A stretch of DNA of 64,000 nucleotides from Bacillota bacterium (lineage in GTDB: Bacteria; Bacillota; Clostridia; Peptostreptococcales; Anaerovoracaceae). The stretch is taken from the NCBI GenBank assembly GCA_017442785.1, contig JAFRZB010000038.1, forward strand, positions 79,416-143,415, in the 5' to 3' direction. The position numbers and the translations under genes are program-made. This document shows positions 1 to 64,000 of the stretch, in pieces. The notes below the pieces were generated by a model. It ran no database searches, was not told the origin of the DNA, and worked only from the letters and a program-made list of their open reading frames with translations. Positions within the stretch are counted from its first letter, which is position 1. The number at the start of each line of letters is the position of its first letter.

Positions 1-987
1 CTGCTTGACCCCGAGATGGGAGTTATCAAGAGCACGGATGAGATCGGTGCCATAGGCCACAGAGTACTGCACGGCGGTCAGAAGTTCGCCTGCAGCATAC
101 TTGTAGACGACGAGGTAATGCAGGCCATAGAGGACTGCATCCCGCTCGGACCTCTCCACAATCCCGCAAACCTCATGGGTATCAGGGCCTGCATGGAGGT
201 AATGCCCGGAAAGAAGAACGTTGCAGTATTCGATACGGCGTTCCACCAGACCATGGCACCGAGCAGCTACATGTACGGACTTCCCTATGAATATTATACG
301 AAGTACGGCATCAGAAAGTACGGTTTCCACGGTACCAGCCACAGATTCGTCAGCAAAAGAGCCGCTGAGTTCCTCGGAAGAGACCCCGAAGGCCTCAAGC
401 TCATCTCCTGCCACATCGGCAGCGGCGCTTCCGTATGCGCCATCAAGGACGGCAAGTGCGTAGACACCTCCATGGGTCTTACACCGCTCGAAGGCCTCAT
501 GATGGGCACACGCTGCGGAGACCTCGATCCTGCAGCTATCACCTTCATCCAGAAGAGGGAAGGTCTCGATGCTGATGAGCTTGATACTCTCATGAACAAA
601 AAGTCTGGACTTCTCGGTATCGGCGGATATTCCGACGCCCGCGACATACACAGCGCTGCAGAAGCCGGAGACGAGAAAGCCAAGCTTGCATTCGAGATGT
701 TCGTACACCGTGTGAAGCACTACATCGGAGCTTACATGGCAGAGCTCAACGGAGCTGACGCTCTCATCTTTACCGCAGGCCTGGGCGAGAACGACGATCT
801 CTTCAGAGAGATGACCTGCAAGGATATGGATTACCTTGGGATCGTCCTCGACGAAGAAAAGAACAAGGGCTGCAGGAAGGAAGCTGACGTTACAGGCAAG
901 GGCGGTAAGGTAAAGATACTCATCCTGCCGACAAACGAGGAGCTCATGATCGCACGCGACACCTACGAGATAGTCACCGGAAAGTAA
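1..987 (+). CDS. ackA: Acetate kinase, N-terminus truncated by window edge
   Basis: Frame 1 is open from base 1. The translation contains GFHGTSHRFV and the C-terminal ILPTNEELMIARDT, typical of acetate/propionate kinases. Stop at 985-987. Confidence 0.93.
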   Translation: MLDPEMGVIKSTDEIGAIGHRVLHGGQKFACSILVDDEVMQAIEDCIPLGPLHNPANLMGIRACMEVMPGKKNVAVFDTAFHQTMAPSSYMYGLPYEYYTKYGIRKYGFHGTSHRFVSKRAAEFLGRDPEGLKLISCHIGSGASVCAIKDGKCVDTSMGLTPLEGLMMGTRCGDLDPAAITFIQKREGLDADELDTLMNKKSGLLGIGGYSDARDIHSAAEAGDEKAKLAFEMFVHRVKHYIGAYMAELNGADALIFTAGLGENDDLFREMTCKDMDYLGIVLDEEKNKGCRKEADVTGKGGKVKILILPTNEELMIARDTYEIVTGK

Positions 988-1012
988 TTTTTACGAAGGC
1001 GTAAAATTCTTC

Positions 1013-1041
1013 TTGACAAAGCAAGGCTTCGTCATTAAACT
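1013..1041 (+). promoter_or_regulatory. Putative sigma-A promoter for rpmF
   Basis: TTGACA (1013-1018), 17-nt spacer, TAAACT (1036-1041), about 37 nt upstream of the rpmF ATG. Confidence 0.45.
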
Positions 1042-1077
1042 ATAGAAGTTGATTTTTCAGAAGAGGAGGAATGTCAG

Positions 1078-1254
1078 ATGGCAACACCTAAGAGAAAAAC
1101 GTCTAAAGCTATAACAAGCCAGAGGACCAAGGCCAACATGAAGAAGACCGGTCCTGCGCTCTCCATCTGCCCGCAGTGCCACGAGCCCAAGCTCCCGCAC
1201 AGAGTATGCCCGAACTGCAACTACTATGACGGCAAGGCAGTCGTAGAAGAATAA
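1078..1254 (+). CDS. rpmF: 50S ribosomal protein bL32
   Basis: 58-codon ORF below the cut-off of the ORF track: MATPKRKTSKAITSQRTKANMKKTGPALSICPQCHEPKLPHRVCPNCNYYDGKAVVEE. It has the PKRKTSK N-terminus and a CxxC...CxxC zinc ribbon. GAGGAGG lies 8 nt upstream of the ATG. Confidence 0.9.
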   Translation: MATPKRKTSKAITSQRTKANMKKTGPALSICPQCHEPKLPHRVCPNCNYYDGKAVVEE

Positions 1255-1289
1255 TAAAAGATCATCTACTTTAGCTAAAGACAAAAAAC

Positions 1290-1326
1290 GGAGCTTCCGG
1301 ACGCGGAAGCTCCATTCTTTTATTTT
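1290..1326. terminator. Rho-independent terminator, probably bidirectional (rpmF / tRNA-Leu)
   Basis: GGAGCTTCCG (1290-1299) pairs with CGGAAGCTCC (1304-1313). An A-run precedes it and ATTCTTTTATTTTT follows. It sits between convergent rpmF and tRNA-Leu. Confidence 0.65.
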
Positions 1327-1413
1327 TGGTGCCGGCGGCGGGGGTCGAACCCGCACGGTATCGCTACCACGGGATTTTGAGTCCCGCGCGTCTGCCAGTT
1401 CCACCACGCCGGC
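1327..1413 (-). tRNA. tRNA-Leu (anticodon CAA), type II with long variable arm, encoded CCA
   Basis: The reverse complement reads GCCGGCG-TG-GTGGAACTGGCAGAC-GCGGGACTCAAAATCCCGT-GGTAGCGATACCGT-GCGGGTTCGACCCCCGC-CGCCGGC-ACCA. The acceptor stem is 7 bp, the T-arm is GCGGG/TTCGACC/CCCGC, and the anticodon loop CTCAAAA gives CAA. Confidence 0.93.
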
Positions 1414-1540
1414 AAATACATGGATATATTAACATCAGCCCGGTGCAAAATCAATATTCAGCTTTCCGGGCATTAAAAATATATTGCTTTTAAGCGTTTT
1501 TTGTATATAATAAAGAATATAGATTTTTTGGAGGTATAAA

Positions 1541-2035
1541 ATGGCTATAGCATATGCAACTACCGGAGCCGGCACCACAGGCGGAAGCTGGATGACATGG
1601 GTAATGATACTCGTCATCTTCGCCGCTCTCTACTTCTTCACCATCCGTCCGCAGAGCAAGAGGGACAAGGAACTCAGGAACCTGAGGAACAGCCTCAAGC
1701 CCGGTGACGAGATCGTCACCATCGGCGGCATCTACGGCAAGATCGTAAGAGTCACCGACGACAGAGTCGTCATCATGGTCGGTTCTGACAAGACAAAGCT
1801 TGAACTCGCCAAGAGCGCCATATCCGGACTCGCTGATCCTTCATCCGCATCTTCCGCTTCTTCTTCCAAGGCTGCATCCGCCGCTCCCGAAAAGGAGAGC
1901 AAGCCCAGCCCGAAGAACATCAAGAAGCTCGGAACTGCCAAGCAGGCTGCGGAAGAAAAGGCAGAGGAAGCTGCTCCTGCAGCTGCCGAAGCTGCTGAAG
2001 AGGTCGTCGCTGAGGCTGCGGAAAAGACCGAATAG
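1541..2035 (+). CDS. yajC: Preprotein translocase subunit YajC with long Ala/Ser/Glu-rich C-terminal tail
   Basis: One TM helix followed by FFTIRPQSKRDKELRNLRNSLKPGDEIVTIGGIYGKIV, the YajC signature. GGAGG lies 7 nt upstream. Confidence 0.85.
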   Translation: MAIAYATTGAGTTGGSWMTWVMILVIFAALYFFTIRPQSKRDKELRNLRNSLKPGDEIVTIGGIYGKIVRVTDDRVVIMVGSDKTKLELAKSAISGLADPSSASSASSSKAASAAPEKESKPSPKNIKKLGTAKQAAEEKAEEAAPAAAEAAEEVVAEAAEKTE

Positions 2036-2051
2036 GATGATCCTATCGCAG

Positions 2052-2088
2052 GGCATGTGCGTTCTTCAGCGCGCATGCCTTGTTTTTT
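2052..2088 (+). terminator. Rho-independent terminator after yajC
   Basis: GGCATGTGCG (2052-2061) pairs with CGCGCATGCC (2070-2079) with one G-U pair and an 8-nt loop, followed by TTGTTTTTT. Confidence 0.7.
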
Positions 2089-2116
2089 ATAATATCAAGC
2101 CAAACAGACAGACATC

Positions 2117-4291
2117 ATGACAGACTATGTAAAAGAACTGCTGGAGATCAATCCCTCTTACGATCCGGATATCCTTGAGAGGGCATTGGCAAAGGCAACA
2201 GAATTGCATGAGGGACAGCTCAGGAAGTCCGGCGAGCCTTACATAATACATCCCAAGGCAGTCGGAAAGATCCTTGCCGAGCTGGGCATGGACGACCACA
2301 CCATTGCGGCCGGCCTGCTTCATGATGCAGTTGAAGATACTCCTTACACGCTTGAGAACGTAAAGAAGGATTTCGGTGATGACGTCGCTCTTATGGTAGA
2401 CGGCGTCACCAAGCTCACAAACCTTGTATATACGACAAAGGAAGAGGCACAGGCGGAGAACGTCCGCAAGATGTTCCTTGCCATGTCCAAGGACATACGC
2501 ATCCTTATCATAAAGGTCTGCGACAGGCTGCACAACATGCGCACCATAGAGTATCAGACACCTGAAAAGATAAGGGAAAAGAGCAGGGAGACACTTGAGA
2601 TCTACGCCCCCATAGCCGCAAGGCTGGGAATGTACAGGTTCAAGTTCGAGCTTGAGGACATAGCCTTCAAGCACCTTTACCCCGAGGCCTACGACCATAT
2701 CTACAAGGAGATGGAAAAGAGACGCAACAACATGAACGTCACCATCGACACTCTTGTGGAGAGGATAAAGGAGCTTGTGGATTCTCTGGGGATCAAGTCC
2801 GAGATATACGGCCGCGAAAAGCACTACTACAGCATCTACAAGAAGATGATCATCCAGAAGAAGGAGATAGGCGAGATCTTCGACCTCACCGCCGTCCGCG
2901 TGATCGTCGATTCCGTAAGGGACTGCTACGCCGTGCTCGGAGCCATACATACCAAGTGGACTCCTATATCCGGCAGGTTCAAGGACTACATAGCCATGCC
3001 TAAGTCCAACATGTACCAGTCCCTGCATACGACGCTGCTCTCAAAGACCGGAAACCCGTTCGAGGTGCAGATCAGGACCTGGGAGATGCACCGCGTGGCT
3101 GAGTACGGTATCGCGGCTCACTGGAAATACAAGGAAGGCATAAAGGACGATGCAAACAACGAGGAAGTAAAGCTCGCCTGGATACGCCAGACCCTTGAGT
3201 GGCAGAACGAGGTGAAGGACTCAAAGGAGTTCATGGAGACTCTGAAGGTGGACCTGTTCTCCAATCAGGTATTCGTGTTCACACCTAAGGGAGACGTAAT
3301 AGAGCTTCCTGCAGGATCCACGCCTTTGGACTTCGCGTATAAGATACACTCCCGCGTAGGCGAAAAGTGCGTTGGCGCCAAGGTCAACGGCAAGATGGTG
3401 CCCATAACCTACGAGCTTAAGAACGGCGAAGTCGTGGAGGTCGTAACGTCTTCCAACTCAAGAGGCCCCAGCATAGACTGGCTGAAGATAGTAAAGACCA
3501 ACTCCGCAAGGGCCAAGATACGCCAGTATCTTAAGAAGGAGAACAAGGTCCAGGGTACCGGCAAGGGAAAAGAAGCTCTCGAAAAAGCAGCAAAGAGAAG
3601 GGATCTGGACCCCGAGAAGGTCCTTAAGGCCAGCTTCGTTGAAAGAGCGGCAAAGACTCAGAACTTCAGCAATGTGGACGATCTCTACTCGGCTCTGAGC
3701 ATGGGAGGCTCAATAATAAACAAGACTCTTCTCATGTGCCTGAGCTACATGAGGGAGGAAGAGCAGGCTCTCATTAAGAAGCAGGAAAGAGAAGAAAGGC
3801 GTCTTGAGACCTCCGCCAAAAAGCGCGCCAACAAGAACACCAAAGGCGTTACCGTAAAGGGCGTTGACAACCTTCTTGTAAGGTTCTCCAGATGCTGCAA
3901 TCCTGTTCCCGGAGACGAGATCATAGGATACACTACCAAGGGCAGAGGCGTAAGCATACACAGAAAAGACTGCATAAACATACTCAATCTTCCCGAGGAA
4001 GAGCAGGGCAGGCTGATAGAGGTCAACTGGGAACTCGGCGACGGAGAGATGTTCTTCGAGGCTGGCATCACCATCCTTGCAGACGACAGAAAGGGACTGT
4101 TCTCTGACGTTTCCAAGGTCTGCGACGATATGGACATAAACCTCACCGGAGTGAACGCCCAGGCCGACTCCAGCGGAATGTCCACACTTAACCTTCTGCT
4201 TCAGATAACGAACACCTCCGACATAGACAAGATAATCGGAAGGTTCAGACAGATAAAGGACGTCATAGACGTCTACAGGACGAATTACTGA
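2117..4291 (+). CDS. rel: Bifunctional (p)ppGpp synthetase/hydrolase (RelA/SpoT homolog)
   Basis: 724 aa with an HD hydrolase domain (HPKAV..LHDAVEDT), a synthetase domain (YHSLHT-like, QIRT..MH..AE.G.AAHW.YK), a TGS domain and a C-terminal ACT domain. Confidence 0.95.
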   Translation: MTDYVKELLEINPSYDPDILERALAKATELHEGQLRKSGEPYIIHPKAVGKILAELGMDDHTIAAGLLHDAVEDTPYTLENVKKDFGDDVALMVDGVTKLTNLVYTTKEEAQAENVRKMFLAMSKDIRILIIKVCDRLHNMRTIEYQTPEKIREKSRETLEIYAPIAARLGMYRFKFELEDIAFKHLYPEAYDHIYKEMEKRRNNMNVTIDTLVERIKELVDSLGIKSEIYGREKHYYSIYKKMIIQKKEIGEIFDLTAVRVIVDSVRDCYAVLGAIHTKWTPISGRFKDYIAMPKSNMYQSLHTTLLSKTGNPFEVQIRTWEMHRVAEYGIAAHWKYKEGIKDDANNEEVKLAWIRQTLEWQNEVKDSKEFMETLKVDLFSNQVFVFTPKGDVIELPAGSTPLDFAYKIHSRVGEKCVGAKVNGKMVPITYELKNGEVVEVVTSSNSRGPSIDWLKIVKTNSARAKIRQYLKKENKVQGTGKGKEALEKAAKRRDLDPEKVLKASFVERAAKTQNFSNVDDLYSALSMGGSIINKTLLMCLSYMREEEQALIKKQEREERRLETSAKKRANKNTKGVTVKGVDNLLVRFSRCCNPVPGDEIIGYTTKGRGVSIHRKDCINILNLPEEEQGRLIEVNWELGDGEMFFEAGITILADDRKGLFSDVSKVCDDMDINLTGVNAQADSSGMSTLNLLLQITNTSDIDKIIGRFRQIKDVIDVYRTNY

Positions 4292-4292
4292 G

Positions 4293-4913
4293 ATGAACAT
4301 ACAGAGATTCATAGCAAACAACGGCTTCGGAACGAACATGTACCTCGTATGGGACGAGGATTCCAAAAAGGCCTTCATAGTGGATCCGGGCGCAGAAAGC
4401 GTGCAGATGGAGAATGCCGTAAGCGAGAACAAGCTGCAGCCGGAGTACATTATACTTACCCACGCGCACGGAGACCATACCGGGGGAATAGATTCTCTTA
4501 AGGAGAAATATCCCGGAATTAAGCTCGTAGCAAACAGAGCGGAGAGAAAGATGCTTGCCGAAAGGTCCAGGATCAGCGGCGGCGCGGGGCACACGGCGGA
4601 CATAGAGGTCACAGACGGCGATACTCTTGACGTCGGTCCCATGCATCTTTGCTTCATAGACTGCCCGGGCCATACGCCCGGAGGCATGAGCATACTCCTC
4701 GGGAAAGTACTCTTTTCCGGCGATACGCTGTTCATGTCCTCCGTAGGCAGGACGGATCTTCCGGGCGGGGACTGGGATACGCTGATGCATACCATAAGGG
4801 AGAAGCTCTTCGTTCTTCCCGACGACACCGTGGTCCTTCCGGGGCACATGCAGGAGACTACCATAGGATTTGAAAAAAGGTGCAATCCCTTTGTTAGAGA
4901 TATCGATAAGTGA
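4293..4913 (+). CDS. MBL-fold metallo-hydrolase (glyoxalase II-like)
   Basis: THAHGDHTGG motif plus downstream GHTPG and D..F..S.GR.D motifs. Starts 2 nt after the rel stop. Confidence 0.85.
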   Translation: MNIQRFIANNGFGTNMYLVWDEDSKKAFIVDPGAESVQMENAVSENKLQPEYIILTHAHGDHTGGIDSLKEKYPGIKLVANRAERKMLAERSRISGGAGHTADIEVTDGDTLDVGPMHLCFIDCPGHTPGGMSILLGKVLFSGDTLFMSSVGRTDLPGGDWDTLMHTIREKLFVLPDDTVVLPGHMQETTIGFEKRCNPFVRDIDK

Positions 4914-6234
4914 CGAAAGCAACCGATACGAGCTTACCGAGCTGGCGAAGATGTTCGTCCCCGTGGAGGAGTTGGACCTGTTCGCACAGAGCCCGGAGGC
5001 TTTTTGCGTACCTGACGCAGCCTCGGCAGACAGGAACGCCCAGAAAAGGGCGCTGTACCGCTTTCTCTCCGAAAAGACCGGGCGGGAACTTGACTGGGGC
5101 ATACTTACAGGCGTAAGGCCTCTAAAGCTCTTTTACGCAGCTGTAAGGCGCACCGGAAGTCCCGATGCCGCAGAAAAGCTGATGGCTTCGGAGTATCTCC
5201 TGAGCCGCTGCAAGGCGGAGCTTCTGAGAAATACCTGGGATACTCAGCAGACTCTCAAGGTGTCTGCAGACAGCAGAGCAACAGGTCTTTACATTGGGAT
5301 CCCTTTCTGCCCCACGAGATGCCTGTACTGCTCCTTTACATCCAATAAATACAGCGCCGATAAGGCAGACGCGTACCTTAAGGCACTGCGTAAGGAGATA
5401 GACGCTGTCGCGGGGATGATGGAGGACAGAGGGCTCTTTGCGGAGTCCGTATACATAGGCGGAGGCACTCCGACGTCGCTTTCTGAAGCACAGTTCGAGG
5501 AACTCGTATGCACCGTCTCCGATGCCTTCAGAAGGCCCGAAACAGCCGAATTCACGGCAGAATGCGGCAGACCCGATACGATCACCGCCGTAAAGCTTAA
5601 AACCCTTAAAAACGCCGGAGCAGGCCGCATAAGCATAAACCCTCAGTCCATGCAGCAGAAGACTCTGGACAGGATAGGAAGGCAGCATACACCGGAAGAG
5701 ATCATCGAGGCCTTCGGTCTTGCAAGGAGAAGCGGCATAGAGCAGATAAACATGGACCTTATAGCAGGGCTTCCCGGCGAAGACAGAGAAGACTTCAGGG
5801 ACACGCTCGATAAGATATGCGCGCTCGGTCCGGAGAACGTTACCGTCCATACCCTGGCGGTAAAGAAGGGCTCAAGGCTGATAGAGCAGGATAAAGACTA
5901 CTCCTACAGGCAGGGAGACGCGGTAAAGGAAATGGTTGAGGATGCCGCCGCGATACTCGGAGGCAGGGGATACGCTCCGTACTACCTCTACAGGCAGAAG
6001 CATATGACAGGAAACCTGGAGAACGTAGGATACTGCCTTCCCGGGACCGCAAGCGTCTACAACGTAAGGATAATGCAGGAGGACCAGACCATACTGGCTC
6101 TGGGAGCAGGAGGCGTATCAAAGCTCTATTACCCGGCGGAAGACAGGATAGAAAGAGTCGCCAACGTCTCCAATTACGAGATATACATCGACAGGATAGA
6201 TGAAATGATAAGAAGAAAGGAAGCAGCGTTATGA
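4870..6234 (+). CDS. hemZ: HemN/HemZ-like oxygen-independent coproporphyrinogen oxidase family radical SAM protein
   Basis: GIPFCPTRCLYCSF is a CxxxCxxC radical SAM motif preceded by a roughly 130-aa N-terminal domain. The coordinates give the ORF limits. A more likely start is TTG 4891, which has AAGGTG 8 nt upstream and reduces the overlap with the MBL gene. Confidence 0.8.
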   Translation: MKKGAIPLLEISISDESNRYELTELAKMFVPVEELDLFAQSPEAFCVPDAASADRNAQKRALYRFLSEKTGRELDWGILTGVRPLKLFYAAVRRTGSPDAAEKLMASEYLLSRCKAELLRNTWDTQQTLKVSADSRATGLYIGIPFCPTRCLYCSFTSNKYSADKADAYLKALRKEIDAVAGMMEDRGLFAESVYIGGGTPTSLSEAQFEELVCTVSDAFRRPETAEFTAECGRPDTITAVKLKTLKNAGAGRISINPQSMQQKTLDRIGRQHTPEEIIEAFGLARRSGIEQINMDLIAGLPGEDREDFRDTLDKICALGPENVTVHTLAVKKGSRLIEQDKDYSYRQGDAVKEMVEDAAAILGGRGYAPYYLYRQKHMTGNLENVGYCLPGTASVYNVRIMQEDQTILALGAGGVSKLYYPAEDRIERVANVSNYEIYIDRIDEMIRRKEAAL

Positions 6235-7478
6235 TAAGCATTCCTAAAGGCATGAAAGACGTACTGCCTGCGGATTCCGCAAAGTGGCAGTTCGTTGAGG
6301 AGCTGTTCAGAAAGACGGCAGAAAAATACGGCTTTACCGAGATAAGGACTCCCATGGTGGAGCACACTGAACTTTTTGCGCGCGGTATAGGAGATACGAC
6401 GGACGTAGTCCAGAAGGAGATGTACACCTTCGAGATCTCCGAAAGGAGCCTTACCTTAAAGCCGGAAGGCACAGCCGGCGTAGTCAGGTCCTTCATAGAG
6501 AACAAACTCTACGCGGAAGGTCTGCCCGCAAAGTACTACTACATCACTCCGTGCTACAGATACGAAAAGATGCAGAAAGGCCGCCAGAGAGAGTTCCATC
6601 AGTTCGGGATAGAGCTCTTCGGATCCTCCAACATGCTGGCAGACGCTGAAGTCATACTACTTGCCTATGACTTCCTTAAGTCCGTCGGTCTTGATGACGT
6701 AAAGCTGCACATAAACAGCATAGGCTGCAAAAACTGCAGGGCAGAGTACAGAAAGGCCCTCCAGGATTTCCTGCGTCCCGATCTGGACAAGCTCTGCGAC
6801 ACCTGCAAAGGACGCTTCGACAAGAACCCCATGCGCATACTGGACTGCAAGAGTCCCGAATGCAAAAGGATAGCTGAGGGTGCACCGAGGATGCTGGATT
6901 ATCTCGACGACGAGTGCAGAAAAGCCTTTGAGGATCTTAAGAAGCTCCTCGACATATACGGGGTGCCTTACGAGGTGGATCCCGGCATCGTAAGAGGTCT
7001 TGACTACTACACCAAGACTGCCTTCGAGTTCGTTTCCGACAAGCTCGGCGCACAGTCTACGGTATGCGGCGGAGGCAGATACGACGATCTTATCGAAGAG
7101 CTCGGCGGACCCGCCACGCCCGGAGTCGGCTTCGGACTGGGGATCGAAAGACTGCTTCTGATAATGGAAGCCTGCGGAGCACTTCCGCAAAAAGCTCCCG
7201 GGTGCGACATTCTTGTGGCAGGGCTCGGAGAAGCCGCTAAAACAAAGGCTCTTGAGCTTACAAAACAGATGCGTGACGCAGGCAAAAGAGTTATAATAGA
7301 TGTTATGGACAGAGGCCTTAAGGCCCAGTTCAAATATGCGGACAGGATTGGCGCCCGTTACGTTGCCGTTATCGGCGACGATGAGCTTGCAAAAGGCGTC
7401 GTATCCCTGAGAGACATGGAAAAGTCTTCTCAGACAGAAGTTCCGGCAGATAAAGTCATAGAGGTGTTGAATGGATGA
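6231..7478 (+). CDS. hisS: Histidine--tRNA ligase
   Basis: 415 aa with class II aaRS motifs (GIGDTTDVVQKEMYTF, YYYITPCYRYEKMQKGRQREFHQFG, GGGRYD). ATGA overlap with the upstream stop. Confidence 0.95.
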   Translation: MISIPKGMKDVLPADSAKWQFVEELFRKTAEKYGFTEIRTPMVEHTELFARGIGDTTDVVQKEMYTFEISERSLTLKPEGTAGVVRSFIENKLYAEGLPAKYYYITPCYRYEKMQKGRQREFHQFGIELFGSSNMLADAEVILLAYDFLKSVGLDDVKLHINSIGCKNCRAEYRKALQDFLRPDLDKLCDTCKGRFDKNPMRILDCKSPECKRIAEGAPRMLDYLDDECRKAFEDLKKLLDIYGVPYEVDPGIVRGLDYYTKTAFEFVSDKLGAQSTVCGGGRYDDLIEELGGPATPGVGFGLGIERLLLIMEACGALPQKAPGCDILVAGLGEAAKTKALELTKQMRDAGKRVIIDVMDRGLKAQFKYADRIGARYVAVIGDDELAKGVVSLRDMEKSSQTEVPADKVIEVLNG

Positions 7479-9252
7479 GCTTATGAAGAGGACGCATTAC
7501 TGCGGTACCTTAAGGAAAGAAGACATTGGGAAAAAAGCGGTCGTTAACGGCTGGGTGGCAAAGAACAGGCGCCTGGGCGCTCTTGTATTTGCGGATATCA
7601 GAGACAGAAGCGGCATAGTGCAGGTGGTGTTCGACGAGAACACACCGGATGAAGTGCGCGAAAAAGCCGAGACCTTAAGAGGTGAGTACTGTGTAGGAGT
7701 ATCCGGCACAGTAAGGGAAAGGGAATCCAAGAACGAAGATCTTCCCACAGGCCACATTGAGATAGTCGCCGACGCTCTTGTGATATACTCGGAATCCGAG
7801 ACTCCGCCTATTTACATAAAGGACGACGACAACGTATCCGGAGACCTTCGTCTCAAATACAGATATCTGGACCTCAGAAAGCCCGGAATGCAGAACATCC
7901 TGTCCTTCAGGAGCAAGATGTACAACGTCATCCGCAACTTCTACTACAAAAACGGCTTTACGGAAGTTGAGACTCCTGTCCTGGCCAAGCCGACACCGGA
8001 AGGAGCAAGGGACTACCTTGTACCCAGCCGCGTAAACCCCGGCAAGTTCTACGCTCTTCCGCAGTCTCCGCAGCAGTTCAAGCAGCTGCTTATGATAGGC
8101 GGTACTGACAGGTACGTACAGATAGCCAAGTGCTACAGGGACGAGGATCTCAGGGCAGACAGACAGCCCGAGTTCACCCAGATAGATCTTGAGATGTCCT
8201 TCGTGGACCAGAACGACATAATAGCCGTCCAGGAGGCCTTCCTTAAGGAGCTCTTCAAGGAGATGAAGGGCATAGAAATCCAGACTCCGCTCCCCAGGAT
8301 AACATGGGACGAGGCCATGAACCGCTACGGTTCGGATAAGCCGGACCTGCGCTTCGGATTCGAGCTGAAGGACATCGCAGACGCAGTTAAGGACTGCTCG
8401 TTTGAGGTATTCACAAATGCCATAAAGGACGGCGGAAGGGTGATGGGCGTCTGCTTCACCGGCTGCAGCGAGAAGTTCTCAAGAAAAGACATAGACAAGA
8501 TGACGGAGAAGGTCAAGACCTTCGGCGCAAAGGGTCTTGTATGGATAAGAAAAGAAGATAACGAAATAAAGTCTTCTGTAAACAAGTTCTTCTCTCAGGA
8601 AGAACTGGCATCCATCTGCGACAGATTCGAGGCAAAGGCCGGAGATCTTATCCTTATCTGCAGCGGTAAGAACACTGTAGTCTGGGCTGCTCTGGGCTTC
8701 CTCAGAAGGGATATCGCAGGAAAGCTCGGCCTTCTGGACCCCAACGTATACAAGCTCTGCTGGGTAGTGGATTTCCCGATGTTCGAGTGGTCCGAGGAGG
8801 AACAGCGCTACACGGCGATGCACCATCCGTTCACTTCCCCCAAGAAGGAGCACATGAAGTACCTTGAGACGGGAGAGCTGGAAAAGATATACGCCGACGC
8901 CTACGACATAGTCATCAACGGCTACGAAGCAGGCGGCGGATCCATAAGGATACACGACAGCAAGCTGCAGAAGAAGATATTCGAGGTATTAAAGCTCTCG
9001 GACGAGGACATAAGGAACAGGTTCGGCTTCTTCATAGACGCGTTCAAATACGGCGCGCCCCCGCACGGCGGACTTGCTTTCGGCCTTGACAGGCTCTGCA
9101 TGCTGCTTCTGGGCACCGACGACATAAGACAGGTAATAGCCTTCCCGAAGAACCAGAACGCTCAGTGCGTAATGTCCGAGGCTCCGACGACAGTTACCGC
9201 GGACCAGCTCAGAGAGCTCTCCGTGGCCATAGACATCAAAGAGGAACAATGA
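7471..9252 (+). CDS. aspS: Aspartate--tRNA ligase
   Basis: 593 aa with an OB anticodon-binding N-terminus, FYALPQSPQQFKQLLM, QIAKCYRDEDLRADRQPEFTQID and GGGSIRIH..GAPPHGGLAFGLDR. Confidence 0.95.
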   Translation: MDELMKRTHYCGTLRKEDIGKKAVVNGWVAKNRRLGALVFADIRDRSGIVQVVFDENTPDEVREKAETLRGEYCVGVSGTVRERESKNEDLPTGHIEIVADALVIYSESETPPIYIKDDDNVSGDLRLKYRYLDLRKPGMQNILSFRSKMYNVIRNFYYKNGFTEVETPVLAKPTPEGARDYLVPSRVNPGKFYALPQSPQQFKQLLMIGGTDRYVQIAKCYRDEDLRADRQPEFTQIDLEMSFVDQNDIIAVQEAFLKELFKEMKGIEIQTPLPRITWDEAMNRYGSDKPDLRFGFELKDIADAVKDCSFEVFTNAIKDGGRVMGVCFTGCSEKFSRKDIDKMTEKVKTFGAKGLVWIRKEDNEIKSSVNKFFSQEELASICDRFEAKAGDLILICSGKNTVVWAALGFLRRDIAGKLGLLDPNVYKLCWVVDFPMFEWSEEEQRYTAMHHPFTSPKKEHMKYLETGELEKIYADAYDIVINGYEAGGGSIRIHDSKLQKKIFEVLKLSDEDIRNRFGFFIDAFKYGAPPHGGLAFGLDRLCMLLLGTDDIRQVIAFPKNQNAQCVMSEAPTTVTADQLRELSVAIDIKEEQ

Positions 9253-10367
9253 AGAGGATAGGTGTATTCGGCGGCAGCTTCGATCCGATCCACTACGGCC
9301 ATCTGATACTTGCCGCTCAGGTAAAGGAGCTCTCCGGGCTCGACAAGGTAATATTCATGCCGGCCTACGTATCCCCGTTCAAGGTGGACGCTCCTCCCGC
9401 CTCCGGTCCGGCAAGGCTTAAGATGATAGAGCTTGCGCTTAACGGCCTGGAGGGATTCGAGGTCTCGGATCTTGAGATAAACAAGGAGGGTCCGTCCTAT
9501 ACCTTCGATACACTGGATGAGCTTCGCAGACAGATGGGGGATGACGTAAAGCTCGTATTCCTTCTCGGAAGCGACAACCTCAAGAGCATTCTCAAGTGGA
9601 AGAAGTCCGAGGAGCTGATAAACGACTTCGGTCTCATAGCTGTCTGCAGGAAGGGCGAGGACAAGTCCGTAATAGACCGCTGCGTAGCGGAGATACGGGA
9701 AAAGTATCCCAAAGCGGACATACAGCTGTTCGAGACACCTGAGCTGGAGATATCCTCTGGAGAGATAAGGGACAAGCTGAAGTTCGGACAGGACATAACC
9801 TTCCTTACACCGGACAGCGTCATAAGATACATTGACGAGGAAAAGCTCTACGACAGCCTTACAAGAAGGCTCGGGCTCTTCGTAAGGTCCAATGTAAAGC
9901 CGTCGAGGTTCGCCCACACGCTGCGCGTTATAAAGAAGTGCAGAGAATACGGAGCAAGATACGGCGCGGACATGGAAAAGCTTGAGACAGCTGCTATCTT
10001 CCACGACGCCTACCGGGACGCCGGAAACCTTGAGCACGGGCCTCTGGCCGCGGAGCACATGGAAAAGGACTTCGGAGTTACAGACCCCGAGATACTCGAA
10101 GCCGTAAGATACCATACCACAGGCTGCGCCGGCCTTGGAAAGACGGGGATGGTCCTGAAGCTTGCGGACACATTGGAGGACGGAAGACCGTTCAAAGAGG
10201 CTCCGATACTCAGGGCGAGAATGACTGACGACCTTGAGGAGAGCCTGCTCATCCTGATGGAAAGACTCAAGGCATACGTCGAAAGCGCAGGCGACAACAG
10301 ATTCGATAAGAACTCACAGGAATTCATGGACTGGCTTAAGGAAAGGACAGCAGGGAGAAACACATGA
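9249..10367 (+). CDS. nadD: Fusion of nicotinate-nucleotide adenylyltransferase (NadD) and a YqeK-type HD-domain hydrolase
   Basis: The start was moved to ATG 9249 (MKRIGVFGGSFDPIHYGHL, the HxGH nucleotidyltransferase motif), in ATGA overlap with the aspS stop. The C-terminal half contains RFAHTLRV...AAIFHDAYRD...VRYHTTG, the YqeK HD domain. Confidence 0.85.
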   Translation: MKRIGVFGGSFDPIHYGHLILAAQVKELSGLDKVIFMPAYVSPFKVDAPPASGPARLKMIELALNGLEGFEVSDLEINKEGPSYTFDTLDELRRQMGDDVKLVFLLGSDNLKSILKWKKSEELINDFGLIAVCRKGEDKSVIDRCVAEIREKYPKADIQLFETPELEISSGEIRDKLKFGQDITFLTPDSVIRYIDEEKLYDSLTRRLGLFVRSNVKPSRFAHTLRVIKKCREYGARYGADMEKLETAAIFHDAYRDAGNLEHGPLAAEHMEKDFGVTDPEILEAVRYHTTGCAGLGKTGMVLKLADTLEDGRPFKEAPILRARMTDDLEESLLILMERLKAYVESAGDNRFDKNSQEFMDWLKERTAGRNT

Positions 10368-10717
10368 CAAACAAGGAAATAGCCTTAGAGATCGCAAAAG
10401 CTCTGGATGCAAAGAAGGGCCAGGACATAGTGATCGTCGACATCGCCGAAAGATCAGGCTTCGCAGACCTCTTCGTGATAGCGGATGCAGGAAACTCCAG
10501 GCTTCTTGAGGCACTTGCCGACGAGGCGGAGGACAAGATGGCCGAGCTCGGAGAAGATCTCCACCACAAGGAGGGCCTGGGAGACAGCGGCTGGATACTC
10601 CTGGATTTCGGAGATATAATCATAAACCTGTTTACAAAACAGCAGAGAGACCACTACAACATAGAGAAGGTCTGGTCCGACTGCGATACCGTAGAATATA
10701 CAGCTGAAAGGAAATAG
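10364..10717 (+). CDS. rsfS: Ribosome silencing factor RsfS (iojap family)
   Basis: 117 aa; KKGQDIVIVDI...DLFVIA.GNS..L.ALADE...GW.LLDFGD.I.N.F....R..Y..EK.W. Confidence 0.9.
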   Translation: MTNKEIALEIAKALDAKKGQDIVIVDIAERSGFADLFVIADAGNSRLLEALADEAEDKMAELGEDLHHKEGLGDSGWILLDFGDIIINLFTKQQRDHYNIEKVWSDCDTVEYTAERK

Positions 10718-10723
10718 TCCCAG

Positions 10724-13225
10724 ATGAAAGACCGTTACGATTTTAAGGCCATAGAGGAAAAGTGGCAGAAGATATGGGAAGACACGGACGCCTTCCACGT
10801 CACAGAAGATCCTGACAAAGAGAAGTATTACTGCCTTGAGATGTTCCCGTATCCGAGCGGAAAGATACACATGGGGCATGTACGCAACTACTCCATAGCG
10901 GACGTCGTTGCAAGGTTCAAGACCATGAAGGGCTACAACGTCCTTCACCCGATAGGCTTCGACTCCTTCGGTCTTCCTGCCGAGAACGCCGCTATACAGC
11001 ACGGCATACACCCGGCCGTATGGACCAGCTCAAATATAAAGGAGATGGAGACAGAGCTCAAGCGCTGCGGCTTCTCCTATGACTGGGACAGGACCGTCTA
11101 CACATACACCGAGGAATACTACAAGTGGATGCAGTGGATATTCATCCAGTTCTGGAAGAAGGGTCTTGCTTATAAGAAAGAGAACCCCGTTAACTGGTGC
11201 CCGTCCTGCGCTACGGTGCTCGCCAACGAGCAGGTGGTGGACGGAAAGTGCGAGCGCTGCAAGACAGAGGTCACCAAGAAGGACCTCTCACAGTGGTATC
11301 TTAAGATAACCGCGTACGCCGACAGGCTCCTGGACGACCTTGAGAAAATGCCCGGCTGGCCCGAGAAGGTCAAGACCATGCAGAAGAACTGGATAGGCCG
11401 CTCCGAAGGCACAGAGCTCGACTTCGACATAGTAGGATCCGAAAAGAAGCTTCGTGTATTCACCACCCGCGTGGACACTGTATTCGGCACGACCTTCATG
11501 GTAATGAGCCCCGAGCATCCCATGCTGCACGAGCTCGTCTGCGGCACGGAGTACGAAGCCGCCGTCGAGGAATACTCCGAGCAGGTAAAGCACCTCTCCG
11601 ACATTGAGAGGACTTCCACAAGCAAGGAGAAGACAGGCGTATTCATCGGGCGCTACGCCATGAACCCGCTCACTCACAAAAAGATGCCCATATACATCTC
11701 CGACTACGTCCTGATCTCCTACGGTACAGGCGCGGTAATGGGTGTTCCGGCACACGACCAGAGAGACTTCGACTTCGCAAAGAAGTTCGGTCTTGAGATA
11801 ATCCCGGTAGTAGATCCCGGCAGGGAAGACGTGGATGTAAACAACCTGACAGCCGCGTTCGAGGCAGAAGGCAAGATGATCAACTCCGGCAAGTACGACG
11901 GCATGGATAATAAGGACGCCATCATCGCAATAAGGGACGACCTCAAGGCGATAGGGCTCGGAGAAGCAGTTACTAATTACAGGCTCCGCGACTGGCTCAT
12001 ATCCCGCCAGAGATACTGGGGCTGCCCGATCCCGATGATATACTGCGAGGACTGCGGATGGGTGCCCGAAAAGGAAGAGAACCTTCCCGTTCTTCTGCCG
12101 ACAGACGTTGAATTTACCGGCAAGGGCGAATCTCCGGTAGCAACGTCCAAGACCTTCGTCGACACGGTCTGCCCGATCTGCGGCAAGCCCGCCAAGAGGG
12201 AAGTGGACACCATGGACACCTTCCTGGATTCCTCCTGGTACTTCCTGCGCTACTGCGACGCAAGGAACGACAAGGCTCCGTTCGATCCGGCAAAGGCTTC
12301 TTACTGGATGCCAGTAGACCAGTACATAGGCGGAGTTGAGCACGCTATCCTCCACCTGATGTACGCAAGGTTCTTCACCATGGTACTCCACGATCTCGGC
12401 ATGGTCGAGATGGACGAGCCGTTCACCAACCTGCTTACCCAGGGCATGGTGCTCAAGGGATACAACGACGCAGAGGGCAACTGGATAGTAGGCAAGATGA
12501 GCAAGTCCGTAGGCAACGTCGTAAGCCCCGAGGAGATAATACAGAAGTACGGCGCGGACACCGCAAGGCTGTTCATACTGTTTGCGGCTCCTCCGGAAAG
12601 AGAGCTCGAATGGTCCGACGCGGGCGCGGAAGGAGCCTACAGGTTCCTCGGAAGGGTATACCGCCTGATATACGATCTGGCTCAGGATACCAACGGACTC
12701 CCGGCAGTATACAAGACTGAGACCAGGGACGATAAGCAGCTGGCTTACATTTTAAACAATACGATAAAGAGAGTTACCGACGATATAGAGAAGCGTTTCA
12801 ACTTCAATACGGCCATAAGCGCCGTAATGGAGCTCGTAAACGAGATGTACAGATATAAGGAGCTCGACGACGTCAACATGGGTCTGATGCGCCACGCCGC
12901 CGAAAGCGTAGTCCTGCTGCTCTCACCGTTCGTTCCTCACATCTGCGAGGAGCTCTGGGAGGGCCTCGGAAACAGCGAGTCCCTTTACAGACACCCCTGG
13001 CCGGAGTACGACGAGGACGCTCTTGTAAAGGACATGCAGGAGATAGTCGTTCAGATAAACGGCAAGGTGCGCGAGAGGATGGAGGTCCCCAGCGGCCTTG
13101 GAAGAGACGAGCTCTTAGCTTACTGCCTGGAGCAGGATGCCGTAAAGGCGCTCATGGAGGGCAAGGACGTCGTTAAGACCATAGCCGTGCCCGGAAAGCT
13201 CCTCAATATCGTCGTGAAAGGATAA
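10724..13225 (+). CDS. leuS: Leucine--tRNA ligase
   Basis: 833 aa with [16 protein letters not shown] (HIGH motif), KMSKSVGN (KMSKS motif) and a CP1 editing domain. Confidence 0.96.
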
Positions 13226-13227
13226 TA

Positions 13228-14898
13228 ATGGCGAAAAAGAAACAGACAGTAAACAAATTAAGGATAATACCTCTCGGAGGTCTTCATGAGATAGGAAAGA
13301 ACATGACCGTCATCGAGTACGGCGAAGACATCATCGCCATCGACTGCGGCATGTCCTTCCCGGACGATGAGATGCTGGGAGTAGACGCGGTAATACCCGA
13401 TTTTTCCTATCTTGTCCAGAACGCCGGCAAGTTTAGGGGAGTGCTCATAACACACGCGCACGAGGATCATATAGGCGGAGTGCCGTATCTTCTTAAGCAG
13501 CTCGACGTTCCGATCTACGGAAGCAGGCTCACGATAGGATTCATAAAGAACAAATTAAAGGAACACAAGCTTTCCGACAAATGCCTCCACGAGATCGAGC
13601 CCGGAGAGCAGATACCCTTAGGATGCTTTAAGGCTGAAGCAATACATACGACGCATTCAGTTGCGGACTCCTTCGCCTTTGCGATAAAGACCCCCGTAGG
13701 GACCCTGTTCCACACCGGAGACTTCAAGGTGGACTACACCCCCGTGGACGGAAGCCCCATAGACCTCTCAAGGCTTGCAAGAATAGGGCAGGACGGCGTG
13801 CTACTCCTGATGGGAGACAGCACCAACGCCTTAAGGCCGGGCTTTACGAAGTCCGAGCAGATAGTAGGAGATTCTCTTGCCAATATCATTAGAAGCACAA
13901 AAAAGAGGATCATAATAGCTACCTTCTCCAGCAACGTGCACAGAGTGCAGAAGATAATAGACATCGCGGCAGAGAACGGAAGGAAGATAGCCGTGTCCGG
14001 GCGCAGCATGGAGAACATGGTGAACATTGCCCAGGAGCTTGGTTATCTGAACATCCCGCCGGGGACCATGATCCCGCTCAAGGACATAAACAGGATAGAC
14101 GACCACGAGCTCGTTATAATCACCACCGGAAGCCAGGGAGAGCCCATGAGCGCTCTTTACAGGATGTCCGACGGGTCCCACAAGAACGTACACATAAGGG
14201 AGAACGACCTTGTCATCCTCTCATCCAACCCGGTTCCGGGCAACGAGAGAGACGTTTCAGACATAGTGAACTCCCTGATGGAGCAGGGCGCCGAGGTGCT
14301 CTACAACGACATAGCGGAGACCCACGTATCCGGCCACGCCTGCGAGGAAGAGCTCAAGCTCATCCACACGCTGCTGCATCCGAAGTTCTTCATGCCCGTA
14401 CACGGCGAGGTAAGGCATCTGCTGGGACACGCCAGGATAGCAAGAAACCTCGGCATGCCCGACAAGAACATAATATACGCTAACAACGGCGACGTAATAG
14501 AAGTCACCCGAAGGAGCATCACCCTTACAAAGGAAAAAGTAGATGCAAACCCCGTACTCGTCGACGGGCTGGGCGTGGGAGACATAGGAAACTCCGTCCT
14601 CAACGAGAGGAAAAACCTCTCCGAGAGCGGCCTGATAGTAATAGCGGCCATATTCGATTCCAAGGGCAAGCTCGTGTCCGGACCGCAGCTGCATACCAGA
14701 GGCTTCATATTCGTAAAGGAATACGGAGCGCTGCTGGATGAGGCAAGGGCGGAGATCATGAACGCGCTCGAAGACGCCGCAGCGCAGGGAATAAAGCGTC
14801 CGGCCATGGAAAAGCTGATGGTAGATAAGCTGAGAAGCTTCATTTATAAGAAAACAAAGAGGAGCCCGGCCATAGTACCGGTGTTCATGGAGGTTTAA
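13228..14898 (+). CDS. rnj: Ribonuclease J
   Basis: 556 aa with beta-lactamase/beta-CASP features: ITHAHEDHIGG, GDFK.D.TP, HVSGHA and the C-terminal domain. Confidence 0.93.
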   Translation: MAKKKQTVNKLRIIPLGGLHEIGKNMTVIEYGEDIIAIDCGMSFPDDEMLGVDAVIPDFSYLVQNAGKFRGVLITHAHEDHIGGVPYLLKQLDVPIYGSRLTIGFIKNKLKEHKLSDKCLHEIEPGEQIPLGCFKAEAIHTTHSVADSFAFAIKTPVGTLFHTGDFKVDYTPVDGSPIDLSRLARIGQDGVLLLMGDSTNALRPGFTKSEQIVGDSLANIIRSTKKRIIIATFSSNVHRVQKIIDIAAENGRKIAVSGRSMENMVNIAQELGYLNIPPGTMIPLKDINRIDDHELVIITTGSQGEPMSALYRMSDGSHKNVHIRENDLVILSSNPVPGNERDVSDIVNSLMEQGAEVLYNDIAETHVSGHACEEELKLIHTLLHPKFFMPVHGEVRHLLGHARIARNLGMPDKNIIYANNGDVIEVTRRSITLTKEKVDANPVLVDGLGVGDIGNSVLNERKNLSESGLIVIAAIFDSKGKLVSGPQLHTRGFIFVKEYGALLDEARAEIMNALEDAAAQGIKRPAMEKLMVDKLRSFIYKKTKRSPAIVPVFMEV

Positions 14899-14899
14899 G

Positions 14900-15232
14900 A
14901 TGCAGAATGTATATGATATCGCTCACGAACTGGTAAGATCTCTCAGGGAGACAGATCAGTACAAGGACTTCGTCGACGCAAAGAAGGCTCTGGACGCCAA
15001 TCCGCAGATCTCTGCGATGATGAACGATTTCCAGGAGAAGAGCATGGAGTTCCAGACAAAGACCATGTCCGGACAGGAGCCCGATGCCGACGCTCTGGAC
15101 CAGATCCAGAAGCTCTACGGCATAGTGATGTCCGATCCTCTGGCATCGTCCTATTTCAACGCGCAGTTACAGCTCCAGACCATACTCGGAGACATATTCA
15201 AGATAATCTCGGAGGCCGTTGATGTCGAATAG
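14900..15232 (+). CDS. YlbF/YmcA/YheA-family (UPF0342) protein
   Basis: 110 aa, helical. Its N-terminus (VYDIAHELVRSLRETDQYKDFVDAKKAL..N......M.DFQEKSMEFQ) parallels B. subtilis YheA/YlbF-type proteins. Starts 2 nt after the rnj stop. Confidence 0.72.
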   Translation: MQNVYDIAHELVRSLRETDQYKDFVDAKKALDANPQISAMMNDFQEKSMEFQTKTMSGQEPDADALDQIQKLYGIVMSDPLASSYFNAQLQLQTILGDIFKIISEAVDVE

Positions 15233-16292
15233 GTTCGAGGAAAGGCTCGGACGCTTAAGAGCCGAGCTCTCTAAAGCCGGAGTTGACGGCTTCTACATAA
15301 GCGGAGAGCCGAATGTAGCATATTTCACCGGAAAGAAGGGCAATGACTGCTTCCTCTACGTTACACAGCAGGACGCCTTCATAATAACCGACTTCCGCTA
15401 CCGCGAGATGGCGCAGCAGTTCACCTGGCTGCAGTATTATGAGCAGTTCTCCGGAAAGACCGTATACGACCTCATTAACTCCCGTACGGAGCAGAGGATA
15501 GGTGTCGAGAAGGACAGGATAAGCTATGCACAGGTCCTTGCATTAAAGGAGAAATGCCCGGCAAAGGAATTCGTTCCGCTGGACGACATAGTCCTTAAGC
15601 TCAGGGAGATAAAGGACGAGTTCGAGATAGAGGCCACCAGGAAGGCCTGCGCAGTAGCTATGAAGGCCTTCGACCATATGTGCGGGTTCCTAAGGCCCGG
15701 CCTTACGGAAAGACAGGCAGCGGCGGAGCTGGAATACTTCATGAAGAAGAACGGCGCGGAGGATCTGAGCTTTGATACCATACTTATAACCGGAGCCAAG
15801 ACCAGCCTTCCGCACGGAGTCCCCGGGGACGATGTCATAAAGAAGGGCGACTTCGTCACCATGGACTACGGCTGCAAGGTCGACGGATACTGCTCGGACG
15901 AGACGAGGACCGTCGCCATAGGAAGCGCCACCCAGGAGATGAGGGACGTCTACAACATAGTCCTTGAAGCCCAGCTGAACGCCTGCAACAACATCAAGGC
16001 AGGCATCACAGGCAAAGAGGCGGACAGCCTTGCAAGAGACATAATCGAAAAGGCAGGATACGGTGAGTTCTTCGGACACAGCCTGGGGCACGGCACCGGA
16101 CTGGAGATACACGAGAGCCCCAGATATGCCCAGACTAACACCTCGCCCATAAAGGCAGGCACCATAGTTTCGATAGAACCCGGAATTTATCTTCCGAAAA
16201 AATTCGGAGTTAGAATTGAAGACTTGGCATTAGTCACGGAAAAGGGTATAATAAACTTCGTAACAGCACCTAAAGAGTTGATAATACTGTAA
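15219..16292 (+). CDS. M24-family Xaa-Pro aminopeptidase/dipeptidase
   Basis: 357 aa with a creatinase-like N-domain and a pita-bread domain carrying metal ligands (DYG..VDGY.SD.TRT, HS.GHG.GLE.HE, SIEPG.Y..G..G.RIED). Confidence 0.88.
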   Translation: MMSNRFEERLGRLRAELSKAGVDGFYISGEPNVAYFTGKKGNDCFLYVTQQDAFIITDFRYREMAQQFTWLQYYEQFSGKTVYDLINSRTEQRIGVEKDRISYAQVLALKEKCPAKEFVPLDDIVLKLREIKDEFEIEATRKACAVAMKAFDHMCGFLRPGLTERQAAAELEYFMKKNGAEDLSFDTILITGAKTSLPHGVPGDDVIKKGDFVTMDYGCKVDGYCSDETRTVAIGSATQEMRDVYNIVLEAQLNACNNIKAGITGKEADSLARDIIEKAGYGEFFGHSLGHGTGLEIHESPRYAQTNTSPIKAGTIVSIEPGIYLPKKFGVRIEDLALVTEKGIINFVTAPKELIIL

Positions 16293-16316
16293 ACATACAA
16301 GGAAGGATGATAACCA

Positions 16317-16877
16317 ATGATCACAGCAAGCGATTTCAGAAAAGGCATGACCTTCGACATCAACGGAGAACCGCACGTAGTTCTTGACTTCCAGCACGTT
16401 AAGCCGGGCAAGGGCGCAGCCTTCGTAAGGACCAAGTACAGAAACATCCTTACCGGTGCAACCAGAGAAGAAGCGTTCAACCCGAGCGACAAGTTCGAGC
16501 AGGCTCACATCGAGACCAAGAAGATGCAGTATCTCTACAATGACGGAGAGCTCTACTACTTCATGGACCCGGAGAACTACGACCAGGTACCGCTTTCCTT
16601 CGATCTCGTTGAGGACGCCATCAAGTACATCAAGGAGAACGACGAAGTTACCGTCAAGTTCTATCAGGGCAACGCGTTCACCGTTGAGGCTCCGAACTTC
16701 GTAGACCTCATCGTTACCGAGACCGAGCCCGGCGTAAAGGGCAACACAGCCACCAACGTCACAAAGGCCGCTACTGTAGAGACCGGCGCAGTCATCCAGG
16801 TACCGATCTTCATCGAAGAGGGCGAAAAGATCCAGATAGACACCAGGACCGGTGAGTATCTCGGAAGATCCAAGTAA
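16317..16877 (+). CDS. efp: Elongation factor P
   Basis: 186 aa; [14 protein letters not shown] loop and [21 protein letters not shown]. Confidence 0.96.
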
Positions 16878-16899
16878 AGATCAGAGATCAACGACACAG

Positions 16900-16940
16900 A
16901 GGACGAACAGTGCTTTTAAGTACTGCTCGTCCTTATTGTA
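16900..16940 (+). terminator. Hairpin after efp (weak terminator/attenuator)
   Basis: AGGACGAACAGT (16900-16911) pairs with ACTGCTCGTCCT (16922-16933), a 12-bp stem with one mismatch. The T tract (TATTGT) is poor. Confidence 0.4.
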
Positions 16941-16955
16941 AGCAGAAATACACGT

Positions 16956-17267
16956 ATGGCAAATAAAGATCAGAAGGAAAAGACGACACTGGAGCAGGCC
17001 GAAAAGCTCGTCCGCGAGGCTGTCCTTGCGACTCCCGGCGTGGCATCCATCCAGCCCACTCCGCCCGTAATGGACGGCATATTCATGTCTAACCTGTTCG
17101 GAAACCTTGAGATAGACATATTCGTCAACGTGTTTTACGGTTCCAACATCCCGGAGATCTCATGGAACATCCAGGAATCCGTAAAGGAAAAGCTCGAAAC
17201 GGAGACTACGCTCAGTCCCAAACACATCAACATCCACATAGAGGGGGTAGATCTTAGCAATGTCTGA
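16956..17267 (+). CDS. Asp23/Gls24-family envelope stress protein
   Basis: 103 aa with an Asp23-like pattern (A...A....GV..........G..........V.V......I.....N.Q..V...L......L....INI.I..V). It occupies the classical position between efp and nusB. Confidence 0.78.
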   Translation: MANKDQKEKTTLEQAEKLVREAVLATPGVASIQPTPPVMDGIFMSNLFGNLEIDIFVNVFYGSNIPEISWNIQESVKEKLETETTLSPKHINIHIEGVDLSNV

Positions 17268-17697
17268 CAGGAACAGCAGCAGAAGAGCGTCAAGAGAAGC
17301 GCTTCTGAAGATGCTTTTTCAGATGGAAGTACAGGGAGATTTTTCCGAGAAGGCAAGGAAAAACTTCAGCGAGGAGTTCCTCGGAGAAAAGCTGGACAGG
17401 GAATATTTCGACTCGGTCTTTGACGCATACATCACTCATAACGACGAGATCGATGATCTCATAGAGAAATACAGCAGGGGATGGAAGGTCGAAAGGCTCG
17501 CAAAGGTAGACCTCTGCGCTCTGAGGATATGCATCACCGAGATGCTCTACCTCAACGATGACACAGTGCCCGAGGCTGCAGCGATCAACGAGGCCGTAAG
17601 GATAGTAAAGATCTACGGCACCGAGGAATCTCAGCGCTTCGTAAACGGCATACTCGGAAAGATCTCCAGGGACTTTAAGAAAACCGATGAAAAGTGA
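17260..17697 (+). CDS. nusB: Transcription antitermination factor NusB
   Basis: 145 aa; SRR.ARE.....LFQ.E, W...RL..VD...LR....E......P..AAINEAV...K.YG...S..FVNGILG. Confidence 0.92.
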   Translation: MSDRNSSRRASREALLKMLFQMEVQGDFSEKARKNFSEEFLGEKLDREYFDSVFDAYITHNDEIDDLIEKYSRGWKVERLAKVDLCALRICITEMLYLNDDTVPEAAAINEAVRIVKIYGTEESQRFVNGILGKISRDFKKTDEK

Positions 17698-18619
17698 TCC
17701 TGTATTCCTTGGGGTAGATACAAGCAATTACACAACTTCAGCTGCAGCCGTCGATGCGCACGGAAACATACTGGCTGACAACAGGCGGCTTCTGGAGGTA
17801 AAAAAGGGAGAAAAAGGGCTCAGGCAATCTGATGCTCTTTTTCAGCATTGGAAGGCTCTCCCGGGCATTCTGACGCCTATCCTCTCGGAATACAGGGACA
17901 GGATAGTCTGCGTCTGCTCATCCGTAAGACCAAGGCCCGCGGAAGGCTCATACATGCCCGTATTCACCGCCGGCGCGAACATCGGAAGGGTGATCGCGAA
18001 GGCTCTGGGCGCCCGGTATACGGAGACCTCTCACCAGCAGATGCATCTTTACAGCGCCGCACTCGGAAACGATGTCGACATGTCAAGGCCGGTCCTCCTG
18101 TGCCATCTTTCCGGCGGCACGCTCGAATTCGTAGACGTCCGCGGAGACATTCACGACATAGCTTTCGCCACTAAGGACATATCCTACGGACAGCTCCTGG
18201 ACAGATTGGGTGTGGACCTTGGTTTTCCTTTCCCCGCGGGCAGGTATATAGACGAAGCGGCTGTCGGCATGGCCCCGGAAGGCCATAAAAACCCCTTTAA
18301 ACGCGTTTTCATGGATGGGACGGGTCTGAACCTGTCCGGCCTTGAAACTGCTCTCAGAACGGCTGAAAAAGACCTGAGCCCTCAGGAGTGCGCTTACTAT
18401 GCAATGGACAGCATAGCTGAGAGCTTCTGCCGTGCCGTTGAGATAGTAAAGAAGAGCAAAGGCACACAGCAGGTCCTCGTCTGCGGAGGCGTCGCGTCCA
18501 GCCGCTTCCTCAGGAATTACTGCAAAGGCAGGGGATACATGTTCGGAGATCCGCGGCTCTGCTCCGACAATGCAGCAGGCTGCGCTCTCTTTGCGGCAGC
18601 ACATTACGATAATGGCTAA
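17687..18619 (+). CDS. TsaD/Kae1-like ASKHA-fold protein (paralog of unknown function)
   Basis: 310 aa; FLGVDTSNYTTS N-terminus, HQQMH in the position of the TsaD HxxxH metal site, and C-terminal VCGGVASSRFLR and DNAAG. Confidence 0.7.
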   Translation: MKSDPVFLGVDTSNYTTSAAAVDAHGNILADNRRLLEVKKGEKGLRQSDALFQHWKALPGILTPILSEYRDRIVCVCSSVRPRPAEGSYMPVFTAGANIGRVIAKALGARYTETSHQQMHLYSAALGNDVDMSRPVLLCHLSGGTLEFVDVRGDIHDIAFATKDISYGQLLDRLGVDLGFPFPAGRYIDEAAVGMAPEGHKNPFKRVFMDGTGLNLSGLETALRTAEKDLSPQECAYYAMDSIAESFCRAVEIVKKSKGTQQVLVCGGVASSRFLRNYCKGRGYMFGDPRLCSDNAAGCALFAAAHYDNG

Positions 18620-19754
18620 GACGATAACAGTATCACAACTCAACAGATATATCGGAAGGATCCTGTCCACAGACGCGCTCCTTATGAACGTAGCCGTAAG
18701 CGGTGAGCTTTCAAGGATCACCAGGAACCAGAGCGGCCACTGGTATTTCGACCTCAAGGACAGCACCAGCAGGATAAGATGCTTTTTGGCTGCCTCACGC
18801 GTTCCGAGGCTCCGTTTTGAGATAGACGAGGGGATGGAGGTCGTAGTATACGGAAACATAAGCGTATACGAGGCCGGAGGCAGCTACTCGGTAAATATCA
18901 TCGACATACAGCCGGTTGGGGAAGGGACCCTGGCGGCAGCCTTCGAAAAACTTAACAGAAAGCTTCAGGACGAAGGACTTTTCGACGAGGCTCATAAACG
19001 GCCCATCCCTCGCTTTCCGAAGAAGATAGGCGTGGTGACATCCCCTACAGGCGCTGCCGTAAGAGATATCATCACGACTGTCAGACGACGCTTCCCCTAT
19101 GTGGACATACTTCTTTATCCCGCAAAGGTGCAGGGTGAGGGAAGCGCCGAGACCGTCTGCGCCGGAATAGAATACTTCAACGAAGAGCATCCCGATACCG
19201 ATGTACTGATAATAGGACGCGGAGGAGGATCGCTTGAGGAGCTTTGGACCTTCAACGAGGAGTCTGTCGCAAGAGCGGTCTACGCTTCGAAGATACCTGT
19301 CATATCCGCTGTAGGGCACGAGACTGATTTCGTAATAACGGACAAGGTAGCGGACTTAAGGGCCGCCACTCCGACGGCTGCCGGCATGACGGCTGTCCCT
19401 CACATAGATGACATAAGGGACAGGCTCTCTGTCTGCAGTCCGCAGAGCTGCTTCAATCTGCTGCTTACTAAGGTGGAAAGGCAGCAGGCCGAGATATCAA
19501 GGCTTAAGGAGAGCGCTGAGAGCGGGATGCTTACCATGCTGAACGAATACTCCTCGCGCCTGAGGATGCTGAAACTCGACATGGAGTCTGCTAATCCCTT
19601 AAGCATAATCGGCTCGGGATATGCTATAATAAAGGGTAAAGACGGAGGCTGGAAGACCAGAGCCTCCGACATTGCCGCCGGAGATCTCATAACCGTAATG
19701 ATGTCCGGGGGAAGTTTGAAGGCTGAAGTAAAGGAGGTGGAGCTCGATGGATGA
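18612..19754 (+). CDS. xseA: Exodeoxyribonuclease VII large subunit
   Basis: The start was moved to ATG 18612 (MAKTITVSQLNRYI..L). It has an OB fold (GE.S......SGHWYF.LKD), then IGVVTSPTGAA.RDI and RGGGS.E.LW.FN.E. Confidence 0.9.
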   Translation: MAKTITVSQLNRYIGRILSTDALLMNVAVSGELSRITRNQSGHWYFDLKDSTSRIRCFLAASRVPRLRFEIDEGMEVVVYGNISVYEAGGSYSVNIIDIQPVGEGTLAAAFEKLNRKLQDEGLFDEAHKRPIPRFPKKIGVVTSPTGAAVRDIITTVRRRFPYVDILLYPAKVQGEGSAETVCAGIEYFNEEHPDTDVLIIGRGGGSLEELWTFNEESVARAVYASKIPVISAVGHETDFVITDKVADLRAATPTAAGMTAVPHIDDIRDRLSVCSPQSCFNLLLTKVERQQAEISRLKESAESGMLTMLNEYSSRLRMLKLDMESANPLSIIGSGYAIIKGKDGGWKTRASDIAAGDLITVMMSGGSLKAEVKEVELDG

Positions 19755-19974
19755 GAAAATGAGCTTTGAGGAAGCTCTTGAAAAGCTCGAAAATACAGTC
19801 AGAAAACTCAGAAGCCAGGAATGCAGTCTGCAGGAGTGCCTCGAGCTCTATGAGCAGAGCGTTAAGTACTATGAATTCTGCGACAGCTTTCTTAAGGAAG
19901 CAAAGCAGAAGATAGAGGTCTACAGACCTCAGACAGACACCGTGGAGGACTTCGATGATACCCAGCTCAGGTAA
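19747..19974 (+). CDS. xseB: Exodeoxyribonuclease VII small subunit
   Basis: 75 aa; SFEEALEKLENTVRKLRSQECSLQECLELYEQSVKYYEFC. Overlaps the xseA end. Confidence 0.88.
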   Translation: MDEKMSFEEALEKLENTVRKLRSQECSLQECLELYEQSVKYYEFCDSFLKEAKQKIEVYRPQTDTVEDFDDTQLR

Positions 19975-20833
19975 GGATGCATATAAGAGATATAAGGATC
20001 TTGTGGATGAGCACATACTGGACTTCATCCCCGAGATAGACCAGCGCAGCAAGGATCTGTATTCCGCAATGAAGTACGCGCTCCTGACAGGAGGAAAGCG
20101 CATACGTCCCTGCCTTGTGATGGCGTCCTGCGACATGTTCAACACCCCGATGCATTTCGTGATACCTTACGCATGCGCTGCCGAATACATACACACGTAT
20201 TCTCTCGTGCATGACGATCTTCCGTGCATGGATAACGACGATCTGAGGAGAGGCAAGCCCACCGTACACAAGGAGTTCGGGGAAGACATAGCCGTTCTTG
20301 CAGGAGACGGACTGCTGTCAGCCGCATTTGAGACCATGAACAAGGACATGCTTATGTACCTTGACGACCCGGAGCTCTTAAAGCGCAAGGTAAAGGCAGC
20401 CTTCTCCCTGTCCAAGGGCTGCGGCTGCAGGGGAATGGTAGCAGGGCAGATAGCCGACATACAGGCGGAGGGCACCAACTGCTCTACTGATCTTATAACC
20501 TATATCAACTACAACAAGACCGCCGCTCTCATAAGGGCCTGCGTAATGGCAGGCGGCTTCCTCGGCGGAATGCCGCGCGAGACCTTCGAAGACCTTTCAC
20601 GCTACGGAGAGAACATAGGGATGGCCTTCCAGCTCGCAGACGATCTTGAGGACGCAAGGAGCGGACAGGACGAGGGCAGGGCTACCTACATAAACGAGTT
20701 CGGCATAGAACAGTCCAGGGAAAGAGCCCTTGAACACATAGACATCGCCAAAAAGGCCGTGGAAAAGTATTACGACCACGCCGAGATATACATGTATCTT
20801 GCGGAATATCTGGAAGAAAAACTTAATGTATAA
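19955..20833 (+). CDS. ispA: Polyprenyl (farnesyl/geranylgeranyl) diphosphate synthase
   Basis: 292 aa with both Asp-rich motifs: LVHDDLPCMDNDDLRRGK and FQLADDLED. Confidence 0.88.
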   Translation: MIPSSGKDAYKRYKDLVDEHILDFIPEIDQRSKDLYSAMKYALLTGGKRIRPCLVMASCDMFNTPMHFVIPYACAAEYIHTYSLVHDDLPCMDNDDLRRGKPTVHKEFGEDIAVLAGDGLLSAAFETMNKDMLMYLDDPELLKRKVKAAFSLSKGCGCRGMVAGQIADIQAEGTNCSTDLITYINYNKTAALIRACVMAGGFLGGMPRETFEDLSRYGENIGMAFQLADDLEDARSGQDEGRATYINEFGIEQSRERALEHIDIAKKAVEKYYDHAEIYMYLAEYLEEKLNV

Positions 20834-22679
20834 GGAAGATAAAGAACTTCTGAAGTCAATAAAGCTGATGACTGTCCCTGAGCTGAACGCTCTGTCCGAA
20901 GAGATAAAGACGGACATGATAGACACCGTATCAAGGACAGGAGGGCACCTTGCGTCATCGCTGGGCGCGGTAGAGCTTACAGTAGCCATCTACCATGTTT
21001 TTGACATACCAAAGGACAAGGTCTTCTGGGACGTGGGCCACCAGTGCTACGCTTCCAAGATGATAAGCGGAAGATGGGACAGGATGGAAAGCCTGCGTCA
21101 GCTCGGAGGACTGTCCGGCTTTCCCAAGCGCAGCGAGAGCCCGGCAGATCTGAGCGACCCGGGCCACAGCGGAACATCCATTTCCATAGCGCAGGGAAGC
21201 GCAGTGGCAAGAGATCTTGCAGGGGAGAACTATTCCTGCGTTGCCGTAATAGGAGACGGTTCCATGACCTCCGGCGTCGCGTGGGAAGCCCTGGACATGA
21301 TAGGAGACAAGAAGACTCCCGTAATAGTCATACTAAATGACAACACCATGTCCATATCCGAGAACGTAGGAGGCTTTTCCAAGCATCTGCAAAAGCTCAG
21401 GACATCGGATTTCTATAACAGGTTCAAGAAGCGCCTTAAGAACAAGAACACTCCAAAAGGCATACACAGGCTCGGAAGCATCAGGAACGCGATAAAGTAC
21501 TCAGTGCTCCCGAGGACCATATTCGACGAGATAGGCTTTAAGTATTACGGCCCGATAGACGGGCACGACATGGAGAGCCTTATAAACATGCTGAGCTTCA
21601 TCAAGACTCTTAAGGAGCCCGTGGTGCTGCATGTGCTTACAAAAAAGGGCAACGGATTTGCCCCTGCGGAGAACGATCCCACCAAATTCCACGGGATAGG
21701 CAGGTACGACCCCAAGAGCGGAGAGACAGCCGAGTCTTCCGCAAAGAGCTGGTCGGAGATCTTCGGAGAATGCATGGTAAGACTGTCCGAGAAGGACGAC
21801 AGGCTCTGCGCCATCACCGCAGCCATGGGAGATTCAACGGGCCTTTGCGGATTTGCGCAAAAGCATCCGGAGAGATTCTTCGACGTAGGAATAGCCGAGC
21901 AGCACGCCGCAGCCCTTTCCGAAGGCCTTGCCTTAAGCGGACTCAGGCCTGTCGTTGCTATATACTCGACCTTCCTTCAGAGGGCCTACGACCAGGTCCT
22001 TACGGAGGTCTGCCTGCAGAAGCTGCCGGTCATCTTCGCAGTGGACAGGGCAGGTATCACCGGACACGACGGGGAGACCCACCAGGGCATATACGACATA
22101 GCTTATCTTTCCTCAATGCCGGGCATGACAGTAATGTGCCCGAGGGACGAGGCTACTCTGTTCAACATGATGAATGTCGCCCTCAGGCTCGGCACTCCCG
22201 TAGCCGTCAGATATCCAAAGGGGAGACCGCTTTCCTTCGATATACCTGCCGGAAATGGCGCTCCGCAGATGCTAAAGAACGGAAAGGACATGATCATCCT
22301 CTCCGACGCCAACAGTCTTAAGGACGCTCTCGGCGCCGCGGAGATCTTCGATAAGAGCATAATAAGCGGCTGGAAGCCCATGAGCTGCGCTGTCTGCGAC
22401 ATAGGGACGTTAAGACCCTTCGACGAGGAGTTCGTAAAGGACTGCTTCGGCAGGTATTCCATGGTGATAACCCTTGAGGACGGCATAGTAAGCGGGGGCT
22501 TCGGCTCCGCGGTCTCTTCTCTTGCCTGCGCCTCGGGAGCGGAATGCAGAGTGCTTAACCTCGGCTGGCCGGACGCCTTCATAGAGCACGGCAGCATAGA
22601 GGAGCTGCGCAAAAAATACAGACTGGATTCCGAGGGCATCGTGGAACGCATAAGAAGCTTTGCAGGAGGGATGTCTTGA
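20826..22679 (+). CDS. dxs: 1-deoxy-D-xylulose-5-phosphate synthase
   Basis: GGHLASSLGAVELTVA, GHSGTSIS and IGDGSMTSG (TPP binding). The ORF opens at 20799, but ATG 20826, which overlaps the ispA stop region, is the more plausible start. Confidence 0.93.
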   Translation: MYKEDKELLKSIKLMTVPELNALSEEIKTDMIDTVSRTGGHLASSLGAVELTVAIYHVFDIPKDKVFWDVGHQCYASKMISGRWDRMESLRQLGGLSGFPKRSESPADLSDPGHSGTSISIAQGSAVARDLAGENYSCVAVIGDGSMTSGVAWEALDMIGDKKTPVIVILNDNTMSISENVGGFSKHLQKLRTSDFYNRFKKRLKNKNTPKGIHRLGSIRNAIKYSVLPRTIFDEIGFKYYGPIDGHDMESLINMLSFIKTLKEPVVLHVLTKKGNGFAPAENDPTKFHGIGRYDPKSGETAESSAKSWSEIFGECMVRLSEKDDRLCAITAAMGDSTGLCGFAQKHPERFFDVGIAEQHAAALSEGLALSGLRPVVAIYSTFLQRAYDQVLTEVCLQKLPVIFAVDRAGITGHDGETHQGIYDIAYLSSMPGMTVMCPRDEATLFNMMNVALRLGTPVAVRYPKGRPLSFDIPAGNGAPQMLKNGKDMIILSDANSLKDALGAAEIFDKSIISGWKPMSCAVCDIGTLRPFDEEFVKDCFGRYSMVITLEDGIVSGGFGSAVSSLACASGAECRVLNLGWPDAFIEHGSIEELRKKYRLDSEGIVERIRSFAGGMS

Positions 22680-23473
22680 AGAAACGTCTGGATGTGCTCC
22701 TCTTTGAAAAAGGCTTCTTCGATTCCAGGGAAAAGGCCAGGATAGCCATAATGGAAGGCCTCGTCTATGTAAACAAGGCCATATCCGACAAGCCCGGCAC
22801 CCAGGTGCCGGAAGACGCTCTGCTGGAAGTAAAAGGACAGGTCTGCCCCTATGTAAGCAGGGGAGGATATAAGCTGGCCGGGGCCATCGAAGCCTTCGGT
22901 CTGGACGTTTCCGGCAAGGTATGCATGGACATCGGATCCTCTACGGGAGGATTTACGGACTGCCTTCTTCAGAACGGCGCTGCTAAGGTCTACGCGGTAG
23001 ATGTGGGCACTAACCAGCTGGCGTACAAGCTCCGTGTGGATCCACGCGTAGTTTGCATGGAGAAGACCAATTTCAGGAATTTCGACACTGCTTCCGTCGA
23101 AGAGAAGATGGACTTTGCCTGCACGGATGTTTCCTTCATATCACTTAAGCATATCTTTCCTAATGCTTCGAAGCTGTTATCAGAAGACGCCTTTATAGTG
23201 GCCCTCGTAAAGCCCCAATTCGAAGCCGGAAGGGAGCAAGTGGGCAAAAAAGGCATAGTTAAGGACCCTGCAGTGCACGTACAGGTAATAGAGAACGTCA
23301 TCGGATACGCCAGGGAGGCCGGTCTTTATCCCTGCGGTCTTGATCACTCTCCGATAACCGGTACTACCGGAAACATAGAATTTCTGCTGCTTTTATCCAA
23401 AGATCCTTTGCGTGCTCAGGATCCGGACATTAAGGCAGTCGTTGATAAAGCCCACGGCAAGCTGGAGGTATAG
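22676..23473 (+). CDS. tlyA: TlyA-family 16S/23S rRNA (cytidine-2'-O)-methyltransferase
   Basis: 265 aa with an S4 domain (KKRLDVLL...G...SR..A...I..G.V.VN), SRGG.KL and DIG.STGGFTD. The TTG start overlaps the dxs stop. Confidence 0.88.
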   Translation: MKKRLDVLLFEKGFFDSREKARIAIMEGLVYVNKAISDKPGTQVPEDALLEVKGQVCPYVSRGGYKLAGAIEAFGLDVSGKVCMDIGSSTGGFTDCLLQNGAAKVYAVDVGTNQLAYKLRVDPRVVCMEKTNFRNFDTASVEEKMDFACTDVSFISLKHIFPNASKLLSEDAFIVALVKPQFEAGREQVGKKGIVKDPAVHVQVIENVIGYAREAGLYPCGLDHSPITGTTGNIEFLLLLSKDPLRAQDPDIKAVVDKAHGKLEV

Positions 23474-26005
23474 ATGGCATACAGCCCTATGATGCAGCAG
23501 TATCTGGCAACCAAGGAGCAGTATAAGGACTGCATCCTCTTTTACCGTCTCGGGGATTTCTACGAGATGTTTTTTGATGATGCCGTGACCGTCTCCAAGG
23601 CCATAGACCTTGTCCTTACTGCAAAGGCCTGCGGCGACGATGAGAAGGCGCCCATGTGCGGCGTTCCTTTCCATTCGGCGGATACGTACATATCAAGGTT
23701 GATAGAGAAGGGCTACAAGGTAGCCATAGCAGAGCAGATGGCAGACCCCGCCACAGTAAAGGGCATAGTTCCGAGGGAAGTCATCAGAGTGGTTACGCCC
23801 GGTACCGTCACCAGCTCCGCGATGCTGTCCGAAAAGGACAACAACTACCTTCTTTCCGTTTACTTTGACGATTCAGTCGACCTCTCCTGGTGCGATCTTT
23901 CCACGGGCGAGTTCTGCGCCGCAAGGGCAGGGGGAGAGAACAGGACCGAACAGATGCTGGAGTTCGTCGTAAGGATACAGCCCAGGGAGATAATCAGCAA
24001 CCTGGGGCCGGAGAGAGCTCCCGAGCTCTGGGAGTACGCCCAGCACACGGAGAACGTGTTCATTTCCCAGATAAGCCAGCGCCTCAGCTACGAAAAGAGC
24101 GCGCCGGGAATGCTCCTTGCGTATCTTAAGGACACCCAGAAGCAGGACATAGGACATCTTGAGCCTTTAAGGATAATCGACAGCAACAGTACCATGCGCC
24201 TGGACAAGGCTAGCATAAAGAACCTCGAGCTTACGGAGACGCTTTTCGAAAAGACCGTAAACGGCTCTCTTCTGGGCGTTCTGGACATGTGCAGGACTGC
24301 CATGGGATCCAGAAAGCTCAAGCAGTGGCTGAGAGAGCCGCTGACCGACCTTAAGCAGATAAGGGACCGTCTTGACGCCGTTGAGACCCTTACTGAAGAC
24401 ATACTCACAAGAAACGACCTGCGGGCACACCTTGCCGGGGTCTACGACCTTGAAAGGCTCGTTGCCAGGATATCCCTCGGCACTGCAAACGCAAGGGATC
24501 TCTATGCCCTTAAGCTTAGCCTTTCCGGTCTTCCGGACATAAAATACGCGCTTGAGGGAACATCGTCCGCGCTGCTTGCGGAGCTCGCGTCTCAGATAGA
24601 CGTTCTTAAGGATATACGTGACGAGCTTGAGAGAGCGATAGTAGACGATCCTCCGTTCTCCGTAAGGGAGGGCGGAATTATACGCCGCGGATACTCCAAA
24701 CAGCTGGACGACATAAACGACTCCGCAAGAGACGGCAGAAAGTGGATAGCCGGACTTGAGGCTACCGAAAGGGAACGCACAGGCATCAAGAACCTTAAGG
24801 TAGGATACAATAAGGTCTTCGGCTACTATATCGAGATAAGCAAGTCCCAGACCTCAATGGCTCCTGCCGATTACATAAGAAAACAGACCCTCGTAGGAGG
24901 GGAGAGGTACATAACCCCGGAGCTCAAGGAGATGGAGAGCATAGTCATGAGCGCCCAGTCCAGGACTAACGAGCTGGAATACAGCCTGTTCTGCAGCCTC
25001 AGGGACAGCATAAGAGAGCTCATACCGACTATCCAGAGGAACTCATCCGTGCTCGCGAGCATCGATGTACTGTGCAGTTTTGCAGAGGTCTCCGTAAAAA
25101 ATGATTATGTAAAACCTATCGTCACCGATGATGACGAGATAATAATAAAGAAGGGGCGCCATCCGGTGATCGAAAACACCATATCCGACGGGCGCTACGT
25201 CTCAAACGACGTCTACATAGACCGCGGTGACGCCTCCATGCTTCTGATAACCGGCCCCAACATGTCCGGTAAATCTACATACATGAGACAGCTTGCGCTT
25301 ATAGTCCTGATGGCTCAGGCAGGCTGCTTCGTTCCTGCCCAGGAGGCTCGCATAGGTGTCTGCGACCGCATCTACACAAGGATAGGCGCCTCGGACAACA
25401 TCTCCATGGGCCAGTCGACCTTCTTTGTGGAGATGTCGGAGCTTGCGTACATACTTAACACGGCAACGTCAAAGAGCCTGATAATCCTTGACGAGATAGG
25501 CCGCGGTACCAGCACATACGACGGTCTGTCAATAGCATGGGCCGTCGTGGAGGCTCTTACCAGGCCTGAGCTTAAGGCAAGGACTCTGTTTGCCACTCAT
25601 TATCACGAGCTGACCAGCCTTGAGGGGGTCATCCCCGGCGTAAAGAACCTCAACGTTGACGTTGCGGAAAAGGATGGCAGCATAATCTTCCTGCACAAAA
25701 TAGTGGAAGGAAGCGCAAGCAGGAGCTACGGCATACATGTCGCAAGGCTCGCGGGCGTGCCGAGATCCGTACTTGACGCCGCGCAGCAAAAGCTCGATGC
25801 CCTGGAATCCGAAAGACACGGAACGGCAGAGCTTTCGAATGTACGCGTAAAGGACAGCTCTGACGAACAGGTACAGCTTTCACTGTTCAACTCTGCAGAT
25901 TCCGTCGTGGCTCAGAAGATAAAGAACCTGGATCTTATGAATCTTACACCTTCCGGCGCCATAAAGGTGCTCGAAGAGCTTAAAGAGGAGGTCAGGGACA
26001 TATGA
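23474..26005 (+). CDS. mutS: DNA mismatch repair protein MutS
   Basis: 843 aa; TPMMQQY-type N-terminus (SPMMQQYL..K), GDFYEMFFDDA, Walker A ITGPNMSGKST, and DEIGRGTSTYDG. Confidence 0.96.
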   Translation: MAYSPMMQQYLATKEQYKDCILFYRLGDFYEMFFDDAVTVSKAIDLVLTAKACGDDEKAPMCGVPFHSADTYISRLIEKGYKVAIAEQMADPATVKGIVPREVIRVVTPGTVTSSAMLSEKDNNYLLSVYFDDSVDLSWCDLSTGEFCAARAGGENRTEQMLEFVVRIQPREIISNLGPERAPELWEYAQHTENVFISQISQRLSYEKSAPGMLLAYLKDTQKQDIGHLEPLRIIDSNSTMRLDKASIKNLELTETLFEKTVNGSLLGVLDMCRTAMGSRKLKQWLREPLTDLKQIRDRLDAVETLTEDILTRNDLRAHLAGVYDLERLVARISLGTANARDLYALKLSLSGLPDIKYALEGTSSALLAELASQIDVLKDIRDELERAIVDDPPFSVREGGIIRRGYSKQLDDINDSARDGRKWIAGLEATERERTGIKNLKVGYNKVFGYYIEISKSQTSMAPADYIRKQTLVGGERYITPELKEMESIVMSAQSRTNELEYSLFCSLRDSIRELIPTIQRNSSVLASIDVLCSFAEVSVKNDYVKPIVTDDDEIIIKKGRHPVIENTISDGRYVSNDVYIDRGDASMLLITGPNMSGKSTYMRQLALIVLMAQAGCFVPAQEARIGVCDRIYTRIGASDNISMGQSTFFVEMSELAYILNTATSKSLIILDEIGRGTSTYDGLSIAWAVVEALTRPELKARTLFATHYHELTSLEGVIPGVKNLNVDVAEKDGSIIFLHKIVEGSASRSYGIHVARLAGVPRSVLDAAQQKLDALESERHGTAELSNVRVKDSSDEQVQLSLFNSADSVVAQKIKNLDLMNLTPSGAIKVLEELKEEVRDI

Positions 26006-27798
26006 GATATCCTCAGATAGAAGCACTGGCCTCTGATGTTGCCGACAAGATAGCTGCCGGAGAAGTAGTAGAAAGGCCTCTTTCCATAGTTAAGGAGCTC
26101 CTGGAGAACTCCATAGACGCAGGAGCGACATCCATAACCGTTGAAACATCAAAGGGCGGCAAGGAATACATAAGAGTTACCGACAACGGCTGCGGCATCC
26201 CCAAGGGCCAGCTGGAGCTGGCCTTCATGCGCTATGCCACCAGCAAGCTGAGGACTGCCGAGGACCTTTCCGCGGTAGACACTCTCGGGTTCAGGGGCGA
26301 GGCACTTGCTTCGATAGCATCAGTCTCCAGGACGGAGCTGATATCAAGACCGGCCTCGGAAAAGCTCGGTGCAAGGATAAGCATAGCCGCATCAAGCATC
26401 CTTTCCATCGAAGACGCGGCCTGCGAGGACGGGACTACCATAATAGTCCGGGATCTTTTCTTCAATGTTCCCGCAAGGCTCAAGTTCCTTAAGCCGGACA
26501 ACACCGAAGCCGCGCTCATAACCGATTACGTATCCAAGATGGCCATTGCATATCCGGCAGTCCGCATTCGCCTCATATCCAACGGCACCACTCTGTTCTC
26601 AAGCCCGGGCAAGGGCTCGCTGAAGCACGCCTTAATGACCGTATACAGTCCCAAGATGTGCGAAAAGCTCCTGGAGCTCGCAAGAGAAGAGGACGGGATG
26701 CGGCTTACGGGCTACATATCTTCTCCCACATATTTCGAGAGGAACAGAAGGCGCCAGATATTCTTCGTAAACGGAAGGCTGATAAAGAGCAAGCTCCTTG
26801 AGAATGCGGTTGCACGAGCCTACAGCGACAAGCTGTTCGATGGGCAGTACCCCGCGGTCTTCCTGTTTCTGAACATCGACCCGTCCGAGCTGGACGTCAA
26901 CATACACCCGCACAAGACCGAAGTCAGGTTCTATCAGGAAGGACCTGTGAGCGATTTCATCGTAAGCGCAATAAGAAGGACTCTTCTGGATCCAAGATCT
27001 CTTGAGCTTAAAGCGCCTTCTTATGAGGCTCCCGTGCCTGAGGTCAGAGAAGTCCGCGCGGCGGCCGAAGAAGTCGAGAAGGTCTACCTCTTTGAGCCTG
27101 AGATAAAGGAGGAGCATCCGGAGCCTTCCGCAGCAGCATCCTTCTTCAGCGCCCAGCGCGCGCAGCAGACCGAAAAAGAAGTCCAGGTCCAGGAGGAGAT
27201 CTTCGAATACAACACCGACAAAAGGCTCATATTCGCTTCCCTTGAATACATAGGCGAGATATTCTCGACTTATCTTCTGTTCAAGGACGACAGCGGGCTG
27301 TACATCATGGACCAGCACGCAGCGCACGAGCGTGTCATGTACGAGAAGCTTCTCAAGGGCTTTAATTCCGAGGAGAACGCTTCCCAGCAGCTGCTTGTTC
27401 CGATGATCAAGGAGCTCGGCATCTCCGAGGTCCAGGCATCAGCGGACGCTGCAGTACTTCTTAAGGATCTGGGCTTTGAGATAAGGGAGTTCGGGCCAAC
27501 TGCCTACGCAGTCAGCGCCGTTCCGGGCTTCATGGACCTTGCTGAGGCCGAGAGCTTCATAGATGAGTTCTTCAGCGCAAGCAGCGAAGGACGGAGCGTC
27601 CAGGCCCGCAGGGATCAGATCACCTTGAGGGCCTGCAAGTCCGCAGTAAAGGCCCATGATAAGCTTTCCGTAAGCGAGATAAGGCGGCTTCTGCTGGACC
27701 TGGACCGCTGCGAGAATCCTTTCTCCTGTCCGCACGGAAGACCGGTGTTCCTCAAGTACTCCGAATACGAGCTCGAAAGGCTCTTCAAGCGTAAATGA
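26002..27798 (+). CDS. mutL: DNA mismatch repair protein MutL
   Basis: 598 aa with the GHKL ATPase motifs (IAAGEVVERP.S.VKEL.ENS.DAGA, DNG.GI, TLGFRGEAL) and a C-terminal dimerisation domain with DQHAAHERV and ACKSAVKA. Confidence 0.95.
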   Translation: MRYPQIEALASDVADKIAAGEVVERPLSIVKELLENSIDAGATSITVETSKGGKEYIRVTDNGCGIPKGQLELAFMRYATSKLRTAEDLSAVDTLGFRGEALASIASVSRTELISRPASEKLGARISIAASSILSIEDAACEDGTTIIVRDLFFNVPARLKFLKPDNTEAALITDYVSKMAIAYPAVRIRLISNGTTLFSSPGKGSLKHALMTVYSPKMCEKLLELAREEDGMRLTGYISSPTYFERNRRRQIFFVNGRLIKSKLLENAVARAYSDKLFDGQYPAVFLFLNIDPSELDVNIHPHKTEVRFYQEGPVSDFIVSAIRRTLLDPRSLELKAPSYEAPVPEVREVRAAAEEVEKVYLFEPEIKEEHPEPSAAASFFSAQRAQQTEKEVQVQEEIFEYNTDKRLIFASLEYIGEIFSTYLLFKDDSGLYIMDQHAAHERVMYEKLLKGFNSEENASQQLLVPMIKELGISEVQASADAAVLLKDLGFEIREFGPTAYAVSAVPGFMDLAEAESFIDEFFSASSEGRSVQARRDQITLRACKSAVKAHDKLSVSEIRRLLLDLDRCENPFSCPHGRPVFLKYSEYELERLFKRK

Positions 27799-28685
27799 TA
27801 AGGACATATTTCGTCGTGGGGCCTACGGCCTCCGGTAAAACCGAATATGCCATAAGACTCGCCGAAGACATAGGCGGCGAGATAGTCTCCGCGGATTCCA
27901 TGCAGATATACAAATACATGGACATAGGAAGCGCAAAACCTTCCGCAGACGAGCTCGCAAAAGTAAAGCATCATCTTATAGGCGAGATAGACCCCAAGCA
28001 GCCTTTTAACGTGTCGGATTATCAGAAACTCGCCCTGGAATACATCCGGAGGATAGCCTCAGAGGGCAAGGTGCCAGTGGTATGCGGAGGCACAGGCCTG
28101 TACATCAACTCTCTGGTCTATAAGATGGATTTTTCCGCCCCCGAAGGAGATGACGCTTTCCGCCAAAGGATATTCAGGGAAGAAGACGGAGATACGGAAA
28201 GGCTCCATGAAAGGCTAAGAAGGCTGGATCCGGACGCAGCCGAAGCGATACATCCCAACAATGTAAAGCGCGTGCTGCGGGCCATAGAAAGGCTTGAGAA
28301 AGGGGAGGGGAAGCTTGCGGAATTCGCGGCTGCCACAGAGCCTTCGGATGTCATAGAGCCACTGATGCTGGGCATGGACGTTGAGCGGAGCGTCCTTTAC
28401 GACAGGATAAACAGAAGGGTAGACCTGATGCTGCAAAATGGCCTTGCGGAAGAGGTAAATAGTCTCATGGACATGGGCTTTACGTCCTCAGATGTTGCAA
28501 TGAAAGGCATAGGCTACAAGGAGATAATAGACGCCGTAAACAGAGGGGAAGCTCCCGAAAGCGCCGCTGAGACGATAAAGCTCAACACAAGGCACTACGC
28601 CAGAAGGCAGATGATATGGCTGCGCAGATATCCTCAGATAAAGTGGGTATCTCCGGAATATGATTCCGAAAAAATTGCATTTTAG
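27795..28685 (+). CDS. miaA: tRNA dimethylallyltransferase
   Basis: 296 aa; GPTASGKT P-loop, SADSMQIYK.MDIGSAKP, and GGTGLY. Confidence 0.94.
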   Translation: MIRTYFVVGPTASGKTEYAIRLAEDIGGEIVSADSMQIYKYMDIGSAKPSADELAKVKHHLIGEIDPKQPFNVSDYQKLALEYIRRIASEGKVPVVCGGTGLYINSLVYKMDFSAPEGDDAFRQRIFREEDGDTERLHERLRRLDPDAAEAIHPNNVKRVLRAIERLEKGEGKLAEFAAATEPSDVIEPLMLGMDVERSVLYDRINRRVDLMLQNGLAEEVNSLMDMGFTSSDVAMKGIGYKEIIDAVNRGEAPESAAETIKLNTRHYARRQMIWLRRYPQIKWVSPEYDSEKIAF

Positions 28686-28689
28686 GAAT
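28663..28689 (+). repeat. dif-like recombinase core site, copy A (10-7-10): ATTCCGAAAA-AATTGCA-TTTTAGGAAT
   Basis: Inverted arms ATTCCGAAAA / ATTCCTAAAA (rc). The right arm is identical and the left arm 9/10 identical to the site at 31836-31861. It overlaps the miaA stop codon and the -35 of the recombinase promoter. Confidence 0.5.
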
Positions 28690-28703
28690 AGTTGTGGTAA
28701 TAT
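28675..28703 (+). promoter_or_regulatory. Putative sigma-A promoter of the recombinase gene; predicted leaderless transcript
   Basis: TTGCAT (28675-28680), 17-nt spacer, and an extended -10 TGGTAATAT (28695-28703). The recombinase ATG at 28710 is 7 nt past the -10, and no Shine-Dalgarno lies in between. Confidence 0.5.
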
Positions 28704-28709
28704 GCTAGT

Positions 28710-29849
28710 ATGGCAGATAAAACAGTAAGACTTCACAACAAGAGCGATAAGCCGGACAATGTGGTGGAACGCGAGAACGACGTCCTGGACCGCTGCGAGG
28801 CCATAGAGGCCCAGCTGCCGAGCTGGCTGCGGGGCTTTTTCATGTACCTTAAAACAGGTGTGCTTCCCATGACAAGGCTCTCATATCTAAGCGACGTAAA
28901 GTTCTTCTTCAGCTATCTGATAAACGAGACAGAGCTTAAGGAGCGCTGCGATGATATCAGAAAGATACAGCCTGAGGACCTGGATAAAATAAAATCCGTG
29001 GACGTCAACATCTTCATCGACTACTGCAGAAGATACAAGAAAAAGGACAGCGAGGGCAACACCGTCGTATACGAGAACAGCAACAGCGCGCTCTCGCACA
29101 AGAAATCTTCCGTGTCCGTTCTTTTCAAATACCTCTACAGGGACGGCTTCGTAAGCACCAACATCACCGACGGTTTCGACCCCATAAGGATGCCCAAGGC
29201 CGGAGAGCGCGAGATCAAGGCCCTTCAGGACAACGAGGTAATGGTGATGCTTGACGCAGTTACGGAAGGCACGGGACTTACGCCTCACGAGCTGCATTAC
29301 TGGGAAAAGACCAGATACAGGGACAAGCTTATACTGCTGCTGCTTGTTACCTACGGTCTGAGACTTTCGGAGCTGCAGCAGCTGAACATTTCGTCCTTCA
29401 ACTTCGACAGAGGCGAGTTCAAGATATACAGAAAGCGCGGAAAAGAGTCCATAATGCCTATAAACAGGACCATAACCGACGCGTTCTCGGATTATGTTAA
29501 TAAGGAAAGGCCTTCGGAGGACCAGCTGGACGACGCCAACAAGGACGCGCTGCTGCTGTCCCTTCAGGGAGCAAGGCTTACCGACAGGCAGATAAGACAG
29601 ATAGTAAAGAAGTACACATCAATAAGCCTCGGTACAAGCCGGGAGATGGGCTACAGCCCGCATAAGCTTAGAGCCACCGCAGCAACGTCCCTCATTGCAA
29701 GGGGCAATTCCATCTACGACGTTCAGGAGCTCCTGGACCACGACAACGTTACCACTACGCAGCTCTACGCTGCTCACAAGCTCAATACAAAGCGCGAGCT
29801 CATTAAAAACTTCGAATGGGGAGAGGATCTAAAAAAAGAAGATGAATGA
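28710..29849 (+). CDS. Tyrosine site-specific recombinase, Xer family (XerS/XerC-like)
   Basis: 379 aa with the full catalytic set: GLRLSE (Arg), KRGKES (Lys), HKLRAT (His-x-x-Arg), LLDHDN (His) and TQLYAA (Tyr). The N-terminal SAM-like core-binding domain is present (SWLRGFFMYL...LSYLSDVKFFFSYL). Confidence 0.88.
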   Translation: MADKTVRLHNKSDKPDNVVERENDVLDRCEAIEAQLPSWLRGFFMYLKTGVLPMTRLSYLSDVKFFFSYLINETELKERCDDIRKIQPEDLDKIKSVDVNIFIDYCRRYKKKDSEGNTVVYENSNSALSHKKSSVSVLFKYLYRDGFVSTNITDGFDPIRMPKAGEREIKALQDNEVMVMLDAVTEGTGLTPHELHYWEKTRYRDKLILLLLVTYGLRLSELQQLNISSFNFDRGEFKIYRKRGKESIMPINRTITDAFSDYVNKERPSEDQLDDANKDALLLSLQGARLTDRQIRQIVKKYTSISLGTSREMGYSPHKLRATAATSLIARGNSIYDVQELLDHDNVTTTQLYAAHKLNTKRELIKNFEWGEDLKKEDE

Positions 29850-31134
29850 CATTACAGTAAAAATATTATGTGAACAATTCCATATAGACAAGGATATCCT
29901 TGACATGGTAGAGACTGCCGAGGCTCAGCTTGCAGACGAGTTCAGGAAGACGGACGAGATCTGCGAATACAATCAGTACAGAGTCCTAAACGCCTTCCAG
30001 AAGAACAGGATCTCCGACATGCACTTCGGATGGACCACCGGCTACGGCTACGACGACCTCGGAAGAGCTGCCATCGAAAAGGTATACGCTTCTGTCTTCG
30101 GAGCCGAGGCTGCCATTGTCCGCACGCAGATAGTAAACGGCACACATGCTCTCGCGAGCGTCTATCTCGGGCTTTTAAGGGCCGGAGACGAGCTGATATA
30201 CTGCAGCGGAACACCTTATGACACCATGAAGACCGTTATAGGTCTTGATCCCGACAACCAGTCACCGGGAAACCTTAAGGAATACGGCATAATATACAAA
30301 CAGGTAGACCTTACGGATGATAATGAAGTTGATCTTGAAGCCGTAAAGGCCGCCATAGGCCCAAGGACAAAGATAGCCGCGCTGCAGAGGTCCACAGGCT
30401 ATTCCTTCAGAAAAGCCTTCTCCACAGACCGCATAAAGGCCTGGATTGACGCCTGCAAGTCCGTAAAGCCGGATATCATATGCATGGTGGACAACTGCTA
30501 CGGCGAATTCACCGATTATTACGACCCAATAGAGCTCGGAGCGGACATAATGGCAGGTTCTCTGATAAAGAACCCGGGCGGCGGGCTTGCACTCTCCGGC
30601 GGATACATTGCCGGCAGAAAAGATCTAATAGACAGGATCTACTACCGTGTGACATGCCCCGGGATAGGCGGAGAATGCGGCCTTACATTCGGCCAGACGA
30701 GGACGATGATGGAGGGTCTTTTCATAGCCCCCAGAGTTACCGCAGGCGCAGTAAAGGGCGCCAAGCTGTGTGCTAAGGTCTACGAGAACCTCGGATACGA
30801 GACTTGCCCGAAGTCCACGGACAAGAGGTCCGATATCATAGAGGCCGTTGTCCTGGGAAGCGCTGAAAAGGTGGAAGCCTTCTGCAAGGGCGTCCAGCAG
30901 GCCGCTCCCGTGGATTCCTTCGTTACACCTGAATACGGAGACATGGCCGGATATAAGGACAAGATAATAATGGCCGCCGGCGCCTTCGTACAGGGATCCT
31001 CAATAGAGCTCTCCGCGGACGGTCCAATGAGAGAGCCGTACATAGTTTATTTCCAGGGCGGGATAACCTACGAACACTCCAAATTCGGAGTCATAAAGAG
31101 CCTGCAGAGCCTCAGGAGCAGGGGACTTCTCTGA
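29842..31134 (+). CDS. YnbB/aluminium-resistance family PLP-dependent (Cys/Met-metabolism-like) protein
   Basis: 430 aa; N-terminal E..C..NQ.RVL.AF...RISD.HF..TTGYGYDD.GR and IVNGTHA are typical of the family. The start overlaps the recombinase stop by 8 nt. Confidence 0.85.
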   Translation: MNDITVKILCEQFHIDKDILDMVETAEAQLADEFRKTDEICEYNQYRVLNAFQKNRISDMHFGWTTGYGYDDLGRAAIEKVYASVFGAEAAIVRTQIVNGTHALASVYLGLLRAGDELIYCSGTPYDTMKTVIGLDPDNQSPGNLKEYGIIYKQVDLTDDNEVDLEAVKAAIGPRTKIAALQRSTGYSFRKAFSTDRIKAWIDACKSVKPDIICMVDNCYGEFTDYYDPIELGADIMAGSLIKNPGGGLALSGGYIAGRKDLIDRIYYRVTCPGIGGECGLTFGQTRTMMEGLFIAPRVTAGAVKGAKLCAKVYENLGYETCPKSTDKRSDIIEAVVLGSAEKVEAFCKGVQQAAPVDSFVTPEYGDMAGYKDKIIMAAGAFVQGSSIELSADGPMREPYIVYFQGGITYEHSKFGVIKSLQSLRSRGLL

Positions 31135-31174
31135 AGAGAAGGGGAGAACAACCGAATAAAAAAGATGCATTACA

Positions 31175-31206
31175 ACAGGCTGCCGGGGCAGACGGCGGCC
31201 TGTTTT
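31175..31206 (+). terminator. Rho-independent terminator after ynbB-like gene
   Basis: ACAGGCTGCCG (31175-31185) pairs with CGGCGGCCTGT (31193-31203), 11 bp including one G-U pair and a 7-nt loop, then TTT. Confidence 0.6.
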
Positions 31207-31272
31207 AGTGTGCAGAAATTTGTACATACAGTATGATATCATAACGACTGTAAGGATCAATAAAAGAAAACA

Positions 31273-31284
31273 GAACAAATGTTC
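31273..31284. promoter_or_regulatory. LexA (Cheo/SOS) box 1, GAACAAATGTTC
   Basis: Perfect GAAC-N4-GTTC palindrome 10 nt upstream of the -35. Identical to the recA box at 46976-46987. Confidence 0.75.
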
Positions 31285-31293
31285 AGATAGGTA

Positions 31294-31322
31294 TTGACAG
31301 ACAAACATTTGTTCTGTATAAT
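31294..31322 (+). promoter_or_regulatory. Consensus sigma-A promoter of the LysM (YneA-like) gene
   Basis: TTGACA (31294-31299), exactly 17 nt, TATAAT (31317-31322). Confidence 0.8.
31303..31314. promoter_or_regulatory. LexA-like box 2, AAACATTTGTTC (one mismatch)
   Basis: Lies inside the -35/-10 spacer. Matches GAAC-N4-GTTC at 11 of the 12 positions when the N4 is counted. Confidence 0.55.
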
Positions 31323-31328
31323 GTAGAC

Positions 31329-31340
31329 GAACAATTGTTC
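31329..31340. promoter_or_regulatory. LexA (Cheo/SOS) box 3, (C)GAACAATTGTTC(A)
   Basis: Perfect GAAC-N4-GTTC 7 nt downstream of the -10, so it overlaps the expected transcription start. Confidence 0.75.
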
Positions 31341-31352
31341 AGGAGGCGTAAT

Positions 31353-31643
31353 ATGAGACATTACAGAATAAAGAACAAATTCAGATTCATAACTTTCATG
31401 ATAATAGCCGTTCTGATTGCATCCATGTCCATCGGAGCGCTTTTCCCGGTAAGAGCTCTGGATAAGGCTCCCAAGTACACAGAGGTCAAGGTCAAGGACG
31501 GAGATACGCTCTGGTCACTGGCAAAGGCATACGGTGATCCGTCAAGAGACATCAGAGAGAGCATCTATGAGATCTGCAGGATAAACGACATCACTGCGGA
31601 GACCTTATACGCCGGTGCAGTCATCAGGATACCTAAGTATTAA
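31353..31643 (+). CDS. Small membrane-anchored LysM protein, YneA-like candidate SOS cell-division inhibitor
   Basis: The start was moved to ATG 31353 (AGGAGG 7 nt upstream). It is 96 aa: basic N-terminus, one TM (FITFMIIAVLIASMSIGALF), then a LysM domain (YTEVKVKDGDTLWSLAKAY...ICRINDI..ETLYAGAVIRIP). Confidence 0.8.
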   Translation: MRHYRIKNKFRFITFMIIAVLIASMSIGALFPVRALDKAPKYTEVKVKDGDTLWSLAKAYGDPSRDIRESIYEICRINDITAETLYAGAVIRIPKY

Positions 31644-31706
31644 TCGATATATCAAAATACCGTTTTTAGAACTTGAAACAGAAGGATATAAGTATCGACC
31701 GCATTT

Positions 31707-31736
31707 AAAAAAATCGCTCAAATCGGCGATTTTTTT
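31707..31736. terminator. Bidirectional rho-independent terminator
   Basis: AAAAAAATCGC (31707-31717) pairs with GCGATTTTTTT (31726-31736) around an 8-nt loop. The A-run and T-run allow termination in both directions. Confidence 0.65.
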
Positions 31737-31826
31737 AATGAATAAATAGTTGAAACTACATGAATATGACATAATTAGATTACGGTCACTCACGTAGAGC
31801 AAAAGGTCCCCCGGGGCGCTTTTTCG

Positions 31827-31870
31827 TATATAACTATTCCCAAAATTGATATTTTAGGAATAGTTATATA
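31827..31870. repeat. 44-bp near-perfect palindrome with dif-like 10-6-10 core (copy B)
   Basis: TATATAACTATTCCCAAAA-TTGATA-TTTTAGGAATAGTTATATA has 19-nt arms with a single C/T mismatch. The core ATTCCCAAAA/TTGATA/TTTTAGGAAT is at 31836-31861. It lies in the AT-rich gap where gene orientation switches from + to -. Confidence 0.6.
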
Positions 31871-31918
31871 TATCTTAATACTGCCCCCTATCTATGTATC
31901 TCTGTAAAAAAACTTGTG

Positions 31919-32248
31919 TCAGGAGCCTTGCTTTATTATTTCTTTTAAAACTATCCCGTACTCTTCCAGGTCCACTCTGTAGTTGACGACGTAAACGCCA
32001 TCAGCCAAAAGCCTGCGTCTTTGTTCGTCCTTGCCGCCGAAGCCGAATGCTGCCGCAAGGCGCCCGTCCGAATTTACCACTCTGTGGCAGTGAACATTTG
32101 TTTCATCTGGATTTCTGTGCAGAGCGTTGCCGACGGCTCTTGCGGCCCGCGGATGTCCGCAGAGCTCCGCTATCTGTCCGTATGTGGCCACCCTTCCCTC
32201 GGGGATCTTTTTTAACACCTCGTATACGTCTCTTTCGAACTCAGTCAT
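31919..32248 (-). CDS. MGMT-family protein (O6-alkylguanine-DNA alkyltransferase C-terminal domain only)
   Basis: 109 aa; IPEGRVATYGQIAELCGHPRAARAVGNALHRNP......HCHRVVNSDG. The helix-turn-helix and the active-site-like CHRV are present. Confidence 0.82.
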   Translation of the reverse strand: MTEFERDVYEVLKKIPEGRVATYGQIAELCGHPRAARAVGNALHRNPDETNVHCHRVVNSDGRLAAAFGFGGKDEQRRRLLADGVYVVNYRVDLEEYGIVLKEIIKQGS

Positions 32249-32924
32249 AAACGGGACCTTCTATAATGCTTCCTATATCCAAAAGCGGCTTTCCGGGCAC
32301 AGATCTTATCCCGAGTCCGCAGCTTGTTATCATTTTCCTTATGCTCTCATAGTCCGGATGAGCGCTTATGTCACCGTTGAACCAGATGTCATCGCCTATG
32401 CGTCCGCAGCAGCCTCCTATAAAGCCTCTGTCGTAGCCGGGCAGCTCTACATGGCCCGGTCTTATAAGAAGGACTTCGGGTACGTACAAGGGATCCGAAG
32501 CCCCGGCCGCCATAAGCGCCCGCGCTATGCCTTCATCCTCTGTGATGAAATGGCTGTCATCCACAGGTATAATATTGCATTTTGTGTATCCCTGCTTAAC
32601 ATCTATGATCATCAGATCAGGAAAGAGCTCTTCTGCCGCGCGGACAAGCTCCCTGCTTACAGTCTTTTTGCTGCATATCATGAACTTTTCGGTGACGACA
32701 GCGTTATACAGGACGTCGGCTGGATAAACAGGCCCCAGCAGGCTCTCATCTCCCTTGAAAACAGGCGTTTTCGGCGCTGTTCCGAGCTTGCACATGAATA
32801 TGTCCGGATGCATGGAAATACCTTGCGAAACGGCCCGTGAGGGGCTTAAAACGCGTATCTTAAAGCCCTCGGACGCAAGCGCGGACGTCAGTTCTTCATA
32901 TGCAAGCCCGGAGATGTATATCAT
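32241..32924 (-). CDS. Hypothetical protein (about 227 aa), conserved-looking, function unknown
   Basis: The protein-like translation starts MIYISGLAYEELTSALASEGFKIRVL. Notable motifs are MHPDIFMC, KQGYTKCN and GFIGGCCGRIGD. The start was moved to ATG 32924, 4 nt after the upstream stop. ATGACTGA overlap with the MGMT gene. Confidence 0.6.
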   Translation of the reverse strand: MIYISGLAYEELTSALASEGFKIRVLSPSRAVSQGISMHPDIFMCKLGTAPKTPVFKGDESLLGPVYPADVLYNAVVTEKFMICSKKTVSRELVRAAEELFPDLMIIDVKQGYTKCNIIPVDDSHFITEDEGIARALMAAGASDPLYVPEVLLIRPGHVELPGYDRGFIGGCCGRIGDDIWFNGDISAHPDYESIRKMITSCGLGIRSVPGKPLLDIGSIIEGPVYD

Positions 32925-32928
32925 TTCG

Positions 32929-34461
32929 TTATTTTGCCCCGTTCTTATCTGCAGCAATGGTCTCTGCAGCAATGTAGCCCCAGGTAAGCGCCCTTCCGTG
33001 GCTGTTTCCGAGTATCGTAGTTACATACTCATGTCCGTACAGACCGCCTGTGGTGTCGCCTACTGCAAACAATCCTGCCACAGGCTGCCTGTTCTTATCA
33101 AGAGCGCGCATGGAGCAGTCTATGGAGACTCCTCCTACTACCTCCAGCAGAGCGGTACCTATCTTTACCGCAATGAACGGCCCCTTTTCCAGCGGATAGA
33201 GCAGTTCTTTCCTCTTTCCGAACTGAGTATCTCTTCCTTCTTTGCAGAACTCATTGTACTGAGCGAAGGTCTTAAGGAAGCCTTCCTTATCGACTTCCAT
33301 CTTGTCCGCAAGCTCTTCTATAGTATCCGCCTTTACGGCATGTCCTTCATTAAGAGCTCTTTCGACAGAAACATAGCTGGATTCGATAGTCTTTGGATCT
33401 CCGTAGCGAAGTCCGGCGTTGCCCCAGAATATTCCTCCGCCGTATTTAAGGCTGTCCTGAACGTTTTCGGCGTAATCACCTGCCAGAATGCTGTAGCAGT
33501 AGCCGTCGGGCTGGCGCATTATTGAGGTTGCCCTTCCCTGAACGTAGGAGTCCTCGTTCATGAAGCGCTTTCCGTACTTGTTTACAAAGAGGAAGAAATA
33601 ATTGCACCAGGCATAGTGCTGCGGGTGCATCATCAGCGGGAATACCTCCTCGGCCATAGCCGCACCTGCCCAAAGAGCCATCTTGTGTCCGTCGCCGGTG
33701 TTGCAGCCCACCGGTATGTACTGGCTGGCGAGAGTCCTAAGAGCGTCGGGAGCATAAGCCCTGCACATCTCCTCGTCTCCGCCTATGTCTCCGGTAGCAA
33801 GGACGACTCCGTATTTTGCGTCTATCCTGATAATGCCGTTCTCACCCTTCGCATAGGCTCCGCAGACCCTGCCGGAAGCATCCTTAATAAGCTGCGTAAC
33901 AGGCGTCTTAAAGCGGCATTCGATGCCCATCTTCTGAGCGTAATTGTAGAGCGCCTTGGGCACATAGCTTCCCCTGATGTTCCCCTTGGGCGGGAAGGAA
34001 TGCGCACCGTAGAACTCCCTGTACGGGGCTATAGGATATATGCAGTCCACCAGCCTCGGAGCCAGTCCGTCCGCCACGGTTATCGGAAGGAGCCAGTCCA
34101 TGGCTTCCTTAGACCTTTTCAGGAAGGTCCAGAGAAGCTCCTGATCTATGTCGTTTCCGCTCATCACTATCCACTGGCGGGCTACCTCCTCAAGGTCGTT
34201 CTTAAGGCCGTATTCCACCATGAGAGATGAGTTCGGAACGCCGAAATGACCGCCTCTTCCGGAGTACGACCCGCTCTTTTCAAGCACCAGAGGCGTGACA
34301 CCAAGCTCTTTGAGCCTGCAGGCGGCGGAAAGGCCGCCCAGGCCAGCGCCTACAACAAGAGCCTCACATTCAAGAGTCTCGGCTACCTTGCTCTCATCCG
34401 GAGCATCAGGGACTATCTGAAAGCTCCACTTTGCCTTGTCCTTTTCCGCTGCTTCGTACAT
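32929..34461 (-). CDS. FAD-dependent oxidoreductase (fumarate reductase/3-ketosteroid dehydrogenase-like flavoprotein family)
   Basis: Dinucleotide fold ALVVGAGLGGLSAACRLKELG..P.VLEK and C-terminal GLFAVGDTTGG. The start was moved to ATG 34461, which has AGGAGG 8 nt upstream. Confidence 0.85.
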   Translation of the reverse strand: MYEAAEKDKAKWSFQIVPDAPDESKVAETLECEALVVGAGLGGLSAACRLKELGVTPLVLEKSGSYSGRGGHFGVPNSSLMVEYGLKNDLEEVARQWIVMSGNDIDQELLWTFLKRSKEAMDWLLPITVADGLAPRLVDCIYPIAPYREFYGAHSFPPKGNIRGSYVPKALYNYAQKMGIECRFKTPVTQLIKDASGRVCGAYAKGENGIIRIDAKYGVVLATGDIGGDEEMCRAYAPDALRTLASQYIPVGCNTGDGHKMALWAGAAMAEEVFPLMMHPQHYAWCNYFFLFVNKYGKRFMNEDSYVQGRATSIMRQPDGYCYSILAGDYAENVQDSLKYGGGIFWGNAGLRYGDPKTIESSYVSVERALNEGHAVKADTIEELADKMEVDKEGFLKTFAQYNEFCKEGRDTQFGKRKELLYPLEKGPFIAVKIGTALLEVVGGVSIDCSMRALDKNRQPVAGLFAVGDTTGGLYGHEYVTTILGNSHGRALTWGYIAAETIAADKNGAK

Positions 34462-34462
34462 C

Positions 34463-35509
34463 TCAAATACCTCCTGCCTCAACAGATACTTTCTGTTCCG
34501 GAATGTCCGGATCCTCTATATATTTTATCATAAGTTCCGGGAACCTTTCCCGGAAATACCTCTTGTTTTCTGCCTTGTGGCCTATGACAGCAGAGAACCT
34601 GTCCGGTCCGGCCTTTATGACAACTTCCGTCCTGAGTCCTGCCGCGGCTTTATCTATCTCTTTGAGCCTTTCCTCTATCTCCTCGCGGGCTATCCTGCCC
34701 TCAACGAGCTGCCTGAAAGCGGGGTGATACTCCCCCACTACGCTGCTGCCCTCGGCGTCGCTTATGAGCGCCGTGCTCTTAAGGCCTACCCTTATTACAT
34801 TTATCCCGGCCCCGGTCAGTATCCTGTACATGTCGGTGGTCGTACGGAGCATCTCCTCGTGGGAAAAAGGAACGAACTCGCCCGAGCGGTACATGCTGCA
34901 CAGCTCTGTGTCGGAGATTATGACAGTCGGATACAGCCTCGCTATCTCCGGGCCTATGGCAGCAGCCTCCTTTGCGGAGGCGATGCAGCTCTCGTAAGAG
35001 TCTCCCGGAAGGCCTATCATAAGCTGTATCCCGAGTGTAAAGCAGCCGTAGGACTTTATAAGTTCGCAGGCGTCGAAGATCTCCTTCCTTCCGTGGCCCC
35101 TTCCGGACAGCAGCAGCACCTTCTCATCGAAGGACTGCACGCCGAGCTCTATCACGTCCGCGCCGTAAGCCTTAAGGTTGTCAAGTATCTCCTCGTTTAT
35201 GTAATCCGGCCTTGTAGAAAGATGTATCTTGTCCACACGCCCGGCGTCCTTAAGCTCCTTTGCTACGGCAAGGAAAGCGCTCTGCTCCTCCAGAGGGATC
35301 CCGGTAAAGCTTCCTCCGAAGAAGGATATCTCTGTCTCGTCGAGCCCTCTGCCTTCGAGCGTGGAGAGGTACTGTTCGGCTATCCTTCTGACGTCTTCCG
35401 GTGTGACGTCAGCCGTTCTTGCGGTTATTGCCCTCTGGTTGCAGAAAACACAGTCGTGGGGACAGCCCTTGTGCGGTATGAAAATCGGTATTATAGCGTG
35501 TTTCTTCAT
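34463..35509 (-). CDS. ELP3-like radical SAM protein (no GNAT domain)
   Basis: 348 aa; IFIPHKGCPHDCVFCNQ (CxxxCxxC), FFGGSFT, and HLSTRPDYI...L..LK.YG...IELGVQS. Confidence 0.85.
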   Translation of the reverse strand: MKKHAIIPIFIPHKGCPHDCVFCNQRAITARTADVTPEDVRRIAEQYLSTLEGRGLDETEISFFGGSFTGIPLEEQSAFLAVAKELKDAGRVDKIHLSTRPDYINEEILDNLKAYGADVIELGVQSFDEKVLLLSGRGHGRKEIFDACELIKSYGCFTLGIQLMIGLPGDSYESCIASAKEAAAIGPEIARLYPTVIISDTELCSMYRSGEFVPFSHEEMLRTTTDMYRILTGAGINVIRVGLKSTALISDAEGSSVVGEYHPAFRQLVEGRIAREEIEERLKEIDKAAAGLRTEVVIKAGPDRFSAVIGHKAENKRYFRERFPELMIKYIEDPDIPEQKVSVEAGGI

Positions 35510-35524
35510 GATTTTACGGGGATG

Positions 35525-36079
35525 CTACTTCCAAAGCCCCTTTCCGTTTTCTCTTGCCTGACGCTGCAGCGCGGTGAATTCCTCAGAGTATTTGACATTG
35601 GGAGGAACAGTCATCACCTGGGCGTAGCCGTCCTCAAGGAGCTTTTTCTGCACCATGGTCTGCTGATCGCTCAGATAGACATATGCAAGGACCCTGCCGT
35701 ACTGGTCGTAGTTGTCCAGATCGTATTCAAGGTAGATGTTCTTGCCGTCTATCAGCTTCTGCAGGTATTCGGCCGCCTTTTTGCCTTCCTGAGTGTTCTC
35801 CTTTCCGGAATACTCCGGAGCGACTGATTCGGGAGCGTCAACGCCCGTCAGCCTGACTTTTGTCTCGGATCCGTCCATCTTTATTACAAAGGTGTCGCCG
35901 TCGACTACCCTTATCACCTTGTACGGCCCCTCAAGGACAATGTCTCCCCTGGTCCTTTTTGAAGGCTTGTTGAGATAAAGCGCGTTAAATAAAACTAACG
36001 CCAATAGTATTATCAGCGCTAGTACGGGAAATATCAGTTTTCTGCGTCTGTTCGGTTTTTCAGCTTCTGCGGTTAGCAT
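35525..36079 (-). CDS. Membrane-anchored thermonuclease (SNase family)
   Basis: N-terminal TM (LIFPVLALIILLALVLF), then VVDGDT..........VRL.G.D.PE.......E....G..A......L....I.LE.D....D.YGR.LAYV. Confidence 0.85.
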   Translation of the reverse strand: MLTAEAEKPNRRRKLIFPVLALIILLALVLFNALYLNKPSKRTRGDIVLEGPYKVIRVVDGDTFVIKMDGSETKVRLTGVDAPESVAPEYSGKENTQEGKKAAEYLQKLIDGKNIYLEYDLDNYDQYGRVLAYVYLSDQQTMVQKKLLEDGYAQVMTVPPNVKYSEEFTALQRQARENGKGLWK

Positions 36080-36491
36080 CCATGTAGCTCTGAAGAATTA
36101 TGACTGCAGCCTGCCTGTCTATTATGGTCTTGCGCTTTTCGCGGCGCATGTTAGCTTCTATAAGCACGTTCTCGGCGATCTTCGTGGTAAATCTTTCATC
36201 CTGGAAGACGAAGCTCAGCTTAAGCCCGCTGCTCCTTGCCTTGTTCTCAAGCCTTGTTACGAACTCACGTACCTTTTCGGTCTGCGGGCTGTCGGAGCCG
36301 TCGAGCATAAGAGGAAGTCCGGATACCACGGTATCCACCTCGTACTCCTTTATCATCTCGATGAGCCTGGAGGTATCCTTCTTGATCCCTATCCTTTCGA
36401 CCGTAGTAACGCCATGAGCGGATATAAACAAGGGGTCGCTTACTGCCACCCCTATTGTTTTATCGCCTATATCGAGACCCATCCACCTCAT
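36060..36491 (-). CDS. ruvX: Holliday junction resolvase-like / pre-16S rRNA nuclease RuvX (YqgF)
   Basis: 143 aa; MGLDIGDKTIGVAVSD, DTVVSGLPL..DGS and DER.TT..A. Confidence 0.92.
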   Translation of the reverse strand: MRWMGLDIGDKTIGVAVSDPLFISAHGVTTVERIGIKKDTSRLIEMIKEYEVDTVVSGLPLMLDGSDSPQTEKVREFVTRLENKARSSGLKLSFVFQDERFTTKIAENVLIEANMRREKRKTIIDRQAAVIILQSYMDANRRS

Positions 36492-36739
36492 TATTTATCC
36501 AGGAACTTCCTGAGCAGCTTTTCTACGAGCTCGTCTCTTTCGATCTTGCGGATGAGGTTTCTGGCATTGTTGTGACCGGTGATGTAGGAAGGATCTCCGG
36601 ACAGGATGTATCCCACCATCTGGTCTATGGCGTTGTAGCCCTTCTCATTAAGAGCGTCGTAAACAGCATTGAGGATCTCCTCTGTAGTCTGTTCCTTCTT
36701 TTTGTCGGGATTGGTGAAAAGTATAGTATTTCTATCCAT
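36491..36739 (-). CDS. IreB-family regulatory phosphoprotein (UPF0297/YrzL)
   Basis: 82 aa; [51 protein letters not shown]. Confidence 0.88.
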
Positions 36740-36763
36740 AACAATGCCTCCTATATCTATATT

Positions 36764-39397
36764 TTAACGCTCCATGAGTTTTTCGGCAAGTGCAAATGCG
36801 TCGGGAAGCTTAGAAATATCTTTGGCACCTGCCTGAGCCATGTCCGCCTTTCCGCCTCCGCCGCCTCCGGCCGCCTTGGCTATCTGCTTTATCATGTTGC
36901 CTGCGTGGTAGCCCTTTTCAACAAGGTCGTCGGTAACAGATACCATAAGGGTCGCCTTCTCGCCGTTTACGCTTGCGAACACCATCACAACGCCCTTTTC
37001 CGTGGACTTGATGCTGTCGGAGAGCGTCCTGAGATCGTCTATGGAAGCGTTCTCGAAGGTCTTGGTTATGAGCCTTGCGCCGCTTATCTCCTTTGCGGAT
37101 GCAAGAAGATCCGCTATTCCGGAGTTCATTCCGGCCTTTCTGAGCTCTTCCAGCTCCTTCTTAAGTGCCCTGTTTTCCTCGGCAAGGTTCTCTGCCTTCT
37201 TAAGAAGCGCCGAAGGCGTGGTCTTGAGCACGCCGGAGACCTCCGATACGAGCTCCTGCTGCTTTGCAAGCTCTATCCCTACCATGGAGCCGGTGATGGC
37301 CTCTATCCTTCTTACTCCAGCAGCAACGCCGGACTCTGATATGATCCTCATGGAACCTATCTGTCCTATGTTGGCAACGTGGGTGCCGCCGCAGAACTCA
37401 AGGGAGAAGTCCGGTACGTCAACTACTCTTACCTTGTCTCCGTACTTCTCGCCGAAGAGCATCATGGCGCCGAGCTTCTTGGCCTCTTCTATCGGAAGGA
37501 CCTTGGTCTCAACGTCCGTGAACTTGAGTATCTCTCCGTTGACTATGTCCTCAACTGTCCTGAGGTCCTCGTCGGAGATGGCTTCAAAGTGAGTGAAGTC
37601 GAAGCGGAGCTCGTTCTCGGTGACAAGAGATCCTGCCTGCTCCACGTGGTCTCCGAGTACCATGCGGAGAGCCTTCTGCAGAAGATGCGTGGCGGTATGG
37701 TTCCTTGCTATGGCATGGCGCCTCTGAGCATCTACGCATACGGTGACGGTGTCGCCCTTTGCAAGCTCTCCCGAGGTGATCTTTACGTGATGGATGTAAA
37801 CTCCGTTGGTCTTTGTGGTATTAGTGACAACGGCGGTAAAGCCGTCGGATTCCATTACGCCGGTGTCGCCTGTCTGGCCGCCGCCCTCCCCGTAGAAGGG
37901 AGTGCTGTCCAGGACCACGCGCACTTCGTCGCCCTCGGAGGCGGTATCGAGAGAGCTCATGCCCTTGACGATGGCTATTATCTTTGCTTCTCCAGCAAGG
38001 CTCTCGTATCCGGTGAACTCCGTTGCGGGAAGATCGTGGTACATCACGGACTCATCCAGCCAGCCTGCGTTGTCCTCAGCGCTCCTTGCGGATCTTGCCC
38101 TCTCCTTCTGAGCGGCCATGCAGGCGGCGAAGCCTTCCTCGTCCGCGTCAAGACCCTCATCCTTGGCGATCTCCTTAGTGAGCTCGATCGGGAATCCGTA
38201 GGTATCGTAGAGCTTGAAGCACTGCTCGCCGGTGAGCACTGTCCTGCCGGCAGCCTTTGCCTCGGCTACGTACTGATCCAGTATTGCCTGTCCCTGATCT
38301 ATCGTGGCGGCGAACTTATCTTCCTCAATGCCTATGATCTTTCTGATGTAATCTGCCCTTTCGAGAAGATCCGGGTATGCCTCTCCGGAGGTCTCGAATA
38401 CCTTGTTGCAGAGCTCCTTAAGGAAGGTGCCCTTAATGCCGAGAAGCCTTCCGTGGCGGGCGGCCCGTCTCAGAAGCCTCCTGAGTATGTAGCCTCTTCC
38501 CTCGTTGGAAGGAAGTATTCCGTCGCCTATCATGAAGGACACGGCGCGGATATGGTCCGTGATTATCCTTATCGATATGTCGGAATCGGAAGCGCCGTCG
38601 GTGTACTTGACACCGGCCATGCGGCAGACCTCCTGGAGGATGGCCTGCATGGTGTCGACGTTGTATATGGAGTCCACGCCCTGCATTATGCATGCCATGC
38701 GCTCGAGGCCCATACCGGTGTCTATGTTCTTATGTTCGAGCTCGAGGTAGGATCCGTCCTCCTGACGGTCGAACTGGGTGAATACGTGGTTCCAGAACTC
38801 CATGTAGCGGTCGCAGTCACAGCCGGCCTTGCAATCAGGCTTTCCGCAGCCGTACTCCTCGCCTCTGTCGTAATAGATCTCGGAGCAGGGTCCGCACGGG
38901 CCTGTTCCTATCTCCCAGAAGTTGTCCTCCTTGCCGAGGCGTACTATCCTCTCCTCGGGAAGACCTATCTCGTCTCTCCAGATCGCATAGGCTTCGTCAT
39001 CATCTTCATATACTGTTGCCCAGAGCTTTTCCTTGGGTATCCCGAGCCATTTCTCGGAGGTGACGAACTCCCAGCCCCAGGTAAGGGACTCGCGCTTGAA
39101 ATAGTCGCCGAAGGAGAAGTTTCCGAGCATCTCAAAGAAAGTGGCGTGCCTTGCGGTATGTCCCACGTTGTCTATATCGTTGGTCCTTATGCACTTCTGG
39201 CAGGTGGTCATCCTGTGCCTGGGCGGCTCTTCCGTGCCGGCAAAATAAGGCTTTAACGGAGCCATTCCCGCTGCTATCAGCAGAAGGCTCTTATCGTTCT
39301 TGGGTACGAGAGAATAGCTCTCATGCACCAGACAGCCCTTGGATTCCCAGAATTCCAGGAACATCTTTCTTATTTCATTTACTCCGAGATATTTCAT
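36764..39397 (-). CDS. alaS: Alanine--tRNA ligase
   Basis: 877 aa; FFEMLGNFSFGDYFK, WEIG.GPCGPCSEI, editing-domain HTATHLL...H, and a C-terminal DHHA1 domain with GGGGGK. Confidence 0.96.
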   Translation of the reverse strand: MKYLGVNEIRKMFLEFWESKGCLVHESYSLVPKNDKSLLLIAAGMAPLKPYFAGTEEPPRHRMTTCQKCIRTNDIDNVGHTARHATFFEMLGNFSFGDYFKRESLTWGWEFVTSEKWLGIPKEKLWATVYEDDDEAYAIWRDEIGLPEERIVRLGKEDNFWEIGTGPCGPCSEIYYDRGEEYGCGKPDCKAGCDCDRYMEFWNHVFTQFDRQEDGSYLELEHKNIDTGMGLERMACIMQGVDSIYNVDTMQAILQEVCRMAGVKYTDGASDSDISIRIITDHIRAVSFMIGDGILPSNEGRGYILRRLLRRAARHGRLLGIKGTFLKELCNKVFETSGEAYPDLLERADYIRKIIGIEEDKFAATIDQGQAILDQYVAEAKAAGRTVLTGEQCFKLYDTYGFPIELTKEIAKDEGLDADEEGFAACMAAQKERARSARSAEDNAGWLDESVMYHDLPATEFTGYESLAGEAKIIAIVKGMSSLDTASEGDEVRVVLDSTPFYGEGGGQTGDTGVMESDGFTAVVTNTTKTNGVYIHHVKITSGELAKGDTVTVCVDAQRRHAIARNHTATHLLQKALRMVLGDHVEQAGSLVTENELRFDFTHFEAISDEDLRTVEDIVNGEILKFTDVETKVLPIEEAKKLGAMMLFGEKYGDKVRVVDVPDFSLEFCGGTHVANIGQIGSMRIISESGVAAGVRRIEAITGSMVGIELAKQQELVSEVSGVLKTTPSALLKKAENLAEENRALKKELEELRKAGMNSGIADLLASAKEISGARLITKTFENASIDDLRTLSDSIKSTEKGVVMVFASVNGEKATLMVSVTDDLVEKGYHAGNMIKQIAKAAGGGGGGKADMAQAGAKDISKLPDAFALAEKLMER

Positions 39398-39421
39398 TTG
39401 CTCTTTCCTCTTTATGTAAAA

Positions 39422-39667
39422 CTAGTTTTTATACTCTTCTATCTCTACAGTCTCAACGACTCGCCTTACCTTCAGGCGGGGATCGTCAGGCTCTACTATC
39501 TCTATGGATTCCAGCTGCTGCTTAAAGCGCGCCCTGAAATCATCAAGGAATATCCTGTAGAGTATCTTCTGCTCCGCCTGCTCCTCCGCGGTAAGCCCTG
39601 CGGTCCTTTTCTTGCGGGCGAGCTCGTTTATCCTGTTAAGCTGTTCTTTGGTAACGCCTTTTGTCAT
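39422..39667 (-). CDS. DUF896 (YnzC/UPF0291) family protein
   Basis: 81 aa; [29 protein letters not shown]. Confidence 0.8.
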
Positions 39668-40029
39668 TCTGCAGTTATGTAGTCCTTTATCTTTTCGTAT
39701 GTAGCCTCGCCTATGCCCCGGACCTCCATTATCTCCTCGACGGAGACGAAGCCCCCGTAGGCGTTCCTGTAATCGATTATGGCCTGAGCCTTTACAGGTC
39801 CTATGCCGGGAAGGCGCTGGAGCTCTTCCGCATCCGCGCTGTTGATGTCCACGGACAGAGCCTCGGATGCTCCTTTATCTTCAGGAGCGGAGCTTTCGGT
39901 TTTTGTGTCAAAAAATTTAATTATATCAGGCACTTCCTTGACGGGCCTCATATAATTATACACGCTGCCGGCCGCGAATACAACGCAGATCGACGCCAGT
40001 ACCGCGGTCTTTATGTATTTGAGCTTCAT
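39664..40029 (-). CDS. comEA: ComEA-family helix-hairpin-helix DNA-binding protein
   Basis: 121 aa with an N-terminal TM and [27 protein letters not shown]...G.F.S.EE...V.GIGE.T.EKIK. Confidence 0.85.
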
Positions 40030-40091
40030 AATAAAACACCATGAAGCATCCCCACACGGAAATTATATATTTGCCGTTTTTCCCAGTCAAG

Positions 40092-41258
40092 TCAATTGTT
40101 GGCGTGCTTTGCGGAAGCCTTGTAGGCAGCGCAGCATACGAGGGCCGTAAGCGGTATGGTGAGCAGTATCGCCATGCTTCCGACGATGGCGTTCAGAAGC
40201 TCCACTACTATGCTCTCCGTATTCACAAGCTCCATGAGAGTATTTGCGTAGGTGACCTTAAGCAGTATGGAGCACAGAGAGCTTCCTATGTAAGCCAGCA
40301 CCAGAGTGTTAGCCATGGTCCCCATTACGTCGCGGCCTATGTTCATGCCGCTTTTGAAGAGCTCGCGCGGGCTGATGTCCGGAGCATGATGCTTTATCTC
40401 ATACAGAGAGGACGCAATGTCCATGGCAACATCCATGACAGCTCCGAGCGCGCCTATGGTTATCATGGCAAAGATCAGCGCTCTCAGATCTATCGGAGTG
40501 CCCTGCTCCCCCATTACCTGAAGATAAACCGAGTGCTCGTCTATGAAACCTGTAAGGTGCATCATCCTGTCGAAGATGAATGATATCAGAGCCGCGGTGA
40601 CAACTCCCGCTCCGCAGCCCAGCATCGTCGCAACGGACTTTTTGGAGGTGCCGTTGGTAAGGATGAGCGTCATTATGATAGTGAAGGCGCATATCAGCAC
40701 CGTAAGCACATAGACGTTCCTTCCGGCCAGCACTCCTGGTATGAATACCATGAACACCGCAAGGCAGGTGAATATCAGGGATATTATAGTGTTGACGCCC
40801 TTCCGCCTTCCGAAAAGGACTATCAGTACAAGGAATATGATCCCCAGGACCAGTATGTAGTCGAAGCGGGCGAAGTTTCCGAAGACCCAGTCGTCCGTAC
40901 CGGACTGATACTCGTAGTTGTAGAGTATCACGATATCCCCTGTCTTTACGAATCGCTCGCCGGTGTCCGTGTAGGAATCTATGTGCTGGTAAGCCAGGAC
41001 GACCTCGCCCTTTCGGCTTCCGGTAAGGAGCTTGGCCTTGAAGAACTGTATCTTTGAGGAATAGCCCGCGTCCTCAAGAGCTTCCTCTACAAGCTCCGAT
41101 ATCTCCGTTACCTTGGCACGCGCAGTGACCTCGGTCTGGTCAAGTATATGGACATCGCCCTTAACAAGCCTGTTTCCGGCAAAGATAAGGACGGCAGATA
41201 TGACGACGGTAAGAAGCCAGACGATTATTCTGTTCTTAGATCTCCTGGAAACTTTCAT
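40092..41258 (-). CDS. YibE/F-family integral membrane protein
   Basis: 388 aa with an N-terminal TM plus soluble beta-rich domain, followed by about 6 TM helices. Layout and motifs are typical of YibE/F. Confidence 0.68.
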   Translation of the reverse strand: MKVSRRSKNRIIVWLLTVVISAVLIFAGNRLVKGDVHILDQTEVTARAKVTEISELVEEALEDAGYSSKIQFFKAKLLTGSRKGEVVLAYQHIDSYTDTGERFVKTGDIVILYNYEYQSGTDDWVFGNFARFDYILVLGIIFLVLIVLFGRRKGVNTIISLIFTCLAVFMVFIPGVLAGRNVYVLTVLICAFTIIMTLILTNGTSKKSVATMLGCGAGVVTAALISFIFDRMMHLTGFIDEHSVYLQVMGEQGTPIDLRALIFAMITIGALGAVMDVAMDIASSLYEIKHHAPDISPRELFKSGMNIGRDVMGTMANTLVLAYIGSSLCSILLKVTYANTLMELVNTESIVVELLNAIVGSMAILLTIPLTALVCCAAYKASAKHANN

Positions 41259-41943
41259 AAAGAGGTACGAATCCTTCCTCAGCTGATCCCGTGCAGATGT
41301 CGAGTCTTGTTATGCGGCATTCATGCAGGGGCTTATCTATATTATAATACTTAAACATCGATTCGAGAAGCTTTCCGGGGTTAAGAGTCTCGTTGCTTGC
41401 GCAGCGGAGCATCATGTAAAGTACGACGCCGCCGTCATCGGAAACAGAAGGCTCGACCGAATAGATGTACTGCTTTATATCCTTCTCGACAGGCTGCTTT
41501 GTCTTCTTGTCCTTCTTTGTGATGAAAATCCTGTCCTGAGAGAGGAAGCTGCTTATATCCTCCGGGAACTCTTCCCTTTCAAGGCCCAAAACAGCCCTGT
41601 ACGAGGCCGATACCGTCCTGTTTGAGAAATTGTTCGACGTGCGCTCAACTTCTCTGCAGGCGGTGAATCTGATGCCGTCAGGCATGCTCATGTTGAGTAG
41701 CTCCGGAAGCTTTTCAGCTTCGTATGCCTTAACGGTATCTATCTCGAAATACTCGCTCTCGGACTCGTATCCGAGGGAGAGCGGCTGGACTATGTTTATA
41801 AGCTCGTGAGGATTATATCCGTTGGAGAACGCCGGCTCTATACCCGCCCTTCTCATGGCGCGCTTAAAGAGCCTGGCTATGTCCAGGTGCGAGAGAAACC
41901 TTGTATTTCCTTTTTTGCAGAACCTTAGGAGATAGCGCTTCAT
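41236..41943 (-). CDS. TIGR03936-family (DUF2344) radical SAM-associated protein
   Basis: RFLSHLDIARLFKRAMRRAGIEPAFSNGYNPH. The start was moved to ATG 41943, in ATGA overlap with the upstream stop. Confidence 0.85.
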   Translation of the reverse strand: MKRYLLRFCKKGNTRFLSHLDIARLFKRAMRRAGIEPAFSNGYNPHELINIVQPLSLGYESESEYFEIDTVKAYEAEKLPELLNMSMPDGIRFTACREVERTSNNFSNRTVSASYRAVLGLEREEFPEDISSFLSQDRIFITKKDKKTKQPVEKDIKQYIYSVEPSVSDDGGVVLYMMLRCASNETLNPGKLLESMFKYYNIDKPLHECRITRLDICTGSAEEGFVPLYESFQEI

Positions 41944-43772
41944 CTTGACAGCACCCCCGCGAAAGCGCATTCAAGGTGTTTGTTTATACCGCAGCCGTTG
42001 CATCTTACGCGGCAGTCCGGAGTAGTCTTTTCGGTGAAGGCCTTTTCGTATTCCGACAGCAGATAATCGTGCTCAACGCCGCAGTCTATGATCTCCCAGG
42101 GCAGCGGAGCGTCAGTGCGAAGGCCGCTTACGGCAAAGTAAGAGCTGTCCAGGCCGCACTCCGAGAGTGCCTGCTTCCAGGCATCCTCCTTAAAGTGCTC
42201 CGTCCAGGAATCGAAGCTGCAGCCGAGCTCCCAGGCCCTCTTTATGACGCCGCAGAGCCTGCGGTCTCCTCTCGCAAGATAAGCCTCCAGAGTGCTTACG
42301 AAGCTCTCGTGGTAATGGAGCGTGGCTCCGCGGACCCTTCTCAGCCTGCTCATGAGGAAGTCGTGCTTGCGCTTGAACTCCTCCGGGCTGTCCTGAGGCG
42401 CCCACTGGAAGGGCGTAAAAGGCTTGGGCACGAAGTTCGCCACGCTTATAGAGACATTGAACCTTCCGGCGCCGGCCTCCCTTGCAGTCCTCATTATCTT
42501 TTCTGCAAGGTCGCAGATGCCTTCAAGATCCTCGTCCGTCTCCGTGGGAAGACCTATCATGAAGTAGGTCTTGACGGAAGTCCATCCGAGGCTTACGGCC
42601 TTTCTTATGGCTCCGAGAATGTCATCCTCGGTTATGTTCTTGTTTATGACGTCCCTCAGGCGCTGTGTTCCTGCCTCGGGCGCGAAGGTCAGCCCGCTCT
42701 TCCTCATGCCCTGGATCTCGTCCAGTATCTTAAAGGCAAAATTGTCAAGGCGAAGAGAAGGAAGAGATATAGATACCTTCCTCGGCCTGCAGTATTCTAT
42801 GAGCTCGGTCATAAGAGGCTGAAACTCCGAATAATCCGAAGAAGAAAGCGACAGCAGAGAAAGCTCGCTGTGTCCGCTGTTTTCGAGCTGGGCCTTTGCG
42901 ATGCGAAGGTTGGTCTTTGCGCCGCGTTCTCTTATCGGACGGTATATCATGCCTGCCTGGCAGAAGCGGCAGCCTCTGGTGCAGCCCCTGAAAAGCTCGC
43001 ATACAGCCCTGTCGTGGACTACCTCTATGAGAGGGATGATGTTGCGTTCGGGATAATCGCACTTGTCCAGATCCTTTACGAAGGCCCTGAGGATCTTATC
43101 CGGTGCTTCGGCCTCCAGCCTGTCATAGCGCAGGAAGCTCCCGTCCTCTCCGTATACCGGTGCGTAGAACGAGGGAACATAGACACCCTGAAGCCTGCTG
43201 AGCCTTTTTAATGAATCTTTTTTTGTAAGCCCTTCTTTCCGGCATTCGGAATAGGCCCTGCAGAACTCCGGAAGCAGTTCCTCGCCGTCTCCGACGAGAA
43301 CAGCGTCGAAAAAGTCCGCAAGAGGCTCCGCGTTAAAGGCGCAGGGTCCGCCTGCTATGATAAGCGGATCGTCCTCTGTCCTTTCGGCGGAAAGAAGCGG
43401 TATCCCCGCAAGGTCCATCATGCTCAGGATGTTCGTGTAGGACATCTCGTACTGAAGCGTAAAGCCGACTATGTCAGCGTCCGCCACCGGAGTCTTGGTC
43501 TCAAGCGTATACAAAGGAAGACCGGCGGCCTTCATGGCGCTCTGCATGTCTTTTCTGGGCGCAAAGACTCTCTCCATGTAGGTGTGTCCGGTCTTGTTCA
43601 TTATGTTGTAGAGTATGTTCATGCCGTTCCAGGACATGCCTATCTCGTAGGTGTCCGGGAAACAGAAAGCAAGACGGATGTCGAATGTCCCGTCCTGCTT
43701 TATTATCTGGTTCGGCTCGTTGCCTATGTAAGCGGCAGGCTTCTCGACCCCCGGAAGAAGAGGATCGAGCAT
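41940..43772 (-). CDS. TIGR03960-family B12-binding-domain radical SAM protein
   Basis: VEKPAAYIGNE, ELFRGCTRGCRFCQAG. The start was moved to ATG 43772 (MLDPLLPGVEKP), 10 nt after the obg stop. Confidence 0.88.
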   Translation of the reverse strand: MLDPLLPGVEKPAAYIGNEPNQIIKQDGTFDIRLAFCFPDTYEIGMSWNGMNILYNIMNKTGHTYMERVFAPRKDMQSAMKAAGLPLYTLETKTPVADADIVGFTLQYEMSYTNILSMMDLAGIPLLSAERTEDDPLIIAGGPCAFNAEPLADFFDAVLVGDGEELLPEFCRAYSECRKEGLTKKDSLKRLSRLQGVYVPSFYAPVYGEDGSFLRYDRLEAEAPDKILRAFVKDLDKCDYPERNIIPLIEVVHDRAVCELFRGCTRGCRFCQAGMIYRPIRERGAKTNLRIAKAQLENSGHSELSLLSLSSSDYSEFQPLMTELIEYCRPRKVSISLPSLRLDNFAFKILDEIQGMRKSGLTFAPEAGTQRLRDVINKNITEDDILGAIRKAVSLGWTSVKTYFMIGLPTETDEDLEGICDLAEKIMRTAREAGAGRFNVSISVANFVPKPFTPFQWAPQDSPEEFKRKHDFLMSRLRRVRGATLHYHESFVSTLEAYLARGDRRLCGVIKRAWELGCSFDSWTEHFKEDAWKQALSECGLDSSYFAVSGLRTDAPLPWEIIDCGVEHDYLLSEYEKAFTEKTTPDCRVRCNGCGINKHLECAFAGVLSR

Positions 43773-43782
43773 GCGCTGCACA

Positions 43783-45063
43783 TCATTCCTCGTAATACTC
43801 AAATTCGTAATCGAATACCTTGACGGTATCTCCGTCCTCCAGGCCTCTCTCCGCAAGTTCCTCGAAGACGCCCTTGCTGTCTATGTATTTATACAGGTAG
43901 CGGAGAGACCCGGTGTCGTTGAAATTGGTGGAATCGAAGATCTTTCTCAGCTGCTTTCCGGTAAGCACGAATACTCCGTCCTCGTCCACTTCTATGTTTA
44001 TGTCCCTGAAGTCCGGCTCGTCCTCGGGATCCGGAGCAACGTAGAACAATACGGGCTCTTCTTCCTCTTCGGGAAGCTCATTGAGCATCGTAAGCGCCCT
44101 GGACAGCAATTTGTCCACGCCCTCGTGTATGGGAGCGGATATCGGGAACACCTCAAAGCCCTTTGACGTCACGTAATCGGTGAAAGCCTCAAGGACGACG
44201 TCCTCGGCCATGTCTATCTTGTTGGCGGCTACAAGCATGGGCTTTTTTGAGAGCTTCTCGCTGTAGTTCTTAAGCTCCGCGTTTATCTTTTCGAAATCTT
44301 CTATAGGATCCCTTCCCTCCGAGCCGGACACGTCCACGACGTGTATGAGGATGCGGGTCCTCTCTATATGCTTAAGGAAGTCCAGGCCCAGTCCGGCGCC
44401 TTCAGAAGCGCCCTCTATGAGCCCCGGGATGTCCGCCATTACAAAGCTCTGATCATAGAGGTTTACGACGCCCAGATTAGGAGTGATGGTGGTGAAGTGA
44501 TAATCCGCTATCTTGGGATTCGCGGACGTGGATACCGAGAGCAGCGTGGACTTGCCTACATTGGGATAGCCCACAAGGCCTACGTCGGCAATGAGCTTAA
44601 GCTCCAGCTCCACATTCCGCTCTACGCTAAATCCACCGGATTCGGCGAAGTTCGGGGCCTGCCTTACGGAATTCTTGAACCATACATTGCCTTTTCCGCC
44701 CTTGCCGCCCTTGGCTGCGACGAAGCGCTGTCCGTCCTCCTTGAGGTCTGCCATTATGTTGCCGGTGCTGACGTCCTTTATGACGGTGCCTACGGGGACC
44801 TTTATCACAAGGTCTTCCGCGTCCTTGCCGTACTGCTGCTTGCCGCGTCCGTTCTCGCCGCTCTCCGCGACATACTTCTTCTTGTACCTGAAATCCATCA
44901 GGGTCCTTAAGTTTCTGTCAGCCAAAAATACGACGCTGCCTCCGCGGCCGCCGTTTCCGCCGTCCGGTCCGCCCTGGGGAACGTAGGGCTCGCGCCTGAA
45001 CGACACGCTGCCGTCGCCGCCCTTGCCGGACTTTATGAATATCTGTGCTTTATCTACGAACAT
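43783..45063 (-). CDS. obg: GTPase Obg/CgtA
   Basis: 426 aa; MFVDKA.I....G.GGDG..SFRRE, the G domain GYPNVGKST / DIPGLIEGA / NKID, and a C-terminal OCT domain. Confidence 0.96.
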   Translation of the reverse strand: MFVDKAQIFIKSGKGGDGSVSFRREPYVPQGGPDGGNGGRGGSVVFLADRNLRTLMDFRYKKKYVAESGENGRGKQQYGKDAEDLVIKVPVGTVIKDVSTGNIMADLKEDGQRFVAAKGGKGGKGNVWFKNSVRQAPNFAESGGFSVERNVELELKLIADVGLVGYPNVGKSTLLSVSTSANPKIADYHFTTITPNLGVVNLYDQSFVMADIPGLIEGASEGAGLGLDFLKHIERTRILIHVVDVSGSEGRDPIEDFEKINAELKNYSEKLSKKPMLVAANKIDMAEDVVLEAFTDYVTSKGFEVFPISAPIHEGVDKLLSRALTMLNELPEEEEEPVLFYVAPDPEDEPDFRDINIEVDEDGVFVLTGKQLRKIFDSTNFNDTGSLRYLYKYIDSKGVFEELAERGLEDGDTVKVFDYEFEYYEE

Positions 45064-45106
45064 GTCAGTTAATAAATAAGCCCCCGTATTGCCGGGGGCA
45101 TGGAAA

Positions 45107-45367
45107 TTAAGCTTCTTCCGGGTAAACGCTTACCTGCTTGCGGGTCTTGTCTTTTCTCTCGAACTTGACAGTGCCGTCTACCTTTGCGAACAGTGTGTCA
45201 TCACCACCGATGCCCACATTGTTTCCGGGATGATACTTGGTGCCTCTCTGGCGAACAAGTATGGAGCCTGCGCTTACGAACTGACCGTCAGCTCTCTTGA
45301 CTCCCAGACGTTTGGATTCACTTTCGCGGCCGTTCTTGGAACTGCCGACACCCTTTTTACTTGCCAT
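45107..45367 (-). CDS. rpmA: 50S ribosomal protein bL27 (no N-terminal propeptide)
   Basis: [24 protein letters not shown]...[24 protein letters not shown]. The mature-type N-terminus starts directly at Met-Ala-Ser-Lys-Lys. Confidence 0.95.
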
Positions 45368-45388
45368 GTCTATACCTCCTTAGAACGA

Positions 45389-45748
45389 TCACTCTGCTGC
45401 CTCAGCAGGAGCGTCCTCTGCCTTCTTGCGGGGAGCCCTTACTGTTATGGACTTGATCTTAAGCTGTGTATAGGGCTGTCTGTGGCCCTGCTTCTTCTTG
45501 CTGTCCTTCTTGGCCTTATACTTGTAGATGACGACCTTCTTGGCCTTTCCGTTCTCAACGACCTCTGCCTTGACGCTGGCGCCGCTTACATAGGGCGTTC
45601 CGATGAGGGTATTGTCGTCCTTCTCTACTACAAGGACTTCCTTGATGGTAACTGCTTTTCCGGCCTCGGCATCAAGCTTTTCCACGTTGATGACGTCGCC
45701 TTCGGTAACGCGATACTGCTTACCACCGGTCTCGATTACTGCGTACAT
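45389..45748 (-). CDS. rplU: 50S ribosomal protein bL21 with short acidic C-terminal extension
   Basis: The start was moved to ATG 45748 ([14 protein letters not shown]), with GGAGG upstream. Confidence 0.94.
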
Positions 45749-45835
45749 TATTTTTTTACCTCCTACTAACCATCTCGCCATTGCAGGCAGCCAAAGGCAT
45801 TTGAAAACAAGCCTGATCTGAGCGGCAACATTGGA

Positions 45836-45864
45836 ATGATACCACGCAGAACAAGGCTTGTCAA
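45836..45864 (-). promoter_or_regulatory. Putative sigma-A promoter of rplU-rpmA-obg, followed by an untranslated leader of about 85 nt
   Basis: On the minus strand: TTGACA (45864-45859), 17-nt spacer, TATCAT (45841-45836). The leader might correspond to an L21-leader type element, but I could not verify a fold. Confidence 0.5.
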
Positions 45865-45883
45865 ATGTTTTTTTCTATAGTTT

Positions 45884-46960
<1,077 letters not shown>

Positions 46961-46975
46961 TTCGACCTCCGTAAA

Positions 46976-46987
46976 GAACAAATGTTC
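46976..46987. promoter_or_regulatory. LexA (Cheo/SOS) box of recA, GAACAAATGTTC
   Basis: Perfect GAAC-N4-GTTC between the -10 and the recA ATG, overlapping the expected transcription start. Confidence 0.8.
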
Positions 46988-46994
46988 TACTGCA

Positions 46995-47023
46995 AGTATA
47001 CCCCACGTACCGCACCGAGTCAA
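46995..47023 (-). promoter_or_regulatory. Putative sigma-A promoter of recA
   Basis: On the minus strand: TTGACT (47023-47018), 17-nt spacer, TATACT (47000-46995). Confidence 0.65.
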
Positions 47024-47059
47024 GCGTTTTTCATAAAAATGTTAGCATCCGGGAAAGGC

Positions 47060-48304
47060 TCAGTCAATGCTTCTGAGTATATTGTATACCATTTTAGTCA
47101 TTTCGGTGCACGCAAGGGAACGCACGTCGTCCCTTGTCTTGCGCCTTGCCATGAACTCCCTGACCGTCACCTTGCCGTCGTACATTATGCCGACGAAGAA
47201 CTGCCCCACAGGCTTGCCCTCGTCCGCGTCCGGACCGGCGTTCCCCGTCACCGATACGCATACTGAAGCGCCGCTGTAAAGACTGAGTCCCCTGACCATC
47301 TCCTCAGCGGTCTGCGCGCTTATCGCTCCGTACTTTTCAAGAGTCTCCGGGGACACGTCAAGCTCGGAGATCTTGGCGGCGTTGCTGTAGGTGACTACTC
47401 CCCTCTGGAAGACCTTTGAGGCTCCGGGAATGTCAGTTATCAGCTTGGCGAACATGCCGCCGGTAATGGACTCGGCGCTTGCAAGAGTAAGCCCCTTCTT
47501 CTTCATCATGTCCAGAACTACTGAAAGAAGCTCCCTGTCCTCCTCGCTGTAGATGTACTCCCCTACCAGCTTCCTGATCTTTACCATGCACTCTTCCACG
47601 GCATCCTGAGCCTCTTTGAGAGTGGGCCTCTTGGAAGCCACCCTGAAGGAGCATTCGAATGTCTTGGCGTAGGTGGCTATGGTGGGATCCGTCTGACCGT
47701 CGATAAGGTCCATGAGCTTCATCTCAAGGTCGGACTCGCCTATGCCTATGGTCCTTACTATCTTATAGTACAGGTAACCGTCCTCGTGGGAGCTGAGCTT
47801 CGGGGCCACATAGTCCAGGAACATGGGCTTGTTCTCCCTGGGCGGCCCGGGAAGCACGTATATGTGCCTTTTGCCGTCGGTAAGATAGAAGCCGGGGGCG
47901 GTGCCGTTAGGATTGGGAAGCACCTCGCTGCCCTCGGGAAGCCAGGCCTGCTTTATGTTGTTGGGGGCCATCACCCTGTTCTGCGCGGCAAACCATGAGG
48001 TAAGTATCTCAAGCTGCTCTGCGTCCTCCTTAAGCGGCACGCCGAAGAACTCGGCTATGGTCTCCTTGGTAAGATCGTCCTCTGTAGGCCCGAGGCCTCC
48101 GGTGGTAATGACAATGTCGCAGTCCTCAAAGGAGGTCTCAAGAGCCCTCAGGAGCCTGCCGCGGTTGTCACCCACGGTAATGTGCCTCAGAACATCTACG
48201 CCCAGCATGTTGAGCTGACGGGAGAGGAATACGGAATTGGTATTGACTATGCTTCCGAACAGTATCTCTGTTCCTATGGTAAGTAATGTCGCTCTCATAC
48301 GCAC
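47060..48304 (-). CDS. cinA: Competence/damage-inducible protein CinA (MoCF-binding domain plus PncC nicotinamide-nucleotide amidase domain)
   Basis: 414 aa; TIGTEILFG.IVNTN...LS..L..LG, TTGGLGPT.DD.T, and a C-terminal AESITGG......T...G.S..F..G.V.YSN..K. Confidence 0.92.
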   Translation of the reverse strand: MRMRATLLTIGTEILFGSIVNTNSVFLSRQLNMLGVDVLRHITVGDNRGRLLRALETSFEDCDIVITTGGLGPTEDDLTKETIAEFFGVPLKEDAEQLEILTSWFAAQNRVMAPNNIKQAWLPEGSEVLPNPNGTAPGFYLTDGKRHIYVLPGPPRENKPMFLDYVAPKLSSHEDGYLYYKIVRTIGIGESDLEMKLMDLIDGQTDPTIATYAKTFECSFRVASKRPTLKEAQDAVEECMVKIRKLVGEYIYSEEDRELLSVVLDMMKKKGLTLASAESITGGMFAKLITDIPGASKVFQRGVVTYSNAAKISELDVSPETLEKYGAISAQTAEEMVRGLSLYSGASVCVSVTGNAGPDADEGKPVGQFFVGIMYDGKVTVREFMARRKTRDDVRSLACTEMTKMVYNILRSID

Positions 48305-48847
48305 CTACATCGAAAAAACGTTCTTGTTCTTTATTATGTACTCCGCTCCGGAGACTATGGTCATGACCAGCGATGCCCAGAGCAGCACCTTTCCGATTAT
48401 GTCCAGAGCCTTTGCGTACGGCGCAAGGAGCAGGAATATCACCGCGAACATCTGAAGGACGGTCTTGATCTTTCCTGTCATCCCGGCAGCAACTACCGTT
48501 CCCTGGGAAGCGGCTACCGTCCTCATTCCCGACACGGCGAACTCCCTTGCGAGGATTATTATCAGCATCCAGCCCGGCATCACGCCCTTCTCGATGAAAA
48601 GGCAGAACGCCGCGTAGACCAGCACCTTGTCTGCAAGCGGATCCATTATCTTTCCGAAGTTGGTGACCAGATTGCGGCTGCGCGCTATCCTTCCGTCCAG
48701 CATGTCCGTTATGGAAGCGATGACGAAAACTATGCACGCCCAGAGGTTGAGATCCAGATAATACAGGACCACGAATATGGGTACGCATATTACTCTTGCT
48801 ATAGTCAGTTTGTTTGGCAGATTCACAGCTCCACCGCCTTTCCGCAA
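48305..48847 (-). CDS. pgsA: CDP-diacylglycerol--glycerol-3-phosphate 3-phosphatidyltransferase
   Basis: NLPNKLTIARV, and D..DG..AR.......FGK..DP.ADK (the CDP-alcohol phosphatidyltransferase motif). The start is uncertain: either TTG 48847, or GTG 48826 in GTGA overlap with the rimO stop. Confidence 0.9.
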   Translation of the reverse strand: MRKGGGAVNLPNKLTIARVICVPIFVVLYYLDLNLWACIVFVIASITDMLDGRIARSRNLVTNFGKIMDPLADKVLVYAAFCLFIEKGVMPGWMLIIILAREFAVSGMRTVAASQGTVVAAGMTGKIKTVLQMFAVIFLLLAPYAKALDIIGKVLLWASLVMTIVSGAEYIIKNKNVFSM

Positions 48848-50136
48848 AGATCGTAATCGAAGGCATCTGTTATTTCCACGTCCACGATGTCACCGGGCCT
48901 GATGCCCTGCGGTCCGGTGAACAGCACGTTATTGTCTATATCGGGAGCGTCCATGGGAGATCTTCCGATGAAGCTTCCGTCTTCGTCTATCTCCTCGACG
49001 AGGACAGGAAGAGTCCTTCCTATGAAAGCCAGGTTATGCTCAAGGGATATGCGCTGCTGCTCGGACATTATCCTGTCATAGCGCCTCTGCTTTATGTCGG
49101 ACCTTATCTGTCCCTTCATCTCCGCGGCCTTTGTTCCCTCTTCCTTGGAGTATGTGAATACGCCCAGCCTGTCGAACTTCGTACCCCTTACGAAGTCCAG
49201 AAGCTCATTGAACTGCTCCTTTGTCTCTCCGGGGTAACCTACTATAAGAGTGGTCCTGATGGTTATATTCGGAACTTCTTTACGTAATGTTGTTATGGTA
49301 TTTCTTATGGAAGCACTCGTGGACTTGCGGTTCATGGACCTTAAGATCTCGTCATTGCAGTGCTGGATGGGTATGTCTATGTACTTGCAGATCTTTTTGT
49401 TGTCCCTTATCTCCCTTATGAGGCCTTCGCTTATCTCGTCCTCATAGCAGTACATGAGGCGTATCCACTCTATGCCTTCTATGGCGCTGAGCTTTCTGAG
49501 AAGCCCCGGAAGAGCGTCCTTAAGCCCGAGGTCCCTTCCGTAGAACGTAACGTCCTGCGCGATGATCACAAGCTCCCTGCAGCCTTCAGCGGCAAGCTGC
49601 CGCGCCTCGGCGAGGATGTCCTCCTCCCTCCTGCTCCTGTACTTTCCCCTTATGGACGGGATTATGCAGTAGCTGCAGACATTGCTGCAGCCTTCGGCTA
49701 TCTTTATGGATCTGGTCCAGGGCTGCGTCGTGAGCTTTCTTGCGCCGAGCTCCTTGTACTGGGCACCGCACTGCCCTGCGAACACTCTGCCGGATGCGGC
49801 CCCCGCGATTATCTCCGGAAGTCTGTCGTAATCGTTTACGCCCAGGATGTAGTCCGCCTCCGGAAGGTCCTTTTCCAGCTCTGCGGCATACCTTTGGGTA
49901 AGACAGCCGGACACTATCAGAGGCCTGTCTCCCTTTATCTGCGCTATGTCAAAAATAGTCTGTATCGACTGTTCCTTGGCGTCCTTTATGAACCCGCAGG
50001 TGTTTACCAGGAATACGTCCGCCTCATCCGGGTCTTCCGTTATAACACAGCCCGAATCTGTAAGAATACGGGCTGCGTTCTCTGAATCCACTGTGTTTTT
50101 TTCGCACCCGAGGGTGCTTATCATTACCTTTTTCAA
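48823..50136 (-). CDS. rimO: Ribosomal protein uS12 methylthiotransferase RimO
   Basis: 437 aa with the UPF0004 domain (STLGCEKN..DSE), radical SAM motif EGCSNVCSYCIIP, and a C-terminal TRAM domain. It occupies the ftsK-rimO-pgsA-cinA-recA context. Confidence 0.9.
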   Translation of the reverse strand: MKKVMISTLGCEKNTVDSENAARILTDSGCVITEDPDEADVFLVNTCGFIKDAKEQSIQTIFDIAQIKGDRPLIVSGCLTQRYAAELEKDLPEADYILGVNDYDRLPEIIAGAASGRVFAGQCGAQYKELGARKLTTQPWTRSIKIAEGCSNVCSYCIIPSIRGKYRSRREEDILAEARQLAAEGCRELVIIAQDVTFYGRDLGLKDALPGLLRKLSAIEGIEWIRLMYCYEDEISEGLIREIRDNKKICKYIDIPIQHCNDEILRSMNRKSTSASIRNTITTLRKEVPNITIRTTLIVGYPGETKEQFNELLDFVRGTKFDRLGVFTYSKEEGTKAAEMKGQIRSDIKQRRYDRIMSEQQRISLEHNLAFIGRTLPVLVEEIDEDGSFIGRSPMDAPDIDNNVLFTGPQGIRPGDIVDVEITDAFDYDLCGKAVEL

Positions 50137-52817
50137 TCTAACAGATCCTCAACAGGTGCATCGTCTTCGCTTGCCATTGCCTCAAGGCGCTGGAACTCAG
50201 CAAGAGTCATCAGGACCTTCCTTGGGCGGGCGCCGTCCGGAGGCCCTACTATGCCGCGCTCCTCCATCAGATCCACGAGCCTCGCGGCGCGGTTGTAGCC
50301 TATCCTGAAGCGCCTCTGCAGCATGGATACGGAGCACTGCTCCGCCTTCACGACTGTCTCTATGGCATCGGTAAGGAGATCGTCCTCCTCGCCCTCCTCC
50401 GACGCGGCTGCGGGGCCTACGCCGGCGTTGTTCATGGCATGGATGACGTCCTCGTTGTAGTTGGCCACCTGATACTGCTGCTTTACGAAGTCTATGACGT
50501 TCCTTACTTCATTGTCCGAGACGAAACAGCCCTGGACGCGCAGCGGCTTGCTTATGCTCTGCGGTCCGTAGAGCATGTCGCCCTTGCCGAGAAGATGCTC
50601 GGCTCCGCCTACGTCCAGTATTACCCTGGAGTCTGTCTGTGAGGACACGGCGAAGGCTATCCTTGAGGGGATGTTTGCCTTTATCACGCCTGTGATGACG
50701 TCCGTAGACGGCCTCTGGGTAGCAACTATCAGGTGCATGCCTGCCGCACGCGCCTTCTGGGCTATCCTGCAGATGGAGTCTTCAACTGTATTCTTTGCAG
50801 TCATTATGAGCTCGGCCAGCTCGTCGATTATTATGACTATCTGCGGAAGGACCTTGTCCTCCTCGCCGTTGGCCCTTACGGTCTCGTTGTAGGACTGAAG
50901 ATCCCTTACGCTCTCGGCCGCGAACTTGTTGTAGCGGTCGTTCATCTCGGATACCGCCCAGCCCAGAGCCGCGGATGCCTTTGCGGCGTCGGTCACGACA
51001 GGTATCATCAGATGCGGGATGCCGTTGTAGATGCTGAGCTCTACCACCTTCGGGTCTATGAGTATGAGCTTTACCTCCTCCGGCGCTGCCTTGTAGAGAA
51101 GACTTATGATCATGCTGTTTATGCAGACGGACTTGCCGGAACCGGTGGAGCCTGCCACGAGCAGATGCGGCATGGACTTAAGGTCCGCCACTATGGAGTC
51201 GCCTCCTATGCTCCTTCCTATCGCCACGGTGATCTTGGACTTGCTCTGCTTGAATTCCTGAGACTCTATGATCTCCCTGAGAGTTACTGTGGAGATGGTG
51301 TCGTTGGACACCTCTATGCCCACAGCGGCCTTGCCGGGTATCGGCGCCTCTATCCTGAGGCTCTTTGCCCTGAGGTTTAAGGCGAGGTCGTCGTGCAGGG
51401 CGGCTATCTTGGATACCTTTACGCCTGTCGCGGGCTGGACCTCGAACCTTGTTACGGCGGGGCCTCTTACCACGTCAATGACGCTGGCGGATACGCCGAA
51501 GCTTGCCAGAGTATCCTCCAAAAGCCTTGCCTGCTCCTGAGTGCTCTGGAGCGATGAACCGCTCTTTCCCGAGCCCTTGCTTAGCAGCTCCACGGACGGA
51601 TATATGTAATTGGATACAGGCTGCTTGGGAGAGCTCTGAAGCTCCTTTCCGACAGCCTCGTCGGCCTTTTTGCGGTCCTCGGCTGAGACCTCGGAAGCCT
51701 TCCTCTGCCTTGTCTGAACCGGCTTTTCCTCCGGTTCAGGCTCCTTTACCGCAGCGGCTGTCTGAGCGGAGACGTCAGGTCTCTTCTGAGATCCGCTTCC
51801 GCTGAAGAGATCGTCGTCCATTACCATGTCCAGCACCTTCTGCTGGTTCTCGGTAATACCCTCAACTACGAGGCGTTGCTTTTCGGGAGTCTTAAGGCCT
51901 ATGTCCTCGGGGGTGAACCTGTTGACCGGAGCAGACTCTTCAGCAGGAGCCTTCTCGGACTCGGACTGGTCGTGGAAGTTCTTTACGGGAGCCATGTCCA
52001 GCTTGGGCAGATTGTCCGTATCCACCTTCTGCTGCACCTCTCTTGGGGTCTTAAGACCGGTAATGGTGGCCGCAGCGGCAGCTCTGGAGGTCTCTTCGGT
52101 CTTCTTTGCCTTAAGAGCCTCCTCTTCCCTGATCTTCCTTTCCTCTTCCTTCTTCTCGTTCTTCTCGCGCTCTATCTCGTCCAGCTTCTGCTGTTCTTCT
52201 CTTGCAAGCTCCCTTGCCTCTTTGCGCGCCTTCCTCTTTATCTTGGCGTTGTCTATGAGCGAAGAGAGAGGTGTGTTGAGTATGAGCAGCAGCGAGATTA
52301 TGACGCCCGCGGCGCCCACTATGTAAAGGCCCATCTCGCCGATGAGGTTCTTTATGAAGCCTCCGGCGTATACGCCTACTATTCCGCCTCCGTCCGTGCC
52401 CATAGCGTAGACGTCCTTAAAGCTCATGGCGAAATCGTAGTGAGCCACGCCCTTAAGAGGCGCCTTGAAATTGGCCACTATGCACGTGAGCAGCACGAAC
52501 AGTATCACTACGGCTATGATCGAGCTTACCGTAACATATGACGTACGCTGTGCGAATATCAGCACGCCGTATACTATCAGGAAGAACGGCAGAATGTACG
52601 AAATGAAGCCCAGAAGCCCGCTCAAAAAGGTCTTGACCGCAGCGCCGACAGCCCCAGTGGTATTCGTGAACATGCTGATCACGAGGAAAAGACCTATGGC
52701 TATCACGATGACGGCTATGATCTCATCCTTTACCTTTTTCTTTTTCCTTAAAGCCTCGGCTTTCTTTTCGGCGGCTATCCTCTGCTTTTCCTTTTCCTCT
52801 TTTGATAATCTTGGCAT
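50133..52817 (-). CDS. ftsK: DNA translocase FtsK/SpoIIIE
   Basis: 894 aa with N-terminal TM helices, a long charged linker, a motor domain (GSTGSGKSVCIN, IIIDELAEL, ATQRPS) and a C-terminal gamma winged helix (S.S.LQRRFRIGYNRAARL.D.ME..GIVGP). Confidence 0.95.
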   Translation of the reverse strand: MPRLSKEEKEKQRIAAEKKAEALRKKKKVKDEIIAVIVIAIGLFLVISMFTNTTGAVGAAVKTFLSGLLGFISYILPFFLIVYGVLIFAQRTSYVTVSSIIAVVILFVLLTCIVANFKAPLKGVAHYDFAMSFKDVYAMGTDGGGIVGVYAGGFIKNLIGEMGLYIVGAAGVIISLLLILNTPLSSLIDNAKIKRKARKEARELAREEQQKLDEIEREKNEKKEEERKIREEEALKAKKTEETSRAAAAATITGLKTPREVQQKVDTDNLPKLDMAPVKNFHDQSESEKAPAEESAPVNRFTPEDIGLKTPEKQRLVVEGITENQQKVLDMVMDDDLFSGSGSQKRPDVSAQTAAAVKEPEPEEKPVQTRQRKASEVSAEDRKKADEAVGKELQSSPKQPVSNYIYPSVELLSKGSGKSGSSLQSTQEQARLLEDTLASFGVSASVIDVVRGPAVTRFEVQPATGVKVSKIAALHDDLALNLRAKSLRIEAPIPGKAAVGIEVSNDTISTVTLREIIESQEFKQSKSKITVAIGRSIGGDSIVADLKSMPHLLVAGSTGSGKSVCINSMIISLLYKAAPEEVKLILIDPKVVELSIYNGIPHLMIPVVTDAAKASAALGWAVSEMNDRYNKFAAESVRDLQSYNETVRANGEEDKVLPQIVIIIDELAELIMTAKNTVEDSICRIAQKARAAGMHLIVATQRPSTDVITGVIKANIPSRIAFAVSSQTDSRVILDVGGAEHLLGKGDMLYGPQSISKPLRVQGCFVSDNEVRNVIDFVKQQYQVANYNEDVIHAMNNAGVGPAAASEEGEEDDLLTDAIETVVKAEQCSVSMLQRRFRIGYNRAARLVDLMEERGIVGPPDGARPRKVLMTLAEFQRLEAMASEDDAPVEDLLD

Positions 52818-52917
52818 TTCAAGCCTCCTTTTAAATCAATATATTATACCATACCCGCATAAAAAATACATCCATAAATAACGGGCAAAGAAACATTTGT
52901 TTTTGTGATTTTACCAC

Positions 52918-52946
52918 TTAACAATCTCGGAAAATTTGTGTATAAT
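52918..52946 (+). promoter_or_regulatory. Putative sigma-A promoter of asd
   Basis: TTAACA (52918-52923), 17-nt spacer, TATAAT (52941-52946). AGGAG precedes the ATG at 52978. Confidence 0.5.
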
Positions 52947-52977
52947 AGTTAAAATCAATTTTTGAAACAAACAGGAG

Positions 52978-53985
52978 ATGAATATCATGACAAGAAAACC
53001 TAATCTGGCAGTAGTAGGTGCGACAGGCCTTGTAGGCTCCACCTTCCTTAAGGTCCTTGAGGAAAGAGATTTCCCGTTCGAGAACCTTTACCTTATGGCA
53101 AGCTCCAAGTCCGCAGGAAAGACTGTCACCTTCAGAGGCAAGGACTACATAGTGGAAGAGCTCAACGAGCATTCCTTCGATAAACCGATAGACATAGCTC
53201 TGTTCTCCGCAGGCGGCGGAACATCCGAGAAGTACTCCCCCATCGCCGCTGCTCACGGCTGCACCGTAGTGGACAACAGCAGCGCATGGCGCATGGATCC
53301 CGAAGTTCCTCTTGTGGTCCCCGAGGTAAACCCGGACGAGATCTGGAAGAACAAGGGAATAATCGCCAACCCGAACTGCTCCACCATCCAGGCTATGCTT
53401 CCGATAAAGGCTCTGCACGACGCATATAAGGTCAAGAGGATAGTTTACAACACCTACCAGGCCGTATCCGGCGCCGGAATGAAGGGCCTTTCTGACCTTG
53501 CGGAAGGGCTCAAGGGCAACGACCAGTGCAAGGCATTCGCCCATCCGATAGTAGGCAACGTCCTGCCCCACATAGATGTCTTCCTCGACAACGGCTACAC
53601 CAAGGAAGAGATGAAGATGATCAACGAGACCCACAAGATACTCGGAGACGACAGCATCAGAGTCACGGCCACCACCGTACGCGTTCCCGTGCGCTGCAGC
53701 CACAGCGAGTCCATCAACCTTGAGTTCGAAAAGCCGTTCGACCTTGACGAGGCGCGTGAGCTGCTCAGGAATTTCCCGGGCATAGTAGTTCAGGACGATC
53801 CCAAGAACGCCGTTTATCCTCTCGCCCGCGAGGCCGAAGGCAAGGACGAGGTATTCGTAGGCCGCATCCGCAGAGACTTCTCCGTTGAAAGCGGAATGAA
53901 CCTCTGGGTAGTAGCCGACAACATCAGAAAAGGCGCAGCCACCAACGCGGTGCAGATCGCCGAGAAGCTGCTCGAAAGACTGTAA
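52978..53985 (+). CDS. asd: Aspartate-semialdehyde dehydrogenase
   Basis: 335 aa; VVGATGLVGS, active site NPNCSTIQ, and VRVPV..SHSESI. Confidence 0.94.
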   Translation: MNIMTRKPNLAVVGATGLVGSTFLKVLEERDFPFENLYLMASSKSAGKTVTFRGKDYIVEELNEHSFDKPIDIALFSAGGGTSEKYSPIAAAHGCTVVDNSSAWRMDPEVPLVVPEVNPDEIWKNKGIIANPNCSTIQAMLPIKALHDAYKVKRIVYNTYQAVSGAGMKGLSDLAEGLKGNDQCKAFAHPIVGNVLPHIDVFLDNGYTKEEMKMINETHKILGDDSIRVTATTVRVPVRCSHSESINLEFEKPFDLDEARELLRNFPGIVVQDDPKNAVYPLAREAEGKDEVFVGRIRRDFSVESGMNLWVVADNIRKGAATNAVQIAEKLLERL

Positions 53986-54078
53986 GCGATCTGAAGTTCA
54001 GCTGCTCCAAAGTACAGACTGATCAGGCCGGATGTATCCATCAGGAGCCGGGTTACGGATGTAACAGTGAGACCGAAG

Positions 54079-54125
54079 CGCTCACGGGACAGAATAGACG
54101 CTGTTCCGTGAGCGGTTTTATTTCC
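54079..54125 (+). terminator. Rho-independent terminator after asd
   Basis: CGCTCACGGGACAG (54079-54092) pairs with CTGTTCCGTGAGCG (54101-54114), 14 bp with one G-U pair, then GTTTTATTT. Confidence 0.75.
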
Positions 54126-54133
54126 CGGGGAAT

Positions 54134-55093
54134 ATGCACAGACCGGCGGATATCATCATGAAGAAGAACACATCATCCAAAACGATAACCGGAAAAGAAT
54201 ACGAAAAGACTGCAACAAGGGTCTCATGGGTGAGCATAATCGGCAACAGCGCCCTCTCGCTCATCAAGCTCCTTGCAGGCATAATCGCTCATTCGGGCGC
54301 CATGATAAGCGACGCCGTGCATTCGGCATCGGATGTTTTCAGCACGATAATCGTAATGATAGGAGTCAAGATCTCCGCGCGCGACGCAGACGAGGATCAT
54401 CCCTACGGACACGAGCGCTTCGAGTGCGTGGCGGCGATACTGCTCTCCGCAGTCCTTGCCGTTACTGGTCTTATGATAGGAAGGAGCGCAGTGCTGTCGA
54501 TCATCGAACGCGAGACTTCTGACATAACGGTCCCCGGGCTTCCCGCCCTTATAGCCGCTGCCGTATCCATAATCTGCAAGGAAGCGATGTACTGGTATAC
54601 CAGGCATTACGCCCTGCTCCTGGATTCAGGCGCACTCATGGCCAGCGCCTGGCATCACCGCAGCGACGCCCTCTCTTCCATAGGCGCGCTCATAGGAATA
54701 GCCGGGGCCCGCATGGGATACCCCGTCCTTGAACCTATAGCGAGCCTGGTGATATGCATATTCATCCTCAAGGCTGCCATAGACATCTTCCGCGATGCCA
54801 TGAGAAGGATGGTGGACCGCTCCAGCGACAGCGCCACCGAGGAGAGCATACGCCGCTGCGTGCTCTCGCAGGACAATGTTCTGGGCATAGACCTGCTCCA
54901 GACGAGGGAGTTCGGAAGCAGGATATACGTTGATCTTGAGATCACGGCGGACGCGGACCTTACGCTGCGCGAGAGCCACAGGATAGCCGAGAACGTTCAT
55001 GATGCCATAGAAAAAAACTTCCCCAAGGTAAAGCATGTGATGATACATGTCAACCCCGGGGAATGTGATAAGACTGATACTGTTAAAAACTGA
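54134..55093 (+). CDS. Cation diffusion facilitator (CDF) family metal efflux transporter
   Basis: 319 aa; SALSLIKLLAGIIAHSGAMISDAVHSASD, H...D in TM5 (AWHHRSDAL), and a C-terminal cytoplasmic domain. An alternative start is ATG 54158. Confidence 0.88.
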   Translation: MHRPADIIMKKNTSSKTITGKEYEKTATRVSWVSIIGNSALSLIKLLAGIIAHSGAMISDAVHSASDVFSTIIVMIGVKISARDADEDHPYGHERFECVAAILLSAVLAVTGLMIGRSAVLSIIERETSDITVPGLPALIAAAVSIICKEAMYWYTRHYALLLDSGALMASAWHHRSDALSSIGALIGIAGARMGYPVLEPIASLVICIFILKAAIDIFRDAMRRMVDRSSDSATEESIRRCVLSQDNVLGIDLLQTREFGSRIYVDLEITADADLTLRESHRIAENVHDAIEKNFPKVKHVMIHVNPGECDKTDTVKN

Positions 55094-55678
55094 TTATTTG
55101 TTCAGGGCCTCTGCGACCTTATTCCTTAAGTCCTCCAGCGTTCCGTCATTATAGATGACGACGTCCGCCTTCCTGATCTTTTCCTCTTCCGGAAGCTGGC
55201 TGGCCATGCGCTCGAGGACCTGCTCCCTGGAAAGCCCGTCTCTCTTCATTATCCTTGCTATGCGGGTCTCAAGGTCTGCGGCTACCACCCATACCCTGTC
55301 CACAAAGTGCTCCCTGTTCGTCTCAAAAAGCGCGGGGGCATCGAAGAAGACCTTGGAATACAGGCGTTTTGAGCCTGCTTCATCCAGCGCCTTCCTGAAG
55401 CGCGTATCCAGTGCCTCTCTCATGAGCTCGTTGAGCTTTGCAAGCTTTTCCTTATTTCCGAAGACTATGCTTCCGAGCTTCTTTCTTATGAGCTCGCCGT
55501 TTTCATCCAGGATGTCCGCACCGAAGGTCTCGGCAAGGACGTCCAGCACGGGAGAGCCCTTTGCGGTAACTTCTCTTGCTATTATGTCCGCGTCCACTAC
55601 CTCACAGCCGAATTCTCTGAGGTAATCCGCCACCGTGGTCTTTCCGGACCCGGTGCCGCCTGTAAGTCCGTATACCAT
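55094..55678 (-). CDS. coaE: Dephospho-CoA kinase
   Basis: 194 aa; GLTGGTGSGKTTV P-loop and DADIIAREV. Its stop codon abuts the stop codon of the convergent CDF gene with no intervening base. Confidence 0.92.
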   Translation of the reverse strand: MVYGLTGGTGSGKTTVADYLREFGCEVVDADIIAREVTAKGSPVLDVLAETFGADILDENGELIRKKLGSIVFGNKEKLAKLNELMREALDTRFRKALDEAGSKRLYSKVFFDAPALFETNREHFVDRVWVVAADLETRIARIMKRDGLSREQVLERMASQLPEEEKIRKADVVIYNDGTLEDLRNKVAEALNK

Positions 55679-55696
55679 GCCCTGCTCCTTTCTCTG

Positions 55697-56731
55697 CTAG
55701 GAGATCATGTCCTGGAGCCTGCGTACCTTGTACTGCAGCTCCACTGTCATGAAGAACTGCTTTATGTTGTTGAAATCCGTATCCGCAGGAACGTCGCAGC
55801 CTGAGGATATTATGAAGTTGTCGTACTTCATGCACTTCTGCAGGAGAGCCTGCGTGCCGCGCCTCATCTTCCATACTCCGCTGCTGCTGTTGAACATGCC
55901 GGAGGGGCTGATGTTGCCCATGACTATGCAGTCCTTGGGAAGAGCCTCAAGCAGCGCCGCCATGTCCGCGTTCTCGCCGAAGTGATACATCCTGGCTCCT
56001 GTGCCTGCCACTGCAGCGGCGCGGGATTCCAGCCTGTTTGCGCAGTTGTGATAGCATACCACGAAGCGCTCGTCCTGGACCTCATCGATTATCTTCTTTA
56101 CGTAGTCCGTAGAGAACTCCTGCATCAGAGACGGCGAGAGAAGTCCTGCAAGGGGCTCAGCCATTATGACGCCGTCAGCTCCTGCCTCCTTGAAGGCCTT
56201 GATGTAAGTTGTTATGAAGGTGCTGGCCTTTTCGAGTATGGTGTGCACCATGTCAGGATCCTCAAGGGTAAGGAGAAGTATCTCGTTTACATCCAGAAGA
56301 CGTCCTGCCAGCGAGAACGGTCCGGCGCAGTTGGCGAATACCGGCCTGTCGTTTATGAGCTTTGCGGCCTTCCTTACCGTGTCAAGGCACTTTCCTGTCC
56401 TTCCCGCTCCGAGTTCGGGTATCTTAAGCGCGTCAGCGTCTTCCTGAGTCTGTATGAGCTGGCCTACGATAGTGGGAACACCCTCTTCCGAATATACGGC
56501 CTTTGCTCCGAAAGCCTCGGCTTCGACGGAAAGATCCATGTAGCTTGTGGCGAAGGCCATCTGAGGATAGTGCTCGGCTATAAGATACATTCCTATTGCC
56601 ATCATGGTGCTGTCCGCTACGAGTTCCCTCACGGGGATGTACAGAGTCTGCGCTGCCGGGTATGAGATGAGCGGCGCCGCCTTCTTGTTTCTGTCAGCGA
56701 TCTGATCCCTGATCCAATTGTTCATGTTCAT
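55697..56731 (-). CDS. Uroporphyrinogen decarboxylase-family protein (MtaA/CmuA-like methyltransferase)
   Basis: 344 aa with the UroD fold. The putative Zn ligands YHNCAN (His, Cys) and SSGCD (Cys) are arranged as in methylcobamide:CoM-type methyltransferases. Confidence 0.78.
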   Translation of the reverse strand: MNMNNWIRDQIADRNKKAAPLISYPAAQTLYIPVRELVADSTMMAIGMYLIAEHYPQMAFATSYMDLSVEAEAFGAKAVYSEEGVPTIVGQLIQTQEDADALKIPELGAGRTGKCLDTVRKAAKLINDRPVFANCAGPFSLAGRLLDVNEILLLTLEDPDMVHTILEKASTFITTYIKAFKEAGADGVIMAEPLAGLLSPSLMQEFSTDYVKKIIDEVQDERFVVCYHNCANRLESRAAAVAGTGARMYHFGENADMAALLEALPKDCIVMGNISPSGMFNSSSGVWKMRRGTQALLQKCMKYDNFIISSGCDVPADTDFNNIKQFFMTVELQYKVRRLQDMIS

Positions 56732-56854
56732 GGTGTTTTCTTCCTTTCTGCGCTTGGCCGGCTGAAATATCTGTCACAAACAGTATAGCACTGAGGATAA
56801 TGGTTTTCTTTATCAAAACAGGACAATTTAATTACTGTTTTTCATCAAGATGCA

Positions 56855-59500
56855 CTATTTCAGATCGTACCAGTTGTCGGCGGTATTCTCCTCGGCTATC
56901 AGCTTTACCTTAAGCTCCGCGGCGCTCTCCATGCACTCCTTAAGGAGCCTTCCTACGCCTTCAGAGTCTTCCTTCCTGGCCTGGATTATTAGCTCGTCGT
57001 GCACCTGGAGTATCATGCGTGACTGCGGGTAAGCCTCCTCAAGAGCCTTAAAGACCTTTATCATCGCTATCTTTATGATATCCGCTGCAGTGCCCTGTAT
57101 GGGGCTGTTCATGGCGAGCCTCTCTCCGAGCTGCCTTACCATGTACTGCCCGGAAAGGATCTCGGGTATGGCGCGCTTCCTTCCGTAGAGAGTGCGCACG
57201 CTCCCGCTCCGTTTGGCCTGCTCAACGGACTTGTCCATGAAGGCCTTTACGCCTCTGAACCTGTTGAAATAGTCCTTTATGTACTGCTCGGCCTGCTTCC
57301 TGCTTATGGTGAGCTCCTCGGCAAGCCCGAAGCCGCTCATGCCGTAGATTACGCCGAAGTTGACTGCCTTGGCGTTGGATCTCAGCTGCGGTGTCACCTC
57401 CTCAAGCGGCACGCCGAAGACCTTTGATGCTGTCTCCCTGTGTATGTCGTGCCCGCCGGAGAAGGCCTCTATCAGCTCTTTGTCTCCTGCCATGTGAGCC
57501 ATTACCCTCAGCTCTATCTGGGAATAGTCCGCGCCCACCAGAACGTAGTCCGGGCTCTCGGCGATGAAGGCCTTCCTCAGCTGCCTTCCGAGCTCGGTCC
57601 TTACCGGAATGTTCTGAAGGTTTGGCTCGGTGCAGCTTATGCGTCCAGTGGCTGTTACGGTCTGCTGGAAGTGAGCGTGTATCTTGCCATCGGGCGCTAT
57701 GAGCGGCAGCATACCCTCAACGTAGGTGCTGTTGAGCTTGGCGAGCATCCTGTATTCCAGTATCTTGGGTATTATCGGATGGACGTCCCTGAGCTTTTCG
57801 AGTATGTCCGCGCTGGTGGAATAGCCTTTTTGGTTCTTCTTCCCTGCGGGAAGCCCCAGCTTTTCGAAAAGAACGGTGCCCAGCTGCTGAGGGCTGTTGA
57901 TGTTGAAGTCCTCACCCGCAAGCCCCAGTATCTGCTTTTCGAGTATCTTTATCTGCTCCTTGAGCTCTCCGCCGAAGGATATCAGCCTTTCCCTGTCTAC
58001 CGCGAAGCCTTCCTTCTCCATGCATGCGAGCACCTTGCAGAGAGGAAGCTCAATCTCGTAAAGAACGCGGGAAAGGTCCTCCTCTTCTATCTGTTTTCTC
58101 TGTACCTTTTCAAGAGCATCTATGTAAGCGAGCTTTTTGGCACTCTGAGAATAGTCCGCGGCCTGAGCAAAGAGCGACATCTGTTCCTGGCCGCCGCCAA
58201 GCTCCGCGTGGAAGACCTCAAGCACCAGCTCCGCAAGGCCCGGAGCCTTGGTACTGGGAGAAAGGACGTATCTTGCAAGGGCGCAGTCGAACTCGGTCTC
58301 GAAGCCGCGTATATCCGCTCCTTTGCACGCAAGATAGAAATACACCCTTCCCAGGCCGAAGCCGCGCAGCCTTATCCTCCTTCCGGAGGCTGCCTTTATG
58401 AATGCCTCCTCAAGGTCCGGCTCTATTACAAAACAGCCGTTTTCAGCCATTATCTCCGCTCTTTCGAATGAGATCCCGCCCACGTGGTTTTCGTCGCTCA
58501 AAACGTCTATTATAAGGCTTTCCGATGCAAATATACCCTCAAGGTCGGATTCCGATGCAGCTCTTATCTCCGGTATGGTAACAGCGGGAACGTCGGCCTG
58601 CACGCTTACGGGAGACGGTCCGCCGCCCTCCTTTATCTCCTTCAGCAGTTTGGACAGATAGGTCTTGAACTCCAGCCTGCTGTAGAGGCGTATCAGCTCG
58701 TCCGTATCCGCCGGCCTTATCTTAAGATCCTCCGCGGTATAATCCACGGGAACGTTGGTGATTATGGTAGCCAGCCTCTTGGACATCAGAGCCGTCTGAG
58801 CGCCGTCCTCTATCCTTTGGCGAAGCTTTGCGTTCTCCACCTTGTCGACGTTGGAGAGCAGCCCCTCAAGGGAGCCGAACTGCTGTATGAGTTTTATGGC
58901 GGTCTTCTCCCCTACGCCCTCTATCCCGGGGATGTTGTCGGAGGTATCTCCGCGCAGAGCCTTGTAATCTATGAACTGCTCGTGGTCGAAGCCGTACTCC
59001 TCCTTCATGGCAGCGTCGTCGTAGAGCTTGAACTCGCTTATGCCCTTCTTTGTGATGATAACGGAAGTCCTGTCAGTTGCGAGCTGCAGAGCGTCCCTGT
59101 CTCCCGTGATGACGAAGCACTCCATTCCTGCGTCCTCAGCCATGCGGGCTGTGGTCCCTATTATGTCGTCCGCCTCGAAGCCGTCGGTCTCGTACTGACT
59201 TATTCCCATGGCGGAGAGTATCTCCTTAAGGACAGGGAGCTCCATGGCCAGCTCGTCCGGCATGCGCTTCCTTCCGGCCTTGTAATCCGTATACTCCTTG
59301 TGCCTGAAGGTGGGAGCCTTCCTGTCGTAGGCCACGAGCATGTGCGTGGGGCTGTAGTCCGCCCTTATCTTCTGCAGCATGCTTAAAAAACCGTATATGC
59401 CCTGCGTATACATGCCGTCCTTTGTTATCATGGGACGCTGTATGGCGTAGTAGGCGCGGTTTACAAGGCTGTTTCCGTCTATTATGACTATTCTGTCCAT
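56855..59500 (-). CDS. polA: DNA polymerase I
   Basis: The start was moved to ATG 59500 (MDRIVIIDGNSLVNRAYYA). It has a 5'-3' exonuclease domain, a 3'-5' exo-like domain, and polymerase motifs DYSQIELRV, RR.AK.VNFG..YG and QVHDEL. Confidence 0.95.
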   Translation of the reverse strand: MDRIVIIDGNSLVNRAYYAIQRPMITKDGMYTQGIYGFLSMLQKIRADYSPTHMLVAYDRKAPTFRHKEYTDYKAGRKRMPDELAMELPVLKEILSAMGISQYETDGFEADDIIGTTARMAEDAGMECFVITGDRDALQLATDRTSVIITKKGISEFKLYDDAAMKEEYGFDHEQFIDYKALRGDTSDNIPGIEGVGEKTAIKLIQQFGSLEGLLSNVDKVENAKLRQRIEDGAQTALMSKRLATIITNVPVDYTAEDLKIRPADTDELIRLYSRLEFKTYLSKLLKEIKEGGGPSPVSVQADVPAVTIPEIRAASESDLEGIFASESLIIDVLSDENHVGGISFERAEIMAENGCFVIEPDLEEAFIKAASGRRIRLRGFGLGRVYFYLACKGADIRGFETEFDCALARYVLSPSTKAPGLAELVLEVFHAELGGGQEQMSLFAQAADYSQSAKKLAYIDALEKVQRKQIEEEDLSRVLYEIELPLCKVLACMEKEGFAVDRERLISFGGELKEQIKILEKQILGLAGEDFNINSPQQLGTVLFEKLGLPAGKKNQKGYSTSADILEKLRDVHPIIPKILEYRMLAKLNSTYVEGMLPLIAPDGKIHAHFQQTVTATGRISCTEPNLQNIPVRTELGRQLRKAFIAESPDYVLVGADYSQIELRVMAHMAGDKELIEAFSGGHDIHRETASKVFGVPLEEVTPQLRSNAKAVNFGVIYGMSGFGLAEELTISRKQAEQYIKDYFNRFRGVKAFMDKSVEQAKRSGSVRTLYGRKRAIPEILSGQYMVRQLGERLAMNSPIQGTAADIIKIAMIKVFKALEEAYPQSRMILQVHDELIIQARKEDSEGVGRLLKECMESAAELKVKLIAEENTADNWYDLK

Positions 59501-59706
59501 GGCTGTTTTCTCTAATAAAAAATCCCAAAATGCCGTTGGGCTATAATTCACGCCCTATCAAGAGATAGGTGGGATGCCTGCGCTCCGTCTTCTGTCTTCC
59601 ACTGATCTTATGAGGCCTGACATAACGGCGGATCTGACATACGGCTTCCCTTAAATGAACTGTAGGTTGAATTAACGCCCTGACGAACATCTCAGGATAT
59701 AAAAGT

Positions 59707-60435
59707 TTACTCTTCGTCGTAAAGATCTACTGCGCTGTTTGTATATACCTTCTGAACGTCATCGTCGTCCTCAAGAGCCTCGATCATCTTTCTGAGCTGA
59801 CCGATGACTGAGGGGTCCGGTTCGGAGGTCATGGACGGTACCTGCTCGACGTCTGCTTCCACGGTCTCAAGACCGGCGGCCTTTACTGCGGCTACGACGT
59901 CGTTGAACACGTCCGGCGGGCAGAGGACGTCGAAGCTGTCCTCATACTCAACTATGTCTTCCGCGCCTGCTTCGAGCGCCACCTCCATAAGCTGATCCTC
60001 TGTAACACCTGTCTCCTTGTCGAATACAAGGACGCCCTTAGTGTCGAACATGTAGGATACGCATCCCGGAGTTCCGAGGTTTCCTCCGAACTTGTCGAAA
60101 GCGTGCTTTACGGAGGACGTGGTCCTGTTCTTGTTGTCTGTAAGCGCTTCTACTATTACAGCTACGCCGCCTGCGCCGTAGCCTTCGAACTTGAGCTCTT
60201 CGTATGTCTCTCCCGCGAGCTCTCCAGTGCCCTTCTTGATGGCTCTTGTGATGTTGTCGTTCGGAAGGCCTGCTGCCTTTGCCTTATCTATGGCGGTCCT
60301 CAGAGTAGGATTGTAATCCGGATCTCCTCCCGCCTTGGCGGCTACTGTTATAAGTCTAGCGTATTTGGTGAAGCTGGCGGCTCTCTTAGAGTCCTGCGCT
60401 GCTTTTCTTCCGGCGATAGTGCCGTGTCTGCCCAT
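59707..60435 (-). CDS. YebC/PmpR-family DNA-binding transcriptional regulator
   Basis: The start was moved to ATG 60435 (GGGAG 9 nt upstream). Motifs: MGRHGTIAGRKAAQDSKRA..F.K....I..AAK.GG.DP..N..LR.AI.KAK. Confidence 0.9.
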   Translation of the reverse strand: MGRHGTIAGRKAAQDSKRAASFTKYARLITVAAKAGGDPDYNPTLRTAIDKAKAAGLPNDNITRAIKKGTGELAGETYEELKFEGYGAGGVAVIVEALTDNKNRTTSSVKHAFDKFGGNLGTPGCVSYMFDTKGVLVFDKETGVTEDQLMEVALEAGAEDIVEYEDSFDVLCPPDVFNDVVAAVKAAGLETVEADVEQVPSMTSEPDPSVIGQLRKMIEALEDDDDVQKVYTNSAVDLYDEE

Positions 60436-60513
60436 TGGAATCAACTCCCTTCAAAATGATAAAACTGTTCTTTCGCTTAGATTTTACCACTAAAGGCTGC
60501 AATGTTCAAGATG

Positions 60514-61041
60514 TCAGTCGATATAATACACCCTGTTACTTTTTCTGGGAACGGGTTTGGGAAGCTCGCAGTCCATGTAGCCTACGCAGCAGTGGCCTAT
60601 CCCCTCCCACTCTCCTTCTATTCCGAGATCCTTAAGGATGCCTTTGTAATAGTCGGTCTCGAACTCCTCCCTGGCGCGGTGTATCCATATGCTTCCCAGC
60701 CCCAGAGCGTGGGCCGCAAGCATCATGTTGCCCATTACGAGGCTGCCGTCGTAGACCCTGTTGTACCAGTCCTTAGGGGCAAGGACGACGAGAACCGCCG
60801 GCGCTCCGTAGAAGGGATCGGAATCCCTGTCCCCGCCGAGTATTGCGAGATTATCCTTCGACATCCTGTCCCTGAGCTGCTTATTGGTTATGGCTACTAT
60901 AATAGGCTTCTGCTGACCTCTGCCGCTGGCCGCGTAGAGCCCCGCCTCTATTATCTGATCCAGCATCTCCTTAGGCGGAAGATCCGGCTTGAACTTTCTT
61001 ATGCTCCGTCTCTCCAGGATCGCCCTGATCACTTCGTTCAT
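60514..61041 (-). CDS. Nitroreductase-family protein
   Basis: 175 aa; ILERRSIRKF, SG.GQQ, and M.LAAHALGLGS.W. Confidence 0.85.
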   Translation of the reverse strand: MNEVIRAILERRSIRKFKPDLPPKEMLDQIIEAGLYAASGRGQQKPIIVAITNKQLRDRMSKDNLAILGGDRDSDPFYGAPAVLVVLAPKDWYNRVYDGSLVMGNMMLAAHALGLGSIWIHRAREEFETDYYKGILKDLGIEGEWEGIGHCCVGYMDCELPKPVPRKSNRVYYID

Positions 61042-62036
61042 GATATTCCTCCGTTCTCTTCTTCCTCGGGATACTTAAGTCCCCACTCCTCGCGAATGGA
61101 TGACATAATATGCATTACGTTTTTGGTAAGCTCTGTCTTCATTAAGGAGGGATCACCACTCATGACAGCCTCCTCCATGTCCTCTGTCTCATAGGCGTAA
61201 GCCATTGAGGACCTGCCGGCCCTTATCTCCTTCGTCTCTCCGCTTTCCGTAAGCGTAAGATATGCGTTCTCCGCCTTTGGATAGTTGGGGATTTCTATGT
61301 AGCCCTTATCGAAGCTTATCATTATTCGCTTGGGCTGCTTGGCGTGCATGCTGAGGGCCACCGTGGCCACCTGTCCGCTGTCTGTCGCCAGAGCAACCGC
61401 GGACATCTCGTCAGAGCCCGCAGGCGACGGCACCATGACGCTGAAGACCTTCGATGGATCCTGATCCATAAAGCTCCTGACCGCTGAAAGCGCGTATACG
61501 CCTATGTCCAGCAGCGCCCCTCCGCCGAGAGCCATGTTGAAGAAGCGGTTGTTCATGTCGTACTGCTTGAAGCTCCCGAAGTTGGCGCTTATCACCTTTA
61601 CCCGGCCAAGCTCACCGCTGTCCTTCATCGCCCAAAGCTGCTTAAAAAGTGGCATGTGATATATGGTCTGTGCCTCGGCGAGTATCAGGCCTTTTCCTTC
61701 CGCTGTCCCGTAGAGCTCATCGAGCTGCGCGGAGTTGAGGGTTATGGATTTTTCGGCAAGGACATGCTTTCCGGCAAGAAGGCACTCCTTTATATACCCG
61801 TAATGCGTATTATGAGGCGTGGCAATGTAGACTATGTCCACGTCCGGGTCCGCGCAGAGATCTGCGCTGCTTCTGTATACTATTTCCGCTCCGTACTTAA
61901 GCGCGAAGGCTTCCGCGTGCTCGTATGTCCTGTTGTATATGCCCAGGAAGCGCTTTCCCTTCTCGCTGAAGGTTGTTGCCATCTCGTTGGCGATAGTGCC
62001 GGCGCCTATTATCGCCCAGCCCGGCTGTCTTTCCAT
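61038..62036 (-). CDS. Gfo/Idh/MocA-family NAD(P)-dependent oxidoreductase
   Basis: 332 aa; Rossmann N-terminus WAIIGAGTIA, plus VYIATPHNTHY......L.AGKHVL.EK. Confidence 0.85.
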   Translation of the reverse strand: MERQPGWAIIGAGTIANEMATTFSEKGKRFLGIYNRTYEHAEAFALKYGAEIVYRSSADLCADPDVDIVYIATPHNTHYGYIKECLLAGKHVLAEKSITLNSAQLDELYGTAEGKGLILAEAQTIYHMPLFKQLWAMKDSGELGRVKVISANFGSFKQYDMNNRFFNMALGGGALLDIGVYALSAVRSFMDQDPSKVFSVMVPSPAGSDEMSAVALATDSGQVATVALSMHAKQPKRIMISFDKGYIEIPNYPKAENAYLTLTESGETKEIRAGRSSMAYAYETEDMEEAVMSGDPSLMKTELTKNVMHIMSSIREEWGLKYPEEEENGGIS

Positions 62037-62045
62037 AGGTGCTCC

Positions 62046-63026
62046 TTATCTGAAGTTGATGTCGTATACGTGCTCGGCAAGCTCAGCGTTGACGAAATCC
62101 AGGATGATCCAGGACTTCGGAAGGCCGGAGATGTTCTCGCTCAGCAGGTTCTTGTTCAGTATCTTGGCATAGGTGAAAGGATGTCCGAACTTCGGCGTGC
62201 CGTTGGTGCTCAGGAAATTGATCCTTAGATCTCCGCCGTTTCCCGCACCGAAGGCCGCCTTGAAAGCGCTCCATTTATCGGCTGCGGAATACTTGAACCT
62301 GTCCTGTACGGAGAGCACATAGGTATCCTGAGGCTCTCTGGCAGCGTTCAGGGAGGTATCGCTGTTTCCGCCCTGGTCCGTCCAAAGCAGCTGTATGCCC
62401 GAAGCGCTGCCCAGAGACAGGACATCCTCGTAGCGCCTCATCAGGACAAGCTTGCCTCTGCACTCTCCAAGCCTGGGGATGCTGTCCGAAAGATACCACA
62501 TGCCGGGGTCAAGCTCTATGTATCTTTGCAGCACGGTCTGGAAGGCAGCGGTGTCGTCTCCGCGCTCCTGCTTTACCGCAAAAATGATGGTCTCCGTCGG
62601 ATGCTCCTTAAGGAACACGTAGCATCTCTCCAGCACGTCTCCTATCTCAAGGTCTCTCTCCCAGGGCAGGAAACCTGTCTTGCACTTGCAAAAGCCGTGG
62701 TAGAAGATAAGATCGTCTCCGGATTTGTTGAGCCCCAGCCTTATGTCAAGGTACCTGCAGCCGTCTCGCAGCTGCTCGCCTACGGAAAGCGACTGGCACT
62801 TGGAGAAGAAGGCAAGCTGGACGTACTGCGTGGCGCTGTAGTGGGTGCCGGGGATGGAGATGTCGCTTATGAGCACGTCGTCCCCCAGCCTTGCCATCCA
62901 GCTTTCGGAGTCGTCCGCGGGACCGCTGCTTATCTTTTCCATAAGCGGCTCAAGGAAGACGTACAGAAGAGCTATCACCACCAGCGCCAGGACCACCAGC
63001 AGTATTTTTTTAAGCAGTTTTTTCAT
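62046..63026 (-). CDS. Membrane-anchored PI-PLC X-domain (phosphatidylinositol-specific phospholipase C-like) protein
   Basis: N-terminal TM, IPGTHYS (general-base His), YLDIRL, and FYHG (second catalytic His). Confidence 0.78.
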   Translation of the reverse strand: MKKLLKKILLVVLALVVIALLYVFLEPLMEKISSGPADDSESWMARLGDDVLISDISIPGTHYSATQYVQLAFFSKCQSLSVGEQLRDGCRYLDIRLGLNKSGDDLIFYHGFCKCKTGFLPWERDLEIGDVLERCYVFLKEHPTETIIFAVKQERGDDTAAFQTVLQRYIELDPGMWYLSDSIPRLGECRGKLVLMRRYEDVLSLGSASGIQLLWTDQGGNSDTSLNAAREPQDTYVLSVQDRFKYSAADKWSAFKAAFGAGNGGDLRINFLSTNGTPKFGHPFTYAKILNKNLLSENISGLPKSWIILDFVNAELAEHVYDINFR

Positions 63027-63028
63027 TC

Positions 63029-63850
63029 TTACTCCGCTTCAAGCAGTTCTATAGTGAAATTGAGTTCCTTTCCCGCAAGCTCGTGGTTAGCGTCGAAGGT
63101 AATGTTTATCTCGTCCTTTGCGGCAACGGTCACAGCCACCGGCCTTCCCATCCTGTCCTGAAGATAGACCCTCTGGCCTACCTCCGCGTACTCGGCCCCG
63201 GGAAGATCTGCTATGGCAACGCTGAATATCTGCGCGGGGTCCTGCTCTCCGTAGGCCTCGGCCGGGGAAAGGTGCACGTCTATCTTCTCGCCAACCTCCA
63301 TCCCGGCGACTGCAGCGTCGAAGCCGGGTATCATCATCCCCGCTCCGCAGACGAACTCCAGAGGCTCTCCGCGGTCGTAGGAGGAATCGAACTGGCTTCC
63401 ATCGTTGAAGGTGCCCCGGTAGTGGACCTTTACCCTCTTGCCGGAGTTCTTCCCTTCCGCATGATGACCGCAGCCGCAGTGGTCCCCGCCGTGATGTCCG
63501 CAGTGGTCGTGGTCATGGTCGTGATGGCTGCAGTTTGCGCCGCTGCTTACAAGCTCGCCCTTAAGGTAGGCTTCAACAGCCGCGTCCGCGTCCCCGGAAG
63601 CGCCCGAACATAGTTCTATGCCGCTCTCCGCAAGCGCAGCCTGCGCTCCTGGCCCTATTCCTCCGCAGATGAGCACATCTATGCTGCGGCCGGCAAGAAG
63701 CGAAGCAATCTCCTCGTGTCCGTGCCCGTCCGATCCGATCACCCTGGAAGAGACTATTTTCCCGTCCTCGACGTCATATACCTTGAACTCCTCGGTATGC
63801 CCGAAATGCTGGAATACCTGTCCGTTTTCATAAGTTACCGCTATTTTCAT
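63029..63850 (-). CDS. Fusion protein: NifB/NifX-family (FeMo-cofactor-binding-like) domain, His/Cys-rich linker, SlyD-type FKBP peptidyl-prolyl isomerase
   Basis: N-terminus is MKIAVTYENGQVFQHFGHTEEFKVYDV...VLICGGIGPGA. The linker is CSHHDHDHDHCGHHGGDHCGCGHH. The C-terminus is VKVHYRGTF.DGS.FDSS......EF..G.G.MIPGFD.AV.GM..GE with an inserted flap domain. GGAG lies 6 nt upstream of the ATG. Confidence 0.82.
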   Translation of the reverse strand: MKIAVTYENGQVFQHFGHTEEFKVYDVEDGKIVSSRVIGSDGHGHEEIASLLAGRSIDVLICGGIGPGAQAALAESGIELCSGASGDADAAVEAYLKGELVSSGANCSHHDHDHDHCGHHGGDHCGCGHHAEGKNSGKRVKVHYRGTFNDGSQFDSSYDRGEPLEFVCGAGMMIPGFDAAVAGMEVGEKIDVHLSPAEAYGEQDPAQIFSVAIADLPGAEYAEVGQRVYLQDRMGRPVAVTVAAKDEINITFDANHELAGKELNFTIELLEAE

Positions 63851-63868
63851 CTCTAACTCCTTTTATGA

Positions 63869-64000
63869 TCATTTTATTTTCAGCGATCTTAAATATTCTT
63901 TCTGCTCCTGCGTTATCCGGAAGCTCTCAAGAGCCTTTTGTATGGCCTTGTTGTGGGTCCATCTCTCCAGCCGCCGCTCTTCTATGTAAGGTATCACGGC
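63869..64000 (-). CDS. 3' end of an unidentified ORF running in from the right window edge
   Basis: An open frame of 43 codons (...AVIPYIEERRLERWTHNKAIQKALESFRITQEQKEYLRSLKIK) ends at TGA 63871-63869, 18 nt upstream of the next gene. I did not recognise a family. Confidence 0.35.
   Translation of the reverse strand, partial: AVIPYIEERRLERWTHNKAIQKALESFRITQEQKEYLRSLKIK

Follow-up and report, generated by a model that had tools for sequence, protein, structure and literature searches.

A one-arm copy of dif as a candidate operator on the xer promoter of an Anaerovoracaceae-type bacterium

Introduction

Why should the gene for a chromosomal recombinase carry, in its own promoter, a second copy of the site on which that recombinase is predicted to act? 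The question is raised by a 64-kb stretch of DNA (hereafter the window) that, judged from its sequence, contains the replication terminus of an uncultured Anaerovoracaceae-type bacterium (Peptostreptococcales), of the gut and rumen Clostridia type. The known single-recombinase Xer systems are XerS, XerH, XerA and XerL. In the first of these, XerS binds the half-sites of its target difSL, one of them with high affinity. Autoregulation of xerS through difSL was proposed by Le Bourgeois et al. (2007, PMC1914069), and our literature search found no test of XerS-type autoregulation via a dif site. A first-pass annotation of the window, made from the sequence, held that no such system had been described in Clostridia, and we likewise found none in the literature searched.

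Here we argue that the upstream copy, site A, is a dif-derived operator on a leaderless promoter, through which the recombinase would repress its own synthesis, and not a recombination site; we put the probability of this reading at a little over one half (about 0.55).

Results

The xer gene (28710..29849, + strand) encodes a 379-residue tyrosine recombinase (Pfam Phage_integrase). The catalytic residues R218, K242, H318, R321, H344 and Y353 are all intact and align with those of XerD, and this R-K-H-R-H-Y set is invariant in 14 homologues. Family placement was by profile scores. The N-terminal 170 residues have the XerS profile as their sole NCBIfam match (E = 2.5e-13), with residues 24-143 aligning to profile positions 5-121. 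The whole protein scores 138.6 bits for XerS, 138.7 for XerA, 125 for XerC and 123 for XerD, below the cut-off in every case, and is therefore assigned to an unnamed, XerS-related family. The earlier description of the protein as XerS-like thus holds in that this is a tyrosine recombinase of the Xer type whose N-terminal domain resembles that of XerS, but not for the protein as a whole, whose 138.6 bits compare with a cut-off of 267 bits for the XerS equivalog (NF003462). A search of PDB folds with the predicted structure (pLDDT 73) bore out an Xer-type fold, although the top matches, XerD, XerA and XerH, were not separable; similarity to XerH (5jjv) is weak and confined to the catalytic domain (residues 198-355, E = 4.9e-8) rather than running the whole length. 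The window encodes no second tyrosine recombinase, and xer itself belongs to a syntenic set of core genes rather than to a mobile element.

Downstream, site B (31832..31865, + strand) is a 14-6-14 near-palindrome, AACTATTCCCAAAA-TTGATA-TTTTAGGAATAGTT, situated between convergent genes 1,983 nt past the end of xer. GC and AT skew both switch sign at ~31.8 kb, and the maxima of cumulative G-C skew (31785) and A-T skew (31804) are ~40 nt from the site. Site B is thus conserved, AT-rich, partly palindromic, intergenic and located at a skew switch, the general features of an Xer/dif site. In most of 80 related genome loci dif is found 2-7 kb downstream of xer, and most metagenome loci with enough flank also have one dif in this interval; it lies downstream of the gene string mutS-mutL-miaA-xer-ynbB-yneA in most related Anaerovoracaceae loci that extend far enough. 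The 71 unique sites from related loci give the consensus AACTATTCC(C/G)AAAA-TTrtgA-TTTTAGGAATAGTT, and in the complete genome of Ihubacter sp. rT4E-8 (NZ_CP187532.1) dif is at ~53% of the chromosome. From this combination of position and conservation we conclude that site B is the dif of this chromosome, its dimer-resolution site, and that the product of the 28710-29849 gene is presumably the recombinase of site B. The nearly perfect dyad suggests that one protein binds both arms.

Two genes separate xer from dif. A ynbB-like gene (29842..31134, + strand) for a PLP enzyme of the Met_gamma_lyase family has a start that overlaps the xer stop (ATGAATGA); ynbB is found downstream of xer across the family and is directly adjacent to it in most loci. 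The final gene before dif (31353..31643, + strand) encodes a yneA-like LysM protein (Pfam LysM) of the SOS cell-division suppressor type, with an NCBIfam YneA score of 56.3 bits (cut-off 60); yneA precedes dif in nearly all loci.

Site A, at 28663-28689, reads ATTCCGAAAA-AATTGCA-TTTTAGGAAT, and the core of site B, at 31836-31861, reads ATTCCCAAAA-TTGATA-TTTTAGGAAT. Their left arms agree at 9/10 positions and their right arms at 10/10, so that the second dif-like core reported in the first-pass annotation is real, and the right-arm identity extends for 4 further bases to give TTTTAGGAATAGTT at 14/14 (28680-28693 and 31852-31865). The pattern ATTCCNAAAA-N5-8-TTTTAGGAAT matches twice in the 64 kb, at sites A and B, and not at all in 100 shuffles; the 14-mer arm, with up to 2 mismatches, is likewise found in the window at these two sites only (0.33 expected). 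The two sites are direct repeats of the same polarity, 3.17 kb apart. An Rfam scan gave no match at the locus. Site A also forms the final codons of miaA (27795..28685, + strand; tRNA dimethylallyltransferase) and, as was noted earlier, contains its stop codon, TAG at 28683-28685.

The promoter-proximal (right) arm of site A, TTTTAGGAATAGTT (28680..28693, + strand), matches the family-wide dif arm consensus at 14/14 positions and is a putative operator half-site, which would cover about -30 to -17 as counted from the transcription start predicted for xer. The distal (left) arm, TATGATTCCGAAAA (28659..28672, + strand), is contained in the final miaA codons; its inner 10 nt are dif-like and its outer 4 nt are not, and it scores less than 14 of 25.7 bits with the arm matrix. 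Between the arms, the central region AATTGCA (28673..28679, + strand) has 7 nt, compared with the 6 nt of TTGATA at dif B, and overlaps a -35-like hexamer, TTGCAT.

This hexamer (28675-28680) is followed by 17 nt, TG at 28695-96, one base, TAATAT at 28698-28703, 6 nt and the ATG at 28710; the extended -10 of the predicted xer promoter is thus TGGTAATAT (28695..28703, + strand). To call this a near-consensus promoter, as was first done, overstates the match, since the -35 agrees with TTGACA at 3/6 positions and the -10 with TATAAT at 4/6, plus the TG, and the xer promoter was absent from the output of a generic promoter scan. The promoter call rests on relatives, not on the weak hexamers of the window itself: TGnTAnnAT or TATAAT stands 6-7 nt before ATG in 13/13 subclade loci. 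An upstream start for xer is ruled out by an in-frame TAA at 28698-28700, and there is no other start codon from 28710 to the conserved HNKSDKP block. The close -10 box without a Shine-Dalgarno sequence, pointed out earlier for the window, therefore recurs as the same layout in 13 related loci with variable intervening bases. The -10 spacing, the AUG start and the absence of a Shine-Dalgarno sequence in these loci are the sequence features of a leaderless mRNA, and we predict that the xer mRNA is leaderless and begins at ATG 28710. Leaderless operons are common in one Firmicute, S. pneumoniae, at 9%. No terminator was found between miaA and xer in the promoter/terminator scan, so that read-through transcripts are possible.

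Site A is confined to the subclade to which the window belongs, 13 loci with 78-98% protein identity (the window, L081, L134, L001, L082, L083, L129, L135, L002, L003, L084, L136 and L137). All share the order arm, 3-4 nt, (TGn)TAnnAT, 6-7 nt, ATG, in which the final 6-7 nt and the upstream flank vary. The proximal arm is intact in 9/13 loci; the other four, the L001 group, have a conserved 2-nt insertion in it (TTTTATCGGAATAGT), which would move the inner contacts and may weaken binding. The conserved block ends exactly at the arm boundary. Over site A the window and L081 agree at 35/35 positions; between arm and ATG they differ at ~8/15 positions, plus an indel. Apart from dif itself, the 133 loci scanned (1.31 Mb) have a perfect arm 14-mer at xer promoters and nowhere else.

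Decay of the distal arm is lineage-specific, with the inner part retained in the window group and the outer part in L135. In the L001 group this arm is of a different form and the central region is variable, and in L002, L003, L084, L136 and L137, where a LysR or other gene has been inserted, the distal arm is absent. Across relatives the central region of site A has 7, 6 or 8 nt of variable sequence. Since only the proximal arm is kept throughout the subclade, an operator half-site is a better reading of site A than a second dif core.

The start region of xer was compared across 114 loci. An SD-like motif precedes the gene in 81/114, a -10 box lies 6-7 nt from the start in 10/114, all of which use ATG, and the two occur together in 0/114. 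In most relatives outside the subclade xer abuts miaA behind an SD-like motif.

Discussion

Most family members have xer immediately after miaA, mostly with an SD-like motif, implying that it is probably co-transcribed with mutS-mutL-miaA. In the subclade of the window, a dif copy joined to a promoter would have taken the place of the miaA-xer junction. The arm, the 3-4 nt that follow, the extended -10, a further 6-7 nt and the ATG would together place the transcription start at or next to the AUG. The first-pass annotation had a recombinase site overlapping this promoter, and the overlap stands: the proximal arm lies between the -35-like hexamer and the -10 box and is so placed in 13 loci, a position at which a bound protein would obstruct RNA polymerase. 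A recombinase monomer on this arm would exclude the polymerase, and the recombinase would thereby repress its own synthesis; repression of P(xer) would depend on the arm (GGAATAGT) and not on catalysis. The placement of the arm is consistent with autoregulation as first suggested; the idea itself is not new (Le Bourgeois et al. 2007, PMC1914069).

In principle the conserved block could serve RNA polymerase or another protein.

Could site A be simply the relic of an old dif duplication, supplying spacer and -35 sequence to the xer promoter with no regulation by the recombinase? In several loci a -35-like hexamer containing TTG does fall on the centre of the site, decay of the distal arm is plain and the L001 group tolerates 2 extra nucleotides in the proximal arm. 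Moreover, a promoter of this leaderless type is present in L062 with no dif arm at all, implying that the arm is not required for a promoter of this type. Promoter spacers normally vary freely, however, and extended -10 promoters need little upstream information. In site A, 14 nt identical to the dif arm have been kept across 78-98% identity while the discriminator and the upstream flank changed, and conservation stops right where the arm does, which makes a mere relic unlikely.

A role as an accessory or landing site, at which the arm would recruit the recombinase near dif or modulate synapsis at dif B, is improbable. Plasmid Xer systems do employ accessory sequences, and site A never lies more than about 3-4 kb from dif and shares its orientation, but the arm holds a fixed position (3-4 nt) relative to the -10 box and ATG, not relative to dif, and most of the family manages without site A.

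Central regions that differ in both length and sequence block strand exchange in tyrosine recombinase systems. From the comparison of the loci we do not regard site A as able to recombine with dif: its centre matches that of dif B in neither length nor sequence, and its distal arm, degenerate in the window, has been altered or lost in sister lineages. A recombination-competent site A, whether as an attachment site for dif-integrating elements or as one end of a mobile xer/dif module from which xer-ynbB-yneA could be excised as a circle, is accordingly the least probable reading. In its favour, A and B are direct repeats of one polarity at 3.17 kb, five loci (L002, L003, L084, L136 and L137) have insertions (LysR cassettes or another gene) that begin precisely where the proximal arm has its inner edge, and L021 has xer-ynbB upstream of miaA with a dif arm beside the ATG. 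Against it, the centres AATTGCA and TTGATA do not match, the spacer is 7, 6 or 8 nt by lineage with a distal arm degenerate or absent, the A-to-B interval consists of core genes that are syntenic in >100 loci that lack site A, and the left junction of the insertions has no matching hybrid site.

Two narrower candidates were also set aside. An IMEX, with foreign DNA held between two dif sites, was rejected on the core synteny of xer-ynbB-yneA in >100 loci without site A. For the LysR cassettes of L002, L003 and L084, insertion at site A by Xer is not supported, as their left junction carries no hybrid site.

Returning to the operator reading, how does this locus compare with the XerS/difSL system of streptococci and lactococci (Le Bourgeois 2007, PMC1914069; Nolivos 2010, PMC2965235)? 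Both have a long recombinase (379 residues here, 356 in XerS), with an N-terminal domain that here matches the XerS profile alone, a recombinase gene near dif at the terminus, and a recombinase site, putative here, in front of that gene. The dif sites are also of one class, with A-tract, spacer and T-tract, and the sequence that the first-pass annotation gave as shared with difSL is indeed common to site A and L. lactis difSL (TTCCGAAAAA in ATCTTTCCGAAAAACTGTAATTTTCTTGACA). The differences are nevertheless considerable. The catalytic domain here is closer to XerA, XerC and XerD, and the dif is a symmetric 14-6-14 site whereas difSL is an asymmetric 31-bp one; TTCCGAAAA(A) of the left half of difSL is shared, the right arm is different and the asymmetric 31-bp form is absent. 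Here xer belongs to the mutS-mutL-miaA-xer-ynbB string, whereas XerS forms a separate module. The proposal that site A is a dif adjoining its own recombinase gene in the XerS/difSL manner fails on this comparison: the functional dif lies 2-7 kb downstream (in the window, at site B, ~2 kb past the gene end at the skew switch) and not immediately upstream, the promoter site is a separate, degenerate copy found in one subclade only, and most family members have no site upstream of xer.

The XerH/difH system of Helicobacter and Campylobacter (Carnoy and Roten 2009, PMC2731167; Bebel 2016, PMC5241119) resembles this one in the length of the recombinase, in a near-palindromic dif with a 6-bp centre and AAAA/TTTT flanks (difH consensus TGAAAAC---A-TTTTCAAA), and in the proximity of gene and site, the XerH gene often being tens to hundreds of bp from dif. 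The arm sequences differ, in addition to the weak similarity of the proteins, and no promoter-borne second copy is described there. With XerL/dif of the Legionellales (PMC9765430), a recently recognised single-recombinase system with a highly palindromic dif, the likeness is in the palindromic dif and in a single-recombinase status that we infer for the present system; xerL, in contrast, is >400 kb from dif, belongs to an unrelated protein family and has no promoter-borne copy described.

A parallel for the regulatory arrangement is provided by transposons, in which Tn3 TnpR/res and the tyrosine recombinase TnpI with irs of Tn5401 regulate their own promoters (PMC7157771). There, as in the arrangement proposed here, a recombinase site (putative in our case) overlaps the promoter of its own gene and its occupancy sets expression. 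In the transposons, however, one site does both jobs, whereas here dif B and the presumed operator A are separate, the latter has lost the features needed for recombination, and the system is a chromosomal housekeeping one.

It is quite possible, if somewhat less than probable, that an XerS-related single-recombinase Xer/dif system serves dimer resolution in the Anaerovoracaceae, with a 14-6-14 dif ending the string mutS-mutL-miaA-xer-ynbB-yneA, and that one lineage has split two roles, the terminus dif retaining recombination and a one-arm dif duplicate becoming the operator of a newly evolved leaderless promoter. If so, an Xer family would be added for a widespread group of gut and rumen Clostridia, and the defined dif consensus would mark the replication terminus in metagenome-assembled genomes. 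The locus would also show, in nature, how a recombination site came to act purely as a target for a transcription factor, in a lineage that separated two roles which difSL was only suspected to combine. In difSL one site would do both jobs, so that a mutation also affects dimer resolution; here the recombination site and the presumed operator are two distinct stretches of DNA, and the two roles could thus be studied apart. The loci further show a stepwise change in expression, from an xer abutting miaA, mostly with an SD-like motif, to one with its own predicted leaderless promoter in the subclade.

Two minor observations concern the start of xer and the end of miaA. In the rearranged locus L021, TTTTAGGAATAATT lies 2 nt before the ATG; this may be an independent case, but its spacing does not fit a leaderless start and the AGGA there could be a plain Shine-Dalgarno sequence. 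In the window, the C-terminal tail of miaA is shorter than in relatives in which miaA abuts xer.

The chromosomal dif

Site B (core 31836-31861, full 14-6-14 site 31832-31865) is the chromosomal dif, as is evident from strand asymmetry, from conservation downstream of xer and from its position in a complete genome. GC and AT skew switch sign at ~31-32 kb of the window, with the cumulative G-C and A-T maxima at 31785 and 31804, both ~40 nt from site B, and the strand of the long ORFs flips at the site (18 plus and 5 minus to its left, 4 plus and 15 minus to its right). Relatives of the recombinase are encoded in 80 genome loci and 53 metagenome loci from Anaerovoracaceae and other Peptostreptococcales (Ihubacter, Anaerovorax, Mogibacterium, Emergencia and Lentihominibacter among them), mostly in metagenome-assembled genomes. 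Almost all of these loci have the order mutS-mutL-miaA-xer-ynbB-(variable)-yneA-[site], and most of those with enough flank have one site B-like sequence 2-7 kb downstream of xer. The consensus of 71 unique site versions, AACTATTCC(C/G)AAAA-TTrtgA-TTTTAGGAATAGTT, is a 14-6-14 site whose two arms differ at a single position. In the complete chromosome of Ihubacter sp. rT4E-8 it lies at ~53% of genome length. The role of dif, which the first-pass annotation had given to site A, a second core at 28663-28689, thus passes to site B at the skew switch; site A is lineage-specific.

The recombinase and the closest known systems

The 379-residue product of xer (28710-29849, plus strand) matches Phage_integrase in Pfam, and no further tyrosine recombinase is encoded within the 64-kb window. 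Its NCBIfam scores (XerS 138.6 bits, XerA 138.7, XerC 125, XerD 123) all lie far under the curated cut-offs, which rules out a XerS identity by that criterion. When the search was split by domain, the XerS profile was the sole match to the N-terminal 170 residues (E = 2.5e-13). Its catalytic domain scores higher with XerA, XerC and XerD than with XerS and is of a generic Xer kind. Residues R218, K242, H318, R321, H344 and Y353 align with the catalytic residues of XerD and are invariant. The predicted structure (pLDDT 73) has XerD, XerA and XerH as its best folds, not discriminated from one another. The protein, initially described as XerS-like, is therefore of Xer type and XerS-related, but belongs to an unnamed family.

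The closest known system is XerS/difSL (PMC1914069, PMC2965235). The arm sequence TTCCGAAAA(A) occurs also in the high-affinity left half of Lactococcus lactis difSL, ATCTTTCCGAAAAACTGTAATTTTCTTGACA. XerH/difH (PMC2731167, PMC5241119) resembles the present system in overall dif architecture, and its gene and site often lie close together. The present system differs from these in its protein family, in a symmetric 14-6-14 dif, in the location of dif kilobases downstream of the gene, and in a separate degenerate dif copy on the promoter in one lineage only. In the literature searched, neither a XerS-type nor a XerH-type system is described for Clostridia or Anaerovoracaceae, in keeping with the claim that such a module is undescribed there.

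The xer stop codon overlaps the start of a ynbB-like gene of the Met_gamma_lyase family at 29842-29849, as ATGAATGA. The two genes stay together throughout the family, in most loci as immediate neighbours, and this arrangement suggests translational coupling of the recombinase with the PLP enzyme.

Site A and the predicted xer promoter

On re-reading, the window sequence bears out both cores and their arms: site A is ATTCCGAAAA-AATTGCA-TTTTAGGAAT and site B is ATTCCCAAAA-TTGATA-TTTTAGGAAT, their right arms being identical over 14 nt, TTTTAGGAATAGTT. A degenerate pattern of the site finds exactly these two in 64 kb and nothing in 100 shuffles. The TAG stop (28683-28685) of miaA (27795-28685) falls within site A. 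The elements of the predicted promoter are also as first described, with TTGCAT at 28675-28680, a 17-nt spacer, TGGTAATAT at 28695-28703, 6 nt and the ATG at 28710. "Near-consensus" is nevertheless too strong for the window alone, since its hexamers match at only 3/6 and 4/6 positions and a generic scan of the window did not report the xer promoter.

A TAA in frame at 28698-28700, together with the conservation of the N-terminus, makes ATG 28710 the only possible start, and it lacks a Shine-Dalgarno sequence even on read-through transcripts. The xer ATG of most relatives lies directly against the end of miaA or overlaps it. Of the 114 loci whose upstream region could be used, 81 have a Shine-Dalgarno-like motif before xer and 10, all with ATG starts, have a -10 box 6-7 nt before it; none has both. 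This recurrence in the window's subclade of a -10 box so close to an ATG without a Shine-Dalgarno sequence supports a leaderless-type promoter. Leaderless transcription of operons is frequent in at least one Firmicute.

About 23 of the 114 loci (L004-L009, L085-L095 and others) have neither element, xer starting where miaA coding ends. A distant relative (L062, 66% identity) has TGTTATAAT, 6 nt and then ATG at 5960-6003, with no dif arm, apparently an independent origin of such a promoter.

Site A across relatives

Site A is not family-wide. The loci with a -10 box amount essentially to the subclade of the window itself, a group of 13 loci of 78-98% protein identity once further loci were added. 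In all 13 a dif arm is followed after 3-4 nt by (TGn)TAnnAT and then, across 6-7 variable nucleotides, by the ATG. The promoter-proximal arm (28680-28693 in the window) is a perfect 14-mer in eight loci (the window, L081, L134, L135, L002, L003, L084 and L136) and in L137 matches the opposite dif arm perfectly; the L001 group (L001, L082, L083, L129) has a conserved 2-nt insertion in it. The distal arm (28659-28672) retains only its inner part in the window, L081 and L134, with a 7-nt centre, and only its outer part in L135, with an 8-nt centre. For the L001 group it is TCTTCCGAAAA, the centre beside it varies, and miaA continues across the entire site. No distal arm is present where miaA and xer are separated by a LysR gene or cassette on the minus strand (L002, L003, L084, L137) or by a different gene (L136). 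Between the window and L081 (98% identity) all 35 positions across site A are identical, and about half of the 15 positions between arm and ATG differ. When a weight matrix from 150 dif arms was run over 133 related loci and the window (1.31 Mb), the only perfect arms outside dif were those at xer promoters, where 17 of the 32 matches of at least 14 bits also lie.

One arm is strictly kept at a constant distance from the -10 box, and the other arm and the centre decay freely; an operator half-site would show this pattern, a recombination site would not. We favour, at a probability of roughly 0.55, the reading that the site A arm is an autorepression operator. In the window's subclade, xer would have been uncoupled from miaA and have gained its own promoter, built on a duplicated dif, with transcription probably beginning at or beside the AUG to give a leaderless mRNA. 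The arm would then span roughly -30 to -17, so that a recombinase monomer on it would block RNA polymerase and give negative feedback. Tn3 TnpR/res and the Tn5401 tyrosine recombinase TnpI/irs are established cases of regulation of own promoters through own sites (PMC7157771). Site A is a plausible autoregulatory site, as first suggested, but autoregulation through a dif site had already been proposed for XerS and is not new here.

A relic of dif whose conserved part serves RNA polymerase only is the least improbable alternative, though still unlikely: the conservation is spacer-like and stops exactly at the arm boundary. It is quite improbable that site A is an accessory or landing site for dif, the arm being fixed in position relative to the promoter, not to dif. 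Slightly less credible again is the idea that site A is a second site for recombination or attachment, or that the locus is a mobile xer/dif module. The insertions at the edge of the arm and the rearrangement in L021 point that way, but heterologous centres, variable spacing, lost arms and core synteny stand against it. Central regions that differ in length and sequence block recombination by tyrosine recombinases. Recombination between sites A and B would delete xer, and should be blocked by their unlike centres (AATTGCA and TTGATA), which differ in both respects.

Neighbouring features

The LysR-type genes between miaA and xer lie on the minus strand, divergent from the xer promoter (L002 922-5887; L003; L084 3307-4272; L137 631-1602), and L002 has two of them, with an FAD oxidoreductase and a transporter in between. 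The inserted DNA runs up to exactly the inner border of the dif arm that is kept. In L021 an ireB-like gene and a terminator precede xer-ynbB, which is itself located upstream of miaA, with TTTTAGGAATAATT 2 nt before the xer ATG and an additional near-perfect arm, TTTTAGGAATAGAT, ~150 nt before dif (L021 positions 5977-5990 and 11364-11377).

A yneA-like LysM gene (31353-31643), adjacent to dif in nearly all related loci, is preceded by a perfect sigma-70-type promoter, TTGACA-17-TATAAT (31294-31322). This is flanked and overlapped by three LexA (Cheo) box-like palindromes, GAACAAATGTTC (31273-31284), AAACATTTGTTC (31303-31314) and GAACAATTGTTC (31329-31340), so that an SOS-type division inhibitor is the last gene before dif. 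Between yneA and dif, a perfect 13-nt AT-rich inverted repeat, TTAAAAAAATCGC/GCGATTTTTTTAA (31705-31738), looks like a bidirectional terminator. The palindrome of site B itself reaches 20-nt arms, 95% complementary (31827-31870). On its far side (32241-32972, minus strand, in the window) a DUF6873 gene and a gene with an ogt-like methyltransferase domain are found again in the closer relatives of the window, and synteny therefore crosses the terminus in that group. Rfam matches above the gathering score are a tRNA (1330-1413, minus strand), a NiCo riboswitch (54009-54094, plus strand) and a 6S RNA (59518-59701, minus strand).
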